The notes beneath the pieces were generated by a model that saw only the letters and a list, made by a program, of their open reading frames with translations, made no database searches and was not told where the DNA came from. From a virus, in the IMG/VR virus record IMGVR_UViG_3300044655_001100, positions 1-64,000 of that record: 64,000 nucleotides of DNA. The stretch is one strand, 5' to 3'. Below, piece by piece: positions 1-64,000 of this stretch. Both the position numbers and the translations under genes were made by a program. Each line of letters opens with the position of its first letter. Position 1 is the first letter of the stretch.

Positions 1-8
1 TTGTTTAC

Positions 9-953
9 ATGAACGGATCGACCGATTATCTTTCGGTTCATGCAGATGCCTCCGTTAGCTATAATGTTGTCCCAAACAACTTCTGGTTCTCAGCTTCTCT
101 CACAAACCAGACACTGACAGAGGTTGTCGGCACAACGGCATCAGTCAGGGCGTCTATAAATGCGGCACAAGCTATTCCGCAGAACGTAATTACGAAAGTT
201 GCGCTTAATCAAGCCCAATTTGACCCGCAAAGCTGGCTGAACTACGCCAACAACCGGATTATCCCGACAATTCCGGGTTATTACCAATTCTCTTCTTTAG
301 GAAGTTGGCAGGTAACAACAGAGTTCAATCGTTCGATACAGGTTCGGAAGAACGGAGCTGCCATAACTGTGGCCGATACGTTCACTGCTGGCGGCACAAT
401 GGAACTGTCGGACGCCGTATATATGAACGGCTCGACAGACTATCTTGAACTGTATGTGTTCCAAGCTTCGGCTGCGGCTGTTAACCTTGACAATAACATT
501 GCATACACATTCTTCATTGTCTCCCTCGTCGGCGCTAATCAGGCGGTGCCTGCGGTCAGGGAGACAACAAGCGCATACGGAATTGGCTCCAACACCACCG
601 GGTCCAATCAATACGCGAATTGTGAACTTGATAACCTTCGGTTCTTCTGGAGAGGCGGCGGTGGTGCATCGGTCTTCATTTCTACGATTTCCGGAACGAC
701 GACCATTCAAGGTGCTTATGGCCGAAATGCTTACGGTGGTGGCGCGGATGCCTTGGGTCTTGCACCCGGAACCGGCAGTGGTCCTCTCACCGTTACGACG
801 ACGCCAGTAGCCCTCACGGTCAACTGGTCAACCATGGGCCAAATCATCGCAACATTCCGGGATATTGGTGCTGGAAGAAGCTATCAGATGAACGCTATCC
901 TTCAGCATAGCTACCAGAACAGCCAAATCTTCGTTAACCGCATCAGCGACTAA
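9..953 (+). CDS. Tail fibre / receptor-binding protein, C-terminal part (gene probably begins upstream of the window)
   Basis: Repeated C1q/TNF-like fibre module (MNGSTDYL twice; PTIPGYYQF) similar to 10535..11428. Confidence 0.65.
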   Translation: MNGSTDYLSVHADASVSYNVVPNNFWFSASLTNQTLTEVVGTTASVRASINAAQAIPQNVITKVALNQAQFDPQSWLNYANNRIIPTIPGYYQFSSLGSWQVTTEFNRSIQVRKNGAAITVADTFTAGGTMELSDAVYMNGSTDYLELYVFQASAAAVNLDNNIAYTFFIVSLVGANQAVPAVRETTSAYGIGSNTTGSNQYANCELDNLRFFWRGGGGASVFISTISGTTTIQGAYGRNAYGGGADALGLAPGTGSGPLTVTTTPVALTVNWSTMGQIIATFRDIGAGRSYQMNAILQHSYQNSQIFVNRISD

Positions 954-961
954 CAACAAAC

Positions 962-984
962 GGGCGGGAACCAACATCCCGCCC
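962..984 (+). terminator. GC-rich hairpin, possible terminator
   Basis: GGGCGGGA...TCCCGCCC right after the stop codon, followed by a pyrimidine-rich tract. Confidence 0.4.
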
Positions 985-1008
985 TCCTCTATTCTTAGGA
1001 GATAGGCC

Positions 1009-1293
1009 ATGAGCCTTTATGAAAAGATTATCGCAATTCATCCAGAACTAAAGCCAGAAGATTTTCATCCAGCCACTGGCTCAATCCTTTTGCAGGATGA
1101 CAGTGATGGCTTCGGACCGCATATTGCCAAGTGGGAACATCCTACACTTGCTCAGCCTTCTGATTCAGAACTCGGCATTACCCGCAATCCTGCGACCGTA
1201 ATCATTGAAGGCGAGATCATTCAACCAGCGCCAATGATTACAAGTGATAAAGTAATTGACATGACAGCACTTATGTCTGCTCCAACTGAGTAA
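1009..1293 (+). CDS. XkdW-like fibre-associated protein
   Basis: LQDDSDGxGPxIAKW...P pattern typical of XkdW; AGGAGA SD. Confidence 0.65.
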   Translation: MSLYEKIIAIHPELKPEDFHPATGSILLQDDSDGFGPHIAKWEHPTLAQPSDSELGITRNPATVIIEGEIIQPAPMITSDKVIDMTALMSAPTE

Positions 1294-1326
1294 TATAGCT
1301 GACATTTTTCCAATAGGATTTTGAGA

Positions 1327-3675
1327 ATGAGTAATCTTCCGATATCGGGCTTGCCAACAGGCTTACCAGTCAGCGACACAGATTTGCTGGCTGATACACA
1401 GGCTAGTGGCACAGGTCCGGTACAGATTACAGCTTCCGGTCTCAAAACCTATATTGGAAATGGGTTGACACTTACGAATGCCGTTATTAACAGCCCGTTC
1501 TCCATCAATGGCGTTAATTATTCTTGGCCATCATCAAACGGGCCTTCTGGTTCTGTCATCACGAATGATGGGGCAGGAAACCTAACATGGTCGCTTAACC
1601 CGCTTGCTGGAACAGTTACATCAGTTAATGTTTCTGGTGGCTTGACAGGTCTGACAACTATTAACGGCCCTATTACTTCTGTAGGCACGATTGACCTTGC
1701 GGGTGTCTTGAATGTCGCTCACGGCGGCACTGGTGGCACAAATCGCACATCAGCGATGATGAATATTCTGCCGCCTATTAGCTCAACGACAGCGGCTTAT
1801 GCCTTATTCAACGATGGCATTGGCACATATTATTGGGCGTATGCAGGTGGTGGTAGCGCACCGGGTGTTCTGAATATTTCTACTGGAACAACTGGTCTGC
1901 TTGCGAACGGTTCATCTGGAAACGTAAACGGAAATGTTCTGCTTAGCGGCGTTTTGAAGGTCAGCAATGGCGGCACTGGTATTTCCTCTCTTGGGGCTGC
2001 TGGTCAAGTTCTGACATCAGACCCACTTATGTCCAATACAACAGCAGTTTGGGACTACCCTAGAGCGGCTGGCGCTGACGGCGAAATCCAATTCAATAAT
2101 GCAGATAGGTTTGCTGCGTCTCCAAATTTTACATTTGCTGACGGTCTTTATGCTACTCTTACTCTAGGCAAATCTGGTTCAGCTAACGGCGATTTGAGAC
2201 TGCAAAATATTTTATCGCCAACTGGACATGTCCGTATTACTGTTGATCCAAATTCGACTACTTCTTGGATGCTTACCCTTCCAACTGATGGCGGTTCAGT
2301 TGGTCAGGTTCTGACGACAGATGGCACGGGAATAACAAGCTGGACGACACCTCCGAGCGGTATCGAAGTCGGCGTCACGACAATCACGAGCGGAACGGCT
2401 GGCTCTATCCCATACAATAACGGAACGGTTTATTCCGAAGACAACGCCAATCTGTTTTGGGACGACACGGCAAAACAACTGTCGATTGGCACAAACACAA
2501 CTGCAACAACCCCCGCAGACATTCAGCTTCAGGTTGTAAAAGATGCGCTGATTGCAGGTATGACGGTTGGTCTGGGCCCTGCTCAGGGTGCGACGAATAC
2601 AGCAGTTGGTAAGTCTGTTCTTGCTGCGAATACGGTTGACGGCAATCTGACAGGCATCGGCGTTGAGGCCCTTACAGCGAATACTAGCGGCATTAGGAAC
2701 ACCGCCGTTGGTTATCAGTCTGCATACAGCAACACGATAGGCAACCAAAACACCGCATTCGGAGCCTATGCTTTATATTACAACGATGCGGACAATAATA
2801 CAGGCTTAGGGTTCCAAGCATGTTCTTTTAATGTTTCTGGGACAAACAACACGGCTGTCGGCGCAAATACATTAGCGGCTTCCGGCGCGGACAGTCAAAA
2901 CACGGCTGTCGGATCAAATGTATTGAATGCGTTTACCGGCGGTAACAACAACACAGCGGTCGGCGCATTTGCAGCGCAGGTTTTGCAGGGCGGCACAGAC
3001 AATACATTTATTGGCGCTAACGCTTCTGGAATTTCAAACACAAGCGTAGACAGAAATACCGGCGTTGGCAGTCGTTCTCTGGAAAATACAAGCAGTAGCA
3101 ACAACACGGCTGTCGGCGTAGAATCCTTACAGTCAAATACTGCAAATACTGGCGGTAACACGGCTGTTGGTTATCGTTCGCTCAGAAACTGTCAGGGAGC
3201 AAGAAATACGTCCATTGGACGCCTTGCGATGTCTTTTGACACCGTAACGGGAGCCGAAAATACGGCGCTCGGCATTAGCGCACTCGGTTCTCTTACCTCA
3301 GGTAATTACAATACCGCCCTTGGAAAAAGCGCTGGTTTTGGCATAACAAGCGGATCAAGCAATACATTAGTCGGTGCATATGACGCTGGTGCGGCCCCAA
3401 TAAGTGGGACGGGAAGCAATTACATTGTTCTGTCTGATGGCGATGGAAACGTCCCAGTTTTTTGGGAAGGCTTAACAAGAAATCAAATTTGCAACGGTCC
3501 TGTTGTAACCCAAGGATATACCGTTGCTGGTTTAGCTGCTATAGCATCTCCTATTGTTGGAATGCGTGTTCATGTGACTGATGCAAATGCTCCATCGTTT
3601 TTGGCAACGCTTGCTGGCGGTGGTTCGATTAGATGCCCTGCGTTTTATGATGGCACAAACTGGGTAGCTGGCTAA
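1327..3675 (+). CDS. Tail fibre protein with NTAVG beta-roll repeats
   Basis: Gly/Thr-rich; xxGGTG and VLTTDGxG segments, then ~20 NTA(V/L)G repeats; ATG at 1327 preferred to TTG at 1321. Confidence 0.8.
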   Translation: MSNLPISGLPTGLPVSDTDLLADTQASGTGPVQITASGLKTYIGNGLTLTNAVINSPFSINGVNYSWPSSNGPSGSVITNDGAGNLTWSLNPLAGTVTSVNVSGGLTGLTTINGPITSVGTIDLAGVLNVAHGGTGGTNRTSAMMNILPPISSTTAAYALFNDGIGTYYWAYAGGGSAPGVLNISTGTTGLLANGSSGNVNGNVLLSGVLKVSNGGTGISSLGAAGQVLTSDPLMSNTTAVWDYPRAAGADGEIQFNNADRFAASPNFTFADGLYATLTLGKSGSANGDLRLQNILSPTGHVRITVDPNSTTSWMLTLPTDGGSVGQVLTTDGTGITSWTTPPSGIEVGVTTITSGTAGSIPYNNGTVYSEDNANLFWDDTAKQLSIGTNTTATTPADIQLQVVKDALIAGMTVGLGPAQGATNTAVGKSVLAANTVDGNLTGIGVEALTANTSGIRNTAVGYQSAYSNTIGNQNTAFGAYALYYNDADNNTGLGFQACSFNVSGTNNTAVGANTLAASGADSQNTAVGSNVLNAFTGGNNNTAVGAFAAQVLQGGTDNTFIGANASGISNTSVDRNTGVGSRSLENTSSSNNTAVGVESLQSNTANTGGNTAVGYRSLRNCQGARNTSIGRLAMSFDTVTGAENTALGISALGSLTSGNYNTALGKSAGFGITSGSSNTLVGAYDAGAAPISGTGSNYIVLSDGDGNVPVFWEGLTRNQICNGPVVTQGYTVAGLAAIASPIVGMRVHVTDANAPSFLATLAGGGSIRCPAFYDGTNWVAG

Positions 3676-4385
3676 TGGCTCTTAATGACAATCTTAGCAA
3701 CAGCTGGAATTTCGATCCTTCATTAGGTGAGATTATCTTAGGCGCATATGCTAGGTGCGGAATACGAAGAACCGAAATCACAACACAAATGATGGCGGAT
3801 GCCCGTTTTGAAGCCAATCTTGTAATGTCAGATTGGCAAGGAGATGGGTTAAACACGTATCAAGTTGAGTTAGTAACTCAGAATATTTTTAATGGGGAAG
3901 ACGCATATGTTATCCCCAATACAACAGTATTCACTCTTGATATGTATATCCGCCAGAATCCAGATCAGGCAAATCCAACGGACAGATTGATTATTCCAAT
4001 TAGCCGCAGTGACTATGCCGCAATCTCTAACAAAAAGATGCCGGGATTTCCAACGTCAGTTTGGATAGATCGTCAGTTACAGCCGATAGCTTATCTCTGG
4101 CCAGTTCCTAATTTTGATATTGTTAACGGACTGCAATATTACGTTCAAAAGCGTTCTATGGACAGTAATACAGTTAACGGCGAACAAGTTCAGATGCCGT
4201 TTGAAGCGTATGATGCATATGTGTGGTGCTTAGCTGAGAGGTTGGCATACATATATAGTCCTGATAGAATTGCTATGATACTGCCACGTAAGCAGCAAGC
4301 CTATCAAAGGATGTTACAGGCTACCACGGAGAACACACCGCTCGATTTTCAGGTCGAAGTGGGTTCATATTTTAGGGTTGGGTAA
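3675..4385 (+). CDS. Putative head-tail adaptor / tail tubular-type protein
   Basis: ISRSDYAAISNK...PTS...LWPVP pattern seen in podovirus adaptors; coupled to upstream gene. Confidence 0.55.
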   Translation: MALNDNLSNSWNFDPSLGEIILGAYARCGIRRTEITTQMMADARFEANLVMSDWQGDGLNTYQVELVTQNIFNGEDAYVIPNTTVFTLDMYIRQNPDQANPTDRLIIPISRSDYAAISNKKMPGFPTSVWIDRQLQPIAYLWPVPNFDIVNGLQYYVQKRSMDSNTVNGEQVQMPFEAYDAYVWCLAERLAYIYSPDRIAMILPRKQQAYQRMLQATTENTPLDFQVEVGSYFRVG

Positions 4386-4389
4386 GCGT

Positions 4390-5121
4390 ATGCTTCAAGA
4401 GGCTGCTGCATACAAAAGTAAATGGCAGAAGGCCCAACGTGCTCGTTTGAAAAGCGGGTGCGTTAATGATTCTTATGTATATGTGCATCTTGCGGAAGAC
4501 AGCGGTGAACCGTTTTATGTTGGTATTGGGCATACTGTGGGCAGGCCTTGGGATAAAACATGTCGCACTATTGAACACAGAAAAAATATAAGAGAACATG
4601 GTTATCAAGTAGAAATTATTATTGATAATGTAACAGAAGACACGGCACTTTACTGGGAAAGAACATGGATAAAATCACTTCGTTTGCAAGGTTTTAATCT
4701 AGAAAATAAAGCATCTGGAGGACAGCGCGGCTGGAGACATACAGAAGATTCTCGCCGCAAAATGTCTGAAAATAATTCTATGCGGAATAATGAATTTCGA
4801 AAAAACCAAAAACTTGGTGCTATCGTAGCATGGGAATCTCCAGAAAGAAAAGAAAACCTTTCGCGTAATAATCCTATGAAAGATCCAGAAATTGCGGAAA
4901 AGAACGCTTCCTTGCGCCGAGGAAAAGAACTTCCTTCAATGAAAGGAGGATTGCATCCTCGTGCTCAAAAAATAATAGAAATTGATGACAATAAATTATT
5001 TAATTCTATAAAAGAAGCTGCTGATTATTATGGATTAAAAAGTGTTGATATTTGTGCTGTCTGCAAAGGAAGGCAAAAAACAACAGGCAAGCGTATATTT
5101 AAATATGTAGAGGAGGCGTAA
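4390..5121 (+). CDS. GIY-YIG homing endonuclease with NUMOD3/NUMOD1-like DNA-binding repeats
   Basis: YVYVH...FYVGIG, E...N of GIY-YIG; HTEDSRRKMS (NUMOD3); FNSIKEAADYYG (NUMOD1); AT-rich. Confidence 0.85.
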   Translation: MLQEAAAYKSKWQKAQRARLKSGCVNDSYVYVHLAEDSGEPFYVGIGHTVGRPWDKTCRTIEHRKNIREHGYQVEIIIDNVTEDTALYWERTWIKSLRLQGFNLENKASGGQRGWRHTEDSRRKMSENNSMRNNEFRKNQKLGAIVAWESPERKENLSRNNPMKDPEIAEKNASLRRGKELPSMKGGLHPRAQKIIEIDDNKLFNSIKEAADYYGLKSVDICAVCKGRQKTTGKRIFKYVEEA

Positions 5122-5122
5122 C

Positions 5123-6475
5123 ATGGCGTACGCTTCAATTTGCGGAAAAGCTGTAGCAAACGTAAATTCACCTGTTGCTTTCGCGACATGTGATAGATGT
5201 GCATCCGTCTATAATCACAATCAATTACGGTGGCAATACGATTACCGAGGCAGAACACTTCAAAATCTCCGCATACTTGTCTGCGAGAGGTGTGAAGACG
5301 AAGGACAGCCACAATTAAAACCAAGAATTTTGCCACCAGACCCGGTCAGCATCGCAAACGCAAGACCTTATCCTTATTGCTACGCAGAAGAAGACGACAG
5401 ATTTACAACCAACCCTGCGCTTCCTAATGTTGATTTAGGAACGACGGCAAATATTACGTTAGCCGGTTTTCAATTTGTTGATGGCGTCCAGTGTGTTGGC
5501 GGCGAATTAGTCCTTGTCAAAAACCAGACTGATGCTACCAAGAATGGTATCTACAAAGTATCGTCAGGTCTTTGGGTTTTACAAGGCTATAACAATGACA
5601 CCAAGAAATGGTTTAGTGTCGATCTGAATGAGATCACTTATTATTTCGAGCTTGGTTATTATCAAGGCGCGGTGAATGTTGCTCGTGGGTTAACACAATA
5701 CGCCAAGCTGTTTCAGATCACATTTGATCCGAATGGATTGTTGGCGACGGGCACAGCTGTAACGGCTGCTATTGTTAGTGCAAGTCTTGTCAATCATTAT
5801 GATTTTTATACCGGCATCTACATGGAAGGTGCCGACGAGCGTATTACTGAAACTCTTGATGTCAGAACAACGCAACAGACTGGCGCGGCCCCTGGCAGCT
5901 TGAATGAAATCCCAGGTTACTCAAACATCGTCCCTGGGTGGTGCTTGATTGGCAGGCCAAACCAGAACCCATATGGTTGTGGCTCAAAGATTGGATTGCC
6001 CCCTGGGTTTGATAGTCTGCCATTTGCTGGCCCATTAGCGCCGACATTACAGAATCAGTCGATTAATTATTGGTATAATGATATACTTCAGCCGTATCAG
6101 TGGATCGGTGCGAATAACGTTACAGCGACATGGTATCCGAATGACTGGTGGCCAAACCCAGGACCAGGGGCACCATGGAATCCGATTGCCTTAATGAATC
6201 AAGCAAACAGCTGGATTAACAATGTAAATCTGGTTGATTTTTGGGGTAATAACTTGAATCAACAGGTAGATTGGGGTAATTATTTAGCTCAGCCAATCTT
6301 CCCACCAGGCGGCGAAATTCTGTGGACCAACGACAAGTGCGAATTGGTATTGTGGCATGATACGCGACAACCACCGCAGCCGTTGCCTAACCCGTTGATT
6401 ACGGGCGTTGCAGGTTTCAATGTCAACTTTGGGGTTATTTATCCAAATACTTTGCCGCCAATAGGGTTAAATTAA
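5123..6475 (+). CDS. Virion protein: N-terminal CxxC/CxxC domain fused to a fibre module and a Trp/Asn-rich tail
   Basis: CDRC...VCERC; VDGV...VLVKNQ...NGIY module also present in 11906..17179. Confidence 0.6.
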   Translation: MAYASICGKAVANVNSPVAFATCDRCASVYNHNQLRWQYDYRGRTLQNLRILVCERCEDEGQPQLKPRILPPDPVSIANARPYPYCYAEEDDRFTTNPALPNVDLGTTANITLAGFQFVDGVQCVGGELVLVKNQTDATKNGIYKVSSGLWVLQGYNNDTKKWFSVDLNEITYYFELGYYQGAVNVARGLTQYAKLFQITFDPNGLLATGTAVTAAIVSASLVNHYDFYTGIYMEGADERITETLDVRTTQQTGAAPGSLNEIPGYSNIVPGWCLIGRPNQNPYGCGSKIGLPPGFDSLPFAGPLAPTLQNQSINYWYNDILQPYQWIGANNVTATWYPNDWWPNPGPGAPWNPIALMNQANSWINNVNLVDFWGNNLNQQVDWGNYLAQPIFPPGGEILWTNDKCELVLWHDTRQPPQPLPNPLITGVAGFNVNFGVIYPNTLPPIGLN

Positions 6476-7101
6476 TGACTAATCTTTCAGGCTCATTTGT
6501 ATATTGCCATCTGAAGGCAGATTCAGATGAGCCTTTTTATGTTGGCATAGGCACCAATGTTAAGCGCCCATGGGATATGCACAACGGGCGTTCGCAATGG
6601 CATAAGGATACTGTTAAAAAACACGGCGTTCGGGTTGAAATAATCATTGACGAACTTGATCGTAAAACGGCAAAATTTTGGGAAGTTAAATGGATTAAGG
6701 CTCTTAAAGATTCTGGGTATAAATTAGTTAATATGACTTCTGGAGGCGATGGCTTGAATGGTATGAGCCTTTCGCAAGAAACTAAAAATAAAATAAGCTT
6801 ATCGCTTTTATCTAAAGGAGAAAATCATCATAGTAAATCTCCTGAGCATAGAGCTAAAAATAGTTCTAGACAAAAGGCTAATTCAGAAAATCATATTATG
6901 AAATTGCCTGAAAAAAGAGAATGGAAAAAGCAAGAATGGGAAGAAAAGTTTGGCGGTAGCCCTATGCTTATTCCAGAAATAGCTAAAAAAGTAAGTGTTA
7001 CAAGAAAAGCCCAATGGGCAACGTTAGAATTCCGCATGAAAATGCTCCCAAGTTCGTGGTACAATTCAAATGTCCGCGATAAATTTTATTGGGGAGCCTA
7101 G
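6475..7101 (+). CDS. GIY-YIG homing endonuclease
   Basis: FVYCH...FYVGIG...RPWD...WE..WIK..LVN; paralog of 4390..5121; NUMOD3-like SQETKNKIS. Confidence 0.85.
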   Translation: MTNLSGSFVYCHLKADSDEPFYVGIGTNVKRPWDMHNGRSQWHKDTVKKHGVRVEIIIDELDRKTAKFWEVKWIKALKDSGYKLVNMTSGGDGLNGMSLSQETKNKISLSLLSKGENHHSKSPEHRAKNSSRQKANSENHIMKLPEKREWKKQEWEEKFGGSPMLIPEIAKKVSVTRKAQWATLEFRMKMLPSSWYNSNVRDKFYWGA

Positions 7102-7104
7102 CTA

Positions 7105-8313
7105 ATGGCCGTTCCTTATATCTTCAGCCAATATTTAGGAGGCGGTGGAATCCCGTTGGCGCAGCTGGATGCCAACTTTGCCTATTTGACGAGCGGTAAT
7201 CCTGTACTCACTAATTTAACCTTGACAGGCAATCTTACGGTTGCTGGCACATCTACTTTTAATGGCACAACGGCGATTAATGGCCCACTGACGATTGATG
7301 GATTTAGTGTCAACCCAACAGGTGTTACGGGAACGGGCCTTCTTGTATTTAATACAGGTCCAACTCTTGTTGCTCCGAACCTTGGAACGCCTGCAAGCGC
7401 AAATTTGGCAAACTGCACCAACCTACCGATTAGCACAGGTGTTTCTGGGTTGGGTGCTGGCGTTGCGACTGCACTGTCGAATGCGCCAGACACTGCTGGC
7501 GGATTTATTACATATTCATCAAATACGACGGTTCCGACGGGTGCGGTATTCCATTTTGCTGCGCCAGCCATTCCACCTGGTTATTTAGTTTGTAATGGCG
7601 CTGGATATAGCACGGCTGTTTATCCTGCGTTGTTTGCTGTTATTGGATATACGTTTGGTGGTTCTGCGGGAACATTTAATGTCCCAAATTTAACGGGCGC
7701 ATTTATTCGTGGCGTTGGTGGCAATGCTGCTGCTTTGGGTGTCTTACAGCAAGATGGATTTGAGACACATAATCATAATTTAACCGATCCTGGTCATGAT
7801 CATACGCACACCGACCCTGGACATACGCATACTGTAACAGACCCTGGTCATACGCACACGATCAACGACCCTAGCCATAATCATACTGTAACCGATCCTG
7901 GGCATAATCACAGTATCAACGACCCAAGTCATACTCATGGCGCATCATCAAGTGATTCTGGCCACCTTCATGACATAAGTGGCACAGGGCCGAATGCAAA
8001 TGGCGGCGGTGCTGGCTGGCTTGTAAACCCTCAGGGGTTTATTACGCAAACTTTAACTGGCTTTGCAAACATTACCACAAGCATTGCAGGCGCATTAACG
8101 GGCGTATCCAATAACGCAAATGTGACGGGCGTAAGCAATGTTGCGAATACAACGGGCGTTACAAACAATACAAACACGACAGGCGTGACGAACGATACGA
8201 ATACGACTGGCATTACGAACGATGATAATACGACAGGCATTACGATAGACAATACGGGCATTAACGAAACAAGGCCATATAACATGGCGTTAGTTCCCGC
8301 GATTAAATACTGA
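7105..8313 (+). CDS. Tail collar-domain fibre with long HxH needle
   Basis: Collar motif PTGAV..FA..IPPGYLVCNG...YPALFAVIG; DPGHxH repeats; ETRPxNxA C-terminus. Confidence 0.85.
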   Translation: MAVPYIFSQYLGGGGIPLAQLDANFAYLTSGNPVLTNLTLTGNLTVAGTSTFNGTTAINGPLTIDGFSVNPTGVTGTGLLVFNTGPTLVAPNLGTPASANLANCTNLPISTGVSGLGAGVATALSNAPDTAGGFITYSSNTTVPTGAVFHFAAPAIPPGYLVCNGAGYSTAVYPALFAVIGYTFGGSAGTFNVPNLTGAFIRGVGGNAAALGVLQQDGFETHNHNLTDPGHDHTHTDPGHTHTVTDPGHTHTINDPSHNHTVTDPGHNHSINDPSHTHGASSSDSGHLHDISGTGPNANGGGAGWLVNPQGFITQTLTGFANITTSIAGALTGVSNNANVTGVSNVANTTGVTNNTNTTGVTNDTNTTGITNDDNTTGITIDNTGINETRPYNMALVPAIKY

Positions 8314-8323
8314 GGAATAGATA

Positions 8324-9085
8324 ATGGCTGTAGTTCCTTACCAATTTGCATCGTATCCGGGTGGACAAACGATACCTTTGTCCCAGCTCGATGCAAACTT
8401 TGCCTATCTCGCCAATGGCAATGCAACATTTTCTAACTTAGTTGTTAACGGCCAGATCACATTTAACGGCACTCCGATAACGGGCGTTTCTGGAACGGGC
8501 CTTATGGTCCTATCCAACGGCGCTAGTCTTGTTTCGCCAACGCTAACAAACGCAACCCTTATCAATCCTGCTCTTGGAACGCCTATCTCTGGCACTTTGA
8601 CAAACTGCACTGGGTTGCCGTTGACTGGCTTGACAGGTTTAGGCACAGGCGTTCGCACAGCTTTAGGCTTGGCTGTTAATTCAGCGAATGGATTGCTGAC
8701 CTATCCATCGCCAGCTGGAACTGTTGGCCAAGTATTGACGTTGAATAGTTCTGGCGTTCCAGTATGGGGCCCAGGTGGCACGACTGTTGCGATCACGAAT
8801 GATGTTTCGACGGCTGCGGATGAGTTTCCATTATTTGCAAATACATCATCTGGTATTGCCACTACGGTATATACCTCCAGCCCGAATTACACGTATAATC
8901 CAGCAACTGGCGTATTGGTTTCTCCACGGCCTGCATCGTCATCTGGATTTTATTTATGTGCGCAGAATATTGTTGCTAGTTATACGATCCCAGCTGGGTA
9001 TAATGCTCAATCTACGGGTCCAATAGCTCTCGCAGCAGGCGTAATTATCACAGTCCCCGCAGGCGCTGCGTGGGTCGTCGTTTAA
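8324..9085 (+). CDS. Fibre adaptor protein
   Basis: N-terminus shared with 7105 (IPLxQLDANFAYL); C-terminal YTIPAG...VPAG..WVVV domain. Confidence 0.7.
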   Translation: MAVVPYQFASYPGGQTIPLSQLDANFAYLANGNATFSNLVVNGQITFNGTPITGVSGTGLMVLSNGASLVSPTLTNATLINPALGTPISGTLTNCTGLPLTGLTGLGTGVRTALGLAVNSANGLLTYPSPAGTVGQVLTLNSSGVPVWGPGGTTVAITNDVSTAADEFPLFANTSSGIATTVYTSSPNYTYNPATGVLVSPRPASSSGFYLCAQNIVASYTIPAGYNAQSTGPIALAAGVIITVPAGAAWVVV

Positions 9086-9100
9086 TAAGAGGTTACTAAA

Positions 9101-10519
9101 ATGGTCGCTAAAGTAATTGCAGACACGTTCGTCGCATCAGGCGGCACACCGAATAATATTACGCTCGATACGGCGGGTAATGTCACGATTGGCAATGGCC
9201 TTATATCAACAGCTGATGCGACGATTAATGGCGTTCGTGTCGGCAATGGCGGCGGCGATATTGCGACGAACACCGCTGTTGGCGCTAGTGCTTTGACGGC
9301 AAATACCGCAGGCACCAACAACGTCGCCGTTGGCGCTAGTGCTTTGGCGGCGAATACGAGCGATCATAACGTCGCTGTAGGCTCCGGCGCTCTTGCATTA
9401 AATGTTGGAGGAACGCAAAATGTTGCAGTAGGAAGCGCTGCCCTTGCATCTAACATATCTTCAAACAATAACATCGCTATAGGACGTTTGGCTCTTAACT
9501 CAACTACCAGCGGAAACAATGTCGCCGTTGGTAGCCAGTCGCTTCAGGCAAATGTCAGCGGAACCAATAACTGTGCTTTAGGTGGCGGGACTCTTCGCCT
9601 TAATACCTCCGGTGTAAATAATACAGCTGTAGGTAATCAGGCTTTATTTAACAACAATGCGAACGGAAATTCTGCGATTGGTTTTGCAGCTCTGTATAGC
9701 AACACTACCGGCACACCGAATACAGCTGTTGGATATCAAGCCCTCAACCTCAACGTCTCCGGCACCAACAACGTCGCTGTTGGTGACAGTGCTTTGGCGG
9801 CGAATACGGGGAGCCAGAATACAGCAGTTGGTAGTCTTGCGCTTAGAGATAATATCGGAGGTCAGGGCAACTGTGGTTTTGGATATGGCGCTGGTACTAT
9901 CACAACCACTGGTAATTATAATATTTCCATTGGTTTTACAGCTTTAAATCAAAATTCGACTGGCAGTAATAATGTCGCAATTGGCGGTGGAGCATTATAT
10001 GCTAATACTTCAGATAATAATACAGCCGTTGGATTTAATTCTCTTATAAGTAATACCACAGGAATTAACAATGCGGCATTTGGTGTTAATTCTGGGGCTG
10101 ATGCTCTTATTAACCTCACAACACAAAATAACTACGTTGTCCTCGGCAACAATTCCACACAATTCCTCTACTGCAAAACAGCGACAATCACGACATCTGA
10201 CGTTCGTGATAAGATTGTTGACGGTGCTGTTCCACACGGATTAAGCTTTGTTAATCAAATCAACCCGATCAGCTACAAGTTTAAGGCAGAACGCGAAGAT
10301 ACAGTTGCTCAAGAAAACGAGCCGGTTCGATACGGCTTCTCCGCTCAAGAAATTCTCGCACTTGAGGGTGATAATCCAGCCATTATTGAGGCATCAAACC
10401 CTGATAAACTGGCATTTAACAGCGCCTATTTAATTCCTGTGCTTGTTAACGCGATCAAAGAACTCTCGGCCAAGAACGATGCTCTTGAGGCCCGTCTTGC
10501 TGCATTAGAATCTAAGTAA
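9101..10519 (+). CDS. Tail fibre with NTAVG repeats and C-terminal peptidase S74 intramolecular chaperone
   Basis: TSDVRDK...YGFSAQE...LVNAIKEL plus coiled coil. Confidence 0.85.
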   Translation: MVAKVIADTFVASGGTPNNITLDTAGNVTIGNGLISTADATINGVRVGNGGGDIATNTAVGASALTANTAGTNNVAVGASALAANTSDHNVAVGSGALALNVGGTQNVAVGSAALASNISSNNNIAIGRLALNSTTSGNNVAVGSQSLQANVSGTNNCALGGGTLRLNTSGVNNTAVGNQALFNNNANGNSAIGFAALYSNTTGTPNTAVGYQALNLNVSGTNNVAVGDSALAANTGSQNTAVGSLALRDNIGGQGNCGFGYGAGTITTTGNYNISIGFTALNQNSTGSNNVAIGGGALYANTSDNNTAVGFNSLISNTTGINNAAFGVNSGADALINLTTQNNYVVLGNNSTQFLYCKTATITTSDVRDKIVDGAVPHGLSFVNQINPISYKFKAEREDTVAQENEPVRYGFSAQEILALEGDNPAIIEASNPDKLAFNSAYLIPVLVNAIKELSAKNDALEARLAALESK

Positions 10520-10534
10520 TAAGGACACACTACC

Positions 10535-11428
10535 ATGCCAGTAACAATTGACGGCACAGCAGGCGTTATATCGCCAAATATGACAGTCACAACATTGACG
10601 CCGGGGTCTACTGTCGGCGTTGGCACTGGCGGTATTTTAAATAGCAGTGGTGGCGGTGGCGGTGGTGGTTCTGGAACTGCTGGGCAGTTGGCATATTATG
10701 CGGCAACAGGAACAACTTCTGTCGGCACAAATGCTGGCACGGGCGTTATTACGGCTATTGGACTTGCGGCTAATACAGCTGGCGGTATTTTAGTTCCATC
10801 AGCAGCTGGTACAGCGGGGCAGGTTTTACTTGGCGCTGGTTCTGGCGCAAGTCCAACATGGAGTTCCACGCCAACCCTTGGTGTTGTTGGAACGACTGCT
10901 GGAACGTTGGCGTTGGCTGGATCTACAAGTGGCTCAACGACATTAGCGGCATCTGCCATTGCTGGAACGACGACGGCTACGTTACCTGCACGGACTGGCA
11001 ATCTGATGATGGATGGGCCTGCGTTTAGTGTTTATCAAAGCGCGGCTCAAGCTGCATTACCTGCTGGAACACCTACAAAGATTTCACTACAAACAGAAGA
11101 ATTTGATACAAATAATAATTTTGATAACGCAACTAATTACCGATTTACTCCAACTGTTGCAGGATATTATCAAATTAACGGTAGCGTTCAAGTTTCTGGT
11201 GTTACCACGGGTCTAACATCTTATATTTACAAAAATGGTTTATCTTACAAACAAGGAAGTTATCTCCAAACATCCTCATCAACCCCAATATCTAATGTTG
11301 GTTCTGTTATTTATTTTAATGGAACAACAGATTATATCGAATTATGGGCATATACAGTAACCTCCTTGTCAGTAATTTCATCCAGTTCTTCTACTTTCTT
11401 AAACGGTTGCCTCATCCGTGGCGCATAA
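10535..11428 (+). CDS. Tail fibre with C-terminal C1q-like domain
   Basis: GPAFSVY...EEFDTNNNFD...RFTPTVAGYYQ...NGTTDYIEL. Confidence 0.75.
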   Translation: MPVTIDGTAGVISPNMTVTTLTPGSTVGVGTGGILNSSGGGGGGGSGTAGQLAYYAATGTTSVGTNAGTGVITAIGLAANTAGGILVPSAAGTAGQVLLGAGSGASPTWSSTPTLGVVGTTAGTLALAGSTSGSTTLAASAIAGTTTATLPARTGNLMMDGPAFSVYQSAAQAALPAGTPTKISLQTEEFDTNNNFDNATNYRFTPTVAGYYQINGSVQVSGVTTGLTSYIYKNGLSYKQGSYLQTSSSTPISNVGSVIYFNGTTDYIELWAYTVTSLSVISSSSSTFLNGCLIRGA

Positions 11429-11456
11429 CTCTATAATCTACTAAGGACCAAGAACC

Positions 11457-11885
11457 ATGGCCCAACGCCAAATACCCAACCTACCAGCGGCAGTATCTCT
11501 GTCTCCAACTGCACTCATCGAAATTGTGCAAAATGGAACAAGTATGAGAGCCTCTGCTGGGCAGATTGCGAAGCTTGGGTCATCGGTTGTTTTTGATGTT
11601 GTAAATAATGTTTCGGACACAGCGGTATTTTATCCGATTTATTTGAGTATTTATGAAGGCACAACGAATATCGCTTATGCGTCGAGTCCAAATTATTTAT
11701 ATGTTCCGCAAGAGGGTAGATTATCGTCGCTGCGTCCAGAGGCGATGCAGGGTGTTGCGTATAATAAGAATGCAGTTACACAGAATTACACATTTCCAAC
11801 TGGCGATAATGGTATGAGCGCAGGGCCTGTCACCATATCGGCGGTTTTGACTGTTCCCACAGGGTCTAATTGGGTCGTCGTCTGA
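11457..11885 (+). CDS. Short fibre adaptor protein
   Basis: N-terminal IPNLPAA anchor-like motif; C-terminal MSAGPVT...VPTGSNWVVV domain. Confidence 0.65.
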   Translation: MAQRQIPNLPAAVSLSPTALIEIVQNGTSMRASAGQIAKLGSSVVFDVVNNVSDTAVFYPIYLSIYEGTTNIAYASSPNYLYVPQEGRLSSLRPEAMQGVAYNKNAVTQNYTFPTGDNGMSAGPVTISAVLTVPTGSNWVVV

Positions 11886-11905
11886 ACGGCTAGAGGATTT
11901 ATAAG

Positions 11906-14900
11906 ATGAGCGTTACGATCAACGGCACCAATAACTCAATCGCTTTTCCGGGCACAACCTCTGGAACGATTACGCTTTCGGCCACTCCTGCATCTGGAAC
12001 ACGCACACAGTATCTGCCAAACGCAGATGGAACATTGTTGCTTGCGACTGTTGTTATGAACTTCCCCACAACGCTTGGCGCAGCGGGTAACGTTCTTTCA
12101 ACCGATGGCGCTGGTAATCTTTCTTGGATATCTGGCGGCGGTGTTGGATCTGTAACATCAGTTAATGCAGCGACAGTTGCAGGTATGGGGCTGTCATTTA
12201 GTGGTGGACCGATTACAGCTGCTGGCACGTTAACTCTTGGCGGCACTCTTTCGATTGCTAATGGCGGCACGGGTCAAACAACGGCAGCGGCAGCTGCTAA
12301 TGCGTTGCTTCCTGCGCAGACTGCTCCTCAAGCTGGTTATGTGCTTTCAACCGATGGCGCTGGTGTATTAAGCTGGATAGCTAACGTCACGGCACCTGCT
12401 GCACCAGTTAATTCGGTTCAGTTTAATAATGCTGGATCTTTTGACGGCGACTCAGACTTTACTTTTGTTAGTGGCGTTAATGCTGTGCTTAGCGTTGGTA
12501 GCTTTGCTGGCAAAACTGGCGTTCTCAAGCTTCAGAATACTGGCATTAGCGGAAGTGTAACAATTGCTCCACCGACAGGCGCTCTTGCGTCTTGGACATT
12601 GACGCTTCCAAATAATGACGGTGCTGCGGGTGAATTCCTGACAACAGACGGCGCAGGAAATACGTCGTGGGCCCCAGCTGGTGGCGGTGGTGGTTCTGTT
12701 ACGAGCGTTGATGTGTCTGGTGGGTTAACAGGTCTAACGACTTCTGGCGGACCTATTCTGACTTCTGGCACAATCACGCTGGCCGGAACGCTTAATGTTT
12801 CAAACGGCGGCACAGGCGCAACGACTGCGATTGCTGCTCTTAATAATCTTCTGCCTACTCAGGGCGGCAATGCTGGACAGTATCTCACAACAGACGGCTT
12901 GAATAACGTCTCTTGGGACTCGATTGATATATCAACCGCATCTGTTACGGGCATTCTTCCGGTTGCCAAGGGTGGCACAGGGCTCAACGCTGTAGGACCT
13001 GCGGGTGAAGTTCTAATATCAAACGGAACGACAGCTGGCTGGGCAGCGCTTCCTCCTGTTGCGGATCTTTCTGGTGGCGGCGCAGGTCAGGTTCCGTATC
13101 AATCTGCTGCTAATAATACTGCATTTGTTGCTGCTGGAACGGTTGGTCAGGTTTTTCAATCTAACGGCACTGCTGCTCCAACTTGGGGCCCAATCAATTT
13201 AGCGTCGGCTGCCTCAGTCACAAACATCTTGCCAATCGCCAATGGCGGCACAGGCTTGTCTGCACTGGGCGCAAGTGTGCAAACGGCGCTTGGTGTTAAC
13301 GTCGGATCAGCTGGCTCTATAGTTCTAAATGGCGGCGCTCTCGGAACTCCTGCCTCTGGCGATCTGTCAAACTGCACAAATCTTGATTTGACATCTGGCG
13401 TTGCGAACGTTCTTCCGATTGCCAATGGTGGCACGGGGTTGAACACCGTTGGTCCTGCGGGTGAGATTCTCATTTCAGACGGCACGGGTGCAGCGTGGGC
13501 TGCAATGCCACCAGCCACTGATATTGCAAATGGTGCTGCTGGACAAATTCCATATCAAACAGCGCCAGACACAACGTCATTTGTTACGGTTGGAACGGCT
13601 GGTCAGATCCTGCAATCAAATGGTGCAGCTGCGCCGACATGGATTAATGTCCCAAATGCACCGTCAATTGCTGGCGGTATTGCGTCGGAAGTTCTGTATC
13701 AATCATCACCTGGCGTCACGGCTTTTGTTCCAAACGGAACGATTGGCGAATCGCTTCTTTCGAACGGCGTTGGCGCACCCGCATGGGGGCCGCTTGATCT
13801 GAGCCTCGCGGCTGCTGTTACAGGTATCCTGCCAATTGCTCATGGTGGCACAGGTCTGGCTGCTCTTGGTGCTGGCGTTCAGACGGCGCTTTCAAACGCT
13901 GCTGGCGGCGCAAATGGTTTTGCGACACTTAATGCTTCGGGCATCCTTCCGACAACGCAGGGCGGCATCGGCGGTGCGCTGAATGCTGGCTGGACATCAA
14001 TCCTTGGCGCTGCCCCTGGCACAGGCGTTGGCACGGCTCTTGGAATCAACGTCGGCACAGCTGGTTCGTTTGTCGTTAATGGTGGAGCTCTTGGTACGCC
14101 AGCCTCTGGTGTTTTGACGAATGCAACGGGCCTTCCGCTAACAACGGGCGTTACAGGAATCCTGCCGATTGCGAATGGTGGCACTGGTCTTGGCGTAATT
14201 GGCACAGTTGGTCAGGTTCTAACGTCTGACGGCACGAATGCTGTTTGGGCGAATGAGTCGGCGTTTGCGGCAGATTTGTCTGGCGGCGCTGCATCTCAGC
14301 TTCTTTATCAGTCAGCTGCAAACACAACGGCTTTCCTGCCAAACGGCACAGCTGGTCAGGTTCTCCAGTCGAATGGTGCGCTTGCTCCTCAGTGGGTGAC
14401 TTCGGACGTCACAATTGGCACGACGAGCATTCCACTTGACGGCTCTTCGGTGTCTCTTGCTGGCGTTAGTTTTGTAACGCTTACACAAGACCCACCAACA
14501 GCGCTTGATGCTGCGACAAAGCAATATGTGGATCTTGCCACATCTTCCGTAAACCGCATGGCTCCTGTTGATGCGGCAACAACTGGCCCTATTACCCTTA
14601 GTGGTGCGCAGACGGTTGACGGCGTTCCCCTTGTTGGTGGTGAACGTGTTCTTGTTAAGAACCAAGTAGCCCCTGCAGACAACGGCGTTTATGACGTTGG
14701 AACGCCTTGGACACGTTCTGCAGATGCAGATACGTGGAATGAATATGTTGCGGCACAGGTTTATGTTCTGAATGGCTCGACGCAAGATGCGACTTCTTGG
14801 ATTCAGACGTCCCCAGCTGGTGGAACGCTTGGTAGCACTGCGCTGAATTGGGAACAGACATCTGGCATTAATAGTTACGCTGCCGGTATTGGCCTTACAC

Positions 14901-17179
14901 AGGCTGGTAACGTCTTTAACAATGCTGGCGTTCTTTCGTTTTCTGGCAGCACGACTGGCTTAACACCTGCTCTTGCGACAACTGGTGCTGTATCTCTTGG
15001 TGGTACGCTCCTTCCTGCTCACGGCGGCACGGGCTTAAATGCGCTTGGCACGGGTGTGGCTACAGCGCTCGGCATCAACGTCGGCACAGCTGGCTCCTTC
15101 GTCGTCAACGGCGGCGCTCTCGGAACGCCTTCTTCTGGCACACTGACGAACGCGACTGGCTTGCCGATTTTAACAGGCGTATCTGGCCTTGGCACAAACG
15201 TAGCGACCTTCCTTGCAACGCCGTCGAGCGCTAACCTTGCGGCAGCGATTACAGATGAGACAGGCTCTGGCGCACTTGTGTTTGCGAACTCGCCAACATT
15301 GGTTACGCCAAATCTTGGAACGCCGTCTACGCTTGTTCTGACAAATGCGACGGGCCTTAATTTAACGACAGGCGTGACAGGTATATTGCCTATTGCGAAC
15401 GGAGGCACAGGACTTTCGGCACTCGGCACAGGCATTCAGACAGCGCTCGGCACAAATCTTGGTGCAGTTGGTGGCTTGCTGACGGTTGGCGCTACGCCGC
15501 TCACGAACAATGGTGTTCTTCTTGGAACATCTGTAGCGGGTGAACTTGGTTCGACAGCAGTTGGCATAACGGGTCAGATTCTGATCGGTCAGACAGCTTC
15601 TGCGCCAATTTGGTCATCTACAGTTACTTTGGGCGTTCAAGGCACGACTGCTGGCGTATTACGTCTTGCAAACACGAATGCTGGTAACTTCCCAACGACG
15701 ATTTCGTCTAGTGCATCGGCAACTGCTGCGTGGACTCTGACGCTCCCAGTTGATGATGGATTGGCGGGTCAGGTTCTCTCGACTGACGGCAACGGCCTTA
15801 CATCGTGGATTGCGAATGACGCTGGCATCACTGTTAATACGACAGCGATTATCGGTGGCACAACAAACCGTATTCTTTATGACAATGCTGGCACCGTTGG
15901 TGAATTACCTGTCGGAACTGGCGTTGCTGCGGCGATTGCAGCAAACGTCGGCGCTGCTGGCGGCTTCCTGATTAATGGTGCAACACCACTGACGGCAAAT
16001 GGCGTCGTTCTTGGCACATCGACACTGGGTCAGCTTGGTTCGACGGCTGTTGGAACGACAGGTCAGGTGTTTATTGGAAACACGGCTGCTGCTCCTTCGT
16101 GGTCATCGACGCTAGTTCTTGGAACACAGAGCACAACAGCTGGTGTATTACGCCTTACGAATACGGCTGTTGGCGCATTCCCAACGACAATTCAATCGGC
16201 TTCTGGCGCTACAATGGCGTGGACATTAACATTGCCACCAGATGATGGTTTGGCTGGTTATGTTCTTGCGACAGACGGATCTGGCAATACAACATGGGTT
16301 GATAAAGCCGCACTAGGTTTCACTCAAGGGTCTGTTCCATTTATCGGCGCTGCTGGCGATCTTGCTCAAGATAACGCTAATTTCTTCTTCGATAACACGA
16401 ATAATCGCCTTGGGTTAATTACATCTGCCCCAGATGTAACGCTTGATGTTGGATTGGCCACTGACGCAATTGCAATGCCTAAAGGCACAACGCTTGAGCG
16501 TCCAAATCCTGCGGCCCCTGGCTACACACGCTTTAACATCACTACTGATGCTCTTGAGACATTTGATGGAACTGATTGGGTTAGAGCAAGTCAAGGCGTC
16601 TATTCATTAGGTTCTGTTTTATTTGCAGATGCTAATGGAGCAATAGCGGAAGATAATTCAAACTTCTTCTGGGATAACACGACGAAGACGTTGGCTCTTG
16701 GTGAAGCGTCAACAAGTGATGGACAGCTGAAGCTCTACAGCAATCTTTCTGCAAATAGTGTTAGTATTTTCTCTGGAAACAACACTGTTTCTTGGAACTT
16801 AATACTTCCTGTTGATGATGGCGCAGCTGGTCAAGCACTTATCACAGACGGTTCTGGCGTAACGTCATGGGGCGCTGCTGGTGCGACCATTACGGACACG
16901 ACGGCTGCTGGCACGAATTATCCTGTCTTTGCGAATGCTAATACAGGCACATTCTCAACTGCCTATGTTACGAGCACCAAATATACCTTCAACCCTAGCA
17001 CGGGTCAGCTGACTGCGCCGAATATGGCGTCATCTGCGGGTATCCATTTGAATGCTCAGGCGATAACGGCTAGTTACACAATTCCAGCTGGTTACAATGG
17101 ATTAAGTGCTGGGCCTGTTGTATTATCTGGCGGCGTGACCGTTACAGTCGCGGCAGGCGGAAACTGGGCAGTAGTTTAA
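11906..17179 (+). CDS. Long (1757 aa) Gly/Ala/Thr-rich fibre
   Basis: Many TGILPIANGGTG, LGTPxSG and VLSTDGxG repeats; DAATKQYVD; C-terminal ...WAVV domain. Confidence 0.85.
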   Translation: MSVTINGTNNSIAFPGTTSGTITLSATPASGTRTQYLPNADGTLLLATVVMNFPTTLGAAGNVLSTDGAGNLSWISGGGVGSVTSVNAATVAGMGLSFSGGPITAAGTLTLGGTLSIANGGTGQTTAAAAANALLPAQTAPQAGYVLSTDGAGVLSWIANVTAPAAPVNSVQFNNAGSFDGDSDFTFVSGVNAVLSVGSFAGKTGVLKLQNTGISGSVTIAPPTGALASWTLTLPNNDGAAGEFLTTDGAGNTSWAPAGGGGGSVTSVDVSGGLTGLTTSGGPILTSGTITLAGTLNVSNGGTGATTAIAALNNLLPTQGGNAGQYLTTDGLNNVSWDSIDISTASVTGILPVAKGGTGLNAVGPAGEVLISNGTTAGWAALPPVADLSGGGAGQVPYQSAANNTAFVAAGTVGQVFQSNGTAAPTWGPINLASAASVTNILPIANGGTGLSALGASVQTALGVNVGSAGSIVLNGGALGTPASGDLSNCTNLDLTSGVANVLPIANGGTGLNTVGPAGEILISDGTGAAWAAMPPATDIANGAAGQIPYQTAPDTTSFVTVGTAGQILQSNGAAAPTWINVPNAPSIAGGIASEVLYQSSPGVTAFVPNGTIGESLLSNGVGAPAWGPLDLSLAAAVTGILPIAHGGTGLAALGAGVQTALSNAAGGANGFATLNASGILPTTQGGIGGALNAGWTSILGAAPGTGVGTALGINVGTAGSFVVNGGALGTPASGVLTNATGLPLTTGVTGILPIANGGTGLGVIGTVGQVLTSDGTNAVWANESAFAADLSGGAASQLLYQSAANTTAFLPNGTAGQVLQSNGALAPQWVTSDVTIGTTSIPLDGSSVSLAGVSFVTLTQDPPTALDAATKQYVDLATSSVNRMAPVDAATTGPITLSGAQTVDGVPLVGGERVLVKNQVAPADNGVYDVGTPWTRSADADTWNEYVAAQVYVLNGSTQDATSWIQTSPAGGTLGSTALNWEQTSGINSYAAGIGLTQAGNVFNNAGVLSFSGSTTGLTPALATTGAVSLGGTLLPAHGGTGLNALGTGVATALGINVGTAGSFVVNGGALGTPSSGTLTNATGLPILTGVSGLGTNVATFLATPSSANLAAAITDETGSGALVFANSPTLVTPNLGTPSTLVLTNATGLNLTTGVTGILPIANGGTGLSALGTGIQTALGTNLGAVGGLLTVGATPLTNNGVLLGTSVAGELGSTAVGITGQILIGQTASAPIWSSTVTLGVQGTTAGVLRLANTNAGNFPTTISSSASATAAWTLTLPVDDGLAGQVLSTDGNGLTSWIANDAGITVNTTAIIGGTTNRILYDNAGTVGELPVGTGVAAAIAANVGAAGGFLINGATPLTANGVVLGTSTLGQLGSTAVGTTGQVFIGNTAAAPSWSSTLVLGTQSTTAGVLRLTNTAVGAFPTTIQSASGATMAWTLTLPPDDGLAGYVLATDGSGNTTWVDKAALGFTQGSVPFIGAAGDLAQDNANFFFDNTNNRLGLITSAPDVTLDVGLATDAIAMPKGTTLERPNPAAPGYTRFNITTDALETFDGTDWVRASQGVYSLGSVLFADANGAIAEDNSNFFWDNTTKTLALGEASTSDGQLKLYSNLSANSVSIFSGNNTVSWNLILPVDDGAAGQALITDGSGVTSWGAAGATITDTTAAGTNYPVFANANTGTFSTAYVTSTKYTFNPSTGQLTAPNMASSAGIHLNAQAITASYTIPAGYNGLSAGPVVLSGGVTVTVAAGGNWAVV

Positions 17180-17205
17180 TAGTCAAAACTTAGAGGTTTT
17201 ATAAA

Positions 17206-18183
17206 ATGGCGACGATTACACTCAACGGCTCAGCATCGGGCTCTATTAATCTTACCGTTCCTGCGGCTGCTGGGACGAATACTGTTACCATCCCCGCCGC
17301 TACTGGCACGTTGATGCTGTCAACTAATTCTTATTCTTGGCCAGCCAGCTACGGCACGAGTGGTCAGGTTCTTTCAACTGATGGTGCGGGTAATCTTTCG
17401 TGGATTAATGCTGGCAGCGGCGGCGGAACGGTTAATTCTGGCACATCAGGTCAACTTGCATATTATGCTGCTACAGGAACTGCTGTAAGTGGATTGACGC
17501 TTGGAACAGGCGTTCAAACGGCGATTGGTATTGCCGCAAATACTGTTGGGGGAATTGTTACATATAATGGAACGGCACCCACTCAAACAGTTTTAAGTTC
17601 TGGTTCTGGAACATATACAGTACCTACGGGCGTTAAATATATCCGTATCCAAATGTGCGGTGGCGGTGGCGGTGGTACCGGCGTTACCCCTGGTGTTGGT
17701 TACGGAACTGGGGGTTCTGGTGGAACTACATCATTTGGTTCGTATAGTGCTTCTGGTGGTGGCGGTGGCACAAACACAGGATCTGGAGTTAGAGGGCTAA
17801 CTGTTACAGGATCACCAACTATAATTATAAACGGAAACGATGGAAATAATTCCACTTTTGTAGGAATATCTTCTACTTCCGGCGGCGGAAATGGCGGAGC
17901 ATCATTTTTTGGCGCTGGCGGCAATGGAGGTAAACCGGGTTCTAGTGGTGCGAACGCTTTTGTTTATGGCGCTGGCGGAGGGGGTATGGGTGGTGATTCT
18001 GGAAGTTCTGTCTCTCCTGGATGCGGAGGAGGGGGCTCTCCCTATATCTCAACAATAATTGCATCTCCTGCTGCTACATATTCTTACGTCGTTGCAGCTG
18101 GTGGTGCAGCTGGTGCTGGAACTTTGTCAGGCGGAGCAGGTAGTTCTGGCGTTATTATCATTGACGAATATTACAATTACTAA
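17206..18183 (+). CDS. Fibre with glycine-rich tip domain
   Basis: SGTYTVPTGVKY...GGGGGG polyglycine domain ending GSSGVIIIDEY. Confidence 0.75.
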   Translation: MATITLNGSASGSINLTVPAAAGTNTVTIPAATGTLMLSTNSYSWPASYGTSGQVLSTDGAGNLSWINAGSGGGTVNSGTSGQLAYYAATGTAVSGLTLGTGVQTAIGIAANTVGGIVTYNGTAPTQTVLSSGSGTYTVPTGVKYIRIQMCGGGGGGTGVTPGVGYGTGGSGGTTSFGSYSASGGGGGTNTGSGVRGLTVTGSPTIIINGNDGNNSTFVGISSTSGGGNGGASFFGAGGNGGKPGSSGANAFVYGAGGGGMGGDSGSSVSPGCGGGGSPYISTIIASPAATYSYVVAAGGAAGAGTLSGGAGSSGVIIIDEYYNY

Positions 18184-18192
18184 GGTGCAATC

Positions 18193-18390
18193 ATGAAAAG
18201 ATATGCGATTATAAAAGGCGAAGAAGTCATCAACGTAGTATCTTACGAAAACCCTCCGTCAAATCCACCACTTGGGTTTCCAGCTGATCACATTGCTGTT
18301 GAATCAGAACGTGCCAGCCCTGGATGGCTTTATAAAAATGGGCAATTAATCGATACTATACCGATTATTCCTCATGTAATTGAAAAATAA
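18193..18390 (+). CDS. Small fibre-associated protein
   Basis: YAII...VINV...PGWLY.NG pattern; follows the glycine-rich fibre. Confidence 0.55.
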   Translation: MKRYAIIKGEEVINVVSYENPPSNPPLGFPADHIAVESERASPGWLYKNGQLIDTIPIIPHVIEK

Positions 18391-18516
18391 GATCAGTGTC
18401 CGTTCCAGAAAAAATAGACTCTATAATGTTGGGAATGGAATCTGTATTCGTAATGATGCCAATAGTGTTTATTTGGATCATGATGAGGAAGTAAAAAGTA
18501 GTAAGGACAAGTTCTT

Positions 18517-18885
18517 ATGCCGCTTAATTTATTGCCAACGACGATTACGAGTGAGCCTTTAGATGGGCTGCTGCAGTATGACGTTCTGACACAGGTGATA
18601 TATTACAGCGATGCAGATACGACAGGTGATTTTCAGATAAACTTTCGCGGTGATTCTGAAACAACATTTGCGTCAACTGTCCCAGTTGGCAATACTCTTG
18701 AGTTAACGCTTTTCGCTAATATGGGCGAAACAGCACATTCACTAACTGAAATAACGATTGATGGCGAGGCTCCATCACAGATCTTAGGAGTAAAGCAATT
18801 ACCTATTCTTTGGAACAGAAACGTAATTGCACAAATTTCCTTCAGCATAACGCAAGTTTCTGAAGGAGTTTTTTTGCTGTATTGA
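18517..18885 (+). CDS. Hypothetical virion protein
   Basis: AAGGA SD; acidic, beta-rich; YY...FQINFRGD module. Confidence 0.5.
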   Translation: MPLNLLPTTITSEPLDGLLQYDVLTQVIYYSDADTTGDFQINFRGDSETTFASTVPVGNTLELTLFANMGETAHSLTEITIDGEAPSQILGVKQLPILWNRNVIAQISFSITQVSEGVFLLY

Positions 18886-18975
18886 GTTATAAAGATTTAA
18901 CCCCCACGCAACGGGGGTTATATAAGTCGGGGGATGGTCCCCTGACACTCTAGCGCTTAGAGGAGCGTATTTAAA

Positions 18976-19164
18976 ATGGAACAAGAACCAGTAACGATCA
19001 CTTTGACTGTAGCTCAATGGAATTCTATTCTTGGCGCATTGTCAACAGCCCCTTTTCAGGTCGTGAATCAGATTTCTGAAGCGGTCAATGCGTTGCAGGT
19101 GGCTGCAGGCCCTCAGGTAGAAGAGGCTGCCAAGAAACATGCCCCAGCTGAAGCTGCTGAATAA
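18976..19164 (+). CDS. Hypothetical protein
   Basis: GAGGAG SD; LTVxQWNxILxAL..PF pattern common in phage tail regions. Confidence 0.6.
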   Translation: MEQEPVTITLTVAQWNSILGALSTAPFQVVNQISEAVNALQVAAGPQVEEAAKKHAPAEAAE

Positions 19165-19173
19165 TTATCAAAT

Positions 19174-19197
19174 GGGCCAGTCTTAAGGGGCTGGCCC
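19174..19197 (+). terminator. Hairpin, possible terminator
   Basis: GGGCCAG...CTGGCCC. Confidence 0.35.
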
Positions 19198-19223
19198 TCA
19201 TTCTATCTAACGGGCCATCGATC

Positions 19224-19457
19224 ATGGATAATCAATCAATCATCAATATGGCTCTTGGAACCATATTGCTTATCGCTGGATGGTTCGCACGAGAGTTATG
19301 GGTTGCCGTTAAAGATTTAAAAAATGATTTGCATGACTTGGAAATTATATTGCCAAATGAATATGTAAAACGCGATGAATACATGGATACAATGCGCGAA
19401 GTGAAAGATATGCTTTATAAGATATTTGAGCGCTTGGATAATAAGGCAGATCGATAA
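19224..19457 (+). CDS. Membrane-anchored coiled-coil protein (holin/antiholin-like)
   Basis: Single N-terminal TM segment, then YVKRDEY...LDNKAD. Confidence 0.55.
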   Translation: MDNQSIINMALGTILLIAGWFARELWVAVKDLKNDLHDLEIILPNEYVKRDEYMDTMREVKDMLYKIFERLDNKADR

Positions 19458-20143
19458 TGGCAATGGATTATAATTCATATGTCGATAGTCTTGCAAACTT
19501 GATGACAGCAAATCCTTTGGAACCTGAGTTCCAGATATTTTTGCCTGACTGTATCACGTACGCAGAAAAAAGATTATATAGAGAGCTCGACCTCATTAAT
19601 ACTGTTGCTGCTGCAACTGGCAGCTTAACTGCAAACGATAGATTATTTAATTTACCAGCAGCGCCTTACGGAAGTTTTATAACAACACAGGGCGTTAATG
19701 TTTTTGCAAATAACCAGCGTGTTCAATTACAGCCAGTTTCTATTTCATTTCTTAATGCTGTTTGGGGAACAGCTGCAACTAAAGGCGTTCCTGAATATTT
19801 TGCAATGTTAACGCAAGACAGTCTTTTACTTGGGCCTTATCCAGATCAAAATTACGTTGCTGAAGTTATCGGAACATATCGCCCAGAACCTTTGTCGCCT
19901 ACAAATCCAACAACATTTATAACAGAATATTTGCCAGACTTGTTCTTGGCTGCTTCGATGGTGTTTGCATCGGGCTATCAAAGAGACTTTGGCGCACAGT
20001 CGGATAACCCTGCACAGTCGCAGTCGTGGGAGAACCAATACACATTGCTGTTTAAAGGTGCCAACCTTGAGGCTCTCAGGCAGAAATTCAGTGGCCCCGC
20101 CTGGACTTCGCTCTCTGCTATACCTGTTGCGGATTCGAGGTAA
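19457..20143 (+). CDS. Putative head-to-tail adaptor
   Basis: ITYAEKRLYREL...PEYF...GPYPD...PDLFLAA; upstream of the tail stabilisation gene. Confidence 0.6.
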   Translation: MAMDYNSYVDSLANLMTANPLEPEFQIFLPDCITYAEKRLYRELDLINTVAAATGSLTANDRLFNLPAAPYGSFITTQGVNVFANNQRVQLQPVSISFLNAVWGTAATKGVPEYFAMLTQDSLLLGPYPDQNYVAEVIGTYRPEPLSPTNPTTFITEYLPDLFLAASMVFASGYQRDFGAQSDNPAQSQSWENQYTLLFKGANLEALRQKFSGPAWTSLSAIPVADSR

Positions 20144-20146
20144 GCC

Positions 20147-22237
20147 GTGCCGTTTGCTGAGATCAACCTCGTTCCGAGCGTTAATACTGAGAGTACGCCA
20201 GCAGATAATCCTACGGGCATATCTGAGAGCAATTTCATACGCTGGAAAGGTGCGCTTCCAGAAAAGCGTGGCGGCGCTTCATTATATATTAACGACAGAC
20301 TAGATGGTATCCCAAACGATATTCAGTCTTGGGGTGATTTAGACGGAAAGCCTTATGTTGCTGTCAGTACAGATGAAGAGGTTTATGCCTATTCAACAAT
20401 TAATTCAGCAACAACAATTATTACGCCTCAGTATTTGGTGAGACCGTCTGTTACCCCTATTGTATCTACAATTGCTGGAAGTTCACAAGTTACAATTACA
20501 GATCCATCAGTTCCAAGAATCAGCACTTATGATTATGTGACATTTGATACTCAGTATTACATTGGCGGACTTCTTTTAAACGAAACATATCCTGTAGTAT
20601 CTGGTGGCGGTGTAACAACTTATATAATTAATGTGGCCCCTCAAGTTGCGTCAACTACGACGACAACTGGCCAGCTGCCTGAATTTATTACAGTTCAAGG
20701 TTCAACAGAAATTAAAGTTAATTTTCCACTTGAGTATCAAAATGGTGTATTAGAAGTTGGAACTAAACTTGGATTTGTTGCGCCTACATCTGTTGGTGGG
20801 TTGACCGTTGTTGGTCAATATATAGTTTCAAAGATATTAAGCACAACGCAATTTGTATTCGTTGATAACGAAGTTGCCGCTACAAACGGCACTTCTTTTA
20901 TGAACGGCGGTAATCTTTCTTTACGTTACTGGATAACTCAAGGTCCAACTCTTGTTGGATCTGGGTATGGCACAAATTTATACGGTCAGTATGGATATGG
21001 TGTTGGGTCAAACGAAGCACCCCTTACGGGTAATCCATATCGATCAAACAACTGGTGGCTAGATTCGAGAGGCAATGCCTTAATTGCGTCTGCTTCTGGT
21101 GGCCCAATATTCTTTTACAATACAAATTACGGGTTTAAAAATCTATCTATCTTAAATAAAGCGCCTATTTCCAGTAATGGATCTTTTGTTGCAATGCCTT
21201 ATGGTCATGTCATGGCTTGGGGCTGTTCTGATCCAATTAATCCTGTTCAGTCGCCTCTTTACATAAGATGGTCAGACGCAAATGATCCAAATAACTGGTC
21301 TCTTGCTGGCAACAGTGATGCAGGATTTTACAACGTCCCAACTGGATCTAAGGTTGTAAGAGGCATTCAGGGTCAGACCCAGCAATACTGGTTCACGGAT
21401 ATTGATCTCTATGCCGCTCAATATATCGGATATCCGGGCACATACGGGTTTAATAAAATCGGCAATGGATGTGGTCTTGTTGCGCCAAGGGCCGTGGGCC
21501 TTTTAGCTGGCTCAATTTATTGGATGAGCCAACGCCAATTCTTTGTCTGTCCTCAAGGTGGTTCACCGCAAGCAATTCCGTGTTCTGTTTGGGATTTTAT
21601 ATTTCAAAACATTGATATGAAATATATTGATAAGGTTGTTTGCGGAACGAACTCGCTGTTTAATGAAGTCAATTGGTTTTTCCCGACAATGGGTCAGGGA
21701 GATGGGCCAGATCCAGACAATCCATATAATGGTCTAGCAACTGCTTATGTTTGCTACAATGCCCAATACCAAGAATGGGACTATGGGTTCATGAATCGAA
21801 CTGCATGGTTCGATCAATCACTTGTCGGTGAGCCATTATCTGCCGATCCTGCGGGTTATGTTTATCAGCAAGACACGCAATATAACCAAGCGTTTGGGCC
21901 TCTGACATATCCAATTAATGCTTGGTTTAAAACAGGTTATGTCAGTATAACAAATGGCCAAGATTTAGCATTCGTGGACTGGATTATTCCAGACATGCGT
22001 TGGGGTGAATGGGACCAGCCTCAAGACGCAGACTTATCTATGACTTTTTATGTAACAGATTATGCAGGTCAAGAGCCAAGGGTTCATGGTCCTTATGCCT
22101 TTAACAAGCAGACGCAATTTATCAATCCAAGAATGCGTGGACGATTTATGGCGATAAAAGTTGAAAGTAATGACCTAAATAGTTTCTGGCGTTTGGGTTC
22201 GATACGGTATCGCATCGCTCAGAGCGGGAGACGTTAA
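20147..22237 (+). CDS. Putative tail tube/nozzle (packaged-DNA stabilisation, P22 gp10-like) protein
   Basis: Beta-propeller-like; IRWSD..D...W, FNEVNWFFP, RTAW, WRLG..R...GRR. Confidence 0.65.
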   Translation: MPFAEINLVPSVNTESTPADNPTGISESNFIRWKGALPEKRGGASLYINDRLDGIPNDIQSWGDLDGKPYVAVSTDEEVYAYSTINSATTIITPQYLVRPSVTPIVSTIAGSSQVTITDPSVPRISTYDYVTFDTQYYIGGLLLNETYPVVSGGGVTTYIINVAPQVASTTTTTGQLPEFITVQGSTEIKVNFPLEYQNGVLEVGTKLGFVAPTSVGGLTVVGQYIVSKILSTTQFVFVDNEVAATNGTSFMNGGNLSLRYWITQGPTLVGSGYGTNLYGQYGYGVGSNEAPLTGNPYRSNNWWLDSRGNALIASASGGPIFFYNTNYGFKNLSILNKAPISSNGSFVAMPYGHVMAWGCSDPINPVQSPLYIRWSDANDPNNWSLAGNSDAGFYNVPTGSKVVRGIQGQTQQYWFTDIDLYAAQYIGYPGTYGFNKIGNGCGLVAPRAVGLLAGSIYWMSQRQFFVCPQGGSPQAIPCSVWDFIFQNIDMKYIDKVVCGTNSLFNEVNWFFPTMGQGDGPDPDNPYNGLATAYVCYNAQYQEWDYGFMNRTAWFDQSLVGEPLSADPAGYVYQQDTQYNQAFGPLTYPINAWFKTGYVSITNGQDLAFVDWIIPDMRWGEWDQPQDADLSMTFYVTDYAGQEPRVHGPYAFNKQTQFINPRMRGRFMAIKVESNDLNSFWRLGSIRYRIAQSGRR

Positions 22238-22240
22238 CCC

Positions 22241-22603
22241 ATGGATGCTAATACAACAGCCTTACAGAATTTGGTCATTGCGTATAACCAAAACACAAAG
22301 TCATCGACGAATGTTGCGGGTGAAGTAACATCCATTACTTATATTGGCCCAACACAGGTAGTGGTAAATACAGGGGCTTGTCGCCTTGTAAATGTTTCCC
22401 TTGTTGTTGCTGGCGGCGGAAACGTTAATTTCTACAATTCTCAGGCGTTGGTGGCATTGCCTGCGAATAGTTTACTATATGTTTTGCCTTCAACGGCTAC
22501 TGTAGGTATTACACAGGTTGGATTGCAGTTTTCTAGTGGTTTAATAATTGATGTTCCTGCTGGCGTTTCCATTAATTGCACCTACAGCATCACAAGGTCA
22601 TAA
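22241..22603 (+). CDS. Hypothetical virion protein
   Basis: Beta-rich ORF coupled in the operon. Confidence 0.55.
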
Positions 22604-22608
22604 ATAAA

Positions 22609-23172
22609 ATGCCGTTAAAATCTGGAAAAAGCCAATCTGCAATTAGTTCTAACATTAGAACTGAAATGGATGCTGGTAAGCCGCAAAAACAGGCTGTGGC
22701 AATCGCCTTGAACACGGCTCGTAAAGCCATGGAAAAGGGTGGCTCTCCAGATGATAAGAAAGTTTATCACGGGCCTTTGAAGGCGGCTATTCCGGGGCGC
22801 ACGGATAGAATGCCTATTCATGTGACAAGTGGTAGCTATGTTCTTCCGGCTGATATTGTAAGTGGCCTAGCTGAAGGAAATACGGAAGCTGGCTACGAGA
22901 TCATTAAAAAAATGATTGAGGAAGCTAAGGCAAAGGGTGGAAGCGTAGGATTAACAAAGAAGTATGGTCTCAATGGTTTGTATCATGAGCCCAGATCCAA
23001 AGTTGCTGTGCTGGTTGCTGGAGGGGAATATATCCTTTCTCCCGAAGAGGTAGAGGCATTTGGCGATGGCGATTTAGATGCTGGTCACAAGGTGCTGGAT
23101 AATTTTGTTAAATCCCAGCGTCAAAAGACGATTAAAACACTCAAAAAGCTGCCTGGCCCGGCCAAGGACTGA
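22609..23172 (+). CDS. Conserved hypothetical protein with two xxGG...G(S/E)Y(V/I)L modules
   Basis: MPLKSGKS...AVAIAL start; EKGG...PGRTD...[10 protein letters not shown]; AKGG...[10 protein letters not shown]; ATG at 22609. Confidence 0.65.
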
Positions 23173-23175
23173 TGT

Positions 23176-23204
23176 TTGATTCTATTAGTGTTTAAGGGTA
23201 TAAT
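23176..23204 (+). promoter_or_regulatory. Sigma70-like promoter
   Basis: TTGATT-N17-TATAAT upstream of the GNAT gene. Confidence 0.55.
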
Positions 23205-23235
23205 TGTAGGTTAAACCTCACAAAAGGCATAGATA

Positions 23236-23715
23236 ATGATTTCGTTTGATGATTGTCCAGATGTTCGGTTAGCCGATATTGAGGACATCCCGTCAATCAT
23301 GACCCTAACTCGCCTAGCGGCTGAGGAAGACGCTCAGCATCCTTATGACCCTGAAAAGGTTTGGAATGTCGTACGTCGTCATTATGAGAAAACAGGCGGA
23401 CTTGTTGCTGTAGCTGGCCCCAAGGGTGAGCCAGTGCGTGGTTTCTTAATTATGATTGTAGATGAGATTTGGTATAGCCCAGATTATCAGCTTTTGGAGT
23501 TGAGTTTATTTGTGGCGCCTGAACATCGCAAATCGACATTAGCTAAGCAGCTAATGGCCTTCTCCAAGGCGGCTTCTGAAGGTTTAAAATTAGATCTTAC
23601 GATTGGTGTTCTTTCAAATGAGAGAACATCTGCGAAAGTTCGTCTGTATCAAAGACAGTTTAAAACAGCGGGTGCCTATTTTGTTTATAGGCCACAGTCG
23701 GCAGTTAATGGTTAA
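23236..23715 (+). CDS. GNAT-fold acetyltransferase-like protein
   Basis: VRLADIEDI...LFVAPEHRKSTLA...RLY. Confidence 0.7.
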   Translation: MISFDDCPDVRLADIEDIPSIMTLTRLAAEEDAQHPYDPEKVWNVVRRHYEKTGGLVAVAGPKGEPVRGFLIMIVDEIWYSPDYQLLELSLFVAPEHRKSTLAKQLMAFSKAASEGLKLDLTIGVLSNERTSAKVRLYQRQFKTAGAYFVYRPQSAVNG

Positions 23716-24370
23716 GGGTGATATATTGTTTAAGATTTGCAGATGCTGTAAATCAGAGAAGCCTTTATCTGACTTTTCAAAAAGAAGTCGGGAAAAGGAT
23801 GGTTTAAATTATTATTGCAAATCATGCGAAGCAGATCGTGTTAAAGAATGGCGTCAAAAAAATCCAGACAAAAAACAAGCGCAGAGCCGTAAATGGAAAC
23901 AGGAAAACCCTGAGAAGGTGAAAATTTCTTCAGCTAAGCGTTATGAAAAGAAAAAAGATGACATTTTGTCTAAAAGTAAAGAATGGAAAGAAAATAATAA
24001 GGAATATTTGAGCCAAAAGCGCAAAGAAGATTATAAAGCCAATAAAGAAATAGAATTGGCTAAACAAAAAAAATATCGCCAAACTCATAGGCCAAAGTTA
24101 AATGCAAAAGCTGCTTCCGAAAGAGCAGCAAAAAAACAAGCTACGCCTAAATGGCTTACGGTAGACCATAAAACATTTATAGAGATTCAATATCAAATGG
24201 CGAAGCTATTAGAAGATAGAATGGGTATAGAATATCATGTTGATCATATTCACCCACTTCAAAATGAGAGCGTCTGCGGCCTTCATGTGCCATGGAATCT
24301 TCGTGTAATTCCTGCCGTCGATAATATTCGTAAGGGCAACAAGTTAATAGGAGGCGACCTTGGGAAGTAA
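23708..24370 (+). CDS. HNH homing endonuclease
   Basis: N-terminal CxxC zinc ribbon; ATPKW...YHVDHIHPLQ...VCGLHVPWNL...DN. Confidence 0.85.
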   Translation: MVKGDILFKICRCCKSEKPLSDFSKRSREKDGLNYYCKSCEADRVKEWRQKNPDKKQAQSRKWKQENPEKVKISSAKRYEKKKDDILSKSKEWKENNKEYLSQKRKEDYKANKEIELAKQKKYRQTHRPKLNAKAASERAAKKQATPKWLTVDHKTFIEIQYQMAKLLEDRMGIEYHVDHIHPLQNESVCGLHVPWNLRVIPAVDNIRKGNKLIGGDLGK

Positions 24371-27300
24371 AGGTGGCGGCGGTGGCGGAAGCGGCTCAAA
24401 CAGCTTCGGGTTTAGCAGCGGTACGTCTACATTTACGCCTAACCCGCAAGCTATGGCAGCTTTCCAGCAGTCATTAGGCTTGGCGCAGAACGCTGTTTCA
24501 CGCCCATACGAGCCCTACCAGGGGCAAATGGTTGCTGGTTTTACACCAGACCAGATGGCTGCAATGCAGGGTGTTCGTAATACGCAGGGTATTGCACAGC
24601 CATATATTAATACTGCTACAAATCTTACAGGACAGGCAGTAGATTATTCTAATCCTGCTAACTTTAATCAATATTCCTTAAATCAATATATGAATCCGTA
24701 TCAACAAAGTGTTGTTGATGCGACGATGAAGCAGTTGGCGCAGACACAAGCGCAAGCTGAACAACAAGCTCAAGGAAGATCTGCATTACAGGGAACATTT
24801 GGTGGGTCTGGACAATATTTAGGTCGTGCTGAAGTAGCCAGACAGCAAGGTTTGGCGCAAGCGCAAACACTTGCTCAGTTGAATGCTCAGAATTATCAGC
24901 AAGCTCAGAACCAGTATAATCAGCAACAGCAGCAAGCTATTCAGACTGCGCAGAACGCTGCTTATGGTTTGGGTCAGCTTGGCAATATGGCTCAAGCTAC
25001 ATCTCTTACTGGTATCAATTCGTTGCTACAATCTGGTTCTCTCCAGCAGCAACTGGCTCAGCAACAACTTACTGGCGCTTACAATCAGTGGCTCCAAGCA
25101 AAAGCATACCCTTATCAGCAAGCGGCTTTTTACTCAGGCATTGCATCTGGTATTGGCCCAAGCATGGGTGGAACAACTACCTATTCTGGCATCAACATGG
25201 GCCAGCAACAGCAAATGGGTGGTGGTGGAGGCGGTGGTGGCGGTGGCGGTGCTGGTGCAATTTCTTCTGTCATGTCTATGCTTCCAGCAATGTTCTCTGA
25301 TGAGGACGAAAAGACAGACAAAAAGAAACTTGGCAAAGATCCAGAAACTGGTCTGGATATGTATGCCTATCGATACAAAGGTGATCCTAAATCATATCCA
25401 AAAGTCGTTGGGCCTATGGCTCAGGATGTTGAAGAAAAATATCCTGGCTTTGTTTATGATATCGGCGGCAAGAAAGTCGTTTCTGACGGCGAAAGGTTTA
25501 TGCCGCGTGAAGGCCGTGCAACTGGTGGCTCATCCGCTGGTTCAGCTTCAACGGGTTCTACTGGATCGACAGCATCTACATCAACGGCTGCAAGATCTTC
25601 CAATGCCTCTGCGACTGCACCAACAGATGTGTATGCCGCACCATCTATGAGTTATGAATCTGCGGCGCCTATGGCTGGATCTTCCCAAGCTATGGCTTCG
25701 GAAGCTATTGACCCAGGAACTGCGCAGTTCTTAAAGGGTTTCTTAGATCCGCAAACAGCTAATGAAATTGCAAGAGCTAAATGGGTTTCTAAAGGAACTG
25801 AAACCCGTACAGCACCAGAAGATTCTTTTGGATATTTTTCAAATCTAGCCAATTATGCTGAAGGTGGTAGAGTTGAGTATGCTCATGGTGGCGGAAATGC
25901 GGGTGGCCCTTGGGGTGAATTGCCAGCACAAGTTAATCCAAGCCCATTATCTGGTTTAGGCCCAGTTGGTCAACTTCCACTTGCAACAGGTAAAGATACA
26001 CCTGGTTCATTGGGAGATATGAACAAAGGCTCTAAACTGATGTTTGGCGCCAATCCTATTGATAGCCCAATGGGATCTTTTGCCCTTGCTGCAGTTCCAT
26101 CTGCTTCTATGGCTCCATCCAATCTACCAGCTGAAGCTGAAAAACTTGCTAAGGCTGCGACACCTCCGAAGGCTGCAAGCACAGAGCACTTTTCTAAGCA
26201 AGGTGCTGAGATGGCTAAGTCTCAAGCTGCATCTGCTGTTCCAAAGGGTGGTGGAGGAGGTGGCAGTTCTGGTGGTGGCGGCGGTGGTATGCCGAAAATG
26301 CCAAGCATGAAGGGTCATGGTTCTCAAGCTGCGATTAGCAAACAAGCTAGTGGCAATCAGAGCGGTATCCCTTCTGAAAACACACCAAATACGGCAACTC
26401 AATCGCCAGAAGATCAAAAGGAACAAACGCAACCAACTCCAGAGTCACAAGACGCTAAGATCCCAGAATCAAACCAACCAATGGCTGAAGGGGCGCCTCC
26501 AGAAGCTGCTGGCGCCGAAGGTGGTGGTGAAGGCTTTGGTGGCATGGAAGGTGGCGCTGAAGCTGCTGTACCAGAGGCTCCCGCTCCAGAAGCTCCCGCC
26601 CCTGAAATGGGTGGCGGTGATATGGGTGGTGGCATGGGCGGCTTCCAAGACCTGTTTAGCGGCTTTGGTGGTTTCTTTGCTGATGGTGGACGTATCCATA
26701 AAGACGGCGGCGGTTTAATTCCAATGGGTAACGACGCTTTTGGTCGCCCAATGCCAGACTTTGACATGGAGCATGCCCTATTGATGGGACCGACAGTGTT
26801 AGATGCTGAAAGAAAAAGACGCCGAGGTTTTGATGGTGGCGGCGCTGCTGGTGCTGGTGGACCAGGCAGTGCTAGCGGATTTGGCCCAACTGGAGATCTA
26901 GGAGAGATTACACCTTCAGGTCTTGCTGAGGCTGGTGGTGTTGGCCCGTCTTCATTGCTTGGACAGCCCGGTGCAGGACTTGGGCAATTAACACTTGGCG
27001 TTGGTAATAAGCCGTCAGATCTTGCTGGGTTTGGCAAGCTAAAAGCAGGTCAAGAACAGCGCACAGGTAACGATCTTACCCAAGGCTGGATGCAGCAATA
27101 TAGAGACGAATATAAAGGTGGGCCTCAAAAGACACCAAAAGAGCAGGGTATGCCAGACATGCCTGATGCTGATTATTATAAAACACCTTTAAATATTTCC
27201 GATATCAGCATTGGTTCTAACGGGACGCCTAATCCTGGTGGAATTTCCTACACGCCAATTATGACTGGCATGAAGGGCAGTGGAATAGGATTATTCCCAA

Positions 27301-30300
27301 CATTTAATCCACCTACCAATGGGTCAGATTATAATGATACGTCTAAAATGTTCCAAGCACCAAAAACAAACGGAAAGGTGCAGGGATATTATACTGGTCT
27401 TGGTAGCCAGCAAGTAAATCCAGATAGTGGTTTATTTAATATTGATTACCTAGCACCATACTACGGCGGCTTCTATAAGGATGGTGGCCGTGTAGGTATG
27501 AAGGATGGTGGTACGCCTAAGCTTTCGACAATGGATCTAATCAAGATCCTTACTAAGCAAGGTGCAACACCTCAAGAAGCTATTATGCTTTCTTCTATTG
27601 CACATCCTGAAAGCGGCATGAATCCGTATGCGCATAATCCGAATGCTCGTACGGGTGATAATTCATACGGTCTTTTCCAAATCAATATGCTTGGTGGAAT
27701 GGGGCCAGAACGTCTTAAAAAGTTTGGATTAAAGAGCGCCAACGATTTGTATGACCCAAACACAAATGCTCGTGTCGCCTTGCAAATGCTGCGTGAAAGA
27801 GGAAGCCCAAAGGATTGGACGACTTGGACTAGTGGTAAGAACAAACCATTCTTATCGCAATCAAAGGAGGCGATGGCTGAATATTTGAACAATCCAAATA
27901 TTCGCAATGCACCAGTTAATTTTGAGTTCAATAAAGATCTTCCAGCAATGGCTCAAAAAGGAGCCTATGGATACATAGCACCCAGCGAAAGAGTTGCATC
28001 ATCTGGGTCTGGTCAGCTTCCGCTTAGCCAAGACAGTGAGCAGCATGGTTTCTTGATGGATATTCTTAATGGAATATTCGGAGATAAGGGTTTGCTCGGT
28101 GGCATAGCCAATGAAATATTTGGCCCAGAACAAGCTGCTGCTGCTCCAAGTGCTGCTAGAACGGCTCCTGCAAGTAGAGAAACGGCACCTGTTTCTAGAG
28201 ATGAAGCATCTGCTACAGCACAGCCAGCAGCTGCTGACTTTGCGCATGTTTATACACCTCCCGCTCCAACCGCACCTGCCGGAAGCACTCTTGGACAGTT
28301 AAATCCAGATGATCCTTCTGGCCCACTAAAACCAGTTGAGACGCAGGAAACACCATCTGTAGGCTTCAGCACAATGCAACCAGCTGAACCTGGCAGCAGA
28401 TTTGATGTTCTTCAGAAGTTACAGAATGCTCCTCAACCAGATCGTCGTGCAGAAGCTGAGGAAGCTTCTCAGACATTTTCCGCTCTTGAGGCTCCCCCAT
28501 CAGATTCAAATGAAACACCAGATCAAGGTGCTGAACAAGCTGCTAAGAAAGGTGGCCGTATTCGCAAGAAGTACGCTACGGATGGTGAAGTAAAAAAAGA
28601 CGCACCAGAAGAAAAAGAGCCAAAAGCTCAATCTGGCGAAGTAACTTACGATGTCCCTAAATTTGTTGCACCTTCATCACTTCAGCAAAGCCAGCCTTCG
28701 CAAGAAGGATTTGGTGGGTTGTTTGGTGATCAAGGTGGACAGGATTTCTACACTCGCTGGAAAACAAATCCTCTTTCTCAGTTGCTTTACCACCTAGGCC
28801 AAGGTGCTATGGCTCATCCTAATGCAAGTGTAGGCGAAGCTTTATTAGCTGGCGTTCCTCATGCGATGCAGGGATTTGCTAGTGCTATGCAGGATCAAAG
28901 AGCTCTTGCCGCTGAACAAGCTAAGAAACAACATGCAATAGATTTCGCTCTTGGTCTTAACAGGGCTGCTAATGAAGCCGTTCAAGAACGAGCTCATGGT
29001 GGTATGGTTAGGCATGGCTATGCAACTGATGGCGCCGTTGAGGGCGATTTCCTAAGTGACCTTGGCAATATGTTTGGTGGTGCGGAGCAAGCCTCTCCTG
29101 CTCCAAGCGCCGCTCCTGCCCAAGAGCAAGGTGGTCTATTTGACGGCATCTTTGGTGGTGCCGAAGAACCAGTTGCGGCCACTCAACGTGCTCCAAGAGC
29201 GGTTGCACAAGTTCCTCAAGAAGCTGGTTTCTTTGACCAGATCTTTGGTGGCCCAGAACCACAAGCTGCTGCCCCACAACCACAGCAGGAAAGAGGCTTC
29301 CTAGAAGATGTCTTTGGTGGCCCAGAGCAAGAAGCTGCACCACAGCGTCAAGCTGCTAGACCTGTAGCCACAGACAGGCAGTCTCGTGGGTTGATGGACG
29401 ATATATTTGGTTGGGATCAAGAAGAGCCTAGGGCTGCTCCAGCTAAGGCTCCTATTGTGGCCACAGATGAGAAGCCAGAAGCTCCTGCCACTGCTCCTAG
29501 GACTGCCCCGGTATCTGAGGGCCAGCCACCAGTGGCTCCAGCTGAAGGTACGAAACCAACTGAACCTAAGACAGAAGCTCCCGTGTCCACAGGACCAGCT
29601 GAGTTTGCTGGGCCTCTTTATCAGCACCCAATGCTTAAAGCATACGATAAGCAGATAAATGCTGCTCGTAATTATCCGGTAGTGACAAGAGAAGATGTTC
29701 TTGCCCGTGATAAGTTTGTTGCAGATCTAGAGCGTCAGAAAAAGAATACCTTTGATCAATTAAAGGACGATAGAGATTTTAGAGAAAAGCAAGAAGCAAA
29801 GAAAGCTACTCAATTAGCTGCTGAAGAAAAGGCAAAAGCTAAAGCGCAAGCAGATACTCCTGCTATGGGCAGAGCAAGAACTCAAGGTTCCAAAGAAATT
29901 GAAAAAGAAAAAGACATTACTGAAGTAGCCAAAGGAACTATGGGAGTTGCTAAAAAATATGCCGATGCGTTGAATGTAATTCAGTCTGGAGGCTGGACAG
30001 AAAAGAAGCTTGCATTGCTGGCCGAAACCCCGTCATTTATGCGTTCGCCAGAAGATGAGAAGCTTGTTGATGCTTATAATATCATTAACAAAACAGGCCC
30101 AGAGGCATTGGCTGCATATGTCAAGCAGTTCCCTGGACAGGTGAGAGTTGCAGAATTCACCATAGCTAAACAAGGCTTGCCAAGTCTTAAGAATAATCCA
30201 GAAGCCAATAAAGTTATTATTGCTCAAATGATGGGTAAATCTCAAAGACAGCAAGATAGATATGAGCATTTAAATAAGCTTCTGGAGAAGAATCCTAGCC

Positions 30301-30614
30301 CTATGGCTAATGAAGTTCAGAGCTATATGGAAAAGTGGGATAAAGATCCAAAGCATTCTCCTGAACATTATGAGCATGAGATTAAAAAACACCTTGGCAT
30401 CAAAGGTTCAAAGCCAGAAGTAGTTGAACCCAGCCAAGTTAAAGAACTAGAGCAAATGGGCATTAAAGGCGCCAAGTCGTATGGTATGCCTAAAGAAGCA
30501 AATGCTCCGAAGGCTGAAGGAGCTCCTCCTGCCCTAGAAGCAGGACATGAAGAGGGTGGTTATAGATTCAAAGGTGGCAACCCAGCAGATCAAAGCTCTT
30601 GGGAGAAAATCTAA
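24360..30614 (+). CDS. Large DNA ejection/internal virion protein with S74-like and lytic transglycosylase domains
   Basis: GGAGG SD plus TTG start; Gln-rich pilot region (YMNPYQQ..V); SD..EK..YRYK..GPMAQDV; ESG...SYGLFQIN...DP..N..A at ~27530-27835. Confidence 0.8.
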   Translation: MGSKGGGGGGSGSNSFGFSSGTSTFTPNPQAMAAFQQSLGLAQNAVSRPYEPYQGQMVAGFTPDQMAAMQGVRNTQGIAQPYINTATNLTGQAVDYSNPANFNQYSLNQYMNPYQQSVVDATMKQLAQTQAQAEQQAQGRSALQGTFGGSGQYLGRAEVARQQGLAQAQTLAQLNAQNYQQAQNQYNQQQQQAIQTAQNAAYGLGQLGNMAQATSLTGINSLLQSGSLQQQLAQQQLTGAYNQWLQAKAYPYQQAAFYSGIASGIGPSMGGTTTYSGINMGQQQQMGGGGGGGGGGGAGAISSVMSMLPAMFSDEDEKTDKKKLGKDPETGLDMYAYRYKGDPKSYPKVVGPMAQDVEEKYPGFVYDIGGKKVVSDGERFMPREGRATGGSSAGSASTGSTGSTASTSTAARSSNASATAPTDVYAAPSMSYESAAPMAGSSQAMASEAIDPGTAQFLKGFLDPQTANEIARAKWVSKGTETRTAPEDSFGYFSNLANYAEGGRVEYAHGGGNAGGPWGELPAQVNPSPLSGLGPVGQLPLATGKDTPGSLGDMNKGSKLMFGANPIDSPMGSFALAAVPSASMAPSNLPAEAEKLAKAATPPKAASTEHFSKQGAEMAKSQAASAVPKGGGGGGSSGGGGGGMPKMPSMKGHGSQAAISKQASGNQSGIPSENTPNTATQSPEDQKEQTQPTPESQDAKIPESNQPMAEGAPPEAAGAEGGGEGFGGMEGGAEAAVPEAPAPEAPAPEMGGGDMGGGMGGFQDLFSGFGGFFADGGRIHKDGGGLIPMGNDAFGRPMPDFDMEHALLMGPTVLDAERKRRRGFDGGGAAGAGGPGSASGFGPTGDLGEITPSGLAEAGGVGPSSLLGQPGAGLGQLTLGVGNKPSDLAGFGKLKAGQEQRTGNDLTQGWMQQYRDEYKGGPQKTPKEQGMPDMPDADYYKTPLNISDISIGSNGTPNPGGISYTPIMTGMKGSGIGLFPTFNPPTNGSDYNDTSKMFQAPKTNGKVQGYYTGLGSQQVNPDSGLFNIDYLAPYYGGFYKDGGRVGMKDGGTPKLSTMDLIKILTKQGATPQEAIMLSSIAHPESGMNPYAHNPNARTGDNSYGLFQINMLGGMGPERLKKFGLKSANDLYDPNTNARVALQMLRERGSPKDWTTWTSGKNKPFLSQSKEAMAEYLNNPNIRNAPVNFEFNKDLPAMAQKGAYGYIAPSERVASSGSGQLPLSQDSEQHGFLMDILNGIFGDKGLLGGIANEIFGPEQAAAAPSAARTAPASRETAPVSRDEASATAQPAAADFAHVYTPPAPTAPAGSTLGQLNPDDPSGPLKPVETQETPSVGFSTMQPAEPGSRFDVLQKLQNAPQPDRRAEAEEASQTFSALEAPPSDSNETPDQGAEQAAKKGGRIRKKYATDGEVKKDAPEEKEPKAQSGEVTYDVPKFVAPSSLQQSQPSQEGFGGLFGDQGGQDFYTRWKTNPLSQLLYHLGQGAMAHPNASVGEALLAGVPHAMQGFASAMQDQRALAAEQAKKQHAIDFALGLNRAANEAVQERAHGGMVRHGYATDGAVEGDFLSDLGNMFGGAEQASPAPSAAPAQEQGGLFDGIFGGAEEPVAATQRAPRAVAQVPQEAGFFDQIFGGPEPQAAAPQPQQERGFLEDVFGGPEQEAAPQRQAARPVATDRQSRGLMDDIFGWDQEEPRAAPAKAPIVATDEKPEAPATAPRTAPVSEGQPPVAPAEGTKPTEPKTEAPVSTGPAEFAGPLYQHPMLKAYDKQINAARNYPVVTREDVLARDKFVADLERQKKNTFDQLKDDRDFREKQEAKKATQLAAEEKAKAKAQADTPAMGRARTQGSKEIEKEKDITEVAKGTMGVAKKYADALNVIQSGGWTEKKLALLAETPSFMRSPEDEKLVDAYNIINKTGPEALAAYVKQFPGQVRVAEFTIAKQGLPSLKNNPEANKVIIAQMMGKSQRQQDRYEHLNKLLEKNPSPMANEVQSYMEKWDKDPKHSPEHYEHEIKKHLGIKGSKPEVVEPSQVKELEQMGIKGAKSYGMPKEANAPKAEGAPPALEAGHEEGGYRFKGGNPADQSSWEKI

Positions 30615-32845
30615 TGGCTGCTCCTTGGGAAAAATACCAACAGCAAGAGGCGCCATCTGAGGCACCAGCTGAGGCGGCTCCAGAAGCTCCCACAGAGGAA
30701 ACTGCTCCAGTAGAGGCTGCACCAGCCCCTACGGTTGAGGCTGCTCCAGAGACTGCAGGCCCGTGGACTAAATATCAAACAAAAGAAGCTCCTCCAGTTC
30801 AGGAAAGAACTGAGCCTGTTGCTGAAGCCCCAGTAGATACCGAAGAAGCATGGAAAAAGTCTGCTCAAGAACATCCCTATCTTGGTAGGGCAGCGGCAGC
30901 CTTAGAGGGTGCTGGAAGTTATATTCCATTCCGCAAAGACATATCGGCTGGATTACATGCTTTAACTGATTTCGGTGAAGGGTCTTTTGGAGAAAAGTTC
31001 AGTAGGGCTAAAAATGCTCAGACAAGAGCTCAGAAAGCTCTAGAGTCTGCATATCCTGGGGCATACTTCGCTGGCAACGTTGCTCCTATGTTTATACCGG
31101 GAGTTGGTGAAGGCTTAGCTGGGGCTGAAGGAGCTCTTGCCGCTGGAGCCTCTAAGTTACCCTTACTCAGCAAAGCACCACAGCTTGCGGGAGCCGTTGG
31201 CCTAAATGCCGCTATGGGCGCCGCTCAAGGTATTGGCGAGGGTGAAGGTAGCGAAAGGCTGAAGAACGCTGCTATGGCCGCCGGAGTTGGTGGCCTTGGT
31301 GGTGGTCTAATGCACGGGGCTGGACAGGCGTTTAATGCTGTTATGGGGCCAGCTACTAAAACAGCAACTCAAGAAGCTGCTGAAAGACTTGGAATTAAAG
31401 CTCCTAGATTTATTACAAGTGAATCTCCGACTCAACAGCAATTAGCTGCGACGGTGAAAGAAACGCCACTTGGTCTTGGATCTGCAATTGATAAATCTTA
31501 TGAGAAATTGCATGAAGATCTAGGAACTAAACTATTAGATGTTGCTGGTGCTCATGGAGCTAATGAAAAGACAGCTGGTGAATCAATACGTCAAGGTGTT
31601 CGTGGATGGGTAGGACCAAGAACAAAAGGTGTATTAAGTAAGGCATATCAAGCAGTAGAACAACATATTGATCCGTCGGTACAAACACCATTAAGCAATC
31701 TTCAAACTACATTTAAGAAAATGCAGGATGAAAATGTTAGAGCTGGTCTGGCTAAGACAAGTCCTACTATGAAGATTGTTGAAGAGGCTCAAAAGAGACA
31801 AAATGGTCTTACATACGAAGGTATTAATAAACTAAGAAAGACTTTAGGTGAAAAATACAAGGCTGCTTATAAAGACCCAACAATCAGTTCAACAGAACTT
31901 GATCGACTTTATGGTGCATTAAAAGAAGATCAGGGATTGGCTATTAAAAGAGCGGATATTAGTGGATCTGGCCGTGCAACAAGAACTTTTGAAAGAGCAA
32001 ATACCCTTGCTCAAAATATTAAAGATAAACGTGCGTATTTGCAAAAAATAACTGGTGTAAGCGAAACATCAAAATCAGATGAAGCTATATACAATCAGTT
32101 AGCCAATATGGCTAAGGGTAAAACTGGCGATGAGAAACGCATAGCTGCCGCTCGATCAGTAATGAGCCCTGCAGAATGGCGGGATGTTACTGGTGCTGTT
32201 GTTAATAATCTAGGCAGAGGATCAGATAACGCATTCTCCCCAGAAAGATTTATAACTGAATACGGTAAATTATCTGATGCTGGTAAAAATGCTTTATTTG
32301 GCCCTGCATCAAATCCTTTGAGACAAAATCTTGAGGATATAACCACAATAGCCAGAACAGTTAAGCAGAGTGGTAAATACATTAATAGGTCTAAAACCGC
32401 CCATGTTTTGAACAGCTTAAATATGTTGGGCAATATAGGAAAATGGGGTGGCGCCGCTATTGGTGGCTTGGGTGTAGAGGAAGCCGCTAGGGGTAAGCCA
32501 GAGGGACTTGGGACTGAGATTGGTGGGGCATTGTTGCTTTCATCATTATTGTCTTCTCCAAGAGGCTCTGGAGCCATTTTAAACTATATGAGAAACGCCA
32601 CACCTATGGCGGCTCAAGGACTTTTAAACGAAGCAAGAGTGCAAGCCGGTATGTCAAATCCAGATAGAGAGAATCGAGCGTCGGGTGGTAAGGTAGATAA
32701 GCGGGATTATCCAGCCAAGCGGCTTACCCGCATGGAGAGAGCTCTGAAGAGAGCACAAGACGCATTAGCAGAAGAAACAAAACCTATTATGCAAATGCCT
32801 GACAGTCATGTTGCTCATGCTCTTGAAATAGCAAAAGATAAATAG
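30614..32845 (+). CDS. Second ejection/internal virion protein
   Basis: TAATG coupling; PWEKY motifs, Ala/Gly-rich hydrophobic segments; terminal RASGGKV. Confidence 0.7.
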   Translation: MAAPWEKYQQQEAPSEAPAEAAPEAPTEETAPVEAAPAPTVEAAPETAGPWTKYQTKEAPPVQERTEPVAEAPVDTEEAWKKSAQEHPYLGRAAAALEGAGSYIPFRKDISAGLHALTDFGEGSFGEKFSRAKNAQTRAQKALESAYPGAYFAGNVAPMFIPGVGEGLAGAEGALAAGASKLPLLSKAPQLAGAVGLNAAMGAAQGIGEGEGSERLKNAAMAAGVGGLGGGLMHGAGQAFNAVMGPATKTATQEAAERLGIKAPRFITSESPTQQQLAATVKETPLGLGSAIDKSYEKLHEDLGTKLLDVAGAHGANEKTAGESIRQGVRGWVGPRTKGVLSKAYQAVEQHIDPSVQTPLSNLQTTFKKMQDENVRAGLAKTSPTMKIVEEAQKRQNGLTYEGINKLRKTLGEKYKAAYKDPTISSTELDRLYGALKEDQGLAIKRADISGSGRATRTFERANTLAQNIKDKRAYLQKITGVSETSKSDEAIYNQLANMAKGKTGDEKRIAAARSVMSPAEWRDVTGAVVNNLGRGSDNAFSPERFITEYGKLSDAGKNALFGPASNPLRQNLEDITTIARTVKQSGKYINRSKTAHVLNSLNMLGNIGKWGGAAIGGLGVEEAARGKPEGLGTEIGGALLLSSLLSSPRGSGAILNYMRNATPMAAQGLLNEARVQAGMSNPDRENRASGGKVDKRDYPAKRLTRMERALKRAQDALAEETKPIMQMPDSHVAHALEIAKDK

Positions 32846-32858
32846 AAGGAATACGACT

Positions 32859-33806
32859 TTGGTTAATTCATTTTCTGACGGAAAAGGTCAGTTAGTTGAA
32901 CCTCCATATGGTAGTTACGTGGATAGCTGGCAATTACCAGTTAACAGTAACTTTGGCCTAACAGATGCATTAGTATCTGGAACGACGACTATTAATGTTG
33001 CAACCATACCTATATCAACGCCGTTTGTAACATTAGTTTTTCAAAACTTTGATACATCGCCAACACCTTGGCAGGTTCCATTAGCTGGCCAGAATCTTAG
33101 AATTGTTTTAACGGGAACTCTTGCATTTAATATCATTCTTTATATCCCTGCAAATACCCCTGGCATGTGGATAATTGATAATCAAACAAATGGCGCATTT
33201 GCAGTTACTGTTAAAACAACGGCAACCGCTTCTACTGGCGTCAATCCACCACAAGGGTATATGAGTTATATATTCTGTGATGGAACGAATGTTGATTGGG
33301 CAGATGCTGGAGGCGTTATAGCCAATCTTCCTGCTGCTATCCCACCAGGAGTAATTCAGGCGTATGCAGGAGGAAGTATTCCTGCAGGATGGTTGTATTG
33401 TGATGGAGCGGGTGTATCAAGAAATACATATGCTGCTTTATTTGCAGCCATAGGAACAATATGGGGTGTCGGAGACGGATCAACAACGTTTAATATCCCC
33501 AATTTTGTAGGCATGTTTTTGAGGGGAGCCAATAATGGTGGACCTGCCTTAGGTGTATTTCAGGACCAATCTTTCGCTTCTCATTCGCACCCAGCATCTT
33601 CATCGGATGCAGGTCATACTCACGGAATGCTCAATACAGGCCCTAACGCTAATGGTGGCGGCGCTGGCTGGCTTGTAAACCCAGAGAGAAATACAGGCTT
33701 AAATACGCTTACTGGATATGCTAACATTTCAACGACGGTAGGCGCATCAGGAGGACCAGAAACAAGACCCGTGAACTTTGGTGTATATTACATGATTAAA
33801 ACATAA
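32859..33806 (+). CDS. Tail collar-domain short fibre
   Basis: IPPGVI..YAG..IPAGWLYCDG...YAALFAAIG; HSH/HTH; ETRPVN. Confidence 0.85.
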   Translation: MVNSFSDGKGQLVEPPYGSYVDSWQLPVNSNFGLTDALVSGTTTINVATIPISTPFVTLVFQNFDTSPTPWQVPLAGQNLRIVLTGTLAFNIILYIPANTPGMWIIDNQTNGAFAVTVKTTATASTGVNPPQGYMSYIFCDGTNVDWADAGGVIANLPAAIPPGVIQAYAGGSIPAGWLYCDGAGVSRNTYAALFAAIGTIWGVGDGSTTFNIPNFVGMFLRGANNGGPALGVFQDQSFASHSHPASSSDAGHTHGMLNTGPNANGGGAGWLVNPERNTGLNTLTGYANISTTVGASGGPETRPVNFGVYYMIKT

Positions 33807-33817
33807 AAGGTTGTGTT

Positions 33818-34396
33818 GTGCAGATATTTGATGATTTTTTAAATCCTAAAAATGCAAATTCCGTAGAAAGTTTACTTTGCTCTCCGGATTTTGAATGGTT
33901 TTTCCTAAGTTTCGGGACATGCCCTTCAGAGCATTTAAATATGAAACCAGAGTATGCAGTCCATGACAGGCCGCAATTTTCACATGCGTTTTATACAGGT
34001 AATGTTGTCAATTCTTCTCATTATCGTCATGTAAAATGCATTGTAGAATCTTTAGAACAAAAAACAGGAAAAAGTTTCTTTGACAAAATGTATCGTCTAA
34101 AATCCAACCTTCTTTTAAAAGATGAGAATTTTGGGAAAAACGATCATCATTTTCCGCACACTGATATATCTGATGGTATGTCCCTTATTTATTATGTAAA
34201 TGATAGCGACGGAGATACATTTTTGTTTAACGAAAAAGATATCAGTGATACTTTAACATTATCGCATAGGATAAGCCCTAAGAGGAATAGGGCAATATTG
34301 TTTGATTCAAGTAAACTTCACGCCAGTTCTTCTCCAAAGATATCTAAATATAGATTAGTTGTTAACATTGTTTTTAAAAATTACGGAGAGGTTTAA
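33818..34396 (+). CDS. 2OG-Fe(II) oxygenase
   Basis: PHTD...YYVNDSDGDT...NRAILFD...HASS...RLVVN. Confidence 0.8.
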   Translation: MQIFDDFLNPKNANSVESLLCSPDFEWFFLSFGTCPSEHLNMKPEYAVHDRPQFSHAFYTGNVVNSSHYRHVKCIVESLEQKTGKSFFDKMYRLKSNLLLKDENFGKNDHHFPHTDISDGMSLIYYVNDSDGDTFLFNEKDISDTLTLSHRISPKRNRAILFDSSKLHASSSPKISKYRLVVNIVFKNYGEV

Positions 34397-34989
34397 TGTT
34401 AAAATCTCCGCAAAATATGAGTTGGCCTTTTTACGGAGATCATGTCCACAATTATGCCTATTATGACAATGTTTTTAATCATAGTGAAATACAATTTATT
34501 ATTGACCATGCAAAAAAATATGAATTAGAAAAAGCAAAATTAGAAAATAATAACGAGCAAGCGTCGATAAGAGACAATGAGATTGTTTTTATTGGGCCAC
34601 AGGGAATTGAATGGCTTTTTGAGCGTTTAACACAAGCTTGCCATGAAATGAATGATAAATTCTTTCGATTTGATATATTTGGTTTGGCAGAAGGTTTACA
34701 ATTTACGCAATATACGGCCCCAGGCCAGCACTATAAAATTCATATGGACAAGTTGTTTCAAAGAAATGTCCGTAAGTTAAGCATTGTTATTCAGCTTACA
34801 GACGAAAATGAATATGAAGGCGGCGATCTTGAGCTTGTTCTTGGCGCTGGAGACGATACTGTAAAGATGCCTCGTAAAAAGGGCAAGCTGATCATGTTTC
34901 CTAGTTACATCATCCATCAAGTTACGCCTATTACCAAAGGGCAAAGGCATAGTTTGGTAGGGTGGATAACAGGGAAGCCATTTGTATGA
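34396..34989 (+). CDS. 2OG-Fe(II) oxygenase (prolyl-4-hydroxylase/PKHD type)
   Basis: HMD...RKLS...YEGGDL...FPSY..HQVTP..KG.R.SLVGW. Confidence 0.85.
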   Translation: MLKSPQNMSWPFYGDHVHNYAYYDNVFNHSEIQFIIDHAKKYELEKAKLENNNEQASIRDNEIVFIGPQGIEWLFERLTQACHEMNDKFFRFDIFGLAEGLQFTQYTAPGQHYKIHMDKLFQRNVRKLSIVIQLTDENEYEGGDLELVLGAGDDTVKMPRKKGKLIMFPSYIIHQVTPITKGQRHSLVGWITGKPFV

Positions 34990-35114
34990 TGCATCCCGAT
35001 CACTTCGACTTCATTATAAAAATGATGAAGGCGTTCTTGATTGCATCTATATGCATATACTCATTTAAACTTGGACGCACAGTTTATGTCTTGTATATGA
35101 TGGGGGATTATTAA
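34986..35114 (+). CDS. Small hydrophobic protein (42 aa)
   Basis: Own translation MMHPDHFDFIIKMMKAFLIASICIYSFK...; overlaps the upstream stop and abuts the lysin ATG. Confidence 0.4.
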   Translation: MMHPDHFDFIIKMMKAFLIASICIYSFKLGRTVYVLYMMGDY

Positions 35115-35618
35115 ATGAAAGAGAATTATGCACAGGCCTTAAAACAGGTCTTAAAGTACGAAGGTGGAAAAGTTGACGACCCCAGAGATCCCGGTGGCCG
35201 CACTGCTTTTGGCATCACCCAGGATACTTACGATGCATGGCGCAAGAAACAAAACTTGCCGACAGTTGATGTATTTACGATCAGTCAGGCAGATGTGGCG
35301 GCCATTTACCGCCAAGAATATTGGGATCGTATTCGTGGAGATGATTTGCCCTCTGGCGTTGATTTTGCTGTGTTCGATTATGCAGTAAACTCAGGCGTCA
35401 GTCGTGCAGCTAAAACCCTTCAAGCGGTCGTTGGCGTTACGCAGGACGGTCAGATCGGCCCAGCTACCATACAAGCCGCTAAAACGTATGTGGCTATGAC
35501 AGTCACTAATAGACGCCTTGCTTTCATGCAAAGCCTGTCGATCTGGTCAACGTTTGGTAGGGGCTGGTCGGCACGAATAGCGGATGTAAAGAACCAGATT
35601 ATTGCTCTCACTAAATAG
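35115..35618 (+). CDS. Endolysin, glycosyl hydrolase family 108
   Basis: EGG..DDPRDPGG.T..GIT; FDYAVNSG; DGQIGP.T; FGRGW..R. Confidence 0.92.
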   Translation: MKENYAQALKQVLKYEGGKVDDPRDPGGRTAFGITQDTYDAWRKKQNLPTVDVFTISQADVAAIYRQEYWDRIRGDDLPSGVDFAVFDYAVNSGVSRAAKTLQAVVGVTQDGQIGPATIQAAKTYVAMTVTNRRLAFMQSLSIWSTFGRGWSARIADVKNQIIALTK

Positions 35619-35628
35619 GGAGGATGAT

Positions 35629-35772
35629 ATGCTGAAGGATGACATCAGATGGGCTCTATGGGCCATTGTTTTCACTTTGGCTATCTTTGGCACCGCTATG
35701 TTAGCTGGATGCAGCGAATTAAAATATGCTGAATGTTTGGCTAGAGACAACACACGTAACCCATGTCAATAG
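35629..35772 (+). CDS. Small lipoprotein (47 aa)
   Basis: GGAGG SD; MLKDDIRWALWAIVFTLAIFGTAMLAGC lipobox. Confidence 0.6.
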   Translation: MLKDDIRWALWAIVFTLAIFGTAMLAGCSELKYAECLARDNTRNPCQ

Positions 35773-35781
35773 GAGATTATA

Positions 35782-35949
35782 ATGGGAATTTTTAAAAACC
35801 TTCTCACAACTATCCCTGGTATCTTAACGTTGCTTTCCGTTGCTTACCAATCTTGGCAGACTAAAACAATTGACTGGCCAGCTATGCAGAATGCTCTTGT
35901 TGGGGTTGGCTTGGTGTTCGCCAAGGATTATAATGTTGTTGGTAAATGA
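35782..35949 (+). CDS. Putative holin (55 aa)
   Basis: AGGAG SD; KNLLTTIPGILTLL...GVGLVFAKD, two hydrophobic segments. Confidence 0.6.
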   Translation: MGIFKNLLTTIPGILTLLSVAYQSWQTKTIDWPAMQNALVGVGLVFAKDYNVVGK

Positions 35950-36188
35950 TAAGCGTTATATTATCAATCATATCTTCCCTGTTTTCTTTGGCAGGGAAGG
36001 TATTTGATTTCTTATATGCCAAGCAACTGACGGATGCTGGAAAGGCAGAACAACAAGTTGCTGATCTAAAGGCCCAGATAGATGCTGCTCATAAGGCGTT
36101 ACAAGCTAGGATTGTTGCTGAGCGTGACGCTTCCGCTAATCCTGACGGGGTGTCAAACGACGACGATGGATTCAAGCGTCCAGACTGA
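35946..36188 (+). CDS. i-spanin (Rz-like)
   Basis: N-terminal TM segment plus coiled coil, in the lysis cassette. Confidence 0.7.
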   Translation: MISVILSIISSLFSLAGKVFDFLYAKQLTDAGKAEQQVADLKAQIDAAHKALQARIVAERDASANPDGVSNDDDGFKRPD

Positions 36189-36315
36189 TGAATGCTTAAT
36201 ATTTAAGCCTATTACATGGAGTTCCAAGGATACTAAGCCTACAGTTGTTCAAGTGAAGTCTCATAATGCTGCTGGTAAAGCTGCTTGTAATTGGGGCAAG
36301 AAAACAAATGGATAA
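36082..36315 (+). CDS. o-spanin (Rz1-like lipoprotein) overlapping the i-spanin
   Basis: LPLILTGC lipobox; C..F.PI.WS.KDT...HN...C. Confidence 0.75.
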   Translation: MLLIRRYKLGLLLSVTLPLILTGCQTTTMDSSVQTDECLIFKPITWSSKDTKPTVVQVKSHNAAGKAACNWGKKTNG

Positions 36316-36517
36316 AAAAACATATATAATGATTTTAATTATATTTTTATCATGGGCATTTATTTTATTAATTGTAAAAAATAATTATTCTACAAGAGAT
36401 TATATTACTCCAGAAGAAGAAAGCGCATTAACTTTTATCAGATAAAATGATATAATCTTTTTTAAATTACTAATAATATTCACTAGCACATAAATAACAA
36501 TCCAAAAGGAATGCAAA

Positions 36518-37621
36518 GTGCCAACACCCTCCGTGTCTGCTGAAGAACTTCAGCTTACTTATGATTTATACCAATCTTTGGGTAATGCTATTGCTGTGGG
36601 GATTAGGCTTGGCATTTCTAAAAGCGCAGTTAATAGAAGACTTCAAAAATATGAGGAGGGTAAAACAAAATTCACAGCGCCAAAGCTTCCGTCGAAAAGC
36701 CGTGACATTGAACAATTGATCAAAGATCGGATTGAAGAAAGTAGGAGAGCTAAAAATGCAGATGCTTCCAGAGATCTCATTCGCATTCCTGTACACATTG
36801 ATGGCCCATTTGGTCTACTCATACTTGGCGACCCACACGTTGATGATGCGGGTTGCGACTTCGAATTGCTTGCGCAACACAGGCAAATAATCAAAGACCA
36901 TCCATTCATTCTGGGAGCATCTGTTGGTGACTATCAGAATGGATGGATAGGAAGATTGGGTGCTTTGTATGGTGAGCAGCAAACAACAAGTAAAGAAGCG
37001 TGGAAGCTGGTGGATTGGCTGGTTAGCGAAATTAAGTGGCTTTTTCTTATTGCTGGTAATCACGATTTATGGGCAGGTGTGGGTGATCCACTGGAGTGGA
37101 TTGCAGCCCAGCAAGGTAGTCTCTACGAGCCGCACGGTGTCCGCATCGAATTGCATCACCCATGTGGGGCCAAGACAAGGGTTCACGCGAGGCACGATTT
37201 CCCTGGAACGTCGATTTACAGCCAGCTGCATGGACCACGCCGTGAAGCAATAATGGGTTATAGAGATGATTTAATTATATGTGGACATAAACATACAGGA
37301 GCATGTGAAACGTTTGTCACTCCTGACGGAAATGTATGTCAAATTGTCAGAGTATCTGGATATAAAGTTGCAGATTCCTATGCAAAACAACTGGGTTTAA
37401 AGAAGCATAATATTTTTCCTGGGGCGCTTTGCATAATAGATCCATCCGCTCCAAATACTTCACCAAATCGTGTTTTTACTGCCCCAAGCGTGGAGAAAGG
37501 TGTTATTATTTTAAACGCTCTCAGAGCAGATTTCGAGTCATCACGGGGCATTTCCAATGTGCAAAAACACAAACAAAAAACTCGTTCAAAACAACAACTT
37601 AGTCGGCGGAATTCACGATAA
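36518..37621 (+). CDS. Calcineurin-like metallophosphoesterase with N-terminal HTH
   Basis: GDPH, GD, GNHD, H, GHKH motifs. Confidence 0.85.
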   Translation: MPTPSVSAEELQLTYDLYQSLGNAIAVGIRLGISKSAVNRRLQKYEEGKTKFTAPKLPSKSRDIEQLIKDRIEESRRAKNADASRDLIRIPVHIDGPFGLLILGDPHVDDAGCDFELLAQHRQIIKDHPFILGASVGDYQNGWIGRLGALYGEQQTTSKEAWKLVDWLVSEIKWLFLIAGNHDLWAGVGDPLEWIAAQQGSLYEPHGVRIELHHPCGAKTRVHARHDFPGTSIYSQLHGPRREAIMGYRDDLIICGHKHTGACETFVTPDGNVCQIVRVSGYKVADSYAKQLGLKKHNIFPGALCIIDPSAPNTSPNRVFTAPSVEKGVIILNALRADFESSRGISNVQKHKQKTRSKQQLSRRNSR

Positions 37622-37832
37622 AATATTAATTGAAAACGAATCAAATTTATCCGATGCGTATAATGATGCATGTGTTTGGATTGCTGAATTACAATTACAA
37701 ATAGATACTCTTAAAGCAAAGGTATCATCAGGTTACGTACGTCACGATACTTCCAAAATAAAATGGAAATCTAAGAGTATGGTTCCAGCCGTTGATGCAG
37801 GTGATAGCTGGATAGATACTGGAAAACTTTAA
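37557..37832 (+). CDS. Hypothetical protein
   Basis: ORF with coiled coil; start uncertain. Confidence 0.45.
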   Translation: MCKNTNKKLVQNNNLVGGIHDKILIENESNLSDAYNDACVWIAELQLQIDTLKAKVSSGYVRHDTSKIKWKSKSMVPAVDAGDSWIDTGKL

Positions 37833-37833
37833 T

Positions 37834-38346
37834 ATGATAACACAAGAATATTTAAAATCTGCGTTAAAATATAATCCAGATACAGGTGAGTTTTTTTGGA
37901 AATATCGTGAAGATATGCCGAAACAATGGAATTCTCTTTGGTCGGGAAAAAAAATAATAGGAAGAAGATGTAAACGAGGTTATTTGTATATATCAATATG
38001 CAATAAAAGATATGGAGCACACAGATTAGCATTTTTATATGTAAATGGCTGGTTACCAACAGAAGTTGATCATATTGATGCTAATGGAAAAAAGGACGAT
38101 AACCGAATAAAAAATTTAAGGTCGGCATCAAGTATTGAAAACAAAAATAATGTAGGAATTAGAAAGAACAGTACTAGCGGTTTCAAGGGAGTTTGTTGGC
38201 ATAAGGGTGCTAATGGATGGATATCTCGCATTAGGGTTGATTCAAAAAGGATTAATCTTGGTATTTTTGATTGCCCAGCCGCAGCATCATTTGCCTATCA
38301 AGTAGCTTCAAATATTCATCACGGTGAGTTTGGTAGAATTGTTTAG
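37834..38346 (+). CDS. HNH endonuclease with AP2-like domain
   Basis: YNPDTG; AHRLAF...VDHID...DNRI.NLR...N; SGFKGV...LG.F. Confidence 0.9.
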   Translation: MITQEYLKSALKYNPDTGEFFWKYREDMPKQWNSLWSGKKIIGRRCKRGYLYISICNKRYGAHRLAFLYVNGWLPTEVDHIDANGKKDDNRIKNLRSASSIENKNNVGIRKNSTSGFKGVCWHKGANGWISRIRVDSKRINLGIFDCPAAASFAYQVASNIHHGEFGRIV

Positions 38347-38364
38347 TTTAATACGGGGGTTATA

Positions 38365-38595
38365 ATGGCGGATGATGGGTTTGAATTTATCGAAACTCCT
38401 GACGGTAATACGATGATGTTGGAGGATAGAATAACAGCAAGAGTAAATGCGTATATTCAGTTAATGCATACTGTCCGGAATATGAAAGAAGATGAATTAG
38501 TAGCAGAGGGGATGCGCATGTTAGAGCGAATTCGCCTCTCTATTCACATTACACCTGAAAGAGATGTTGCTGTTATGAAGGGTGGTAAATCATAA
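38365..38595 (+). CDS. Hypothetical protein
   Basis: GGGGG SD; last gene of the + arm. Confidence 0.5.
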   Translation: MADDGFEFIETPDGNTMMLEDRITARVNAYIQLMHTVRNMKEDELVAEGMRMLERIRLSIHITPERDVAVMKGGKS

Positions 38596-38598
38596 AAA

Positions 38599-38674
38599 TG
38601 GTGCCCGTTAAGAGATTCGAACTCCTGACCTACTGATTACAAATCAGTTGCGCTACCAGCTGCGCTAAACGGGC
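38599..38674 (-). tRNA. trnT: tRNA-Thr (TGT)
   Basis: GCCCGTT acceptor stem, ACTGA-TTTGTAA-TCAGT anticodon arm, GTTCGAAT T-loop, encoded CCA, 76 nt. Confidence 0.95.
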
Positions 38675-38675
38675 A

Positions 38676-38849
38676 TTACTCTTTATCTTTTTCTTTAACT
38701 ATCCCTAGTTCTTTTTCAAGAACTTTTATTTCTTCACGCAGACGGACGATCTCATCTCTAGCATCGCCAAGCATTTGCTCATGGGCGCTTAACAAAGAGC
38801 GTCCATTTAGTCGGCAGTCAATTCTTCTGACTATATCAATCACGGGCAT
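38676..38849 (-). CDS. Hypothetical coiled-coil protein
   Basis: DIVRR...DARDEIVRLR; ATG at 38849. Confidence 0.5.
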   Translation of the reverse strand: MPVIDIVRRIDCRLNGRSLLSAHEQMLGDARDEIVRLREEIKVLEKELGIVKEKDKE

Positions 38850-38934
38850 TTGAGACAAAAAGCCATACTAGGAAAGCAGCGAAGCTCCCCCCACTTATGG
38901 CAATTGCCCAAGAAAGTAAATCGCTGTCGCTCAC
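38836..38934 (-). CDS. Small membrane peptide (32 aa)
   Basis: GTG start overlapping the upstream stop; WAIAISGGSFAAFLVWLFV. Confidence 0.35.
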   Translation of the reverse strand: MSDSDLLSWAIAISGGSFAAFLVWLFVSNARD

Positions 38935-39536
38935 GCATTGACCCTAGTAGCAGTTGCTTCCCAAATAACGCTCTCTACTAACTTGGTCGGGTCTGTAGCA
39001 TCCTGTGTAATGAATTGCGTAGCCACAGGGCCAAGTCCCAGCTGCATCCAGTATCGAGCTCCAGTTGCTGGCTTACCATTCCAAGACTGTAGATAGCTGA
39101 AGACTAGGACGTTATCGTATGTAACCCCAGCAGCAGTGTAAGATGTAAGAAGCTGCTCAAAAGCCACAATCTGATCGCCGCAACTCGTGGCTGGTGGCCA
39201 GCATTTAAAGAAGTCAAACTGTGGGAAGTTCTGATATGTGCTTCCAATGGCTTGAAATTCTCCCCAACCAATCGCAGGTGAGAGGACGACCTTTTTGTTG
39301 TTGGGATAGTCATCTCGCCACTCCGCAATCCCAAATCCTGGGTTATAACGGTAATACCATCTATTTAGCCATGTTAAATTGGCATCGTAATTATTATAGA
39401 GAATGCTATCGCTGCCAACGTCATAACTGAAGACACTGGTGAAATTAGGAGCCCCTTCAGCCTTATAATCAAACCTTCTTAGCTCATGGGTTTTGAATAA
39501 AGGCCAATAGGCGGGTACAAAAATAGGGTTGCTCAT
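38931..39536 (-). CDS. Hypothetical aromatic-rich protein
   Basis: 201-aa ORF with GGAG SD. Confidence 0.65.
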   Translation of the reverse strand: MSNPIFVPAYWPLFKTHELRRFDYKAEGAPNFTSVFSYDVGSDSILYNNYDANLTWLNRWYYRYNPGFGIAEWRDDYPNNKKVVLSPAIGWGEFQAIGSTYQNFPQFDFFKCWPPATSCGDQIVAFEQLLTSYTAAGVTYDNVLVFSYLQSWNGKPATGARYWMQLGLGPVATQFITQDATDPTKLVESVIWEATATRVNA

Positions 39537-39904
39537 GGTATCTCCGTTTGAAAAACAATACCTTTTTCAAAAGCTTTTTTCAACTTTAATAGTTTTATTT
39601 GCCTATTTCTTCTAGCATGAACCAATTGCGTAGACCGGCAAATCTTTTCCAATCTATCATCATAATATCGGCCTTTGGTAGCCGCCATCTTTTTATGTAA
39701 ATATAAGCAGGACGTATGGTCAAGATTAAGGATTTTGCCTAATTGCGGGTAAGATGGTGGTTTCTCACTGTTCCTTAATTCATATATTATTTTAGCCCTA
39801 GCAGCTGTAATAGCTATATCTCTTCTTGCCCTAGATAATATAGCTTCTTTAGGCATATTATAATTCTTAGCTGTTTCATCTATTATTTTCTTAATTCTGC
39901 TCAT
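39533..39904 (-). CDS. DnaA domain IV (DnaA_C)-like HTH protein
   Basis: I...A..Y......ILS..R....AR..IY.LR....SYPQLG..L..DHTS. Confidence 0.7.
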   Translation of the reverse strand: MSRIKKIIDETAKNYNMPKEAILSRARRDIAITAARAKIIYELRNSEKPPSYPQLGKILNLDHTSCLYLHKKMAATKGRYYDDRLEKICRSTQLVHARRNRQIKLLKLKKAFEKGIVFQTEIP

Positions 39905-40097
39905 TTTTAACCAACCCCAAATGCTTCCAACGTTTTCCTAATTTTATCGCTGATATTGTTCGTTGATTTATACCAAACTCTATAGCTAATGCTTCTTGCT
40001 TCTCACCATCATTTGCACGTTTAAAAATCTGTCTAATTTGCCACTCTTTTAACTTGTGATTTGCATGTTGCTCACCACGTACGCCACACAGACTCAT
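39891..40097 (-). CDS. Stand-alone DNA-binding HTH resembling an HNH endonuclease C-terminus
   Basis: GEQH..HKL...Q..LA..FGI....IS.I..GK.WKH. Confidence 0.55.
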   Translation of the reverse strand: MSLCGVRGEQHANHKLKEWQIRQIFKRANDGEKQEALAIEFGINQRTISAIKLGKRWKHLGLVKNEQN

Positions 40098-40369
40098 TTT
40101 TTTAATTCCCTTATCCTCCAAGCAATACCAGCGGCGGTATCACAAATCCCCTGACAATAGGGATCGTCCCGGTTATATTCGTCATTCATACTTTCAGCTA
40201 TTTCGGCTGCTTTTTCTATTGCCTCTTCCCATCCGCTCTCCCATGCAAGAAGCATAGTCATATCCGGTTGGCGTAATTTCGAGACTTCTTGCTGCAGTCT
40301 GCGAATTATTAAAATCTTTTCCTCTGAACTTAGTTTGCTGAGTTCCCGATCATGCCAACCCTGTTCCAT
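40094..40369 (-). CDS. Hypothetical protein (AIE.AA...IR.L family)
   Basis: EAIEKAAEIAE...AWRIRELKK. Confidence 0.55.
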   Translation of the reverse strand: MEQGWHDRELSKLSSEEKILIIRRLQQEVSKLRQPDMTMLLAWESGWEEAIEKAAEIAESMNDEYNRDDPYCQGICDTAAGIAWRIRELKK

Positions 40370-40568
40370 CGTATTCGCCTTTTAGATCTCGTATAGCCTT
40401 GGCGACTTCCTTCTTCCGCTCTTCGGCATGTATCTTACTTACTATATGTTTGGCGCCAATGTCATAAGCCTCAACGACCTTGGCTGCGCTCTCCAAGCCA
40501 TCCAGCAACCCTCGCCCATAGGCGTTCTGAATCATCCAGTGAACATCAGATTCGTTAAATATTGCCAC
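40350..40568 (-). CDS. Hypothetical protein (same family)
   Basis: GLESAAKVVE...AKAIRDLK. Confidence 0.55.
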   Translation of the reverse strand: MAIFNESDVHWMIQNAYGRGLLDGLESAAKVVEAYDIGAKHIVSKIHAEERKKEVAKAIRDLKGEYDGTGLA

Positions 40569-40782
40569 GATCAGCCTCTAGCTCCTTGATCTTCTCCAAG
40601 AGGCGCTGGTTCATAATCTCACTGGTCTTTTTGCGCTGGGCCTCACAGCCAGCATTTAAGGCGGCTTTCATGCCTTCCTTGTTAATTAGCTGACGATCAC
40701 CACCAAAGCCTACTAAGGCTATCCAAGCAGCGTCAATTGCCTCATCGTACCAGTCCATTGATCTCTCCTTAGTGTAAGCCAT
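40555..40782 (-). CDS. Hypothetical protein
   Basis: Coupled small ORF. Confidence 0.5.
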   Translation of the reverse strand: MAYTKERSMDWYDEAIDAAWIALVGFGGDRQLINKEGMKAALNAGCEAQRKKTSEIMNQRLLEKIKELEADRGNI

Positions 40783-41018
40783 CAGTTTACAGGCTCATCT
40801 TCCCGTATAGCGGCAGCTATCATCTTGCCTTCGTTTGGGTAATAGATGTTTTCAGCTATTTTGGCGCAACGCTCACGCTCTTGCTTTAGCTCTGCCTCTA
40901 GTTCAGCGATGCGCTTTGCTTGTGCTTCTAATGCGTCTGCGGATTCTCCGGCATCGCCGTCTTGCAAATGTTCTTGTAGAAGCCGCAATCGCTGCACTAG
41001 GTCTGAATAGTCAGTCAT
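40782..41018 (-). CDS. Hypothetical protein (MTD..DLVQRLR family)
   Basis: ATGA coupling at 41018; ERERCAKIAE...IAAAIR. Confidence 0.55.
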   Translation of the reverse strand: MTDYSDLVQRLRLLQEHLQDGDAGESADALEAQAKRIAELEAELKQERERCAKIAENIYYPNEGKMIAAAIREDEPVN

Positions 41019-41212
41019 TCTCGCCCCATCGTAATGTTCTGCTGCGCACGGATGTCTTGGTTTGCATACGTCCAGCATTCCCTACCATCGTCCAGAAACA
41101 CAACCCAAAGCAGATTATGCTCTGGGCCATAGTCTATCACCAGGTGCGCAAGGCCACTGCCCCTAGGTGTCATTACAGGCAATGGAGGATTCAGCTGCTG
41201 GATGTGGGTCAC
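41015..41212 (-). CDS. Conserved phage hypothetical protein
   Basis: QLNPP.PV.TP.G.G.A..VIDYG.EH.L.WV...N.T.GR. Confidence 0.65.
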   Translation of the reverse strand: MTHIQQLNPPLPVMTPRGSGLAHLVIDYGPEHNLLWVVFLDDGRECWTYANQDIRAQQNITMGRE

Positions 41213-41565
41213 TTCTTATCCTCACTCTCCAAAATAACGTCCGATGCTGATGTTTGACTCAAAATATCCTCACCTGCGCGAATTAAGTAATCTGGTATCT
41301 CTGTCGTCATTGTCATTTGATTGCGCTTGGCATCCTGCGAACTAACGTATTTAAACAATTCCGTCATCCATCCCTGTAAGAACGCAATACGTCTTGACAT
41401 TAGTTTACGTTTCCAGAGATAGGCGTCACACTCGAATTTCAGTTGATGTTCAAGTTCCTCAATCCGATTTGCTTGTTCCTCAATAGCGTCGGCGGCTTCG
41501 CATTCAGCTACAAGATCGTTCCACTTGGTTCTCAGTCGCTGCACAAGGTCTGTATGGTCAGTCAT
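41209..41565 (-). CDS. Hypothetical protein (MTD..DLVQRLR family)
   Basis: EAADAIEEQA.RIEELE. Confidence 0.55.
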   Translation of the reverse strand: MTDHTDLVQRLRTKWNDLVAECEAADAIEEQANRIEELEHQLKFECDAYLWKRKLMSRRIAFLQGWMTELFKYVSSQDAKRNQMTMTTEIPDYLIRAGEDILSQTSASDVILESEDKK

Positions 41566-41723
41566 TTCTTCAATTTCCTTATAGCTGCAGCCAGTTCTTC
41601 TTTGGGTAAGTCAAGACTGTTTAATAAATTTGCCGCATCATCAATGGCGCCATTATAAACTTCTCGAAAGATAAAAGTTAATATTTGCAATTCTCGCTCA
41701 TTTAATTCTGAATCTTCGCTCAT
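41562..41723 (-). CDS. Hypothetical protein (53 aa)
   Basis: Own translation ...NGAIDDAANLLN...LAAAIRKLKK; ATGA coupling. Confidence 0.5.
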   Translation of the reverse strand: MSEDSELNERELQILTFIFREVYNGAIDDAANLLNSLDLPKEELAAAIRKLKK

Positions 41724-41728
41724 AATAA

Positions 41729-42160
41729 TTACCTACAAAGAGGGACACCAAATTTATTCAAATCATTTCCAGTCATTTTAGTCCATTTTGTGGTTTTCAA
41801 AGCTCCGTGACTGTCTAAATATTCTGTAACAGCTGGATACCTCCTATTGTAAGCAGAGCGTAAAACGTCATTTCCTTCTTCACTTATTTGTTTTGTAAAT
41901 GGGTTATGAGCTCCGTGGAACCAAAATTGACTATCTGGCTGAACACAAGTCGCATGGGCGAGGCTCATAGTTCCAGCTGAATGATAGCTCTTTCCGGTAG
42001 CTGGCCTAGCATTGTCTAAATGAAGGGCTTGCCAGCATCTACGGGGATCGCCACCGTGAGCAGCCGTGCAGCCATAATCTTTGTCGCCTATGCCTGGTAG
42101 CTGATAGCTACAGCCAGTAAAAAGCAAAATATAAAAAACAAGCAGATAATTAAGTTTCAT
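41729..42160 (-). CDS. Lipoprotein with degenerate ClpP/crotonase-like domain
   Basis: LFTGC lipobox; HGG...SAGT...CV...FWFH. Confidence 0.5.
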   Translation of the reverse strand: MKLNYLLVFYILLFTGCSYQLPGIGDKDYGCTAAHGGDPRRCWQALHLDNARPATGKSYHSAGTMSLAHATCVQPDSQFWFHGAHNPFTKQISEEGNDVLRSAYNRRYPAVTEYLDSHGALKTTKWTKMTGNDLNKFGVPLCR

Positions 42161-42161
42161 A

Positions 42162-42401
42162 TTAATTGGCCTTTTTGGTTCTCTTTCTTGGTGCAGCTTT
42201 AGCGGTAGGCGCCTTAACTGGTGTGGGGGCTGGTACAGGAAGGCTTTTTAATCTTTCTATTTCTTGCTTTAGTTCCTGAATTTCTTCGTCTTGCGTAATG
42301 ATTATACGAGCCGCCTCATCCATCGTTATCTGGGCTGAAGGTGGGATATAGCTTTTACCCCAGCTTTTCAGTTGCTCTATTAATAGTTCAAGATTTATCA
42401 T
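42162..42401 (-). CDS. Hypothetical coiled-coil protein
   Basis: Basic, Pro/Ala-rich tail. Confidence 0.5.
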   Translation of the reverse strand: MINLELLIEQLKSWGKSYIPPSAQITMDEAARIIITQDEEIQELKQEIERLKSLPVPAPTPVKAPTAKAAPRKRTKKAN

Positions 42402-42403
42402 GG

Positions 42404-43210
42404 TCAGTTCCCCGCTGTTTCATAACGTCCCGTAAGCATATCATATTCCAATACGGTTGCCTTACCGGTATTCCAGTCAGTGCATGTCATTTCATCTGGC
42501 ACGACCTCAACGGATCGGCAGATCTTTCTTTCAATAGCTATGTCATTTTTGGTGTATTGAATTGCGGAGACATACATCCCCTGCTTGTCCCAATAATATA
42601 TGTTTATAGATGCCACGCCGTTTTTGAAATTGTATTTTTTTATGTTCAATTTCCCAAATTGGGAAGTTGAGGTATTGCCAGCCCACTGCCAGTATTTAGC
42701 CCAATCAGCTTCCTTCTGCTCCTCTGGGGTCAGAGAAGGCTCTGGAGCCTCTGTAGGCTGTTGGGTGGGTGTATTGCCGTAATTGACGTTAGCAGCCACT
42801 GTAGGGGCTTTGTAGGGCGTTTCATCACAATCTGGGATGCCTAATGATCGCAGATCGGAATAATTAAGGGTTGCCTCAGTGCTGTAGGAGGCTTGGATCT
42901 TGCCTTCGAGATGCTGTCTTATACGTGTTGGCAAATTGGCCAACATCCGATTGGTTACATCTGGACGTAATCTATGGGTATCTGGCTCATAGGCTTGGTG
43001 CCAAGCAACGATAGCCATCTCATCAACGCATACGTTAGGAACCGTCAGAGCTAGGGTGCAAGCTGATCGGCATTGACCCCTAATCTCTACCCGTATGCCT
43101 TTCTCACGATAATTGAAGGCGGCATCCTCATATTTATGAACGTAGCCCCCGTAATCTTTTGTGATCACAACGGGTGAGTTAACTGGTGGCACATCTAGAA
43201 ACATTGGCAT
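42404..43210 (-). CDS. ClpP/crotonase-fold-like protein
   Basis: DYGG.V...VEIRGQCRSACT...VCV.....WHQA. Confidence 0.55.
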   Translation of the reverse strand: MPMFLDVPPVNSPVVITKDYGGYVHKYEDAAFNYREKGIRVEIRGQCRSACTLALTVPNVCVDEMAIVAWHQAYEPDTHRLRPDVTNRMLANLPTRIRQHLEGKIQASYSTEATLNYSDLRSLGIPDCDETPYKAPTVAANVNYGNTPTQQPTEAPEPSLTPEEQKEADWAKYWQWAGNTSTSQFGKLNIKKYNFKNGVASINIYYWDKQGMYVSAIQYTKNDIAIERKICRSVEVVPDEMTCTDWNTGKATVLEYDMLTGRYETAGN

Positions 43211-43275
43211 AGGCGTAAATCCGATGGTTAGGTTAAGACCACCTATACATAGCGCATAATTAATAGAGCGTCAAT

Positions 43276-43575
43276 TCAGTGTTTTAAGTATTCTTTGGCA
43301 AACTTTTTTTCTTTTTTTTCTGCTTCTTCAGATTCTTGATAAGTAGCTTTGGCATGGTCGCAGATCCTGCTTAACATGCTCTCCATTTCTTCTGGGTGGA
43401 TGTATTTAAATAACGTAGATCCAACTAGCGTTCCTAAAACAAAAAACGCATCTTGATAGTGCGGATATAGCATATCAATAACGCTTTCAGTCGCCTCAGT
43501 AGCCAGCATGGTTTTCTGATATCTAGCTTTTAGCTCTGGTGAATTTGGATCAAACTCATCGTCATCAATATCCAT
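43276..43575 (-). CDS. Hypothetical protein
   Basis: AGGAGGGG SD. Confidence 0.6.
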   Translation of the reverse strand: MDIDDDEFDPNSPELKARYQKTMLATEATESVIDMLYPHYQDAFFVLGTLVGSTLFKYIHPEEMESMLSRICDHAKATYQESEEAEKKEKKFAKEYLKH

Positions 43576-43631
43576 TTTCCCCTCCTAATAAAATTACTGG
43601 GTTTGCGAAATTTCACGGGTACTAGATGATC

Positions 43632-43758
43632 ACCTAGTGGCTACCCGAATATCGCCTTGTAGCGCCTCAACGTCACACCCTAAATGTCAATAAAGGATGC
43701 TGTTTCACGCTCCCCCGTTGCCCAGTATCCGGTTGGGGGTCGGAGTCTGCCACTAGGT
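43632..43758 (-). ncRNA. Candidate structured ncRNA (four-way junction)
   Basis: 10-bp terminal inverted repeat ACCTAGTGGC/GCCACTAGGT enclosing three arms; G-U pairs favour the minus strand. Confidence 0.45.
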
Positions 43759-43760
43759 AT

Positions 43761-44147
43761 TCAGTAGAATCCACCGCAGCTACGGCCATAATAACCGCCA
43801 TCACACTGCATATAGAAACCGCGAGGGCCGTAATAGTTGCCACCTTGATGAGGGAATTTTGCAATCCGGCCATCGCTGGCGCCACAAGCATAGCTTACAT
43901 AATACCAAGTAATTGGCCCCGGCATTGCGTCTGCAAAAAACCCACCAGATTTACTATGTGAATCTAATATTTGATAGTTGCCTTTGCATGTTGCTCTAGC
44001 CTCTTGATAGCAATCGCTAGAACTTCCCTGGCAGCTTGTCTGATGGATCTGACGACCATCTGGCCCTTGTGCAGATTGTGTCTCAGCATAAGCGGCTCCA
44101 ATCATAATCCAAATAAGAATTGCAAATACTAAAAATGCCAGTCTCAT
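43761..44147 (-). CDS. Secreted Cys-containing protein
   Basis: Signal peptide ending AYA; six Cys. Confidence 0.6.
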   Translation of the reverse strand: MRLAFLVFAILIWIMIGAAYAETQSAQGPDGRQIHQTSCQGSSSDCYQEARATCKGNYQILDSHSKSGGFFADAMPGPITWYYVSYACGASDGRIAKFPHQGGNYYGPRGFYMQCDGGYYGRSCGGFY

Positions 44148-44210
44148 CGTAAACTCCGTTGGTAAATGGGTGGGATAACAGACCCCACCCTATAGTTATT
44201 ATACGTTATG

Positions 44211-44633
44211 TCAAGCTGAGAAATCGATGTTGTTGTTGGCCTTGGCATTGTTATTGTTGGTCTTAGCCGTTACCACATTTGTAGCTTCTGGGAGCTTGGC
44301 CAGCACTGGTGATGTCTCACGCAGCAATTCATCCTCAAGACCCTTCTCAAGGATATTAGAGATCCGGTCGATTACAGGACTTGTAGAGCCACCAACTGGC
44401 GCCAAAGAAGAGTGCTCACTGGTTGATGTCTCTGGGCCTTCGAGATGCTGGATAGCCGATTCTACGGCCATTTGAACCCGCATGTCATTATCCCTAAATG
44501 GGCCATTGTATCCTATAGCATACAAAAGTTCACGAATAGCATTATTAATAATTGACTTTTGCCTAGCCTGTAGTGCCGGACCTGTTAAAGCACCATTGGT
44601 GACTGCCTTTAAGTTAGTTACGCTCAGCATCAT
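44211..44633 (-). CDS. Hypothetical protein
   Basis: AAGGAG SD. Confidence 0.55.
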   Translation of the reverse strand: MMLSVTNLKAVTNGALTGPALQARQKSIINNAIRELLYAIGYNGPFRDNDMRVQMAVESAIQHLEGPETSTSEHSSLAPVGGSTSPVIDRISNILEKGLEDELLRETSPVLAKLPEATNVVTAKTNNNNAKANNNIDFSA

Positions 44634-44787
44634 TTTTCTCCTTTATATGCACCGTTATTTTCTTTTTAGGGGCATTGGTGCGGCGCTCCCAAACCGGCGT
44701 GTTCCACCATTTCTTAAATGTTGGCCACACCTCAGCTACAAATGCCGCACAGCAAATCGCTGTTACAGCAATTCCAATCCAAATCAT
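44614..44787 (-). CDS. Small membrane protein
   Basis: MIWIGIAVTAICCAAFV; ATGA coupling. Confidence 0.45.
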   Translation of the reverse strand: MIWIGIAVTAICCAAFVAEVWPTFKKWWNTPVWERRTNAPKKKITVHIKEKNDAERN

Positions 44788-45098
44788 TGTGTATCCTCTA
44801 TCCAATTCTTTAATGCCCCTTCGTAGCGGAACCATTGTCCTTGGTGTCTGTAATGCTCAAATGATTTTTCAATTTCACCCAATAATTTTATTCCGCCTGG
44901 TATTTCTTTTATTATTGTAAGCTCAAAAGGGCAGTTAGATTGCAAATCTTTTAAAAACCATTTTGTGCTTGACGATCTGCAAAGCCTGACAAAGTTCTCA
45001 CATTTAACAAATAATATTTTTTCGTTTACTAGCTGTCTCAATCGACGTTTTTTTGCATCACATATATCATCTTCCTCGTAGTTTAATGAACTAAGCAT
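44784..45098 (-). CDS. GIY-YIG/T5orf172-like protein (degenerate)
   Basis: LQ..CP..L...G....E....F...R..G.WF. Confidence 0.45.
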   Translation of the reverse strand: MLSSLNYEEDDICDAKKRRLRQLVNEKILFVKCENFVRLCRSSSTKWFLKDLQSNCPFELTIIKEIPGGIKLLGEIEKSFEHYRHQGQWFRYEGALKNWIEDTQ

Positions 45099-45107
45099 AC
45101 TAATCTC

Positions 45108-45464
45108 CTACTCAAACATTGGCTTTCTTGGCGGAAGTTCTAATTTTGGCTTTTTCTCTTTTTTAGCAAAACCTCTTGATTGTATTTTTTGTTTTGAGGG
45201 CGCCGCCCCTAAATGTTTGGCCTCTACTCTCTTTGCCTTGGCTATACGAGCCACATCATCTTTAGTCTTTTCAGAATGGCATGGGAGACATAGCAAGCGG
45301 CTATTTTCAAATGTGGGCTCTCCTAAAAGCCCGTCAGCCCTAATGTGATCAATCTGCCATTTCCGGCATGGAAGACCACAAAGATCACAATAGGTGACAC
45401 CATCCTTAGTCGCCGCTTTTATGCGCTCAACTATAATAGCTTTAGTAAAATTACGCCTTACCAT
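45108..45464 (-). CDS. HNH endonuclease
   Basis: CDLCG...IDH...N..LLC..CH..KT. Confidence 0.8.
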   Translation of the reverse strand: MVRRNFTKAIIVERIKAATKDGVTYCDLCGLPCRKWQIDHIRADGLLGEPTFENSRLLCLPCHSEKTKDDVARIAKAKRVEAKHLGAAPSKQKIQSRGFAKKEKKPKLELPPRKPMFE

Positions 45465-45750
45465 ATTTAATCTTCATAGCTTTCAATGCGTCATCTGTTC
45501 CATATGCTGGTGTAATTCTAACTGGGTCTTTAGAGCTTGGGCCTTGTGTTTCCCAAAACTTTAATGGTGCCCTATTAACTTCCAGTTCTTTCACCATAGA
45601 CTCCGCTTCACTAATAAAAACACGAATTGAACTATTAGTGACTTCAGAGATCGTCAACTTATTCTTTTTTGTAAATGATTTAAGCTTTCGGGCCACGCTT
45701 GCCTCAAGACGGGTGCTAAACCCAACAAGCTTTGCTTTTCTTTTCTTCAT
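45451..45750 (-). CDS. Putative ribbon-helix-helix DNA-binding protein
   Basis: FSTRL....KL........ISE....I. Confidence 0.45.
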   Translation of the reverse strand: MKKRKAKLVGFSTRLEASVARKLKSFTKKNKLTISEVTNSSIRVFISEAESMVKELEVNRAPLKFWETQGPSSKDPVRITPAYGTDDALKAMKIKYGKA

Positions 45751-46088
45751 CCTATTCTCCGTTCAATTCTTGATGTTGCTTCACGGCTTACCTCTTCGCT
45801 AAACCGCATTCTTAAATAGTCTAATTGGACTTTGGCTTTGTTCGCTTTAGTCCTGGCGGTGACTGTATCTTCAACCAGCCGGAGCCAGTCGTCGGAGGCT
45901 TTAACTCTTGCTTCTGCTCTGGAGATTGGGATGTCACCGTGGTCTGCCATCCATTGTGAGAGGATACTACTTTTTGAGTCTTCGAGGAGTCGTGCTGCAT
46001 GATCAAGATCAACCCATTCCTCTGCCGCTATCCGATAGAGTTCAGATAGCGGCATATCGTTTTTGTTAAGGTCAGATACCCCATTCAT
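45747..46088 (-). CDS. Conserved phage hypothetical protein of the recombination module
   Basis: W..L..AA.LLE..K...AE..VKAS..W coiled coil. Confidence 0.6.
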   Translation of the reverse strand: MNGVSDLNKNDMPLSELYRIAAEEWVDLDHAARLLEDSKSSILSQWMADHGDIPISRAEARVKASDDWLRLVEDTVTARTKANKAKVQLDYLRMRFSEEVSREATSRIERRIG

Positions 46089-46314
46089 TATCGTCTCTGC
46101 TCACTTGTTTGGCAGGAGCACCGCCCATGCCTTGTGGCTCCGATACCGAAACGCTCAAGAACTTCTTGCCGGCTTTAGATGTCTTCTTCCAACCAGCAAG
46201 ACGATACTCTTTGCCTTCGACATTTAACTTTCCTGTAAAGTCAGGTGATTTCTCTGTTTTCTTTTCGTCTACAGGGAAAAGAGTTCCGGTATTGGTGTTA
46301 TCGTACTCAGCCAT
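46072..46314 (-). CDS. Putative small single-stranded DNA-binding protein (DUF736-like)
   Basis: G.LF...K....PD..G......LAGW......FLS; acidic/aromatic tail. Confidence 0.6.
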   Translation of the reverse strand: MAEYDNTNTGTLFPVDEKKTEKSPDFTGKLNVEGKEYRLAGWKKTSKAGKKFLSVSVSEPQGMGGAPAKQVSRDDNEWGI

Positions 46315-46942
46315 TTACATGCTCCTTAAGTGCTGCTTCTACTTGGTTATAAACTTTAGTTACTTCCTGTACGTGTTCCTTGTGCAAAGAACGCTTTATG
46401 CTTCCATTTGCTTTTTTCCATGCTTCTAACTCATCGTTAGATGTAACTTCGTAAAGACTCTCAACAGCCTTATCCATTAGGTTCTTAGATTCAGTATCGC
46501 TTAAGACTTTAACCTGTGGCTTAACGTCTGGAAGAATATCTTTGTCATGGCTATCCGCATCCTTCTCGCCAGTAGGCACCTTGAAGATAGCTCTCAAGAA
46601 ATACTTCTCAGCATAGGACTGAGCCGAAGCATAAGCCTGTGGGCCAGAAGCTTTGACAGTCACTTGGCGATGGATAGGGCCATAGCTGTCACCCTCCTCG
46701 CTAACCAGATGCAGTTCATAATTAGCTGTCAGATAGCCCTTGTCTGTGACTACGCTAACCTCATCAATGATCACAAATATGCCAGCCTCAGCCATGATAG
46801 GGCCAAGAGCCTCATAAAAGCTGTCAACGGTTACATAGTTGTAGTTAGCAAATTCATTGCGTTTGTCATGGTGCAGCTTTTTGATATTGCGCTTTACCGC
46901 AATGACCTTAACCGCAACGGTCTTTGGCATGGTTGGCATCAC
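46307..46942 (-). CDS. ERF-family single-strand annealing protein
   Basis: N.F.NY.Y...QAYASA.SYA.KYFL...F.V.TGE.DAD. Confidence 0.8.
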   Translation of the reverse strand: MMPTMPKTVAVKVIAVKRNIKKLHHDKRNEFANYNYVTVDSFYEALGPIMAEAGIFVIIDEVSVVTDKGYLTANYELHLVSEEGDSYGPIHRQVTVKASGPQAYASAQSYAEKYFLRAIFKVPTGEKDADSHDKDILPDVKPQVKVLSDTESKNLMDKAVESLYEVTSNDELEAWKKANGSIKRSLHKEHVQEVTKVYNQVEAALKEHVNG

Positions 46943-47586
46943 TTGACTCCTTCGATATGGTTGAATTTAGCGTTTTCGAGTTTCTTGATCTCTTCATCAA
47001 CTTCTTTAAGGAAGTTAACAACGATCTCTTCCAACTGAGCGATAAACAAATCATCCCGCTCTATACGCTCAAGGTAGATGCGGTATTGCTCTGGCAAGCG
47101 TGGATCAAACGACATAAAGTCACAAAACTTTCTGCCTGTACAAGCCATCTGCCATTGGACTTGAAAGTTATGGTCTTCCGGCATCTTGTTTTCACGCAAT
47201 GTCAAAACATGCGTAACCGTAGTAGGGCATTTGATTTCCAAAAGTCCATCGGTTCCTACTAGACCATCGGGGGATGCCCCAGCACGTTCGATACGTGGAT
47301 GTTTGACAAATGGCGCATCCGTAACATTGTCCCATACAATTTCACGATATGCTTCACGGGCCATTTCCTCAGTGTCAATGCCATGCTGCATAGCTTCTGA
47401 CGTTGGTATCTTAATTGATACACCAGTGATAATCTCAGCGATTAGCTGGTTTTTATACGTCTCACGGGTTGCATAAAAGCTACCGTTCTTTTGCTTCTTA
47501 GCAATATCCTTAAGCTTAGATGCAGTTACCAAACCACGGCGCTGCTCAAACCATGCCGTACTGCGTTGTGCAATTTCGTTTTCCAT
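46939..47586 (-). CDS. YqaJ/lambda-type exonuclease
   Basis: QRS..W...R.G.VTAS; GASPDGLV; LEIKCP; QVQWQM. Confidence 0.92.
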   Translation of the reverse strand: MENEIAQRSTAWFEQRRGLVTASKLKDIAKKQKNGSFYATRETYKNQLIAEIITGVSIKIPTSEAMQHGIDTEEMAREAYREIVWDNVTDAPFVKHPRIERAGASPDGLVGTDGLLEIKCPTTVTHVLTLRENKMPEDHNFQVQWQMACTGRKFCDFMSFDPRLPEQYRIYLERIERDDLFIAQLEEIVVNFLKEVDEEIKKLENAKFNHIEGVK

Positions 47587-47597
47587 TACAATGCTCC

Positions 47598-47867
47598 TTA
47601 GAAATCTATCTCGTCTAAAGCCAGTTCTTCTTCTTCTTTAGTCATTGGCGTAATTACTGACTGAAATGCTGAGTTAAAAGCATTTACACCATTGCGCAAA
47701 GCATTACGCAAAAGTTGATGGTCGGATGGATCTATTGCGGGAAATGTAACTCGAACTGAACCAAAATCTTTTGATTGATCAGTAAGACTTAACGTAACGG
47801 AATAGCTATCTTCACTAAAAGATAACGAAAATGTTTTGTCTGAATACACGATTGTGTAGGGTCGCAT
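47598..47867 (-). CDS. Hypothetical protein
   Basis: AACGGAG SD. Confidence 0.55.
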   Translation of the reverse strand: MRPYTIVYSDKTFSLSFSEDSYSVTLSLTDQSKDFGSVRVTFPAIDPSDHQLLRNALRNGVNAFNSAFQSVITPMTKEEEELALDEIDF

Positions 47868-47905
47868 CAGTAAGCTCCGTTGTAAGCATGTTGTAAGATG
47901 TAAGA

Positions 47906-47934
47906 TGATTACAACGTGTATAATTAGGTGTCAA
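47906..47934 (-). promoter_or_regulatory. Candidate promoter for the recombination operon
   Basis: TTGACA-N17-TAATCA; three TGTAAG repeats just downstream. Confidence 0.45.
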
Positions 47935-48712
47935 GGCGTTTTGTATAATATTCTTCGTGCTTCTTGATAGCCAACCCAATTATCTCTGGTATCTGAGGAA
48001 CTACAGCATTTCCTAGGGCTCTAGTTCTGTCCATCCGGTTGGAAACCCCATGAGCCACTCGATGAATGGCGGGTTCACATGGCCATCCCCCTTTTTCCAT
48101 CCTACGGATAACGCTACTTGTGTACCTAGATGAGAAGACTTTTCTATCGGTCTGAGATCCCCCCGATGATTCTGATTCCGGCATGTCATCCCCATCACCG
48201 AATCCGATGCCTTGGGGGTAGGCCACAATCCAGACTCTCTCACGGATGTGCGGTGCGCCAATGCTGGCCGCCGATATGCTTTCCCATTCTGCGTCATACC
48301 CGATCTCGGCCAAATCTCCGAGAACGGTGTCCATTCCTCTAGCAAGCAACCCTGGGACGTTTTCCACGATGACGTATCTGGGTCGTATTTCGCTAATAAG
48401 TCTGGCGAATTCTGACCATAATCCGCTGCGCTTTCCTTCAATCCCATTTTTTGCGCCAGCTGTGCTAACGTCCTGGCACGGGAACCCCCCACAGATTGCC
48501 TCAACGGTGATTCCGTCTCTTCTAAGTTGCTCTCCTGAAATAGTGGTAACGTCTTCATAAAGCGGAACCTCTGGCCAATGCTTGGATAAAACTTTTTTAC
48601 AAAACGGATCTATTTCACAAAAGGCTACAGTCTGAAAAGCTTGGGACCTTTCGAGCCCCAAGCTAAACCCACCAATGCCAGAAAATAAATCAAGCAGTTT
48701 TATAGGAGCCAT
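47924..48712 (-). CDS. DNA (cytosine-5) methyltransferase, catalytic chain
   Basis: LDLFSGIGG, GFPCQDVS, ENV, RERVW, LGNAVVP; start at 48712 coupled (TGATG) to the ATPase gene. Confidence 0.9.
   Translation of the reverse strand: MAPIKLLDLFSGIGGFSLGLERSQAFQTVAFCEIDPFCKKVLSKHWPEVPLYEDVTTISGEQLRRDGITVEAICGGFPCQDVSTAGAKNGIEGKRSGLWSEFARLISEIRPRYVIVENVPGLLARGMDTVLGDLAEIGYDAEWESISAASIGAPHIRERVWIVAYPQGIGFGDGDDMPESESSGGSQTDRKVFSSRYTSSVIRRMEKGGWPCEPAIHRVAHGVSNRMDRTRALGNAVVPQIPEIIGLAIKKHEEYYTKRLDT
48013..48558 (-). CDS. Nested alternative-frame MTase small chain (TRD plus motif IX)
   Basis: GAGGT SD; LWPTP...VNPPFIEWLMGFPTGWT, a motif IX-like block missing from the main frame. Confidence 0.7.
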   Translation of the reverse strand: MKTLPLFQESNLEETESPLRQSVGGSRARTLAQLAQKMGLKESAADYGQNSPDLLAKYDPDTSSWKTSQGCLLEEWTPFSEIWPRSGMTQNGKAYRRPALAHRTSVRESGLWPTPKASDSVMGMTCRNQNHRGDLRPIEKSSHLGTQVALSVGWKKGDGHVNPPFIEWLMGFPTGWTELEP

Positions 48713-50583
48713 CAAGATGCCTGTTTCAGTGATGTCACATTGTAGCGCGACATTTTTAACATGGCATCGCTCATCATATCTTCCCAAAATCCTGCCGATA
48801 CGGACAAACTTTCTGGAGAATACCCTTTTTCAATCGAAGAGCTAGACCAAATACCTTCTATTTCATTGCTTCGTGCAGTTATCCACGCACTACCAACTAA
48901 GTATTCAAATTGCTCTTTAATTTTTTCTCTTGCTGCTTCTCTCATTTCAGCTTGATCTGGGTATCCAGGGTAATGATTGCATAACGCTTCCCATGCATCA
49001 TTAAACCATTTGTGATTTAGATTAAGATATAGCGTATTGTTTCCATCATAAGACGCAAACATACCGGCGCCAATTTTTGTTAGAATATCTTCCTCATCAT
49101 CAAGCCATTGTGGGTCTGGCATAATGTAAAGATTTTCATCATATTTTATTTTACGTTGTCCTCTTTTAGCTATATTAATACGAATAGTATCGTTGTTTGG
49201 TGGGTTAGGGTTTGGTGGAGTTGGAGGTCTTGGTTTCCACGGCCTATGAATTCTAACACGTTCTGCGGTTTCATCATCGGAAGCTTCTTCTCCTTCCTTA
49301 GAAACTTGAGGGGTTGTTTTCTTTAATTTCAATCTGTCCAGCTTTTCCTGCAGGCGTTTTTTGGATTTCTCACTGGAAGATATGCTTTTGTCGTATTCCT
49401 TAATTTTATCCAATACCCATTGCGGTCTGTATTCCCACATAATCTCACTAAAATCTTCAAGCTTTACCTCCTCGTCTGGTTTATCCGTATAGGATAGAAA
49501 TGAACGGTCGCTGCTTGAAGCAATATTAAGATAATTATCCGGCAACTCTACGATAACTGATATAAATCTCCAACCAAAACGAATCCCTAACTTATGGGCG
49601 CAATCAGACCATTTCTGTTTTGTAGTATTTGAGCGTAAGTCATAAAATTCGTTTTTATAAACAATGCCTCCACGACTGCCAAATGAAAACATATTGCCGT
49701 CTTCTGCCCTTGTTCCAGATCTATTGGGTGATTTTGGATCATGGAAAAAATGAATTTTAATTCCATCTTGGCATCTAACAATATCGTGTTTATCCCACCA
49801 TGCAGATCCATCCTGCTTAATTCTATTATCCATAGCGGTCATAGTCCAGAATTGACGTGGACTCATCTCATCTGGTCTACTATGAGTTCCTTGGTGAAAA
49901 CGTATTTCCGCATTCTCTGGTATTCTAAAATAACGATTGAATAAATATAGGCCAAGCCAAAGCTGATCTTCTTTTACTTTTGGATCATAGGGATAAAAAC
50001 AAGTATTTTGATTATACTCGTTACCAAATAGCGTCACTTCCGTCCATTCATCTTCTGTAGAATAGCGACCTTCTTGAGCAACGATATCAGTAACATCATC
50101 AATTGTATCAGTTGTTCCATCTTCATATTGGTATTTCATTCTTCCATATGTTTTACCGTCATCTGAAAGCTTTAATATTGTTTCATGTACAGAACCTTGT
50201 CGGCATGATCGTATTCTAAGACCTTTTTTATTTGATTTAAGAGAGGCTATCTTGGCGCCAATTCCATAATTATCCGTGAGAGATCTAATTTTATTTAACA
50301 CTACTGAAAGATCTGACATTAAATGTAGATCTTTTCGGCTCATGCCTGGCCCATTATTCCAGATGGAAAGTTTAGGGGCATCCCCTAATTCTGGAATAAA
50401 TGTAGGATAAAATCTTATAAATCCTTTTCCAGAAACGTCTTGAGTAGAAGCCTCAATTGCGTTTTGAGTTAACTCTCGCATCATCATACCGGACGGGCAT
50501 TTTTCAATGTCGCGATAAATGGAAAATTCTTCGCCACCATCAGAAGCGTATTTTAGTGGATCAACATCATTGTATGATGCCAT
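48712..50583 (-). CDS. GHKL (Hsp90/MORC-like) ATPase-domain protein
   Basis: RELTQNA, NNGPGM and NYGIGAK Bergerat-fold motifs. Confidence 0.75.
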   Translation of the reverse strand: MASYNDVDPLKYASDGGEEFSIYRDIEKCPSGMMMRELTQNAIEASTQDVSGKGFIRFYPTFIPELGDAPKLSIWNNGPGMSRKDLHLMSDLSVVLNKIRSLTDNYGIGAKIASLKSNKKGLRIRSCRQGSVHETILKLSDDGKTYGRMKYQYEDGTTDTIDDVTDIVAQEGRYSTEDEWTEVTLFGNEYNQNTCFYPYDPKVKEDQLWLGLYLFNRYFRIPENAEIRFHQGTHSRPDEMSPRQFWTMTAMDNRIKQDGSAWWDKHDIVRCQDGIKIHFFHDPKSPNRSGTRAEDGNMFSFGSRGGIVYKNEFYDLRSNTTKQKWSDCAHKLGIRFGWRFISVIVELPDNYLNIASSSDRSFLSYTDKPDEEVKLEDFSEIMWEYRPQWVLDKIKEYDKSISSSEKSKKRLQEKLDRLKLKKTTPQVSKEGEEASDDETAERVRIHRPWKPRPPTPPNPNPPNNDTIRINIAKRGQRKIKYDENLYIMPDPQWLDDEEDILTKIGAGMFASYDGNNTLYLNLNHKWFNDAWEALCNHYPGYPDQAEMREAAREKIKEQFEYLVGSAWITARSNEIEGIWSSSSIEKGYSPESLSVSAGFWEDMMSDAMLKMSRYNVTSLKQAS

Positions 50584-50775
50584 TTTATATTCCTTTTTTT
50601 TGATTGGCTTGAAAATAAACGGGTTGTGATATTTCTTGAGAAATCATTGCACCAACCCCGTAATTTTGTTTTTTATTTAATTTACCCAACCAACTAATTG
50701 GGTCGTACATCAGTTTTCTTTTTTTGTTCTTTGAACAATTCACATCAACCCCCTTTTGTAGACGAACTTCATGCC

Positions 50776-50804
50776 GATATACGATATGCATAGATTAGCG
50801 TCAA
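50776..50804 (-). promoter_or_regulatory. Leftward sigma70-like promoter
   Basis: TTGACG-N17-TATATC in the divergent region. Confidence 0.5.
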
Positions 50805-50863
50805 TATGCAGAATGGATAATTATTCTGTTGCGTGATTATTCTACATAGTGTAATGAAGGAAA

Positions 50864-51064
50864 ATGAGCAGGAAACCTTTAGAAATCAGATACACCACTC
50901 CAGAAATGGAGCGTTTAGCGTTCTCACTTGGGGCGTATAAAGTCACTGTATGGAGCTGGCGGCGCCGTGGGGTGCCTTTGGCATGGCAGATCAAACTGCA
51001 CCAAGCAAGCAAGGGAAGCATCAAGCTTACCGATTTCGAACGTCCTACACATAAGGTCAATTAA
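50864..51064 (+). CDS. Cro/YdaS-like regulator
   Basis: LA..LG....TV..W..RGVP...I.L...S.G. Confidence 0.65.
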   Translation: MSRKPLEIRYTTPEMERLAFSLGAYKVTVWSWRRRGVPLAWQIKLHQASKGSIKLTDFERPTHKVN

Positions 51065-51068
51065 TATC

Positions 51069-51299
51069 ATGGACGATCTCGAATCCTCTGCTTTTGCTTT
51101 TTGTTCTCATTTGTCAAAAACAATACCCGATTGGGTTATTGAAATGACTAACATTCTTGTGGCGATGAAAGACAAAATCCCGTCAACTCCCACTGAAAGA
51201 TTTAATATCTATAAAAATAACAATATCCCCGAAGTGATTTATATTTCCTTTGATCGTGAAGCCACAGAAAAGGCATTAGCACGTATCCATGCGCATTGA
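51069..51299 (+). CDS. Hypothetical protein
   Basis: ATG at 51069, after the Cro-like gene. Confidence 0.45.
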   Translation: MDDLESSAFAFCSHLSKTIPDWVIEMTNILVAMKDKIPSTPTERFNIYKNNNIPEVIYISFDREATEKALARIHAH

Positions 51300-51495
51300 T
51301 GTTTCCGAAACGACGGATAGATTTTGTGACTCTTGTGGTGAATACGCCATGCTCGGCGTGGGAAGAAAAAAACCATATAAGAAAAACCCAGAGGGCGTTG
51401 AGAAGTGGTTTTGCGAAGTTTGTTTTGATCTTTACATAGGACCTACAGACGATGGCGGGGATCAGGATACAGCACGAAGCGAGGGTTCAGCGTGA
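51289..51495 (+). CDS. Small zinc-finger protein
   Basis: CDSC...WFCEVC. Confidence 0.5.
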   Translation: MRIDVSETTDRFCDSCGEYAMLGVGRKKPYKKNPEGVEKWFCEVCFDLYIGPTDDGGDQDTARSEGSA

Positions 51496-51817
51496 AATCG
51501 TTAACTACATTCGTACAGTGGCTCCAGACTGCATGGTATTTGCCATCCCAAACGGCTCCCAAAGAACCGCCACAGGGCGCCCAGCTAATGCGGTTGTGGG
51601 CTTTACTGCAGGCGCACCGGATCTGGTGGTAGTTATTCCAGGCGGAAGGGTTCTGTGGCTAGAGGTTAAAGCTGACAAGGGACGTGTAAGCGATGCCCAG
51701 CTTGCCTTTCATTTACAACTGCAAGCAAGAGGCCATGACGTTGCGGTAGTTAGATCAATTGATGAAGTAAGAAATGCCTTTCGTGTTCTTGATATTAAAA
51801 CAAGGGAAATCCTATGA
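51452..51817 (+). CDS. VRR-NUC domain nuclease
   Basis: E...Q; IPNG; GAPDL; LEVK...G.VS..Q. Confidence 0.85.
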   Translation: MAGIRIQHEARVQREIVNYIRTVAPDCMVFAIPNGSQRTATGRPANAVVGFTAGAPDLVVVIPGGRVLWLEVKADKGRVSDAQLAFHLQLQARGHDVAVVRSIDEVRNAFRVLDIKTREIL

Positions 51818-52341
51818 GTGTTAAAACAATTACCTGGACGGAAGAAATGGTCTCTTTGTTAAAAGAGAATGCGTCTCAAGGTCTTTCTGCTTCCGAAATA
51901 GCAGCAATTTTAAAAAATCAATTTCATTTGCCTTTCACCAGAAATGCCGTAATTGGCAAGGCTCACCGAATTAAAGTCAAAGTTGGGCGGCACAAATTAA
52001 TTGTTACAAAACCGGCGCCGAAGCCTGTACCGAAACCAGCACCTAAAGTTGAAACGGTTGTTGAGGCTAAGGCTCCCAAGAAACCAGTAAATAAAATTAA
52101 ATTCATTGTTCCTAAGTCAACAGTTATGCACGAATTTAAAAACCCAAAAGCACTGGGCATCGAATTGCTTTTTTTGAAAGAAGGCCAATGCCGGTATCCG
52201 CTAGGCGATGTTCAAAAGAACAATCTTAGGTTCTGCGCTGCACCAGTAGATTATGGAAGAAGCCAGTCTTACTGCGCTGATTGCTATTCTATTGTTTACT
52301 GCGCACCAAACTTTCATAAAAAAAGGGCAGCTACCGCTTAG
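51814..52341 (+). CDS. gcrA: GcrA cell-cycle regulator homolog
   Basis: WTEE...L.....GLSASEIA...TRNAVIGKAHR; L.L....CRYPLGD...FC....YC. Confidence 0.88.
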   Translation: MSVKTITWTEEMVSLLKENASQGLSASEIAAILKNQFHLPFTRNAVIGKAHRIKVKVGRHKLIVTKPAPKPVPKPAPKVETVVEAKAPKKPVNKIKFIVPKSTVMHEFKNPKALGIELLFLKEGQCRYPLGDVQKNNLRFCAAPVDYGRSQSYCADCYSIVYCAPNFHKKRAATA

Positions 52342-52350
52342 TAGCCGCCC
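52318..52350 (-). terminator. Rho-independent terminator of the ParB-MT-A70 gene
   Basis: GGGCGGCTAC-TAAGCG-GTAGCTGCCC followed by T7 on the minus strand. Confidence 0.65.
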
Positions 52351-52363
52351 CAAGTTAACCTAA

Positions 52364-53722
52364 TTAAAATCCATCCTCATCCTCATCATCCCAAAAATTA
52401 TCTGATTTAGTTTCTTTCAGGAATGATGGGATGTTTTCCTCTGGTTCATTTGTATCAGTTTCTGATACATCATTAGTTTCTGGCGCCTCTAAACCCCATG
52501 CTTCCCAGCCATCTCTTGCTCTTCTGGCATTCAATTCAATTTTGGGAAGGCTAGGAAAATAAGCTTCAATCATCCGGTAAATGCTGTCTGGCTTTACGCT
52601 GTGTTCCTGTACAGGATCGCTGAACACAGACGGGAATTGTGAACCAGGGGCTGGAGAAGGAATCACTCCCTTTACGCCAACCAATAAAATCTCATGCTGG
52701 TTTCTAAACCAGTAACCAGTTCCCATGCGATCTTTAACCCAGACTGCTTGAGACTTGTACGTGAAGCCCCATGATTCCATCACCCGCAAAGCATCGGGAA
52801 GCATTGGAACTGTAGCCCAGAGAAACAAAACAGAATTCCTATCTGCAATATCTCCTATTGGGAGATTGCAAATATCATCTGTTGTTTGACATGGATAATG
52901 ATTATCAGCGGATCGATCCATTCCGTTATCGCTGAAGGTTTTAAATTTCCACGGTGGATCAGCCAAAATGATTCCAAACTTGGCATCCGGTAGGGATATT
53001 TGTTTCTGACCTAGGACACGTTCCTTCTCGGCTCGTTCCTGCTTTTTTACCTCAGCCCTTGCCGATACCTTCTCTCCTCCTCTGGCCCTTTCAATCAGAG
53101 CGGCCTGTACATCCTCAGCCAGCTTCGCCAGTGCGTCTAATTCAACGCCAGCATCCAATGAGGTGCCTACGAGCTCAGCGATATCCTTGATGCTTTTAAC
53201 CCGCTTTGCGTCCCGCTCTACTGCTGCAGAGGATCGATTGGTGTCCCTAGCCACGGCTTGGGCTGAGTTGGAATGTTTGGTCTCAGATAGTTTCCCCTCA
53301 AATTGAGAGGAAATTCCCTCGTCTGATTCGTCCCTTGGACCAGTTTTGAGTCGGTATTTTATTTCTGCGATCTCTTTGAGTCGCGCAAAGTGCATAGATT
53401 GTTGGGCTGCAGTCAGTTCGTGCCGAATCAAATTTTCGCAAAGTTCAATTTGCTCTGCGTCTAGGGCATCTATTCCCTCTAAAACAGTGGCTTGGATATT
53501 TTCCCATTTAAGCCTTTTGGCTGCTTCCAGACGATGGCGCCCAGCAATCAGAACATATCCGTTTTCTTCTGTACGCCGTACGCAGATGGGATTTATCAGA
53601 CCAATATCACCCATAGATGCAGCGAGTCTTTCAACAAGGTCTGGTCTTTTGGGAATATGCCGATCATCAGAAATATGAATTAAAACAACACCAATATTCT
53701 CAACATTATGTTGATTTGTCAT
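52364..53722 (-). CDS. ParB-like domain fused to MT-A70 adenine methyltransferase
   Basis: GLINPI.V...LIAGRHRLEA...EN; ILADPPW...HY...LFLW...WGF.Y...HS.KP...IEL.AR. Confidence 0.88.
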   Translation of the reverse strand: MTNQHNVENIGVVLIHISDDRHIPKRPDLVERLAASMGDIGLINPICVRRTEENGYVLIAGRHRLEAAKRLKWENIQATVLEGIDALDAEQIELCENLIRHELTAAQQSMHFARLKEIAEIKYRLKTGPRDESDEGISSQFEGKLSETKHSNSAQAVARDTNRSSAAVERDAKRVKSIKDIAELVGTSLDAGVELDALAKLAEDVQAALIERARGGEKVSARAEVKKQERAEKERVLGQKQISLPDAKFGIILADPPWKFKTFSDNGMDRSADNHYPCQTTDDICNLPIGDIADRNSVLFLWATVPMLPDALRVMESWGFTYKSQAVWVKDRMGTGYWFRNQHEILLVGVKGVIPSPAPGSQFPSVFSDPVQEHSVKPDSIYRMIEAYFPSLPKIELNARRARDGWEAWGLEAPETNDVSETDTNEPEENIPSFLKETKSDNFWDDEDEDGF

Positions 53723-53908
53723 GCGCCAACTCCTTATTAGGGCGCAGCGTCATAACATGGACTCAAGTATAATTATAGGGAAAAAAAGCGGCGGCGAGGA
53801 TGGTTGACATCACTCAGCCGCCAAGATACCTTTGGGGTATCAATTACGGGATTGCCGTCCCTAATTGATGACACTGCGTGAATAAAAACGATAGATCAGG
53901 ATTTATCC

Positions 53909-54169
53909 ATGTCACCAACTGACAATAAAAATACCGTCGAGAAGAACAAAAAGCAACCCCCTGTCGATGCACGGGCTGCACATGAACTGACGGCTAAGAT
54001 TCTCAACCATCTCCGCATGTCTGTCCATTACGCCCATCTGGCGGCAGACCATGACGAAATCTTTGATAACTTTGGGTTTGACCGTTCCGTAGAGCATTTT
54101 ATCGGCCATGCCAAAGACGTAGCCACCCTCCTCAATAAGTTGAGAAAAACTAGGGGGGTAACGGAATGA
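53909..54169 (+). CDS. Hypothetical protein
   Basis: AGGA SD. Confidence 0.5.
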   Translation: MSPTDNKNTVEKNKKQPPVDARAAHELTAKILNHLRMSVHYAHLAADHDEIFDNFGFDRSVEHFIGHAKDVATLLNKLRKTRGVTE

Positions 54170-54190
54170 AGTAGCTTTATTGTATATACA

Positions 54191-54545
54191 CCCCTCACGT
54201 AGCAGAGCCTTTTGAGGCCCATAGTAGCAGCGGCAGAACCGTGGCGAATGGGATCAGGTGAGGGAAGCGTCGTAGTATCGGACGTTAAAACGATGCCGCA
54301 CGAAGAGACTGAAAAACTACGTCAACGACGTATATTGGCAAGAGGTATACGCTCGTCACCGACAGAGAGATAGCTGCGGTTATGGTTTGGTAAATGCTGT
54401 CCACCAGACCGTTGTTCTTAGATGAGCAACAACCCGCATCCTTGCAGCGTTATGGATGGGACTCAACTCAACCGATTAAAACGCCTCTACCCCCTTACTA
54501 GGGGGGATAGGTGCGTCTGAACAGGATCTAATCTAACCGATTAAA
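54191..54545 (+). ncRNA. Candidate large structured ncRNA / replication origin
   Basis: No credible ORF; many stems; AACCGATTAAA direct repeats. Confidence 0.5.
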
Positions 54546-54553
54546 GTGATAAA

Positions 54554-54658
54554 ATGGAAAACTTCATACAAATAAAACAGGAAAATGAAGCCATCGTAGC
54601 AGTCTGGATCTTGGGCGCCGTATGCGGGATATTATTATATTGGTGGAATTCTAGATGA
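54554..54658 (+). CDS. Small membrane peptide (34 aa)
   Basis: MENFIQIKQENEAIVAVWILGAVCGILLYWWNSR; ATGA overlap with the next gene. Confidence 0.4.
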   Translation: MENFIQIKQENEAIVAVWILGAVCGILLYWWNSR

Positions 54659-55140
54659 GAGTAATAACGCTAAGTCCTAAAGAATGCGCTTGGGGAATTG
54701 AGGTGGGTTACAAACGTATGTTTGAAAGCCCAAAGCAAGGGTATAAGGACAGTAGAGAATTAGCGGATGCCCCGGTAAGAACTAAAATCTGGATTGACGT
54801 TAATGGCGCCTGTGGTGAACTGGCTGCTTGCCTGGCACTAAATGTTGATTGGTCTGCCTCAGTTAACACTCCCGATGACCCAGATATAGTTATTGGTGAA
54901 AATAAAATAGATGTTAAAACCGCTGATAGGCATGGTAAAAGATTATTGATCCCAGATCATAATATAAATAAGCGATTGGATTGGTGGTATCTTCATGTTA
55001 CTGGATGCATACCAACGTATCATGTATGGGGCGCCATAAAGGTTACAGATGCATTTGAAGTAGGCAGTTATGAAGACCCAGACGGAAGAGGATGGGCTTC
55101 TTTCGTTGACAAAGTTGATTTAACTAAGAAATTCACGTGA
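54655..55140 (+). CDS. Hypothetical protein, possible PD-(D/E)xK fold
   Basis: GELA...PD....IDVKT. Confidence 0.55.
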   Translation: MRVITLSPKECAWGIEVGYKRMFESPKQGYKDSRELADAPVRTKIWIDVNGACGELAACLALNVDWSASVNTPDDPDIVIGENKIDVKTADRHGKRLLIPDHNINKRLDWWYLHVTGCIPTYHVWGAIKVTDAFEVGSYEDPDGRGWASFVDKVDLTKKFT

Positions 55141-55568
55141 GAAATAAAATGGACGAAGAAAAAATTGAATCCGTAACATTTTATAAACAGTCTTATTATT
55201 CTACGCAAATATTTGAAAAGAATAATGCTGTTGGCTCGTTGATGAAAATATCTTTACCAAGGGTTAAGTTTCTTGAAAAGGATGGAGAATATCGTCCGGC
55301 ATGGGCTGTAGAAAAAGATAAGCCAAAAACAGTCATTCCCCCAGATGCGCCAGCCGCACAACATCGTGCTTTTAAAAAAGAAACTCGTAGAAAGTTAATG
55401 TACAAGCGTGGTGGCTATCCAATTACGCCGTTAGAACAAAAAGTATTTGATTTATTTGAACAAGGTCTTAGCTTAGCAGATGTATGCGAACAGACACGTA
55501 AAACACCGTCTACAGTCAGCGGTGCTTACAAAAGATATCAGATAAAAATACTAGCCAATAAAAAGTAA
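55137..55568 (+). CDS. Hypothetical protein with C-terminal sigma4/LuxR-like HTH
   Basis: TPLEQKVF.L...GLS..DV......STV. Confidence 0.55.
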   Translation: MRNKMDEEKIESVTFYKQSYYSTQIFEKNNAVGSLMKISLPRVKFLEKDGEYRPAWAVEKDKPKTVIPPDAPAAQHRAFKKETRRKLMYKRGGYPITPLEQKVFDLFEQGLSLADVCEQTRKTPSTVSGAYKRYQIKILANKK

Positions 55569-55613
55569 ATCTGATAAGCTGCCCCCCGTTAACACAAACA
55601 ATCGGGGTCACAG

Positions 55614-56192
55614 ATGAAAGTATTAACAAAGCCGCGAGAATTGGTATCTATTGATATAATTAAAGAATTTCTAGATTATAATGATAATACAGGGAAGCTG
55701 TATTGGAAAGTAAGAGATATTAAGTATTTTAATGATGGTGAGAGAAAAGCTAATGCATGTTCTATATGGAATTCTAGATATTCTGGGAAAGAGGCTGGAT
55801 GCATAGATGGCAGTAACAGAATTATTATAAGAATATTTAAAAATACATTTTTTGCTCATAGGCTTGCCTTTATTATTATGAAAGGGAGAGAACCAATTGA
55901 GCAAATAGATCACATTAATGGTGATTCTTTAGACAATAGATGGTGTAATCTTAGAGAATGTTTTGATTATGAAAATAAGCAAAATTTAACTTTGCGGTCA
56001 GATAGTTCTACAAAAGTTCAAGGTGTATATTTTCACAAAAAACGTACAAAAAATCCTTACGAATCTAGAATTAGATTGCGCGGCAAATCTTATCATCTAG
56101 GTATGTTTAAAACATCTGAAGAAGCAGATAAGGCATACTTAAAAGCAAAACAAAAATTACATACCTTCCAACCAACTCCAAGGGAGGGTTGA
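55614..56192 (+). CDS. HNH endonuclease with AP2-like domain
   Basis: AHRLAF...IDHING...DNRWCNLR; GV...LG.F.T.EEA..AY. Confidence 0.9.
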   Translation: MKVLTKPRELVSIDIIKEFLDYNDNTGKLYWKVRDIKYFNDGERKANACSIWNSRYSGKEAGCIDGSNRIIIRIFKNTFFAHRLAFIIMKGREPIEQIDHINGDSLDNRWCNLRECFDYENKQNLTLRSDSSTKVQGVYFHKKRTKNPYESRIRLRGKSYHLGMFKTSEEADKAYLKAKQKLHTFQPTPREG

Positions 56193-56196
56193 TATT

Positions 56197-57705
56197 ATGA
56201 AACAACTTCGTCCATATCAAACACAAGCTGTTAAAGAATTTTGGAACGTTTTTGATAAAGGAGAAAAACTTGTATTTGCTGCCCCCACAGGTGCTGGGAA
56301 AACTCGCGTTGCAGCCGAAATATTTTCCGTTGCAAGAGAGCGTGGTCTTAGATGCGCTTTTACTGTTCCATTCCTTTCATTGATAGATCAAACATGGGAT
56401 GCTTTTGCTCACGTTGGGATCAGTGAGCGTGATATGTCAATTATTCAGGCTGATAATCCTTTTTGTGACTATTCAAAAAATGTCCAAATATGTTCGGCTG
56501 ACACGCTTGTCCGCAGGAAAAATTTACCTGAAGTTGACGTTGTAATTTTTGATGAAGCTCATAGGCAATCTAAAATTTATAAAAGATGGATGGATGAATA
56601 TCCTAATGTTAAATTTTTGGCTATGTCAGCAACCCCGTGGGCCAAAGGCATGGCAGAGATCTGGGATAGATTGATTATAGTCAGTACAACAAGGGAATTA
56701 ATAGAGCAGAAATATTTATGCGATTATAAATATTACGCTCCCACGAGTCCTGATCTTACTGGCGTTAGAATTATTGCAGGCGACTACCATGAAGGAGAAT
56801 TGGGTAGCGCCATGAACAAGCCAGAGTTGATCGCAGATATCGTAAAAACATGGAAAGAAAAAGCAGAGAATCGCCCTACTTTATGCTTTTGTGTGACGAG
56901 AGAACATGCAAGAGAAGTTCAATCGCAGTTTTTAGAGAATGGCGTGGCTGCAGGCTATTGCGATGCTTATACCAGTGTAAGTGATCGCAAGGAATTAATT
57001 GATCAGCTTAAAACTGGTCAATTAAAGATTGTCGTTAATATTGGTACTTTAACTACAGGACTTGATGCTCCATTTTTAAGTTGTATCATTTTGGCTAGGC
57101 CAACTAAAAGTGAAATGTTATTTTTGCAAATTGTTGGTAGAGGTTTGCGCACTCATGGGTCTAAAGATCATTGTTTAATTCTTGATCATTCAGATACCGG
57201 GTTAAATCTTGGATTGCCTTGCACCATTCATTACACTGATTTGAAATCTGGAAAGATATCAAAGGAAGCTAAGGCGGCAGCTAAAGAAGCAGCTAAGGAA
57301 AAAAATACAAAACCTCATAAGTGCATTTCTTGCAATCACGTACATGATCGTTCGCTTATGGTCTGCCCCAGCTGTGGTCATATCCGCAAACGCATCAGCG
57401 ATGTTATTATGCGTGAAGGATATTTGTCTCAACTAGATCGTGACGGTAGCCAGAAAGCAATCATTGGCGTTGACAGAGCTATAAGACAAGATTGGTATAG
57501 TGGTCTTTTATATATCTGTATGGAACGGGGGTATGCCCAAGGCTGGGCTGCGCACAAATGGAAGGAAAAATTTGGTGGATTCCCCGATAACTATAACAAG
57601 ATTGCTAAGCCTCCTTCAAATGCTGTTCGCAGTTGGGTACGTTCTCGTCAGATTGCCTATGCTAAGGCTAAACAAAAGCAAACCGCACAGGGTATCACAT
57701 TCTGA
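56197..57705 (+). CDS. SF2 (DEAH) DNA helicase with C-terminal zinc finger
   Basis: LRPYQ, APTGAGKT, DEAH, SATP, GLDAP, QIVGRGLR, CxxC..CxxC. Confidence 0.92.
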   Translation: MKQLRPYQTQAVKEFWNVFDKGEKLVFAAPTGAGKTRVAAEIFSVARERGLRCAFTVPFLSLIDQTWDAFAHVGISERDMSIIQADNPFCDYSKNVQICSADTLVRRKNLPEVDVVIFDEAHRQSKIYKRWMDEYPNVKFLAMSATPWAKGMAEIWDRLIIVSTTRELIEQKYLCDYKYYAPTSPDLTGVRIIAGDYHEGELGSAMNKPELIADIVKTWKEKAENRPTLCFCVTREHAREVQSQFLENGVAAGYCDAYTSVSDRKELIDQLKTGQLKIVVNIGTLTTGLDAPFLSCIILARPTKSEMLFLQIVGRGLRTHGSKDHCLILDHSDTGLNLGLPCTIHYTDLKSGKISKEAKAAAKEAAKEKNTKPHKCISCNHVHDRSLMVCPSCGHIRKRISDVIMREGYLSQLDRDGSQKAIIGVDRAIRQDWYSGLLYICMERGYAQGWAAHKWKEKFGGFPDNYNKIAKPPSNAVRSWVRSRQIAYAKAKQKQTAQGITF

Positions 57706-57769
57706 TCTGTGATTGTATTGTAAATATAAGCCTCTTTCCTGTATATTGCGTTAAATCACGATTTATGGG

Positions 57770-58309
57770 ATGGGGGCTTCATTGGCTAGGGCTGGGCGCA
57801 AGCGTAAAATAAATGTTGAGCGCTATCCTAGTGGCGAGGCTAAACCCTCAAATGAGGTTAGCCCTGTTGCTATAAAGAGATTAATTATGGCTGCTACTGC
57901 ACGTATGGCTGATCCAGAGTGGGGATCGGTGATAGGCCGGTATTTTTTAACTGGGCAGATAACGCAATCACAATATGAAGCAGCTAAAAAGTTTGGCGCC
58001 CTAGCCGAATCATATGACCGCATGATGCAGGGTCCTAAGCCTCCAGCCCAGTGTATGGGGGAGAGAATTGTCAGTGCTCAAATTGATCCCTTCTCAGAAG
58101 CGGGTGAAGCAGAGGTTGAGCGCCATAAGGTAGTATCGGATAGCTTTGAAAAGATCCGTGGCATTGTGGGCAACCATTTATTGTTTGATGAGATGCGCCG
58201 GGTATGTGGTGGGGTTGGAGAGCTTCCAGAAAACTATGCTCGTTTTCTTATGATTAAAGCCGCTTTAGATAGCCTTGTTATCTTCTGGAAGATTGACTCA
58301 AAAAAGTAA
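57770..58309 (+). CDS. Conserved alphaproteobacterial phage protein (possible late regulator)
   Basis: AGRKRK...R.PSG; G..IGR....G.IT..QYEAA..F. Confidence 0.5.
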   Translation: MGASLARAGRKRKINVERYPSGEAKPSNEVSPVAIKRLIMAATARMADPEWGSVIGRYFLTGQITQSQYEAAKKFGALAESYDRMMQGPKPPAQCMGERIVSAQIDPFSEAGEAEVERHKVVSDSFEKIRGIVGNHLLFDEMRRVCGGVGELPENYARFLMIKAALDSLVIFWKIDSKK

Positions 58310-58360
58310 TTGATTTAAGTCAAGTGTGTCTTCCCCCTTGGAAGATTAACCTCCCACTTA

Positions 58361-58387
58361 GCCGCTCCTCCCAGAGCGGCCTTTTTT
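58361..58387 (+). terminator. Rho-independent terminator
   Basis: GCCGCTC-CTCCCA-GAGCGGC-CTTTTTT. Confidence 0.75.
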
Positions 58388-59691
58388 CACATAATTGCTT
58401 TGATCACCTCTGCCGCCAATTGCGGTACGATAGCATTGCCTAGGGCTTTTAGCTTTGCGGCTCTTGCTTCTGCTTTCGTGATGAGGAGCGGGATGGAGGG
58501 GCGCAATCCATCCATTCCTTCGGGAACCCCATGAGCCAAGCCACAAAGTCCGGATTGAGGGAACCACGGGGCTCGTCTGGTTTTTCCGTCGGCTCCTGTG
58601 ATCCAGATTGAATCTCTCCAATATGAAGAGACGCTATTGTTGAAACAGTAGCTCCTCGGTTTTGTCCCAGCCAAGAGCTCCCCGCTTCTGCTATGCTCTG
58701 AGCATTCGATGGGCCTTGATGGTTCTCGTTCGCTCTTGGTGTCGGCCAGGGAGCCGTATGTTGGTAGATCTCCTCTGATAGATATCCTGTCGTCCTGCCT
58801 GTCGCTGCTCTGGACGGACGTAATCCCTTCCGGTCCGCTGCGTCCGATGTTGTTGGTGTCGGCCATGTCGCTGCAGTCAGTAGCGCTGCTTCCGATAGAT
58901 TCTTCTGTCTGCCCTGATCCCATCGTTTCAGAGCTTTCTGTGGATCGCTGTATTCCCCGCCGCCCTTCTCTCTGCAATTCGGTGTCGGCCATGTCGAATG
59001 AATTGCTACTTGCTGGCCCAGTGTCGCTGTTTCCGGCCTCAACATTCGACTGGGAGGTATTGACGATCCGTCTTTCCAATCCCTCGCTCTGGGCGTTGTC
59101 CAGGTTCCTGCCTGAAAGCTCAAAGCCGATCCCCCTTGAGCATATTTCTTTTTTCTCATTCCCTTGTCGTCTGCGCATGGTGTTGTCCATGCTAACCCAA
59201 TAGAGTCTCTCTCTGATGTGAGGCGCATTGACCGAACATGCGCTAAGATTAAACGCTTGGCAGGAGTAGTCTTGACTTTCCAGATCATCGAAAACTCCAT
59301 CGAGCCAATTGAGCCCAGCTGCGCCACCAACTTGCTCTCCGATGGCGACAGGCGGTCTACATGCACTGATGAGTCTATAAAGGTGAGGCCAAAGATGCCG
59401 CTCATCGGCTTCCCCTTTCCCTTTCCCTGCAACGGAGAAAGGCTGACAGGGGCAGCTTCCTGACCAGATTTCCCGGTCCGATGGGAATCCTGCGAGTTTA
59501 AGGGCAAGTGGAAAGCCGGCGATTCCACAGAAGAAATGGGCTTGGACAAATCCTCTGACATCATCAGGCTGAATAAGCTGAATTGGTCGGCTGTCGATTT
59601 CACCATCTGGTATTAACCCCTTTTTAATAAGATTTTTTATCCATTCTATGCAGTATGGTTCAATCTCATTATAAAAATTCCATTTTTTCAT
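58387..59691 (-). CDS. DNA (cytosine-5) methyltransferase, catalytic chain
   Basis: YNEI; HFFCGIAG; SCPCQPFS; GEQV; HIRERLYW; LGNAIVP. Confidence 0.88.
   Translation of the reverse strand: MKKWNFYNEIEPYCIEWIKNLIKKGLIPDGEIDSRPIQLIQPDDVRGFVQAHFFCGIAGFPLALKLAGFPSDREIWSGSCPCQPFSVAGKGKGEADERHLWPHLYRLISACRPPVAIGEQVGGAAGLNWLDGVFDDLESQDYSCQAFNLSACSVNAPHIRERLYWVSMDNTMRRRQGNEKKEICSRGIGFELSGRNLDNAQSEGLERRIVNTSQSNVEAGNSDTGPASSNSFDMADTELQREGRRGIQRSTESSETMGSGQTEESIGSSATDCSDMADTNNIGRSGPEGITSVQSSDRQDDRISIRGDLPTYGSLADTKSEREPSRPIECSEHSRSGELLAGTKPRSYCFNNSVSSYWRDSIWITGADGKTRRAPWFPQSGLCGLAHGVPEGMDGLRPSIPLLITKAEARAAKLKALGNAIVPQLAAEVIKAIM
58449..59606 (-). CDS. Nested alternative-frame MTase chain with five W(P/T)TP modules and motif IX
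   Basis: 385 stop-free codons; five W(P/T)TP; LNPDFVAWLMGFPKEW. Confidence 0.75.
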   Translation of the reverse strand: MVKSTADQFSLFSLMMSEDLSKPISSVESPAFHLPLNSQDSHRTGKSGQEAAPVSLSPLQGKGKGKPMSGIFGLTFIDSSVHVDRLSPSESKLVAQLGSIGSMEFSMIWKVKTTPAKRLILAHVRSMRLTSERDSIGLAWTTPCADDKGMRKKKYAQGGSALSFQAGTWTTPRARDWKDGSSIPPSRMLRPETATLGQQVAIHSTWPTPNCREKGGGEYSDPQKALKRWDQGRQKNLSEAALLTAATWPTPTTSDAADRKGLRPSRAATGRTTGYLSEEIYQHTAPWPTPRANENHQGPSNAQSIAEAGSSWLGQNRGATVSTIASLHIGEIQSGSQEPTEKPDEPRGSLNPDFVAWLMGFPKEWMDCAPPSRSSSRKQKQEPQS

Positions 59692-60209
59692 TTTTTGTTT
59701 CTCTGAAAATTATATGATTTAATTATCCAATCCTTAAAGTTTTGTATAGGCATATCATTTTTTGCTCTGTTACAAATCATGCAACAAGAAACACAGTTAT
59801 TTTTGTCATATCCATCTGTATTTACTACTCTATCAACTCCTTTTGAGGGATTTGTACCACAATAATGGCACTCACCCCAAAAAAAATGTTCAAATTCTTC
59901 TTTTGTAATATTCCATAAATAATTTCTTTTTTCAGCGCTTTTTCTATAATTATAAAATGCTTCATTGATAATAACTGTATCTTTTGACATACGTTCTCTT
60001 CCTACCCATGCCAATTTACGAGAGCAGGATGCACATGAGAAAACATTTCCCAATGCTAGTTTACTAAACCTTACTTTCCTTAGATTTCCGCAATTACATC
60101 TGCACAGTGCTATTGGAGCATTAGATTTTGATCCATCGTAACATTCAATTACTCTTAACTTACCAAACATCATTCCTAGTTTTATGTCGTTCTTTATTCC
60201 TCTAGCCAT
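59688..60209 (-). CDS. HNH-type homing endonuclease
   Basis: FGKL.V...CRCNCG; CHYCG...GVDR.....GY...NCVSCC..CNRAK. Confidence 0.8.
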   Translation of the reverse strand: MARGIKNDIKLGMMFGKLRVIECYDGSKSNAPIALCRCNCGNLRKVRFSKLALGNVFSCASCSRKLAWVGRERMSKDTVIINEAFYNYRKSAEKRNYLWNITKEEFEHFFWGECHYCGTNPSKGVDRVVNTDGYDKNNCVSCCMICNRAKNDMPIQNFKDWIIKSYNFQRNKK

Positions 60210-60218
60210 AGTAATTAC

Positions 60219-60419
60219 TCATTCGAGATCTTCGTCTTCTTCATTTTCCAATTCTGATGCTGTTGGTATTAAATTTGCCCTACAATATGCACTCTCAATT
60301 GTGTCCAAAACCGTGCAAAGCATACTGAAATTAGCGTCCAAATTATAAGAACTAATTTTTATTGTTGCTGTTAGTTCTTTGATTGCGTCCAAAAGTGCGT
60401 CAAATTGCTTATCATTCAT
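60219..60419 (-). CDS. Hypothetical protein
   Basis: ORF with acidic tail. Confidence 0.5.
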   Translation of the reverse strand: MNDKQFDALLDAIKELTATIKISSYNLDANFSMLCTVLDTIESAYCRANLIPTASELENEEDEDLE

Positions 60420-60823
60420 TTTCTCAATTCCCTTACTAGTTTAGGCAATCTGCCTCTTGCTTCTTTACTGACACAAACTTTTATTATTCATTCAATCTAA
60501 TAAATCTATTATAACTTTTTTCAGTTTTTCTATTTCCTTTTTTAAATTTTCAATCTCCAAATCATTATTTGTTTTGGTAATTTCAAACAATAATTCTTGC
60601 GGTTTTACGCCAAGGTGGGGTGCAATTTTATTAGCCCATTCAGGCGTCATCTTGCGTCCTCCTTTTTCTGGCCAGGTTACAAGACGCCAAATTTCAACAG
60701 GTGCGCATCCTATCAATTTAGCAAGGCGAGGATTATTTAAACCTGCATCTGCCATCGCTTTTTTAAGATGAATCATTTCCGCAATTCCCTAACCATCTTT
60801 GGCAGTCTGCCTCTTGCTTCTTT
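60416..60823. repeat. 51-bp imperfect direct repeat (60416-60466 and 60773-60823) flanking an HTH gene
   Basis: 43 of 51 positions identical by manual alignment. Confidence 0.8.
60492..60776 (-). CDS. XRE-family HTH regulator
   Basis: LKKAM..AGL....LAKLIG.....I.RL...W..KIA..LGV.P.ELL. Confidence 0.75.
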   Translation of the reverse strand: MIHLKKAMADAGLNNPRLAKLIGCAPVEIWRLVTWPEKGGRKMTPEWANKIAPHLGVKPQELLFEITKTNNDLEIENLKKEIEKLKKVIIDLLD

Positions 60824-61048
60824 AGCTACACCAACTTCTATTTCCCAATTCTCAAGTAGATTGGCGCATGACTCAATTGCTCGATCATATCCGGCATCAT
60901 AGAACCCAACCATGCCGGCGGTAACGGCTATTTCTCCCTGTACACGCATTTGCTCATAAATGGCGGCATCTAGAACATCCTTGATTGATCCGTTCTCAAG
61001 AACTCTTTCTGCAGCTTCTAATGCTTGGGGTGTCCAGATAACTGCCAT
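60773..61048 (-). CDS. Hypothetical protein (AIE.A...REL family)
   Basis: GAGG SD; DRAIESCANLLE...VRELRK. Confidence 0.55.
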   Translation of the reverse strand: MAVIWTPQALEAAERVLENGSIKDVLDAAIYEQMRVQGEIAVTAGMVGFYDAGYDRAIESCANLLENWEIEVGVAKEARGRLPKMVRELRK

Positions 61049-61049
61049 G

Positions 61050-61319
61050 TTATAAACCTCTTGCTATTACGCCGGATCTAATAAGGTCATTCATTACCAT
61101 CTCAGCAGCTACGCAAACACTTCTGCCACTTTTAAGGGGGCCGATATAATTAAGAGCAAATTGCCTTCCCAGTTCATATGCAAAGTTATCCGCATCGTTC
61201 ATGTATCGATCATAGTGAAACCCAAGTTTTTTACGAACGTCTATAAAACCTTCTTTAAAAGCTTTACTGTTCATCAATCTTCGGATGCAATTAAACTCTT
61301 GAACTGTTATCTGGCTCAT
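61050..61319 (-). CDS. Hypothetical protein
   Basis: AF..GF.D...YELGRQFA. Confidence 0.55.
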   Translation of the reverse strand: MSQITVQEFNCIRRLMNSKAFKEGFIDVRKKLGFHYDRYMNDADNFAYELGRQFALNYIGPLKSGRSVCVAAEMVMNDLIRSGVIARGL

Positions 61320-61515
61320 TTCCCCGATCCAAATATTTCCTTCCAAGCTTAGTGAAGGGTAAAAAGGCTAATGTTATAAACACCAAGCCAATCATAGCGT
61401 CAGTGCTGCCATGTACTGCTTCCCAAATAAAACAAGCGGGAATAATCATTATGATTACAGGAAAAAGCCATTCTGTAACGAACAGAACGAAGATGATGAA
61501 GATTAAAATACCCAT
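61291..61515 (-). CDS. Membrane protein
   Basis: Two to three hydrophobic segments. Confidence 0.5.
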   Translation of the reverse strand: MGILIFIIFVLFVTEWLFPVIIMIIPACFIWEAVHGSTDAMIGLVFITLAFLPFTKLGRKYLDRGNEPDNSSRV

Positions 61516-61718
61516 TATAATTCATCCATTACACGACGCAGTGCTGTGTCGCAGTTACTGGGAACGAAACCACAGAGCTCAACTACATGAGCGCCTATGG
61601 GTATGAGATGCGTACGAAACTTTTCAGCTTCTGCCCGATTGACGAAAACGAATTCTTTATAGATCGTTTCTTGCCTAGTCGGGATGGCAACCTTTAGCTT
61701 AAATATAAATGGTGTCAT
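61515..61718 (-). CDS. Hypothetical protein
   Basis: AACGGAG SD. Confidence 0.55.
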   Translation of the reverse strand: MTPFIFKLKVAIPTRQETIYKEFVFVNRAEAEKFRTHLIPIGAHVVELCGFVPSNCDTALRRVMDEL

Positions 61719-61875
61719 CTAGCACTCCGTTTCTGTTTTAAGCATACCATACATTTTGCATAATCCTATATGCATATTTCCGTAGTCTGTAAATCAAAGA
61801 ACTTTTTTTCCAGAGTTCCTGGTTTCCCATGCGATATTTTTGCAAATCATTTTTTCACTTTTGATTTTTTCCCAA

Positions 61876-62029
61876 GTCCGATGGGGTATGATTTTTTTAA
61901 AAACGAAAATTGGTTTTCCGATTTCGATTCTCCGCAGGTCCGATGGGGTGTCGTTTTTTCAGAATCCAAAATCACTTTACCCCCGAAATTAATGTAAACG
62001 TCTGTAAACAATGGTAAACAATGGTAAAC
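61876..62029. repeat. Direct repeats and phased 10-bp repeats in a non-coding region
   Basis: GTCCGATGGGGT at 61876 and 61938; GTAAAC at 61994, 62004, 62014 and 62024. Confidence 0.7.
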
Positions 62030-62434
62030 AAATGACAACATTAGGCCAAGTCCTATCAATTTTGATTTGATATCTAATCATCTCAAGTCACTGTTTTCCT
62101 TATGCAAACCCCATTTTAACCCTAGCGCATATCGCCTGTAAGCCCCGCCTATGCGTCTTTTTCGGCGCCGCTATATCAGCCTAGTCTCTAGCCTTTTGGC
62201 CTATTTGCGCCGCTCTGAGGCTTGCCGCCGAATATTGCCTAAAGCCTTGTCTATGCTCAAAGCCCTATAGAGCCCCTTGGATAGCTCTTGATCATGCCTA
62301 GGGGTAAACCTAGCCCATAGCCTCAAGCCCTTACCAAAGCGCCACGAATGGCGATTGAGTAAAGCCTCAAATAGGCAAGCTTCTGCATTGGCGGCCGTTA
62401 GTGTTACGGCGCCTTTTATGTTCAGTTAAATTGG

Positions 62435-62465
62435 AAAGCCCCGCCAAGCCTTTGCCTAGCGGGGC
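62435..62465 (-). terminator. Probable terminator
   Basis: GC-rich hairpin GCCCCGCTAGGC...GCTTGGCGGGGC followed by TTT on the minus strand. Confidence 0.55.
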
Positions 62466-62471
62466 GCCTAT

Positions 62472-62768
62472 CTATTCGCTAAAATCATCAATGCAAGCTT
62501 GTTCTAAGCTTGAGCCTTCCAGCAAGGCCGCCTCAATAAGGGGGTATAGCCAATGCTTTGAATCAATATTCTGATCTTTGTCTTTTACGCTTGAGGCGTA
62601 AACCTTGATCGAATTGATTTCGATATCATCAATATAGGGCTCAAAGATTCCAACTTCGGGGTCTTTCGGACGCCTAGCATATTGGACATCAGCGACCCCG
62701 CTTGCGTATATCGCCAAGCCTTTAACAAGCTCCAAATCATCGAAATAATATTCGAATGTGTAGGACAT
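62472..62768 (-). CDS. Hypothetical acidic protein
   Basis: 98-aa ORF; D.EVGI pattern. Confidence 0.55.
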   Translation of the reverse strand: MSYTFEYYFDDLELVKGLAIYASGVADVQYARRPKDPEVGIFEPYIDDIEINSIKVYASSVKDKDQNIDSKHWLYPLIEAALLEGSSLEQACIDDFSE

Positions 62769-62770
62769 GA

Positions 62771-62923
62771 TTAGAGCCCTTTCCCTGTCTCAAGCTTGCG
62801 AATGGCTAATCTAATAAGCGCCAAATGCTGGGGGCTTTGATAGGGGCTAGGGTTGATTAGATTGAGCTCTAGCCACTCAATAGGCTGATTTAAACAAAGG
62901 ATATAGTATTCTCTTTTTGACAT
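62771..62923 (-). CDS. Hypothetical protein (50 aa)
   Basis: AACGGAG SD; MSKREYYILCLNQPIEWLE... Confidence 0.5.
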   Translation of the reverse strand: MSKREYYILCLNQPIEWLELNLINPSPYQSPQHLALIRLAIRKLETGKGL

Positions 62924-62996
62924 AGTTAGACTCCGTTTTTGTCGCTCTTGATTAAGCGCCTAAAGGCTGCATTTCTGCAGCCCTTAAACTCTCAAT

Positions 62997-63749
62997 CTAG
63001 AAACCCATATCAAGAGTCTTTGGGCATCTCTGAGGGGGCGGCACGAAATCGGGATTTTCGTCTAGGATTGCTTCAAGCTTTTCAATTCGGGATTCAGCTA
63101 GGCTTTGCTCAAAGCATTCAGAGTCTATAGCCTTCCAAAGCCCCTCATCAAAATCGCCATGCTCAACCATGCTCTCCAGCATGTTGAAGTCAAGATCATG
63201 CTCTCCCTTTAGGAAAGACATTATAAGAGTCCCGATTTCGTTATGATCCCATTCTCGCAAAGGCTTTGCTAACCATGTCTCAAGGTTATTGGAATAATGC
63301 GGAATAAATCCATCCCGCCTTGTAAAGCTTTCCTTGATACATTCATCAAGATCAACAAACAGATTGCGCTTGGCGGCGGCGTAAAGCTTTGCTGCGTCTT
63401 TCATAGAGATTGAGGCGAAAAGTCTGTCTGTCTCGAAATTATAATACCTAGGGCTTGTCATTTTCTCAAAGGTAAAAGAAATCTTTTCGCCCACAATGTC
63501 GGAAAAATAATTCTCAAAGGATTTTAACCATTCCTCTGCCAAATGCTCCCGCCAAATCTGATAGTTTATATTTTGATCAAAGATTAATTGATAATCTGCA
63601 TCATCAAGCCTTTCGTGTGCTTGCAAGCCCTCCTCTCTCTCTTTCTCAATTCTATATTCTATTTCACGCTCTAGGACCGAATCCATTTCATGCGAAAGGA
63701 TTGACTCATAGAAACCAGAAAAGGGGATAGTGGTTGAAAGGTTTTTCAT
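62997..63749 (-). CDS. Conserved phage early hypothetical protein
   Basis: AAGGAG SD before ATG at 63749; IPFSGFYES...SPRYYNFETD...DGFI..YSN. Confidence 0.65.
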   Translation of the reverse strand: MKNLSTTIPFSGFYESILSHEMDSVLEREIEYRIEKEREEGLQAHERLDDADYQLIFDQNINYQIWREHLAEEWLKSFENYFSDIVGEKISFTFEKMTSPRYYNFETDRLFASISMKDAAKLYAAAKRNLFVDLDECIKESFTRRDGFIPHYSNNLETWLAKPLREWDHNEIGTLIMSFLKGEHDLDFNMLESMVEHGDFDEGLWKAIDSECFEQSLAESRIEKLEAILDENPDFVPPPQRCPKTLDMGF

Positions 63750-63760
63750 AGCGCGACTCC

Positions 63761-63994
63761 TTAGTATTCGGGATGGATAAATAGAACTGTGCAGCAACCA
63801 TAAGGGCGAAAATCTATCATGTCGCCAAAATCGTTGAGCCTTCCACGTAAACCAGAAAGCCCCAAGGCTTTTTTAGCGCGGCGCATAATTAGGGAACGGG
63901 GCGCATTATCGGGCGCCTCTATTGTCGCCCTCCTAACCCAAGAATAATTTGACTCGCCGCCGAAGGTATCTGTGTATTCTACGTTGAATTTCAT
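63761..63994 (-). CDS. Conserved phage early hypothetical protein
   Basis: TDTFGGE.NYSWVRR pattern. Confidence 0.65.
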   Translation of the reverse strand: MKFNVEYTDTFGGESNYSWVRRATIEAPDNAPRSLIMRRAKKALGLSGLRGRLNDFGDMIDFRPYGCCTVLFIHPEY

Positions 63995-64000
63995 AGCGCG

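Follow-up and report, generated by a model that had tools for sequence, protein, structure and literature searches.

The window, a stretch of 64,000 nucleotides of viral DNA, carries a gene in which two overlapping reading frames on the same strand are open (Table 1). Frame A codes for the alpha chain, which contains the catalytic core of a cytosine-5 methyltransferase (C5-MTase), and frame B, nested entirely within it and spanning 1158 of its 1305 nt, codes for a putative beta chain. The upstream ORF ends in a TGA that shares bases with the alpha ATG at 59691 (sequence ATGA), and the beta ATG lies 85 nt downstream of the alpha start behind a Shine-Dalgarno-like (SD) word. In relatives, the first frame-B ATG falls 79-136 nt past the alpha start, and 48 of 76 loci have an SD-like word ahead of it, compared with 22% for positions chosen at random; the beta start position is common to 9 of 29 aligned homologues. 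Much of this layout had been claimed in an earlier note made from the letters alone, and it was recovered here. Specifically, the two stop-free frames match in ORF coordinates, lengths and +1 offset, motifs I, IV, VI, VIII and X are all read in frame A and motif IX in frame B, the variable region of frame A is indeed low-complexity Ser/Arg filler, the five W(T/P)TP units of frame B start 4-8 nt from the positions given earlier, the motif IX-like end of frame B is a canonical motif IX, and the unit boundary is repeated three times in the DNA.

Table 1. Features of the two-frame methyltransferase gene, in positions of the window.
Feature	Position	Strand	Details
Frame A ORF (alpha chain)	58387..59691	(-)	434 aa; basis: ORF list
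Frame B ORF (beta chain)	58449..59606	(-)	385 aa, +1 relative to frame A; basis: ORF list
AAGGGG, Shine-Dalgarno-like	59617..59622	(-)	10 nt upstream of beta ATG (59604-59606)
Alpha 1-174, catalytic core with motifs I, IV, VI, VIII	59170..59691	(-)	aligns to M.HhaI residues 71-176
Alpha 175-355, filler rich in Ser, Gly, Glu and Arg; the cassette array as read in frame A	58627..59169	(-)	pLDDT 33-56, conservation 0.09-0.36
Alpha 356-434, conserved hairpin, L-A-H-G-V-P segment, motif X GNAIV (58426-58440), C-terminal helix	58387..58626	(-)	
Beta 1-86, Ser/Pro-rich leader over alpha motifs I-IV	59349..59606	(-)	low pLDDT
Beta 87-139, conserved helix and hairpin (GSxxxxxxWKxKxTPxxR...RTS) over alpha motifs VI-VIII	59190..59348	(-)	pLDDT up to 90
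Cassette 1, W140-T168, WTTPCADD..., type T07	59103..59189	(-)	W140 at 59189; 16 members in other arrays, at first, middle and last positions
Cassette 2, W169-T205, WTTPRARDWKD..., type T104	58992..59102	(-)	W169 at 59102; rare type in the sample
Cassette 3, W206-T247, WPTPNCREKGGGEY..., type T15	58866..58991	(-)	W206 at 58991; 9 members
Cassette 4, W248-P286, WPTPTTSD...RPSRAATGRTTGYL, type T05	58749..58865	(-)	W248 at 58865; 26 members, at first, middle and last positions
Cassette 5, W287-I329, WPTPRANE...GSSWLGQNRGATVST, type T03	58620..58748	(-)	W287 at 58748; 28 members, 15 last and 13 middle
Beta 330-385, linker, motif IX (L350-W365, 58512-58559), basic tail	58449..58619	(-)	conservation 0.84, pLDDT 68-85

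Alpha matches Pfam PF00145 with 65.4 bits (cut-off 22), over residues 69-237 only, and phrog_363 at 8.3e-67. Direct reading of the sequence places motifs I (F53-F60), IV (P81-C82-Q83), VI (G118-E-Q-V121) and VIII (H158-I-R-E-R162) in a core whose conservation across 70 homologues is 0.62-0.94, and motif X (G418-N-A-I-V422) near the C-terminus. Between VIII and X, alpha has neither motif IX nor a target-recognition domain (TRD), and the interval is taken up by disordered filler (S 17%, G 10.5%, E 10%, R 9%). Modelled alone with AF2, the chain forms an M.HhaI-like large domain (core pLDDT 86-96) and is disordered from about 186 to 360; accordingly, M.HhaI is the best PDB match of the predicted alpha in Foldseek (E 1.7e-8, probability 1.00, ~172 aligned columns). 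Towards its 3' end, frame A again carries conserved residues: the DNA of the frame-B W-L-M-G-F-P, when read from one base before, gives the L-A-H-G-V-P segment, and conservation is seen in both frames. Residues 391-405 of alpha form a 15-residue insertion that is found in this gene specifically.

Beta matches phrog_1008 at 5.7e-29, all but one of its 172 homologues are without any Pfam domain, and none of the 34,896 representative clusters (50% identity) matched by its profile carries a name. A PDB profile search gave 0 matches of beta to solved structures, and a search of the ESM Atlas returned viral 'hypothetical protein' clusters only. The C-terminus reads as L-x-P-x-F-x-x-W-L-M-G-F-P-x-x-W and has the strongest conservation of the 3' region, and the helix and hairpin at residues 87-139 are conserved in all homologues; the mean pLDDT of beta modelled alone is 54.

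The coexistence of the two frames was compared with random codon choice by resampling, in which one protein is held fixed and synonymous codons are redrawn 5000 times. With alpha fixed, frame B stays stop-free over codons 29-170 in 0.04% of the draws (mean 5.5 stops); with beta fixed, frame A stays stop-free over the array in none of the 5000 (mean 12.4 stops), and the third frame at this locus has 8-11 stops. As read from the coding sequence, codon choice keeps frames A and B both open, and both are under selection. The pattern extends to related viral loci: at all 54 where motifs IV and X could be located, frames A and B have 0 stops and the third frame has 3-22, motifs IV and X falling in frame A and WLMGxP falling in A+1. 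These loci were sampled through the beta profile, so that loci having lost beta would escape the sample. The same layout is also present in three cultured or complete phages, among them Komagataeibacter phage phiKX1, and cultured phages of Xanthomonas, Burkholderia and Klebsiella are candidate further carriers. A search of the longer homologues for one-chain fusions in a single frame turned up nothing but a longer beta of 761 aa without a Pfam domain, and two sequences in which the alpha N-terminus is joined to beta by a shift or deletion (P0118 and L080) were taken as mutants or assembly errors.

The co-folding of the two chains and the comparison with M.HhaI, proposed in the earlier note, were performed on alignments built in this analysis and yielded an M.HhaI-like alpha fold and an ipSAE of 0.88 in three runs, against 0.03 for the best of 3 controls; of 80 solved complexes, 58 attain that mark, as do 2 of 110 mismatched pairs. 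The pLDDT of the partner was 47-48, and the agreement of contacts between runs was at least 34%. The interface comprises residues 87-125, 135-140 and 346-373 of beta and residues 13-26, 57-62, 127-166, 355-375 and 398-433 of alpha; within its confident part, beta 87-139 faces alpha 127-166, while the lowest-error contacts of beta 330-385 are with alpha 413-424 and 17-26, and alpha 356-434 touches the beta motif IX. The models thus predict an alpha/beta enzyme whose chains bind via the beta motif IX and a second conserved element, with beta 87-139 predicted to dock on alpha, but the score may stem from the model's memory of one-chain C5-MTases. No cassette is placed confidently, so the co-fold is silent on which cassette sits at the DNA.

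The region between the docking element and motif IX of beta is filled by five cassettes of five different types, ~30-42 residues in length. At the DNA level, the repeated boundary GGTGTCGGCCA has exactly 3 copies in the gene (58738, 58855, 58981), two of which are identical over 16 nt, and no other perfect copy in the window; when 1 mismatch is allowed, the window holds 5 matches against 0.59 expected, a number reached in 0 of 100 shuffles. Among 185 beta proteins, ~35-40 cassette types are recurrent. Of 175 distinct arrays, a single one repeats a type, whereas shuffling gives 12.6 +/- 3.2 and none of 2000 shuffles came down to that level, and 15 of the 21 co-occurring type pairs are seen in both orders; judged from the sampled arrays, cassette order is free. 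Moreover, separate loci have 100% identical alpha cores, yet different cassette arrays, and in near-identical genes the DNA identity collapses exactly between WxTP anchors. The idea that the array is expandable and changes at a conserved unit boundary is borne out by anchor-to-anchor indels and replacements between near-identical genes, and from these alignments the cassettes are discrete exchangeable units that are gained, lost and swapped at WxTP anchors. Their fold is predicted without confidence (pLDDT under 50), every cassette finishing in a short helix with the next anchor following. The cassettes (141-345) are poorly folded and outside the confident interface, so that a role in DNA recognition is deduced from where they lie in the chain; in that position, they probably read DNA.

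The window also holds, at 47924-48712, a paralogous two-frame methylase gene whose beta has one cassette. This cassette type stands alone at two loci of the sample (L087 and L088) and within longer arrays at two others (L102 and L121); as a one-cassette beta exists and the same type occurs inside longer arrays, one cassette is apparently enough.

The arrangement is probably that of a two-chain cytosine-5 MTase made from overlapping same-strand frames, in which beta is the recognition subunit with exchangeable cassettes. One mRNA with two completely overlapping frames would give rise to two chains. Alpha would be the AdoMet-binding, catalytic large domain, with motifs I-VIII followed by a disordered tether that ends in motif X and that would exist only because the underlying DNA encodes beta. 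Beta, translated from its own ATG and SD, would supply the parts that alpha is without: its helix-hairpin would dock beside alpha motifs VI-VIII and its motif IX would pack on alpha motif X, and the two chains together would rebuild the large-domain/small-domain architecture of the M.HhaI type. The cassettes would come from a large shared repertoire and be exchanged, added and removed by recombination at WxTP anchors, a turnover that may retune recognition while the catalytic chain is constant.

What the array recognizes can be stated more tentatively. As far as sequence rather than methylation goes, the data fit one cassette conferring one specificity and thus a multispecific enzyme guarding the phage DNA against several restriction systems, which is a possibility rather than the expectation; the non-redundant types, the free order and the one-cassette relatives bear on it indirectly. 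More speculatively, each WxTP cassette might be an autonomous reader, giving about five unrelated site classes here and letting phages re-arm against host restriction by anchor-to-anchor exchange within a gene that has to be open in both frames; relatives carry up to 11 or more cassettes and, if the cassettes are autonomous, would methylate many more site classes. The gene would then encode a natural, modular, re-programmable recognition subunit, of a kind lying hidden and unannotated in the second frame of phage methylase genes that number in the tens of thousands.

It is rather unlikely that the five cassettes instead fold as one composite DNA-binding domain with one specificity, which could be longer, degenerate or relaxed, so that their number and type tune one site and add no independent ones. 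The short helix and following anchor of each cassette are as in solenoid-like repeats, arrays sampled through the five-cassette query have two or more cassettes, and the cassettes do not resemble the autonomous TRDs of SPbeta, all of which would suit such a domain; still, the one-cassette beta in the same phage, with its type recurring in longer arrays, argues against it, as do the free order and the unrepeated types, since a packed repeat domain would more likely fix the order. Improbable, too, is a beta that binds alpha while its array serves another role, as a hypervariable surface against methylase-sensing host defences or for some other substrate. Very fast turnover beside a constant core is also typical of arms-race surfaces, and the cassettes have neither a confident fold nor a known homologue; however, the array occupies the TRD place of all C5-MTases, between the element that follows motif VIII and motif IX, and its non-redundant composition fits distinct recognition functions.

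The remaining alternatives do without a separate beta chain. Two programmed ribosomal frameshifts, from A to B after motif VIII and from B to A before motif X, would restore motifs I-VIII, TRD, IX and X in one polypeptide, and both the A, B, A order of the motifs and the two rare variants that join the alpha N-terminus to beta in one frame are what such a product would call for. It would need, however, neither the 180 open filler codons of frame A nor the 130 upstream codons of frame B, both of which are kept open, against expectation, at all loci scored. Beta also has a conserved ATG of its own with an SD, and its residues 87-125, whose codons precede the point where the shift would occur, are conserved, have a confident predicted fold and belong to the interface, all of which makes this reading very improbable. 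Least credible is that only alpha is made and frame B is an untranslated by-product or the relic of a frameshifted ancestral gene, as public annotation, which mostly lists a single frame, might suggest, against a canonical motif IX, discrete conserved cassette types, the strongest 3' conservation, a frame open at all loci scored where 0.04% would be expected, and an alpha with no recognition domain by itself.

The two-chain reading combines features of systems that are known separately. In the multispecific MTases of Bacillus phages, the enzyme is a single polypeptide read in one frame, and the specificity of each TRD has been demonstrated experimentally. For these C5-MTases of temperate phages (M.SPRI, M.Phi3TI, M.SPBetaI), the reference is Trautner et al. 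1996, listed as ref. 31 in PMC12707154. The gene described here shares with them one catalytic core and short tandem modules between motifs VIII and IX, non-redundant and flexible in order, but places the modules on a separate chain in an overlapping frame, and its cassettes have no detectable similarity to the SPbeta variable region. In particular, hhalign of the beta profile against the SPBc2 (SPbeta) multispecific MTase gave a probability of 0.03, the one match, insignificant and 11 residues long, pairing WK..T of beta with the FKWP element that follows motif VIII. The earlier proposal that the gene unites M.EcoHK31I and Bacillus-phage features is supported for the nested frame and for the expandable tandem array; the separate specificity that it envisages for each unit is a possibility.

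M.EcoHK31I is the closest published case. In this enzyme, which comes from E. coli HK31 and recognizes YGGCCR (Lee, Kam and Shaw 1995, as described in PMC2836561 and PMC3404938), the TRD is on alpha and a short beta has motif IX only. It is a C5-MTase whose two polypeptides have to come together, with beta fully inside the alpha gene in another frame; here, too, the beta frame is nested and provides the motif IX that alpha is without, and the two chains are predicted to associate. The two are set apart in that beta here is 385 aa long and bears a docking element, all the recognition-like cassettes and motif IX, while the VIII-X region of alpha is disordered filler with no TRD. M.AquI (CYCGRG) is, as described in PMC3404938, a natural two-subunit C5-MTase likewise split in the variable region, but its subunits come from non-nested genes and its small subunit has motifs IX and X, whereas here the genes are nested and motif X stays on alpha. 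M.HhaI (PDB 2uyc, 10mh, others) is a single-chain enzyme whose one TRD spans ~85 residues; the predicted alpha fold and motifs IV-VIII match its large domain, and the beta L-x-P-x-x-x-A/W-x-M-G-F/Y-P-x-x-W/Y corresponds to its motif IX. A two-subunit methyltransferase of Stx phages (bioRxiv 10.1101/2023.09.20.558713), with adjacent non-overlapping genes and an RNA target, was set aside. The literature search, with most subscription journals outside its coverage, retrieved M.EcoHK31I and M.AquI and found no description of this family.

If the two-chain reading is true, annotation consistently misses half of a cytosine-methylase gene class that is very common in phages and prophages, with beta-like proteins in ~35,000 clusters that have neither a name nor a Pfam family. 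Few same-strand dual-coding arrangements in DNA viruses would then be as long or as widespread, and as both products would belong to one enzyme, it would be a strong test case for overlapping-gene evolution. The recognition part of a C5-MTase would reside on its own chain as an array of swappable cassettes, with a bearing on phage escape from restriction and on phage methylome prediction, and it would be a possible natural scaffold for altering methylation specificity.

Lastly, the paralogous gene in the window matches phrog_363 at 8.5e-83 (alpha) and phrog_1008 at 2.8e-25 (beta), and its single cassette resembles cassette 2 (E 0.005); one phage with one- and five-cassette versions offers a built-in experimental comparison.

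The alpha and beta chains would be read from two minus-strand open reading frames (ORFs) whose overlap is nearly complete: frame A codes for the predicted catalytic chain of a C5-methyltransferase and frame B for a nested putative chain that carries WxTP cassettes. Specifically, motifs I, IV, VI, and VIII are present in frame A, in which the Pfam match (PF00145) is limited to residues 69-237. Frame B returns no family in a Pfam search, matches phrog_1008, contains five W(T/P)TP units (first residues W140, W169, W206, W248, and W287), and closes with a canonical motif IX (L-N-P-D-F-V-A-W-L-M-G-F-P-K-E-W). The two-frame gene with five units described in the earlier note is therefore borne out, with unit positions a few bases off, and so is its threefold boundary DNA word, as GGTGTCGGCCA has exactly three copies, at 58738, 58855, and 58981, with identity reaching 16 bases in two of them. 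The openness of both frames is maintained by codon choice, because genes resampled with one protein held constant and synonymous codons redrawn per the window's own codon usage (5000 draws) are almost never stop-free in the other frame. With alpha constant, 0.04% of draws leave frame B free of stops across alpha codons 29-170, the mean being 5.5 stops; when beta is kept constant instead, frame A is stop-free across the cassette array in 0/5000 (mean 12.4 stops), and the third frame contains 8-11 stops, near expectation.

Features of the two overlapping methylase genes and of the ORF preceding alpha
Feature	Position	Strand	Description
Frame A (alpha) ORF	58387-59691	minus	434 aa
Frame B (beta) ORF	58449-59606	minus	385 aa; phase one base downstream of frame A
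Motif X, GNAIV	58426-58440	minus	frame A, beyond a 180-residue Ser/Gly/Glu/Arg-rich stretch
Cys-rich ORF	59688-60209	minus	173 aa; CxxC pairs, HYCG...NCVSCCxxCN; HNH-like by eye
alpha2	47924-48712	minus	phrog_363, 8.5e-83
beta2	48013-48558	minus	181 aa; +1 frame; phrog_1008

A tblastn search with frame B found the layout also in a podovirus, a cyanophage, and Komagataeibacter phage phiKX1, which are publicly annotated as a single frame or fragments only, and a scan of IMG/VR returned at least 470 loci with a frame-B relative. Frame scoring, done on the 54 fetched loci whose motifs IV and X could be found by pattern, placed these motifs in one frame and WLMGxP in the +1 frame in 54/54, with 3-22 third-frame stops from IV to X and none in frames A and B. 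The other fetched loci have a like arrangement with variant motifs, except for the viral locus L080 and the protein P0118, each of which could be a mutant, an error of assembly, or a rare fused form. Motifs I-IV of the alpha N-terminus in L080 (2000-3450) and motifs I-VI in P0118 share one frame with beta through a one-base shift or deletion, and the fused chain lacks motif VIII. A profile built from 84 beta sequences matches 34,896 representative clusters with an E-value cut-off of 1e-3; with a cut-off of 1e-30, 9,438 remain. The 172 direct beta homologues are named only 'hypothetical protein' and, P0118 excepted, none has a Pfam domain; a search among longer proteins found no fused one-chain form. 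At 58512-58530 and in relatives, one stretch of nucleotides encodes L-A-(H/D)-G-V-P in frame A and, shifted by one base, W-L-M-G-F-P in frame B, and across the ~45 codons preceding motif X both readings are conserved simultaneously.

Splitting 185 beta proteins at the WxTP anchors gave 740 units (median 36 residues), and clustering on the sequence beyond the anchor gave ~35-40 types with at least five members, counts that are indicative, as they depend on our clustering threshold and the sequences are related. The window's five cassettes are five distinct types (T07, T104, T15, T05, and T03), four of which are common and are seen elsewhere at first, middle, or last array positions. A type is repeated in 1 of 175 distinct arrays versus 12.6 +/- 3.2 in shuffles (0/2000 so low), and the order is free, with both orders seen for 15 of 21 co-occurring type pairs. 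Moreover, cassette types are decoupled from the core (mean Jaccard index 0.18 at 90-98% alpha-core identity), and identical alpha cores carry differing arrays in locus pairs such as L046/L051, L011/L053, and L023/L062. L023 and L062 are 100% identical outside one 99-nt indel running exactly from anchor to next anchor, and in L046 and L051 a block beginning at an anchor has been replaced, with ~100% identity on either flank; these breakpoints and the core-independent arrays support the earlier note's proposal that recombination at the conserved boundary adds and removes units. Any cassette inserted must be stop-free in frame A as well.

The window contains a second two-frame methylase, alpha2/beta2, whose PHROG pair is that of alpha/beta (phrog_363, phrog_1008) and whose frames are both open against expectation (codon resampling, P = 0.002 and 0/5000). 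A 623-aa ORF lies upstream, and its stop codon overlaps the alpha2 ATG (TGATG). Beta2 has one WPTP cassette, then motif IX. Judging from sequence comparison, a single cassette seems sufficient for a working enzyme, because the beta2 type is the sole cassette in two related loci (L087, L088) and occurs within longer arrays in two others (L102, L121), which favours cassettes as self-contained units. Multispecificity of the enzyme is a tentative reading, to which we give somewhat less than an even chance; alternatively, the cassettes may form a composite recognition domain, or may serve a role other than site choice. No similarity of the cassettes to the SPbeta variable region or to solved structures was detectable.

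Modelled alone, alpha has an M.HhaI-like large domain (residues 1-180, pLDDT 86-96; M.HhaI is the top Foldseek match, E 1.7e-8), disordered residues 186-360, and a confident C-terminal helix; confidence in beta is limited to a helix plus hairpin at residues 88-125 and to motif IX at 340-370. The alpha/beta co-fold, which had our own alignments as input and may reflect memory of one-chain C5-methyltransferases in the model, scores 0.88 in three runs versus at most 0.03 in three controls, a mark attained by 58/80 solved complexes and 2/110 mismatched pairs, with a partner pLDDT of 47-48 and contact agreement between runs of at least 34%. The confident interface comprises beta 87-125, 135-140, and 346-373 and alpha 13-26, 57-62, 127-166, 355-375, and 398-433; the model supports a clamping of two conserved beta elements onto the alpha catalytic domain, with motif IX facing motif X, and places the cassettes without confidence. 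The ATG of beta is 85 nt past that of alpha, and AAGGGG precedes it at a spacing of 10 nt; the first frame-B ATG of relatives follows the alpha start by 79-136 nt, and an SD-like word precedes it in 48/76 loci versus 22% at random positions. A single chain made via a double frameshift is unlikely, because the open frame-A filler and 130 open upstream frame-B codons would be needless and the product would omit beta 87-125, which is conserved, folded, and part of the predicted interface. The stop codon of the preceding ORF and the alpha ATG overlap (ATGA), and this overlap translationally couples the Cys-rich ORF, which has no Pfam match at E < 0.01, with the alpha start.

The Bacillus-phage multispecific enzymes carry tandem TRDs within one chain, whereas here the cassette array is on a nested second chain. 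The closest published case is M.EcoHK31I, in which a beta chain nested in another frame within the alpha gene likewise provides motif IX, but the TRD is on alpha (PMC2836561, PMC3404938); M.AquI is split, yet not nested (PMC3404938). The gene described here unites nesting with a cassette array, and its entire putative recognition part is on beta. No published description of this two-frame methylase family was found in the literature covered, outside which most subscription journals lie. A Stx-phage two-subunit methyltransferase is unrelated. In the phiKX1 locus (L003), an HNH-endonuclease-like ORF (2524-3042) lies between the end of beta and alpha motif X, its end duplicates the beta tail (W-D-x-C-A...SSRKSR), and frame A continues unbroken past it, to 548 aa; by its sequence, it looks like a homing-endonuclease insertion with the alpha frame preserved.
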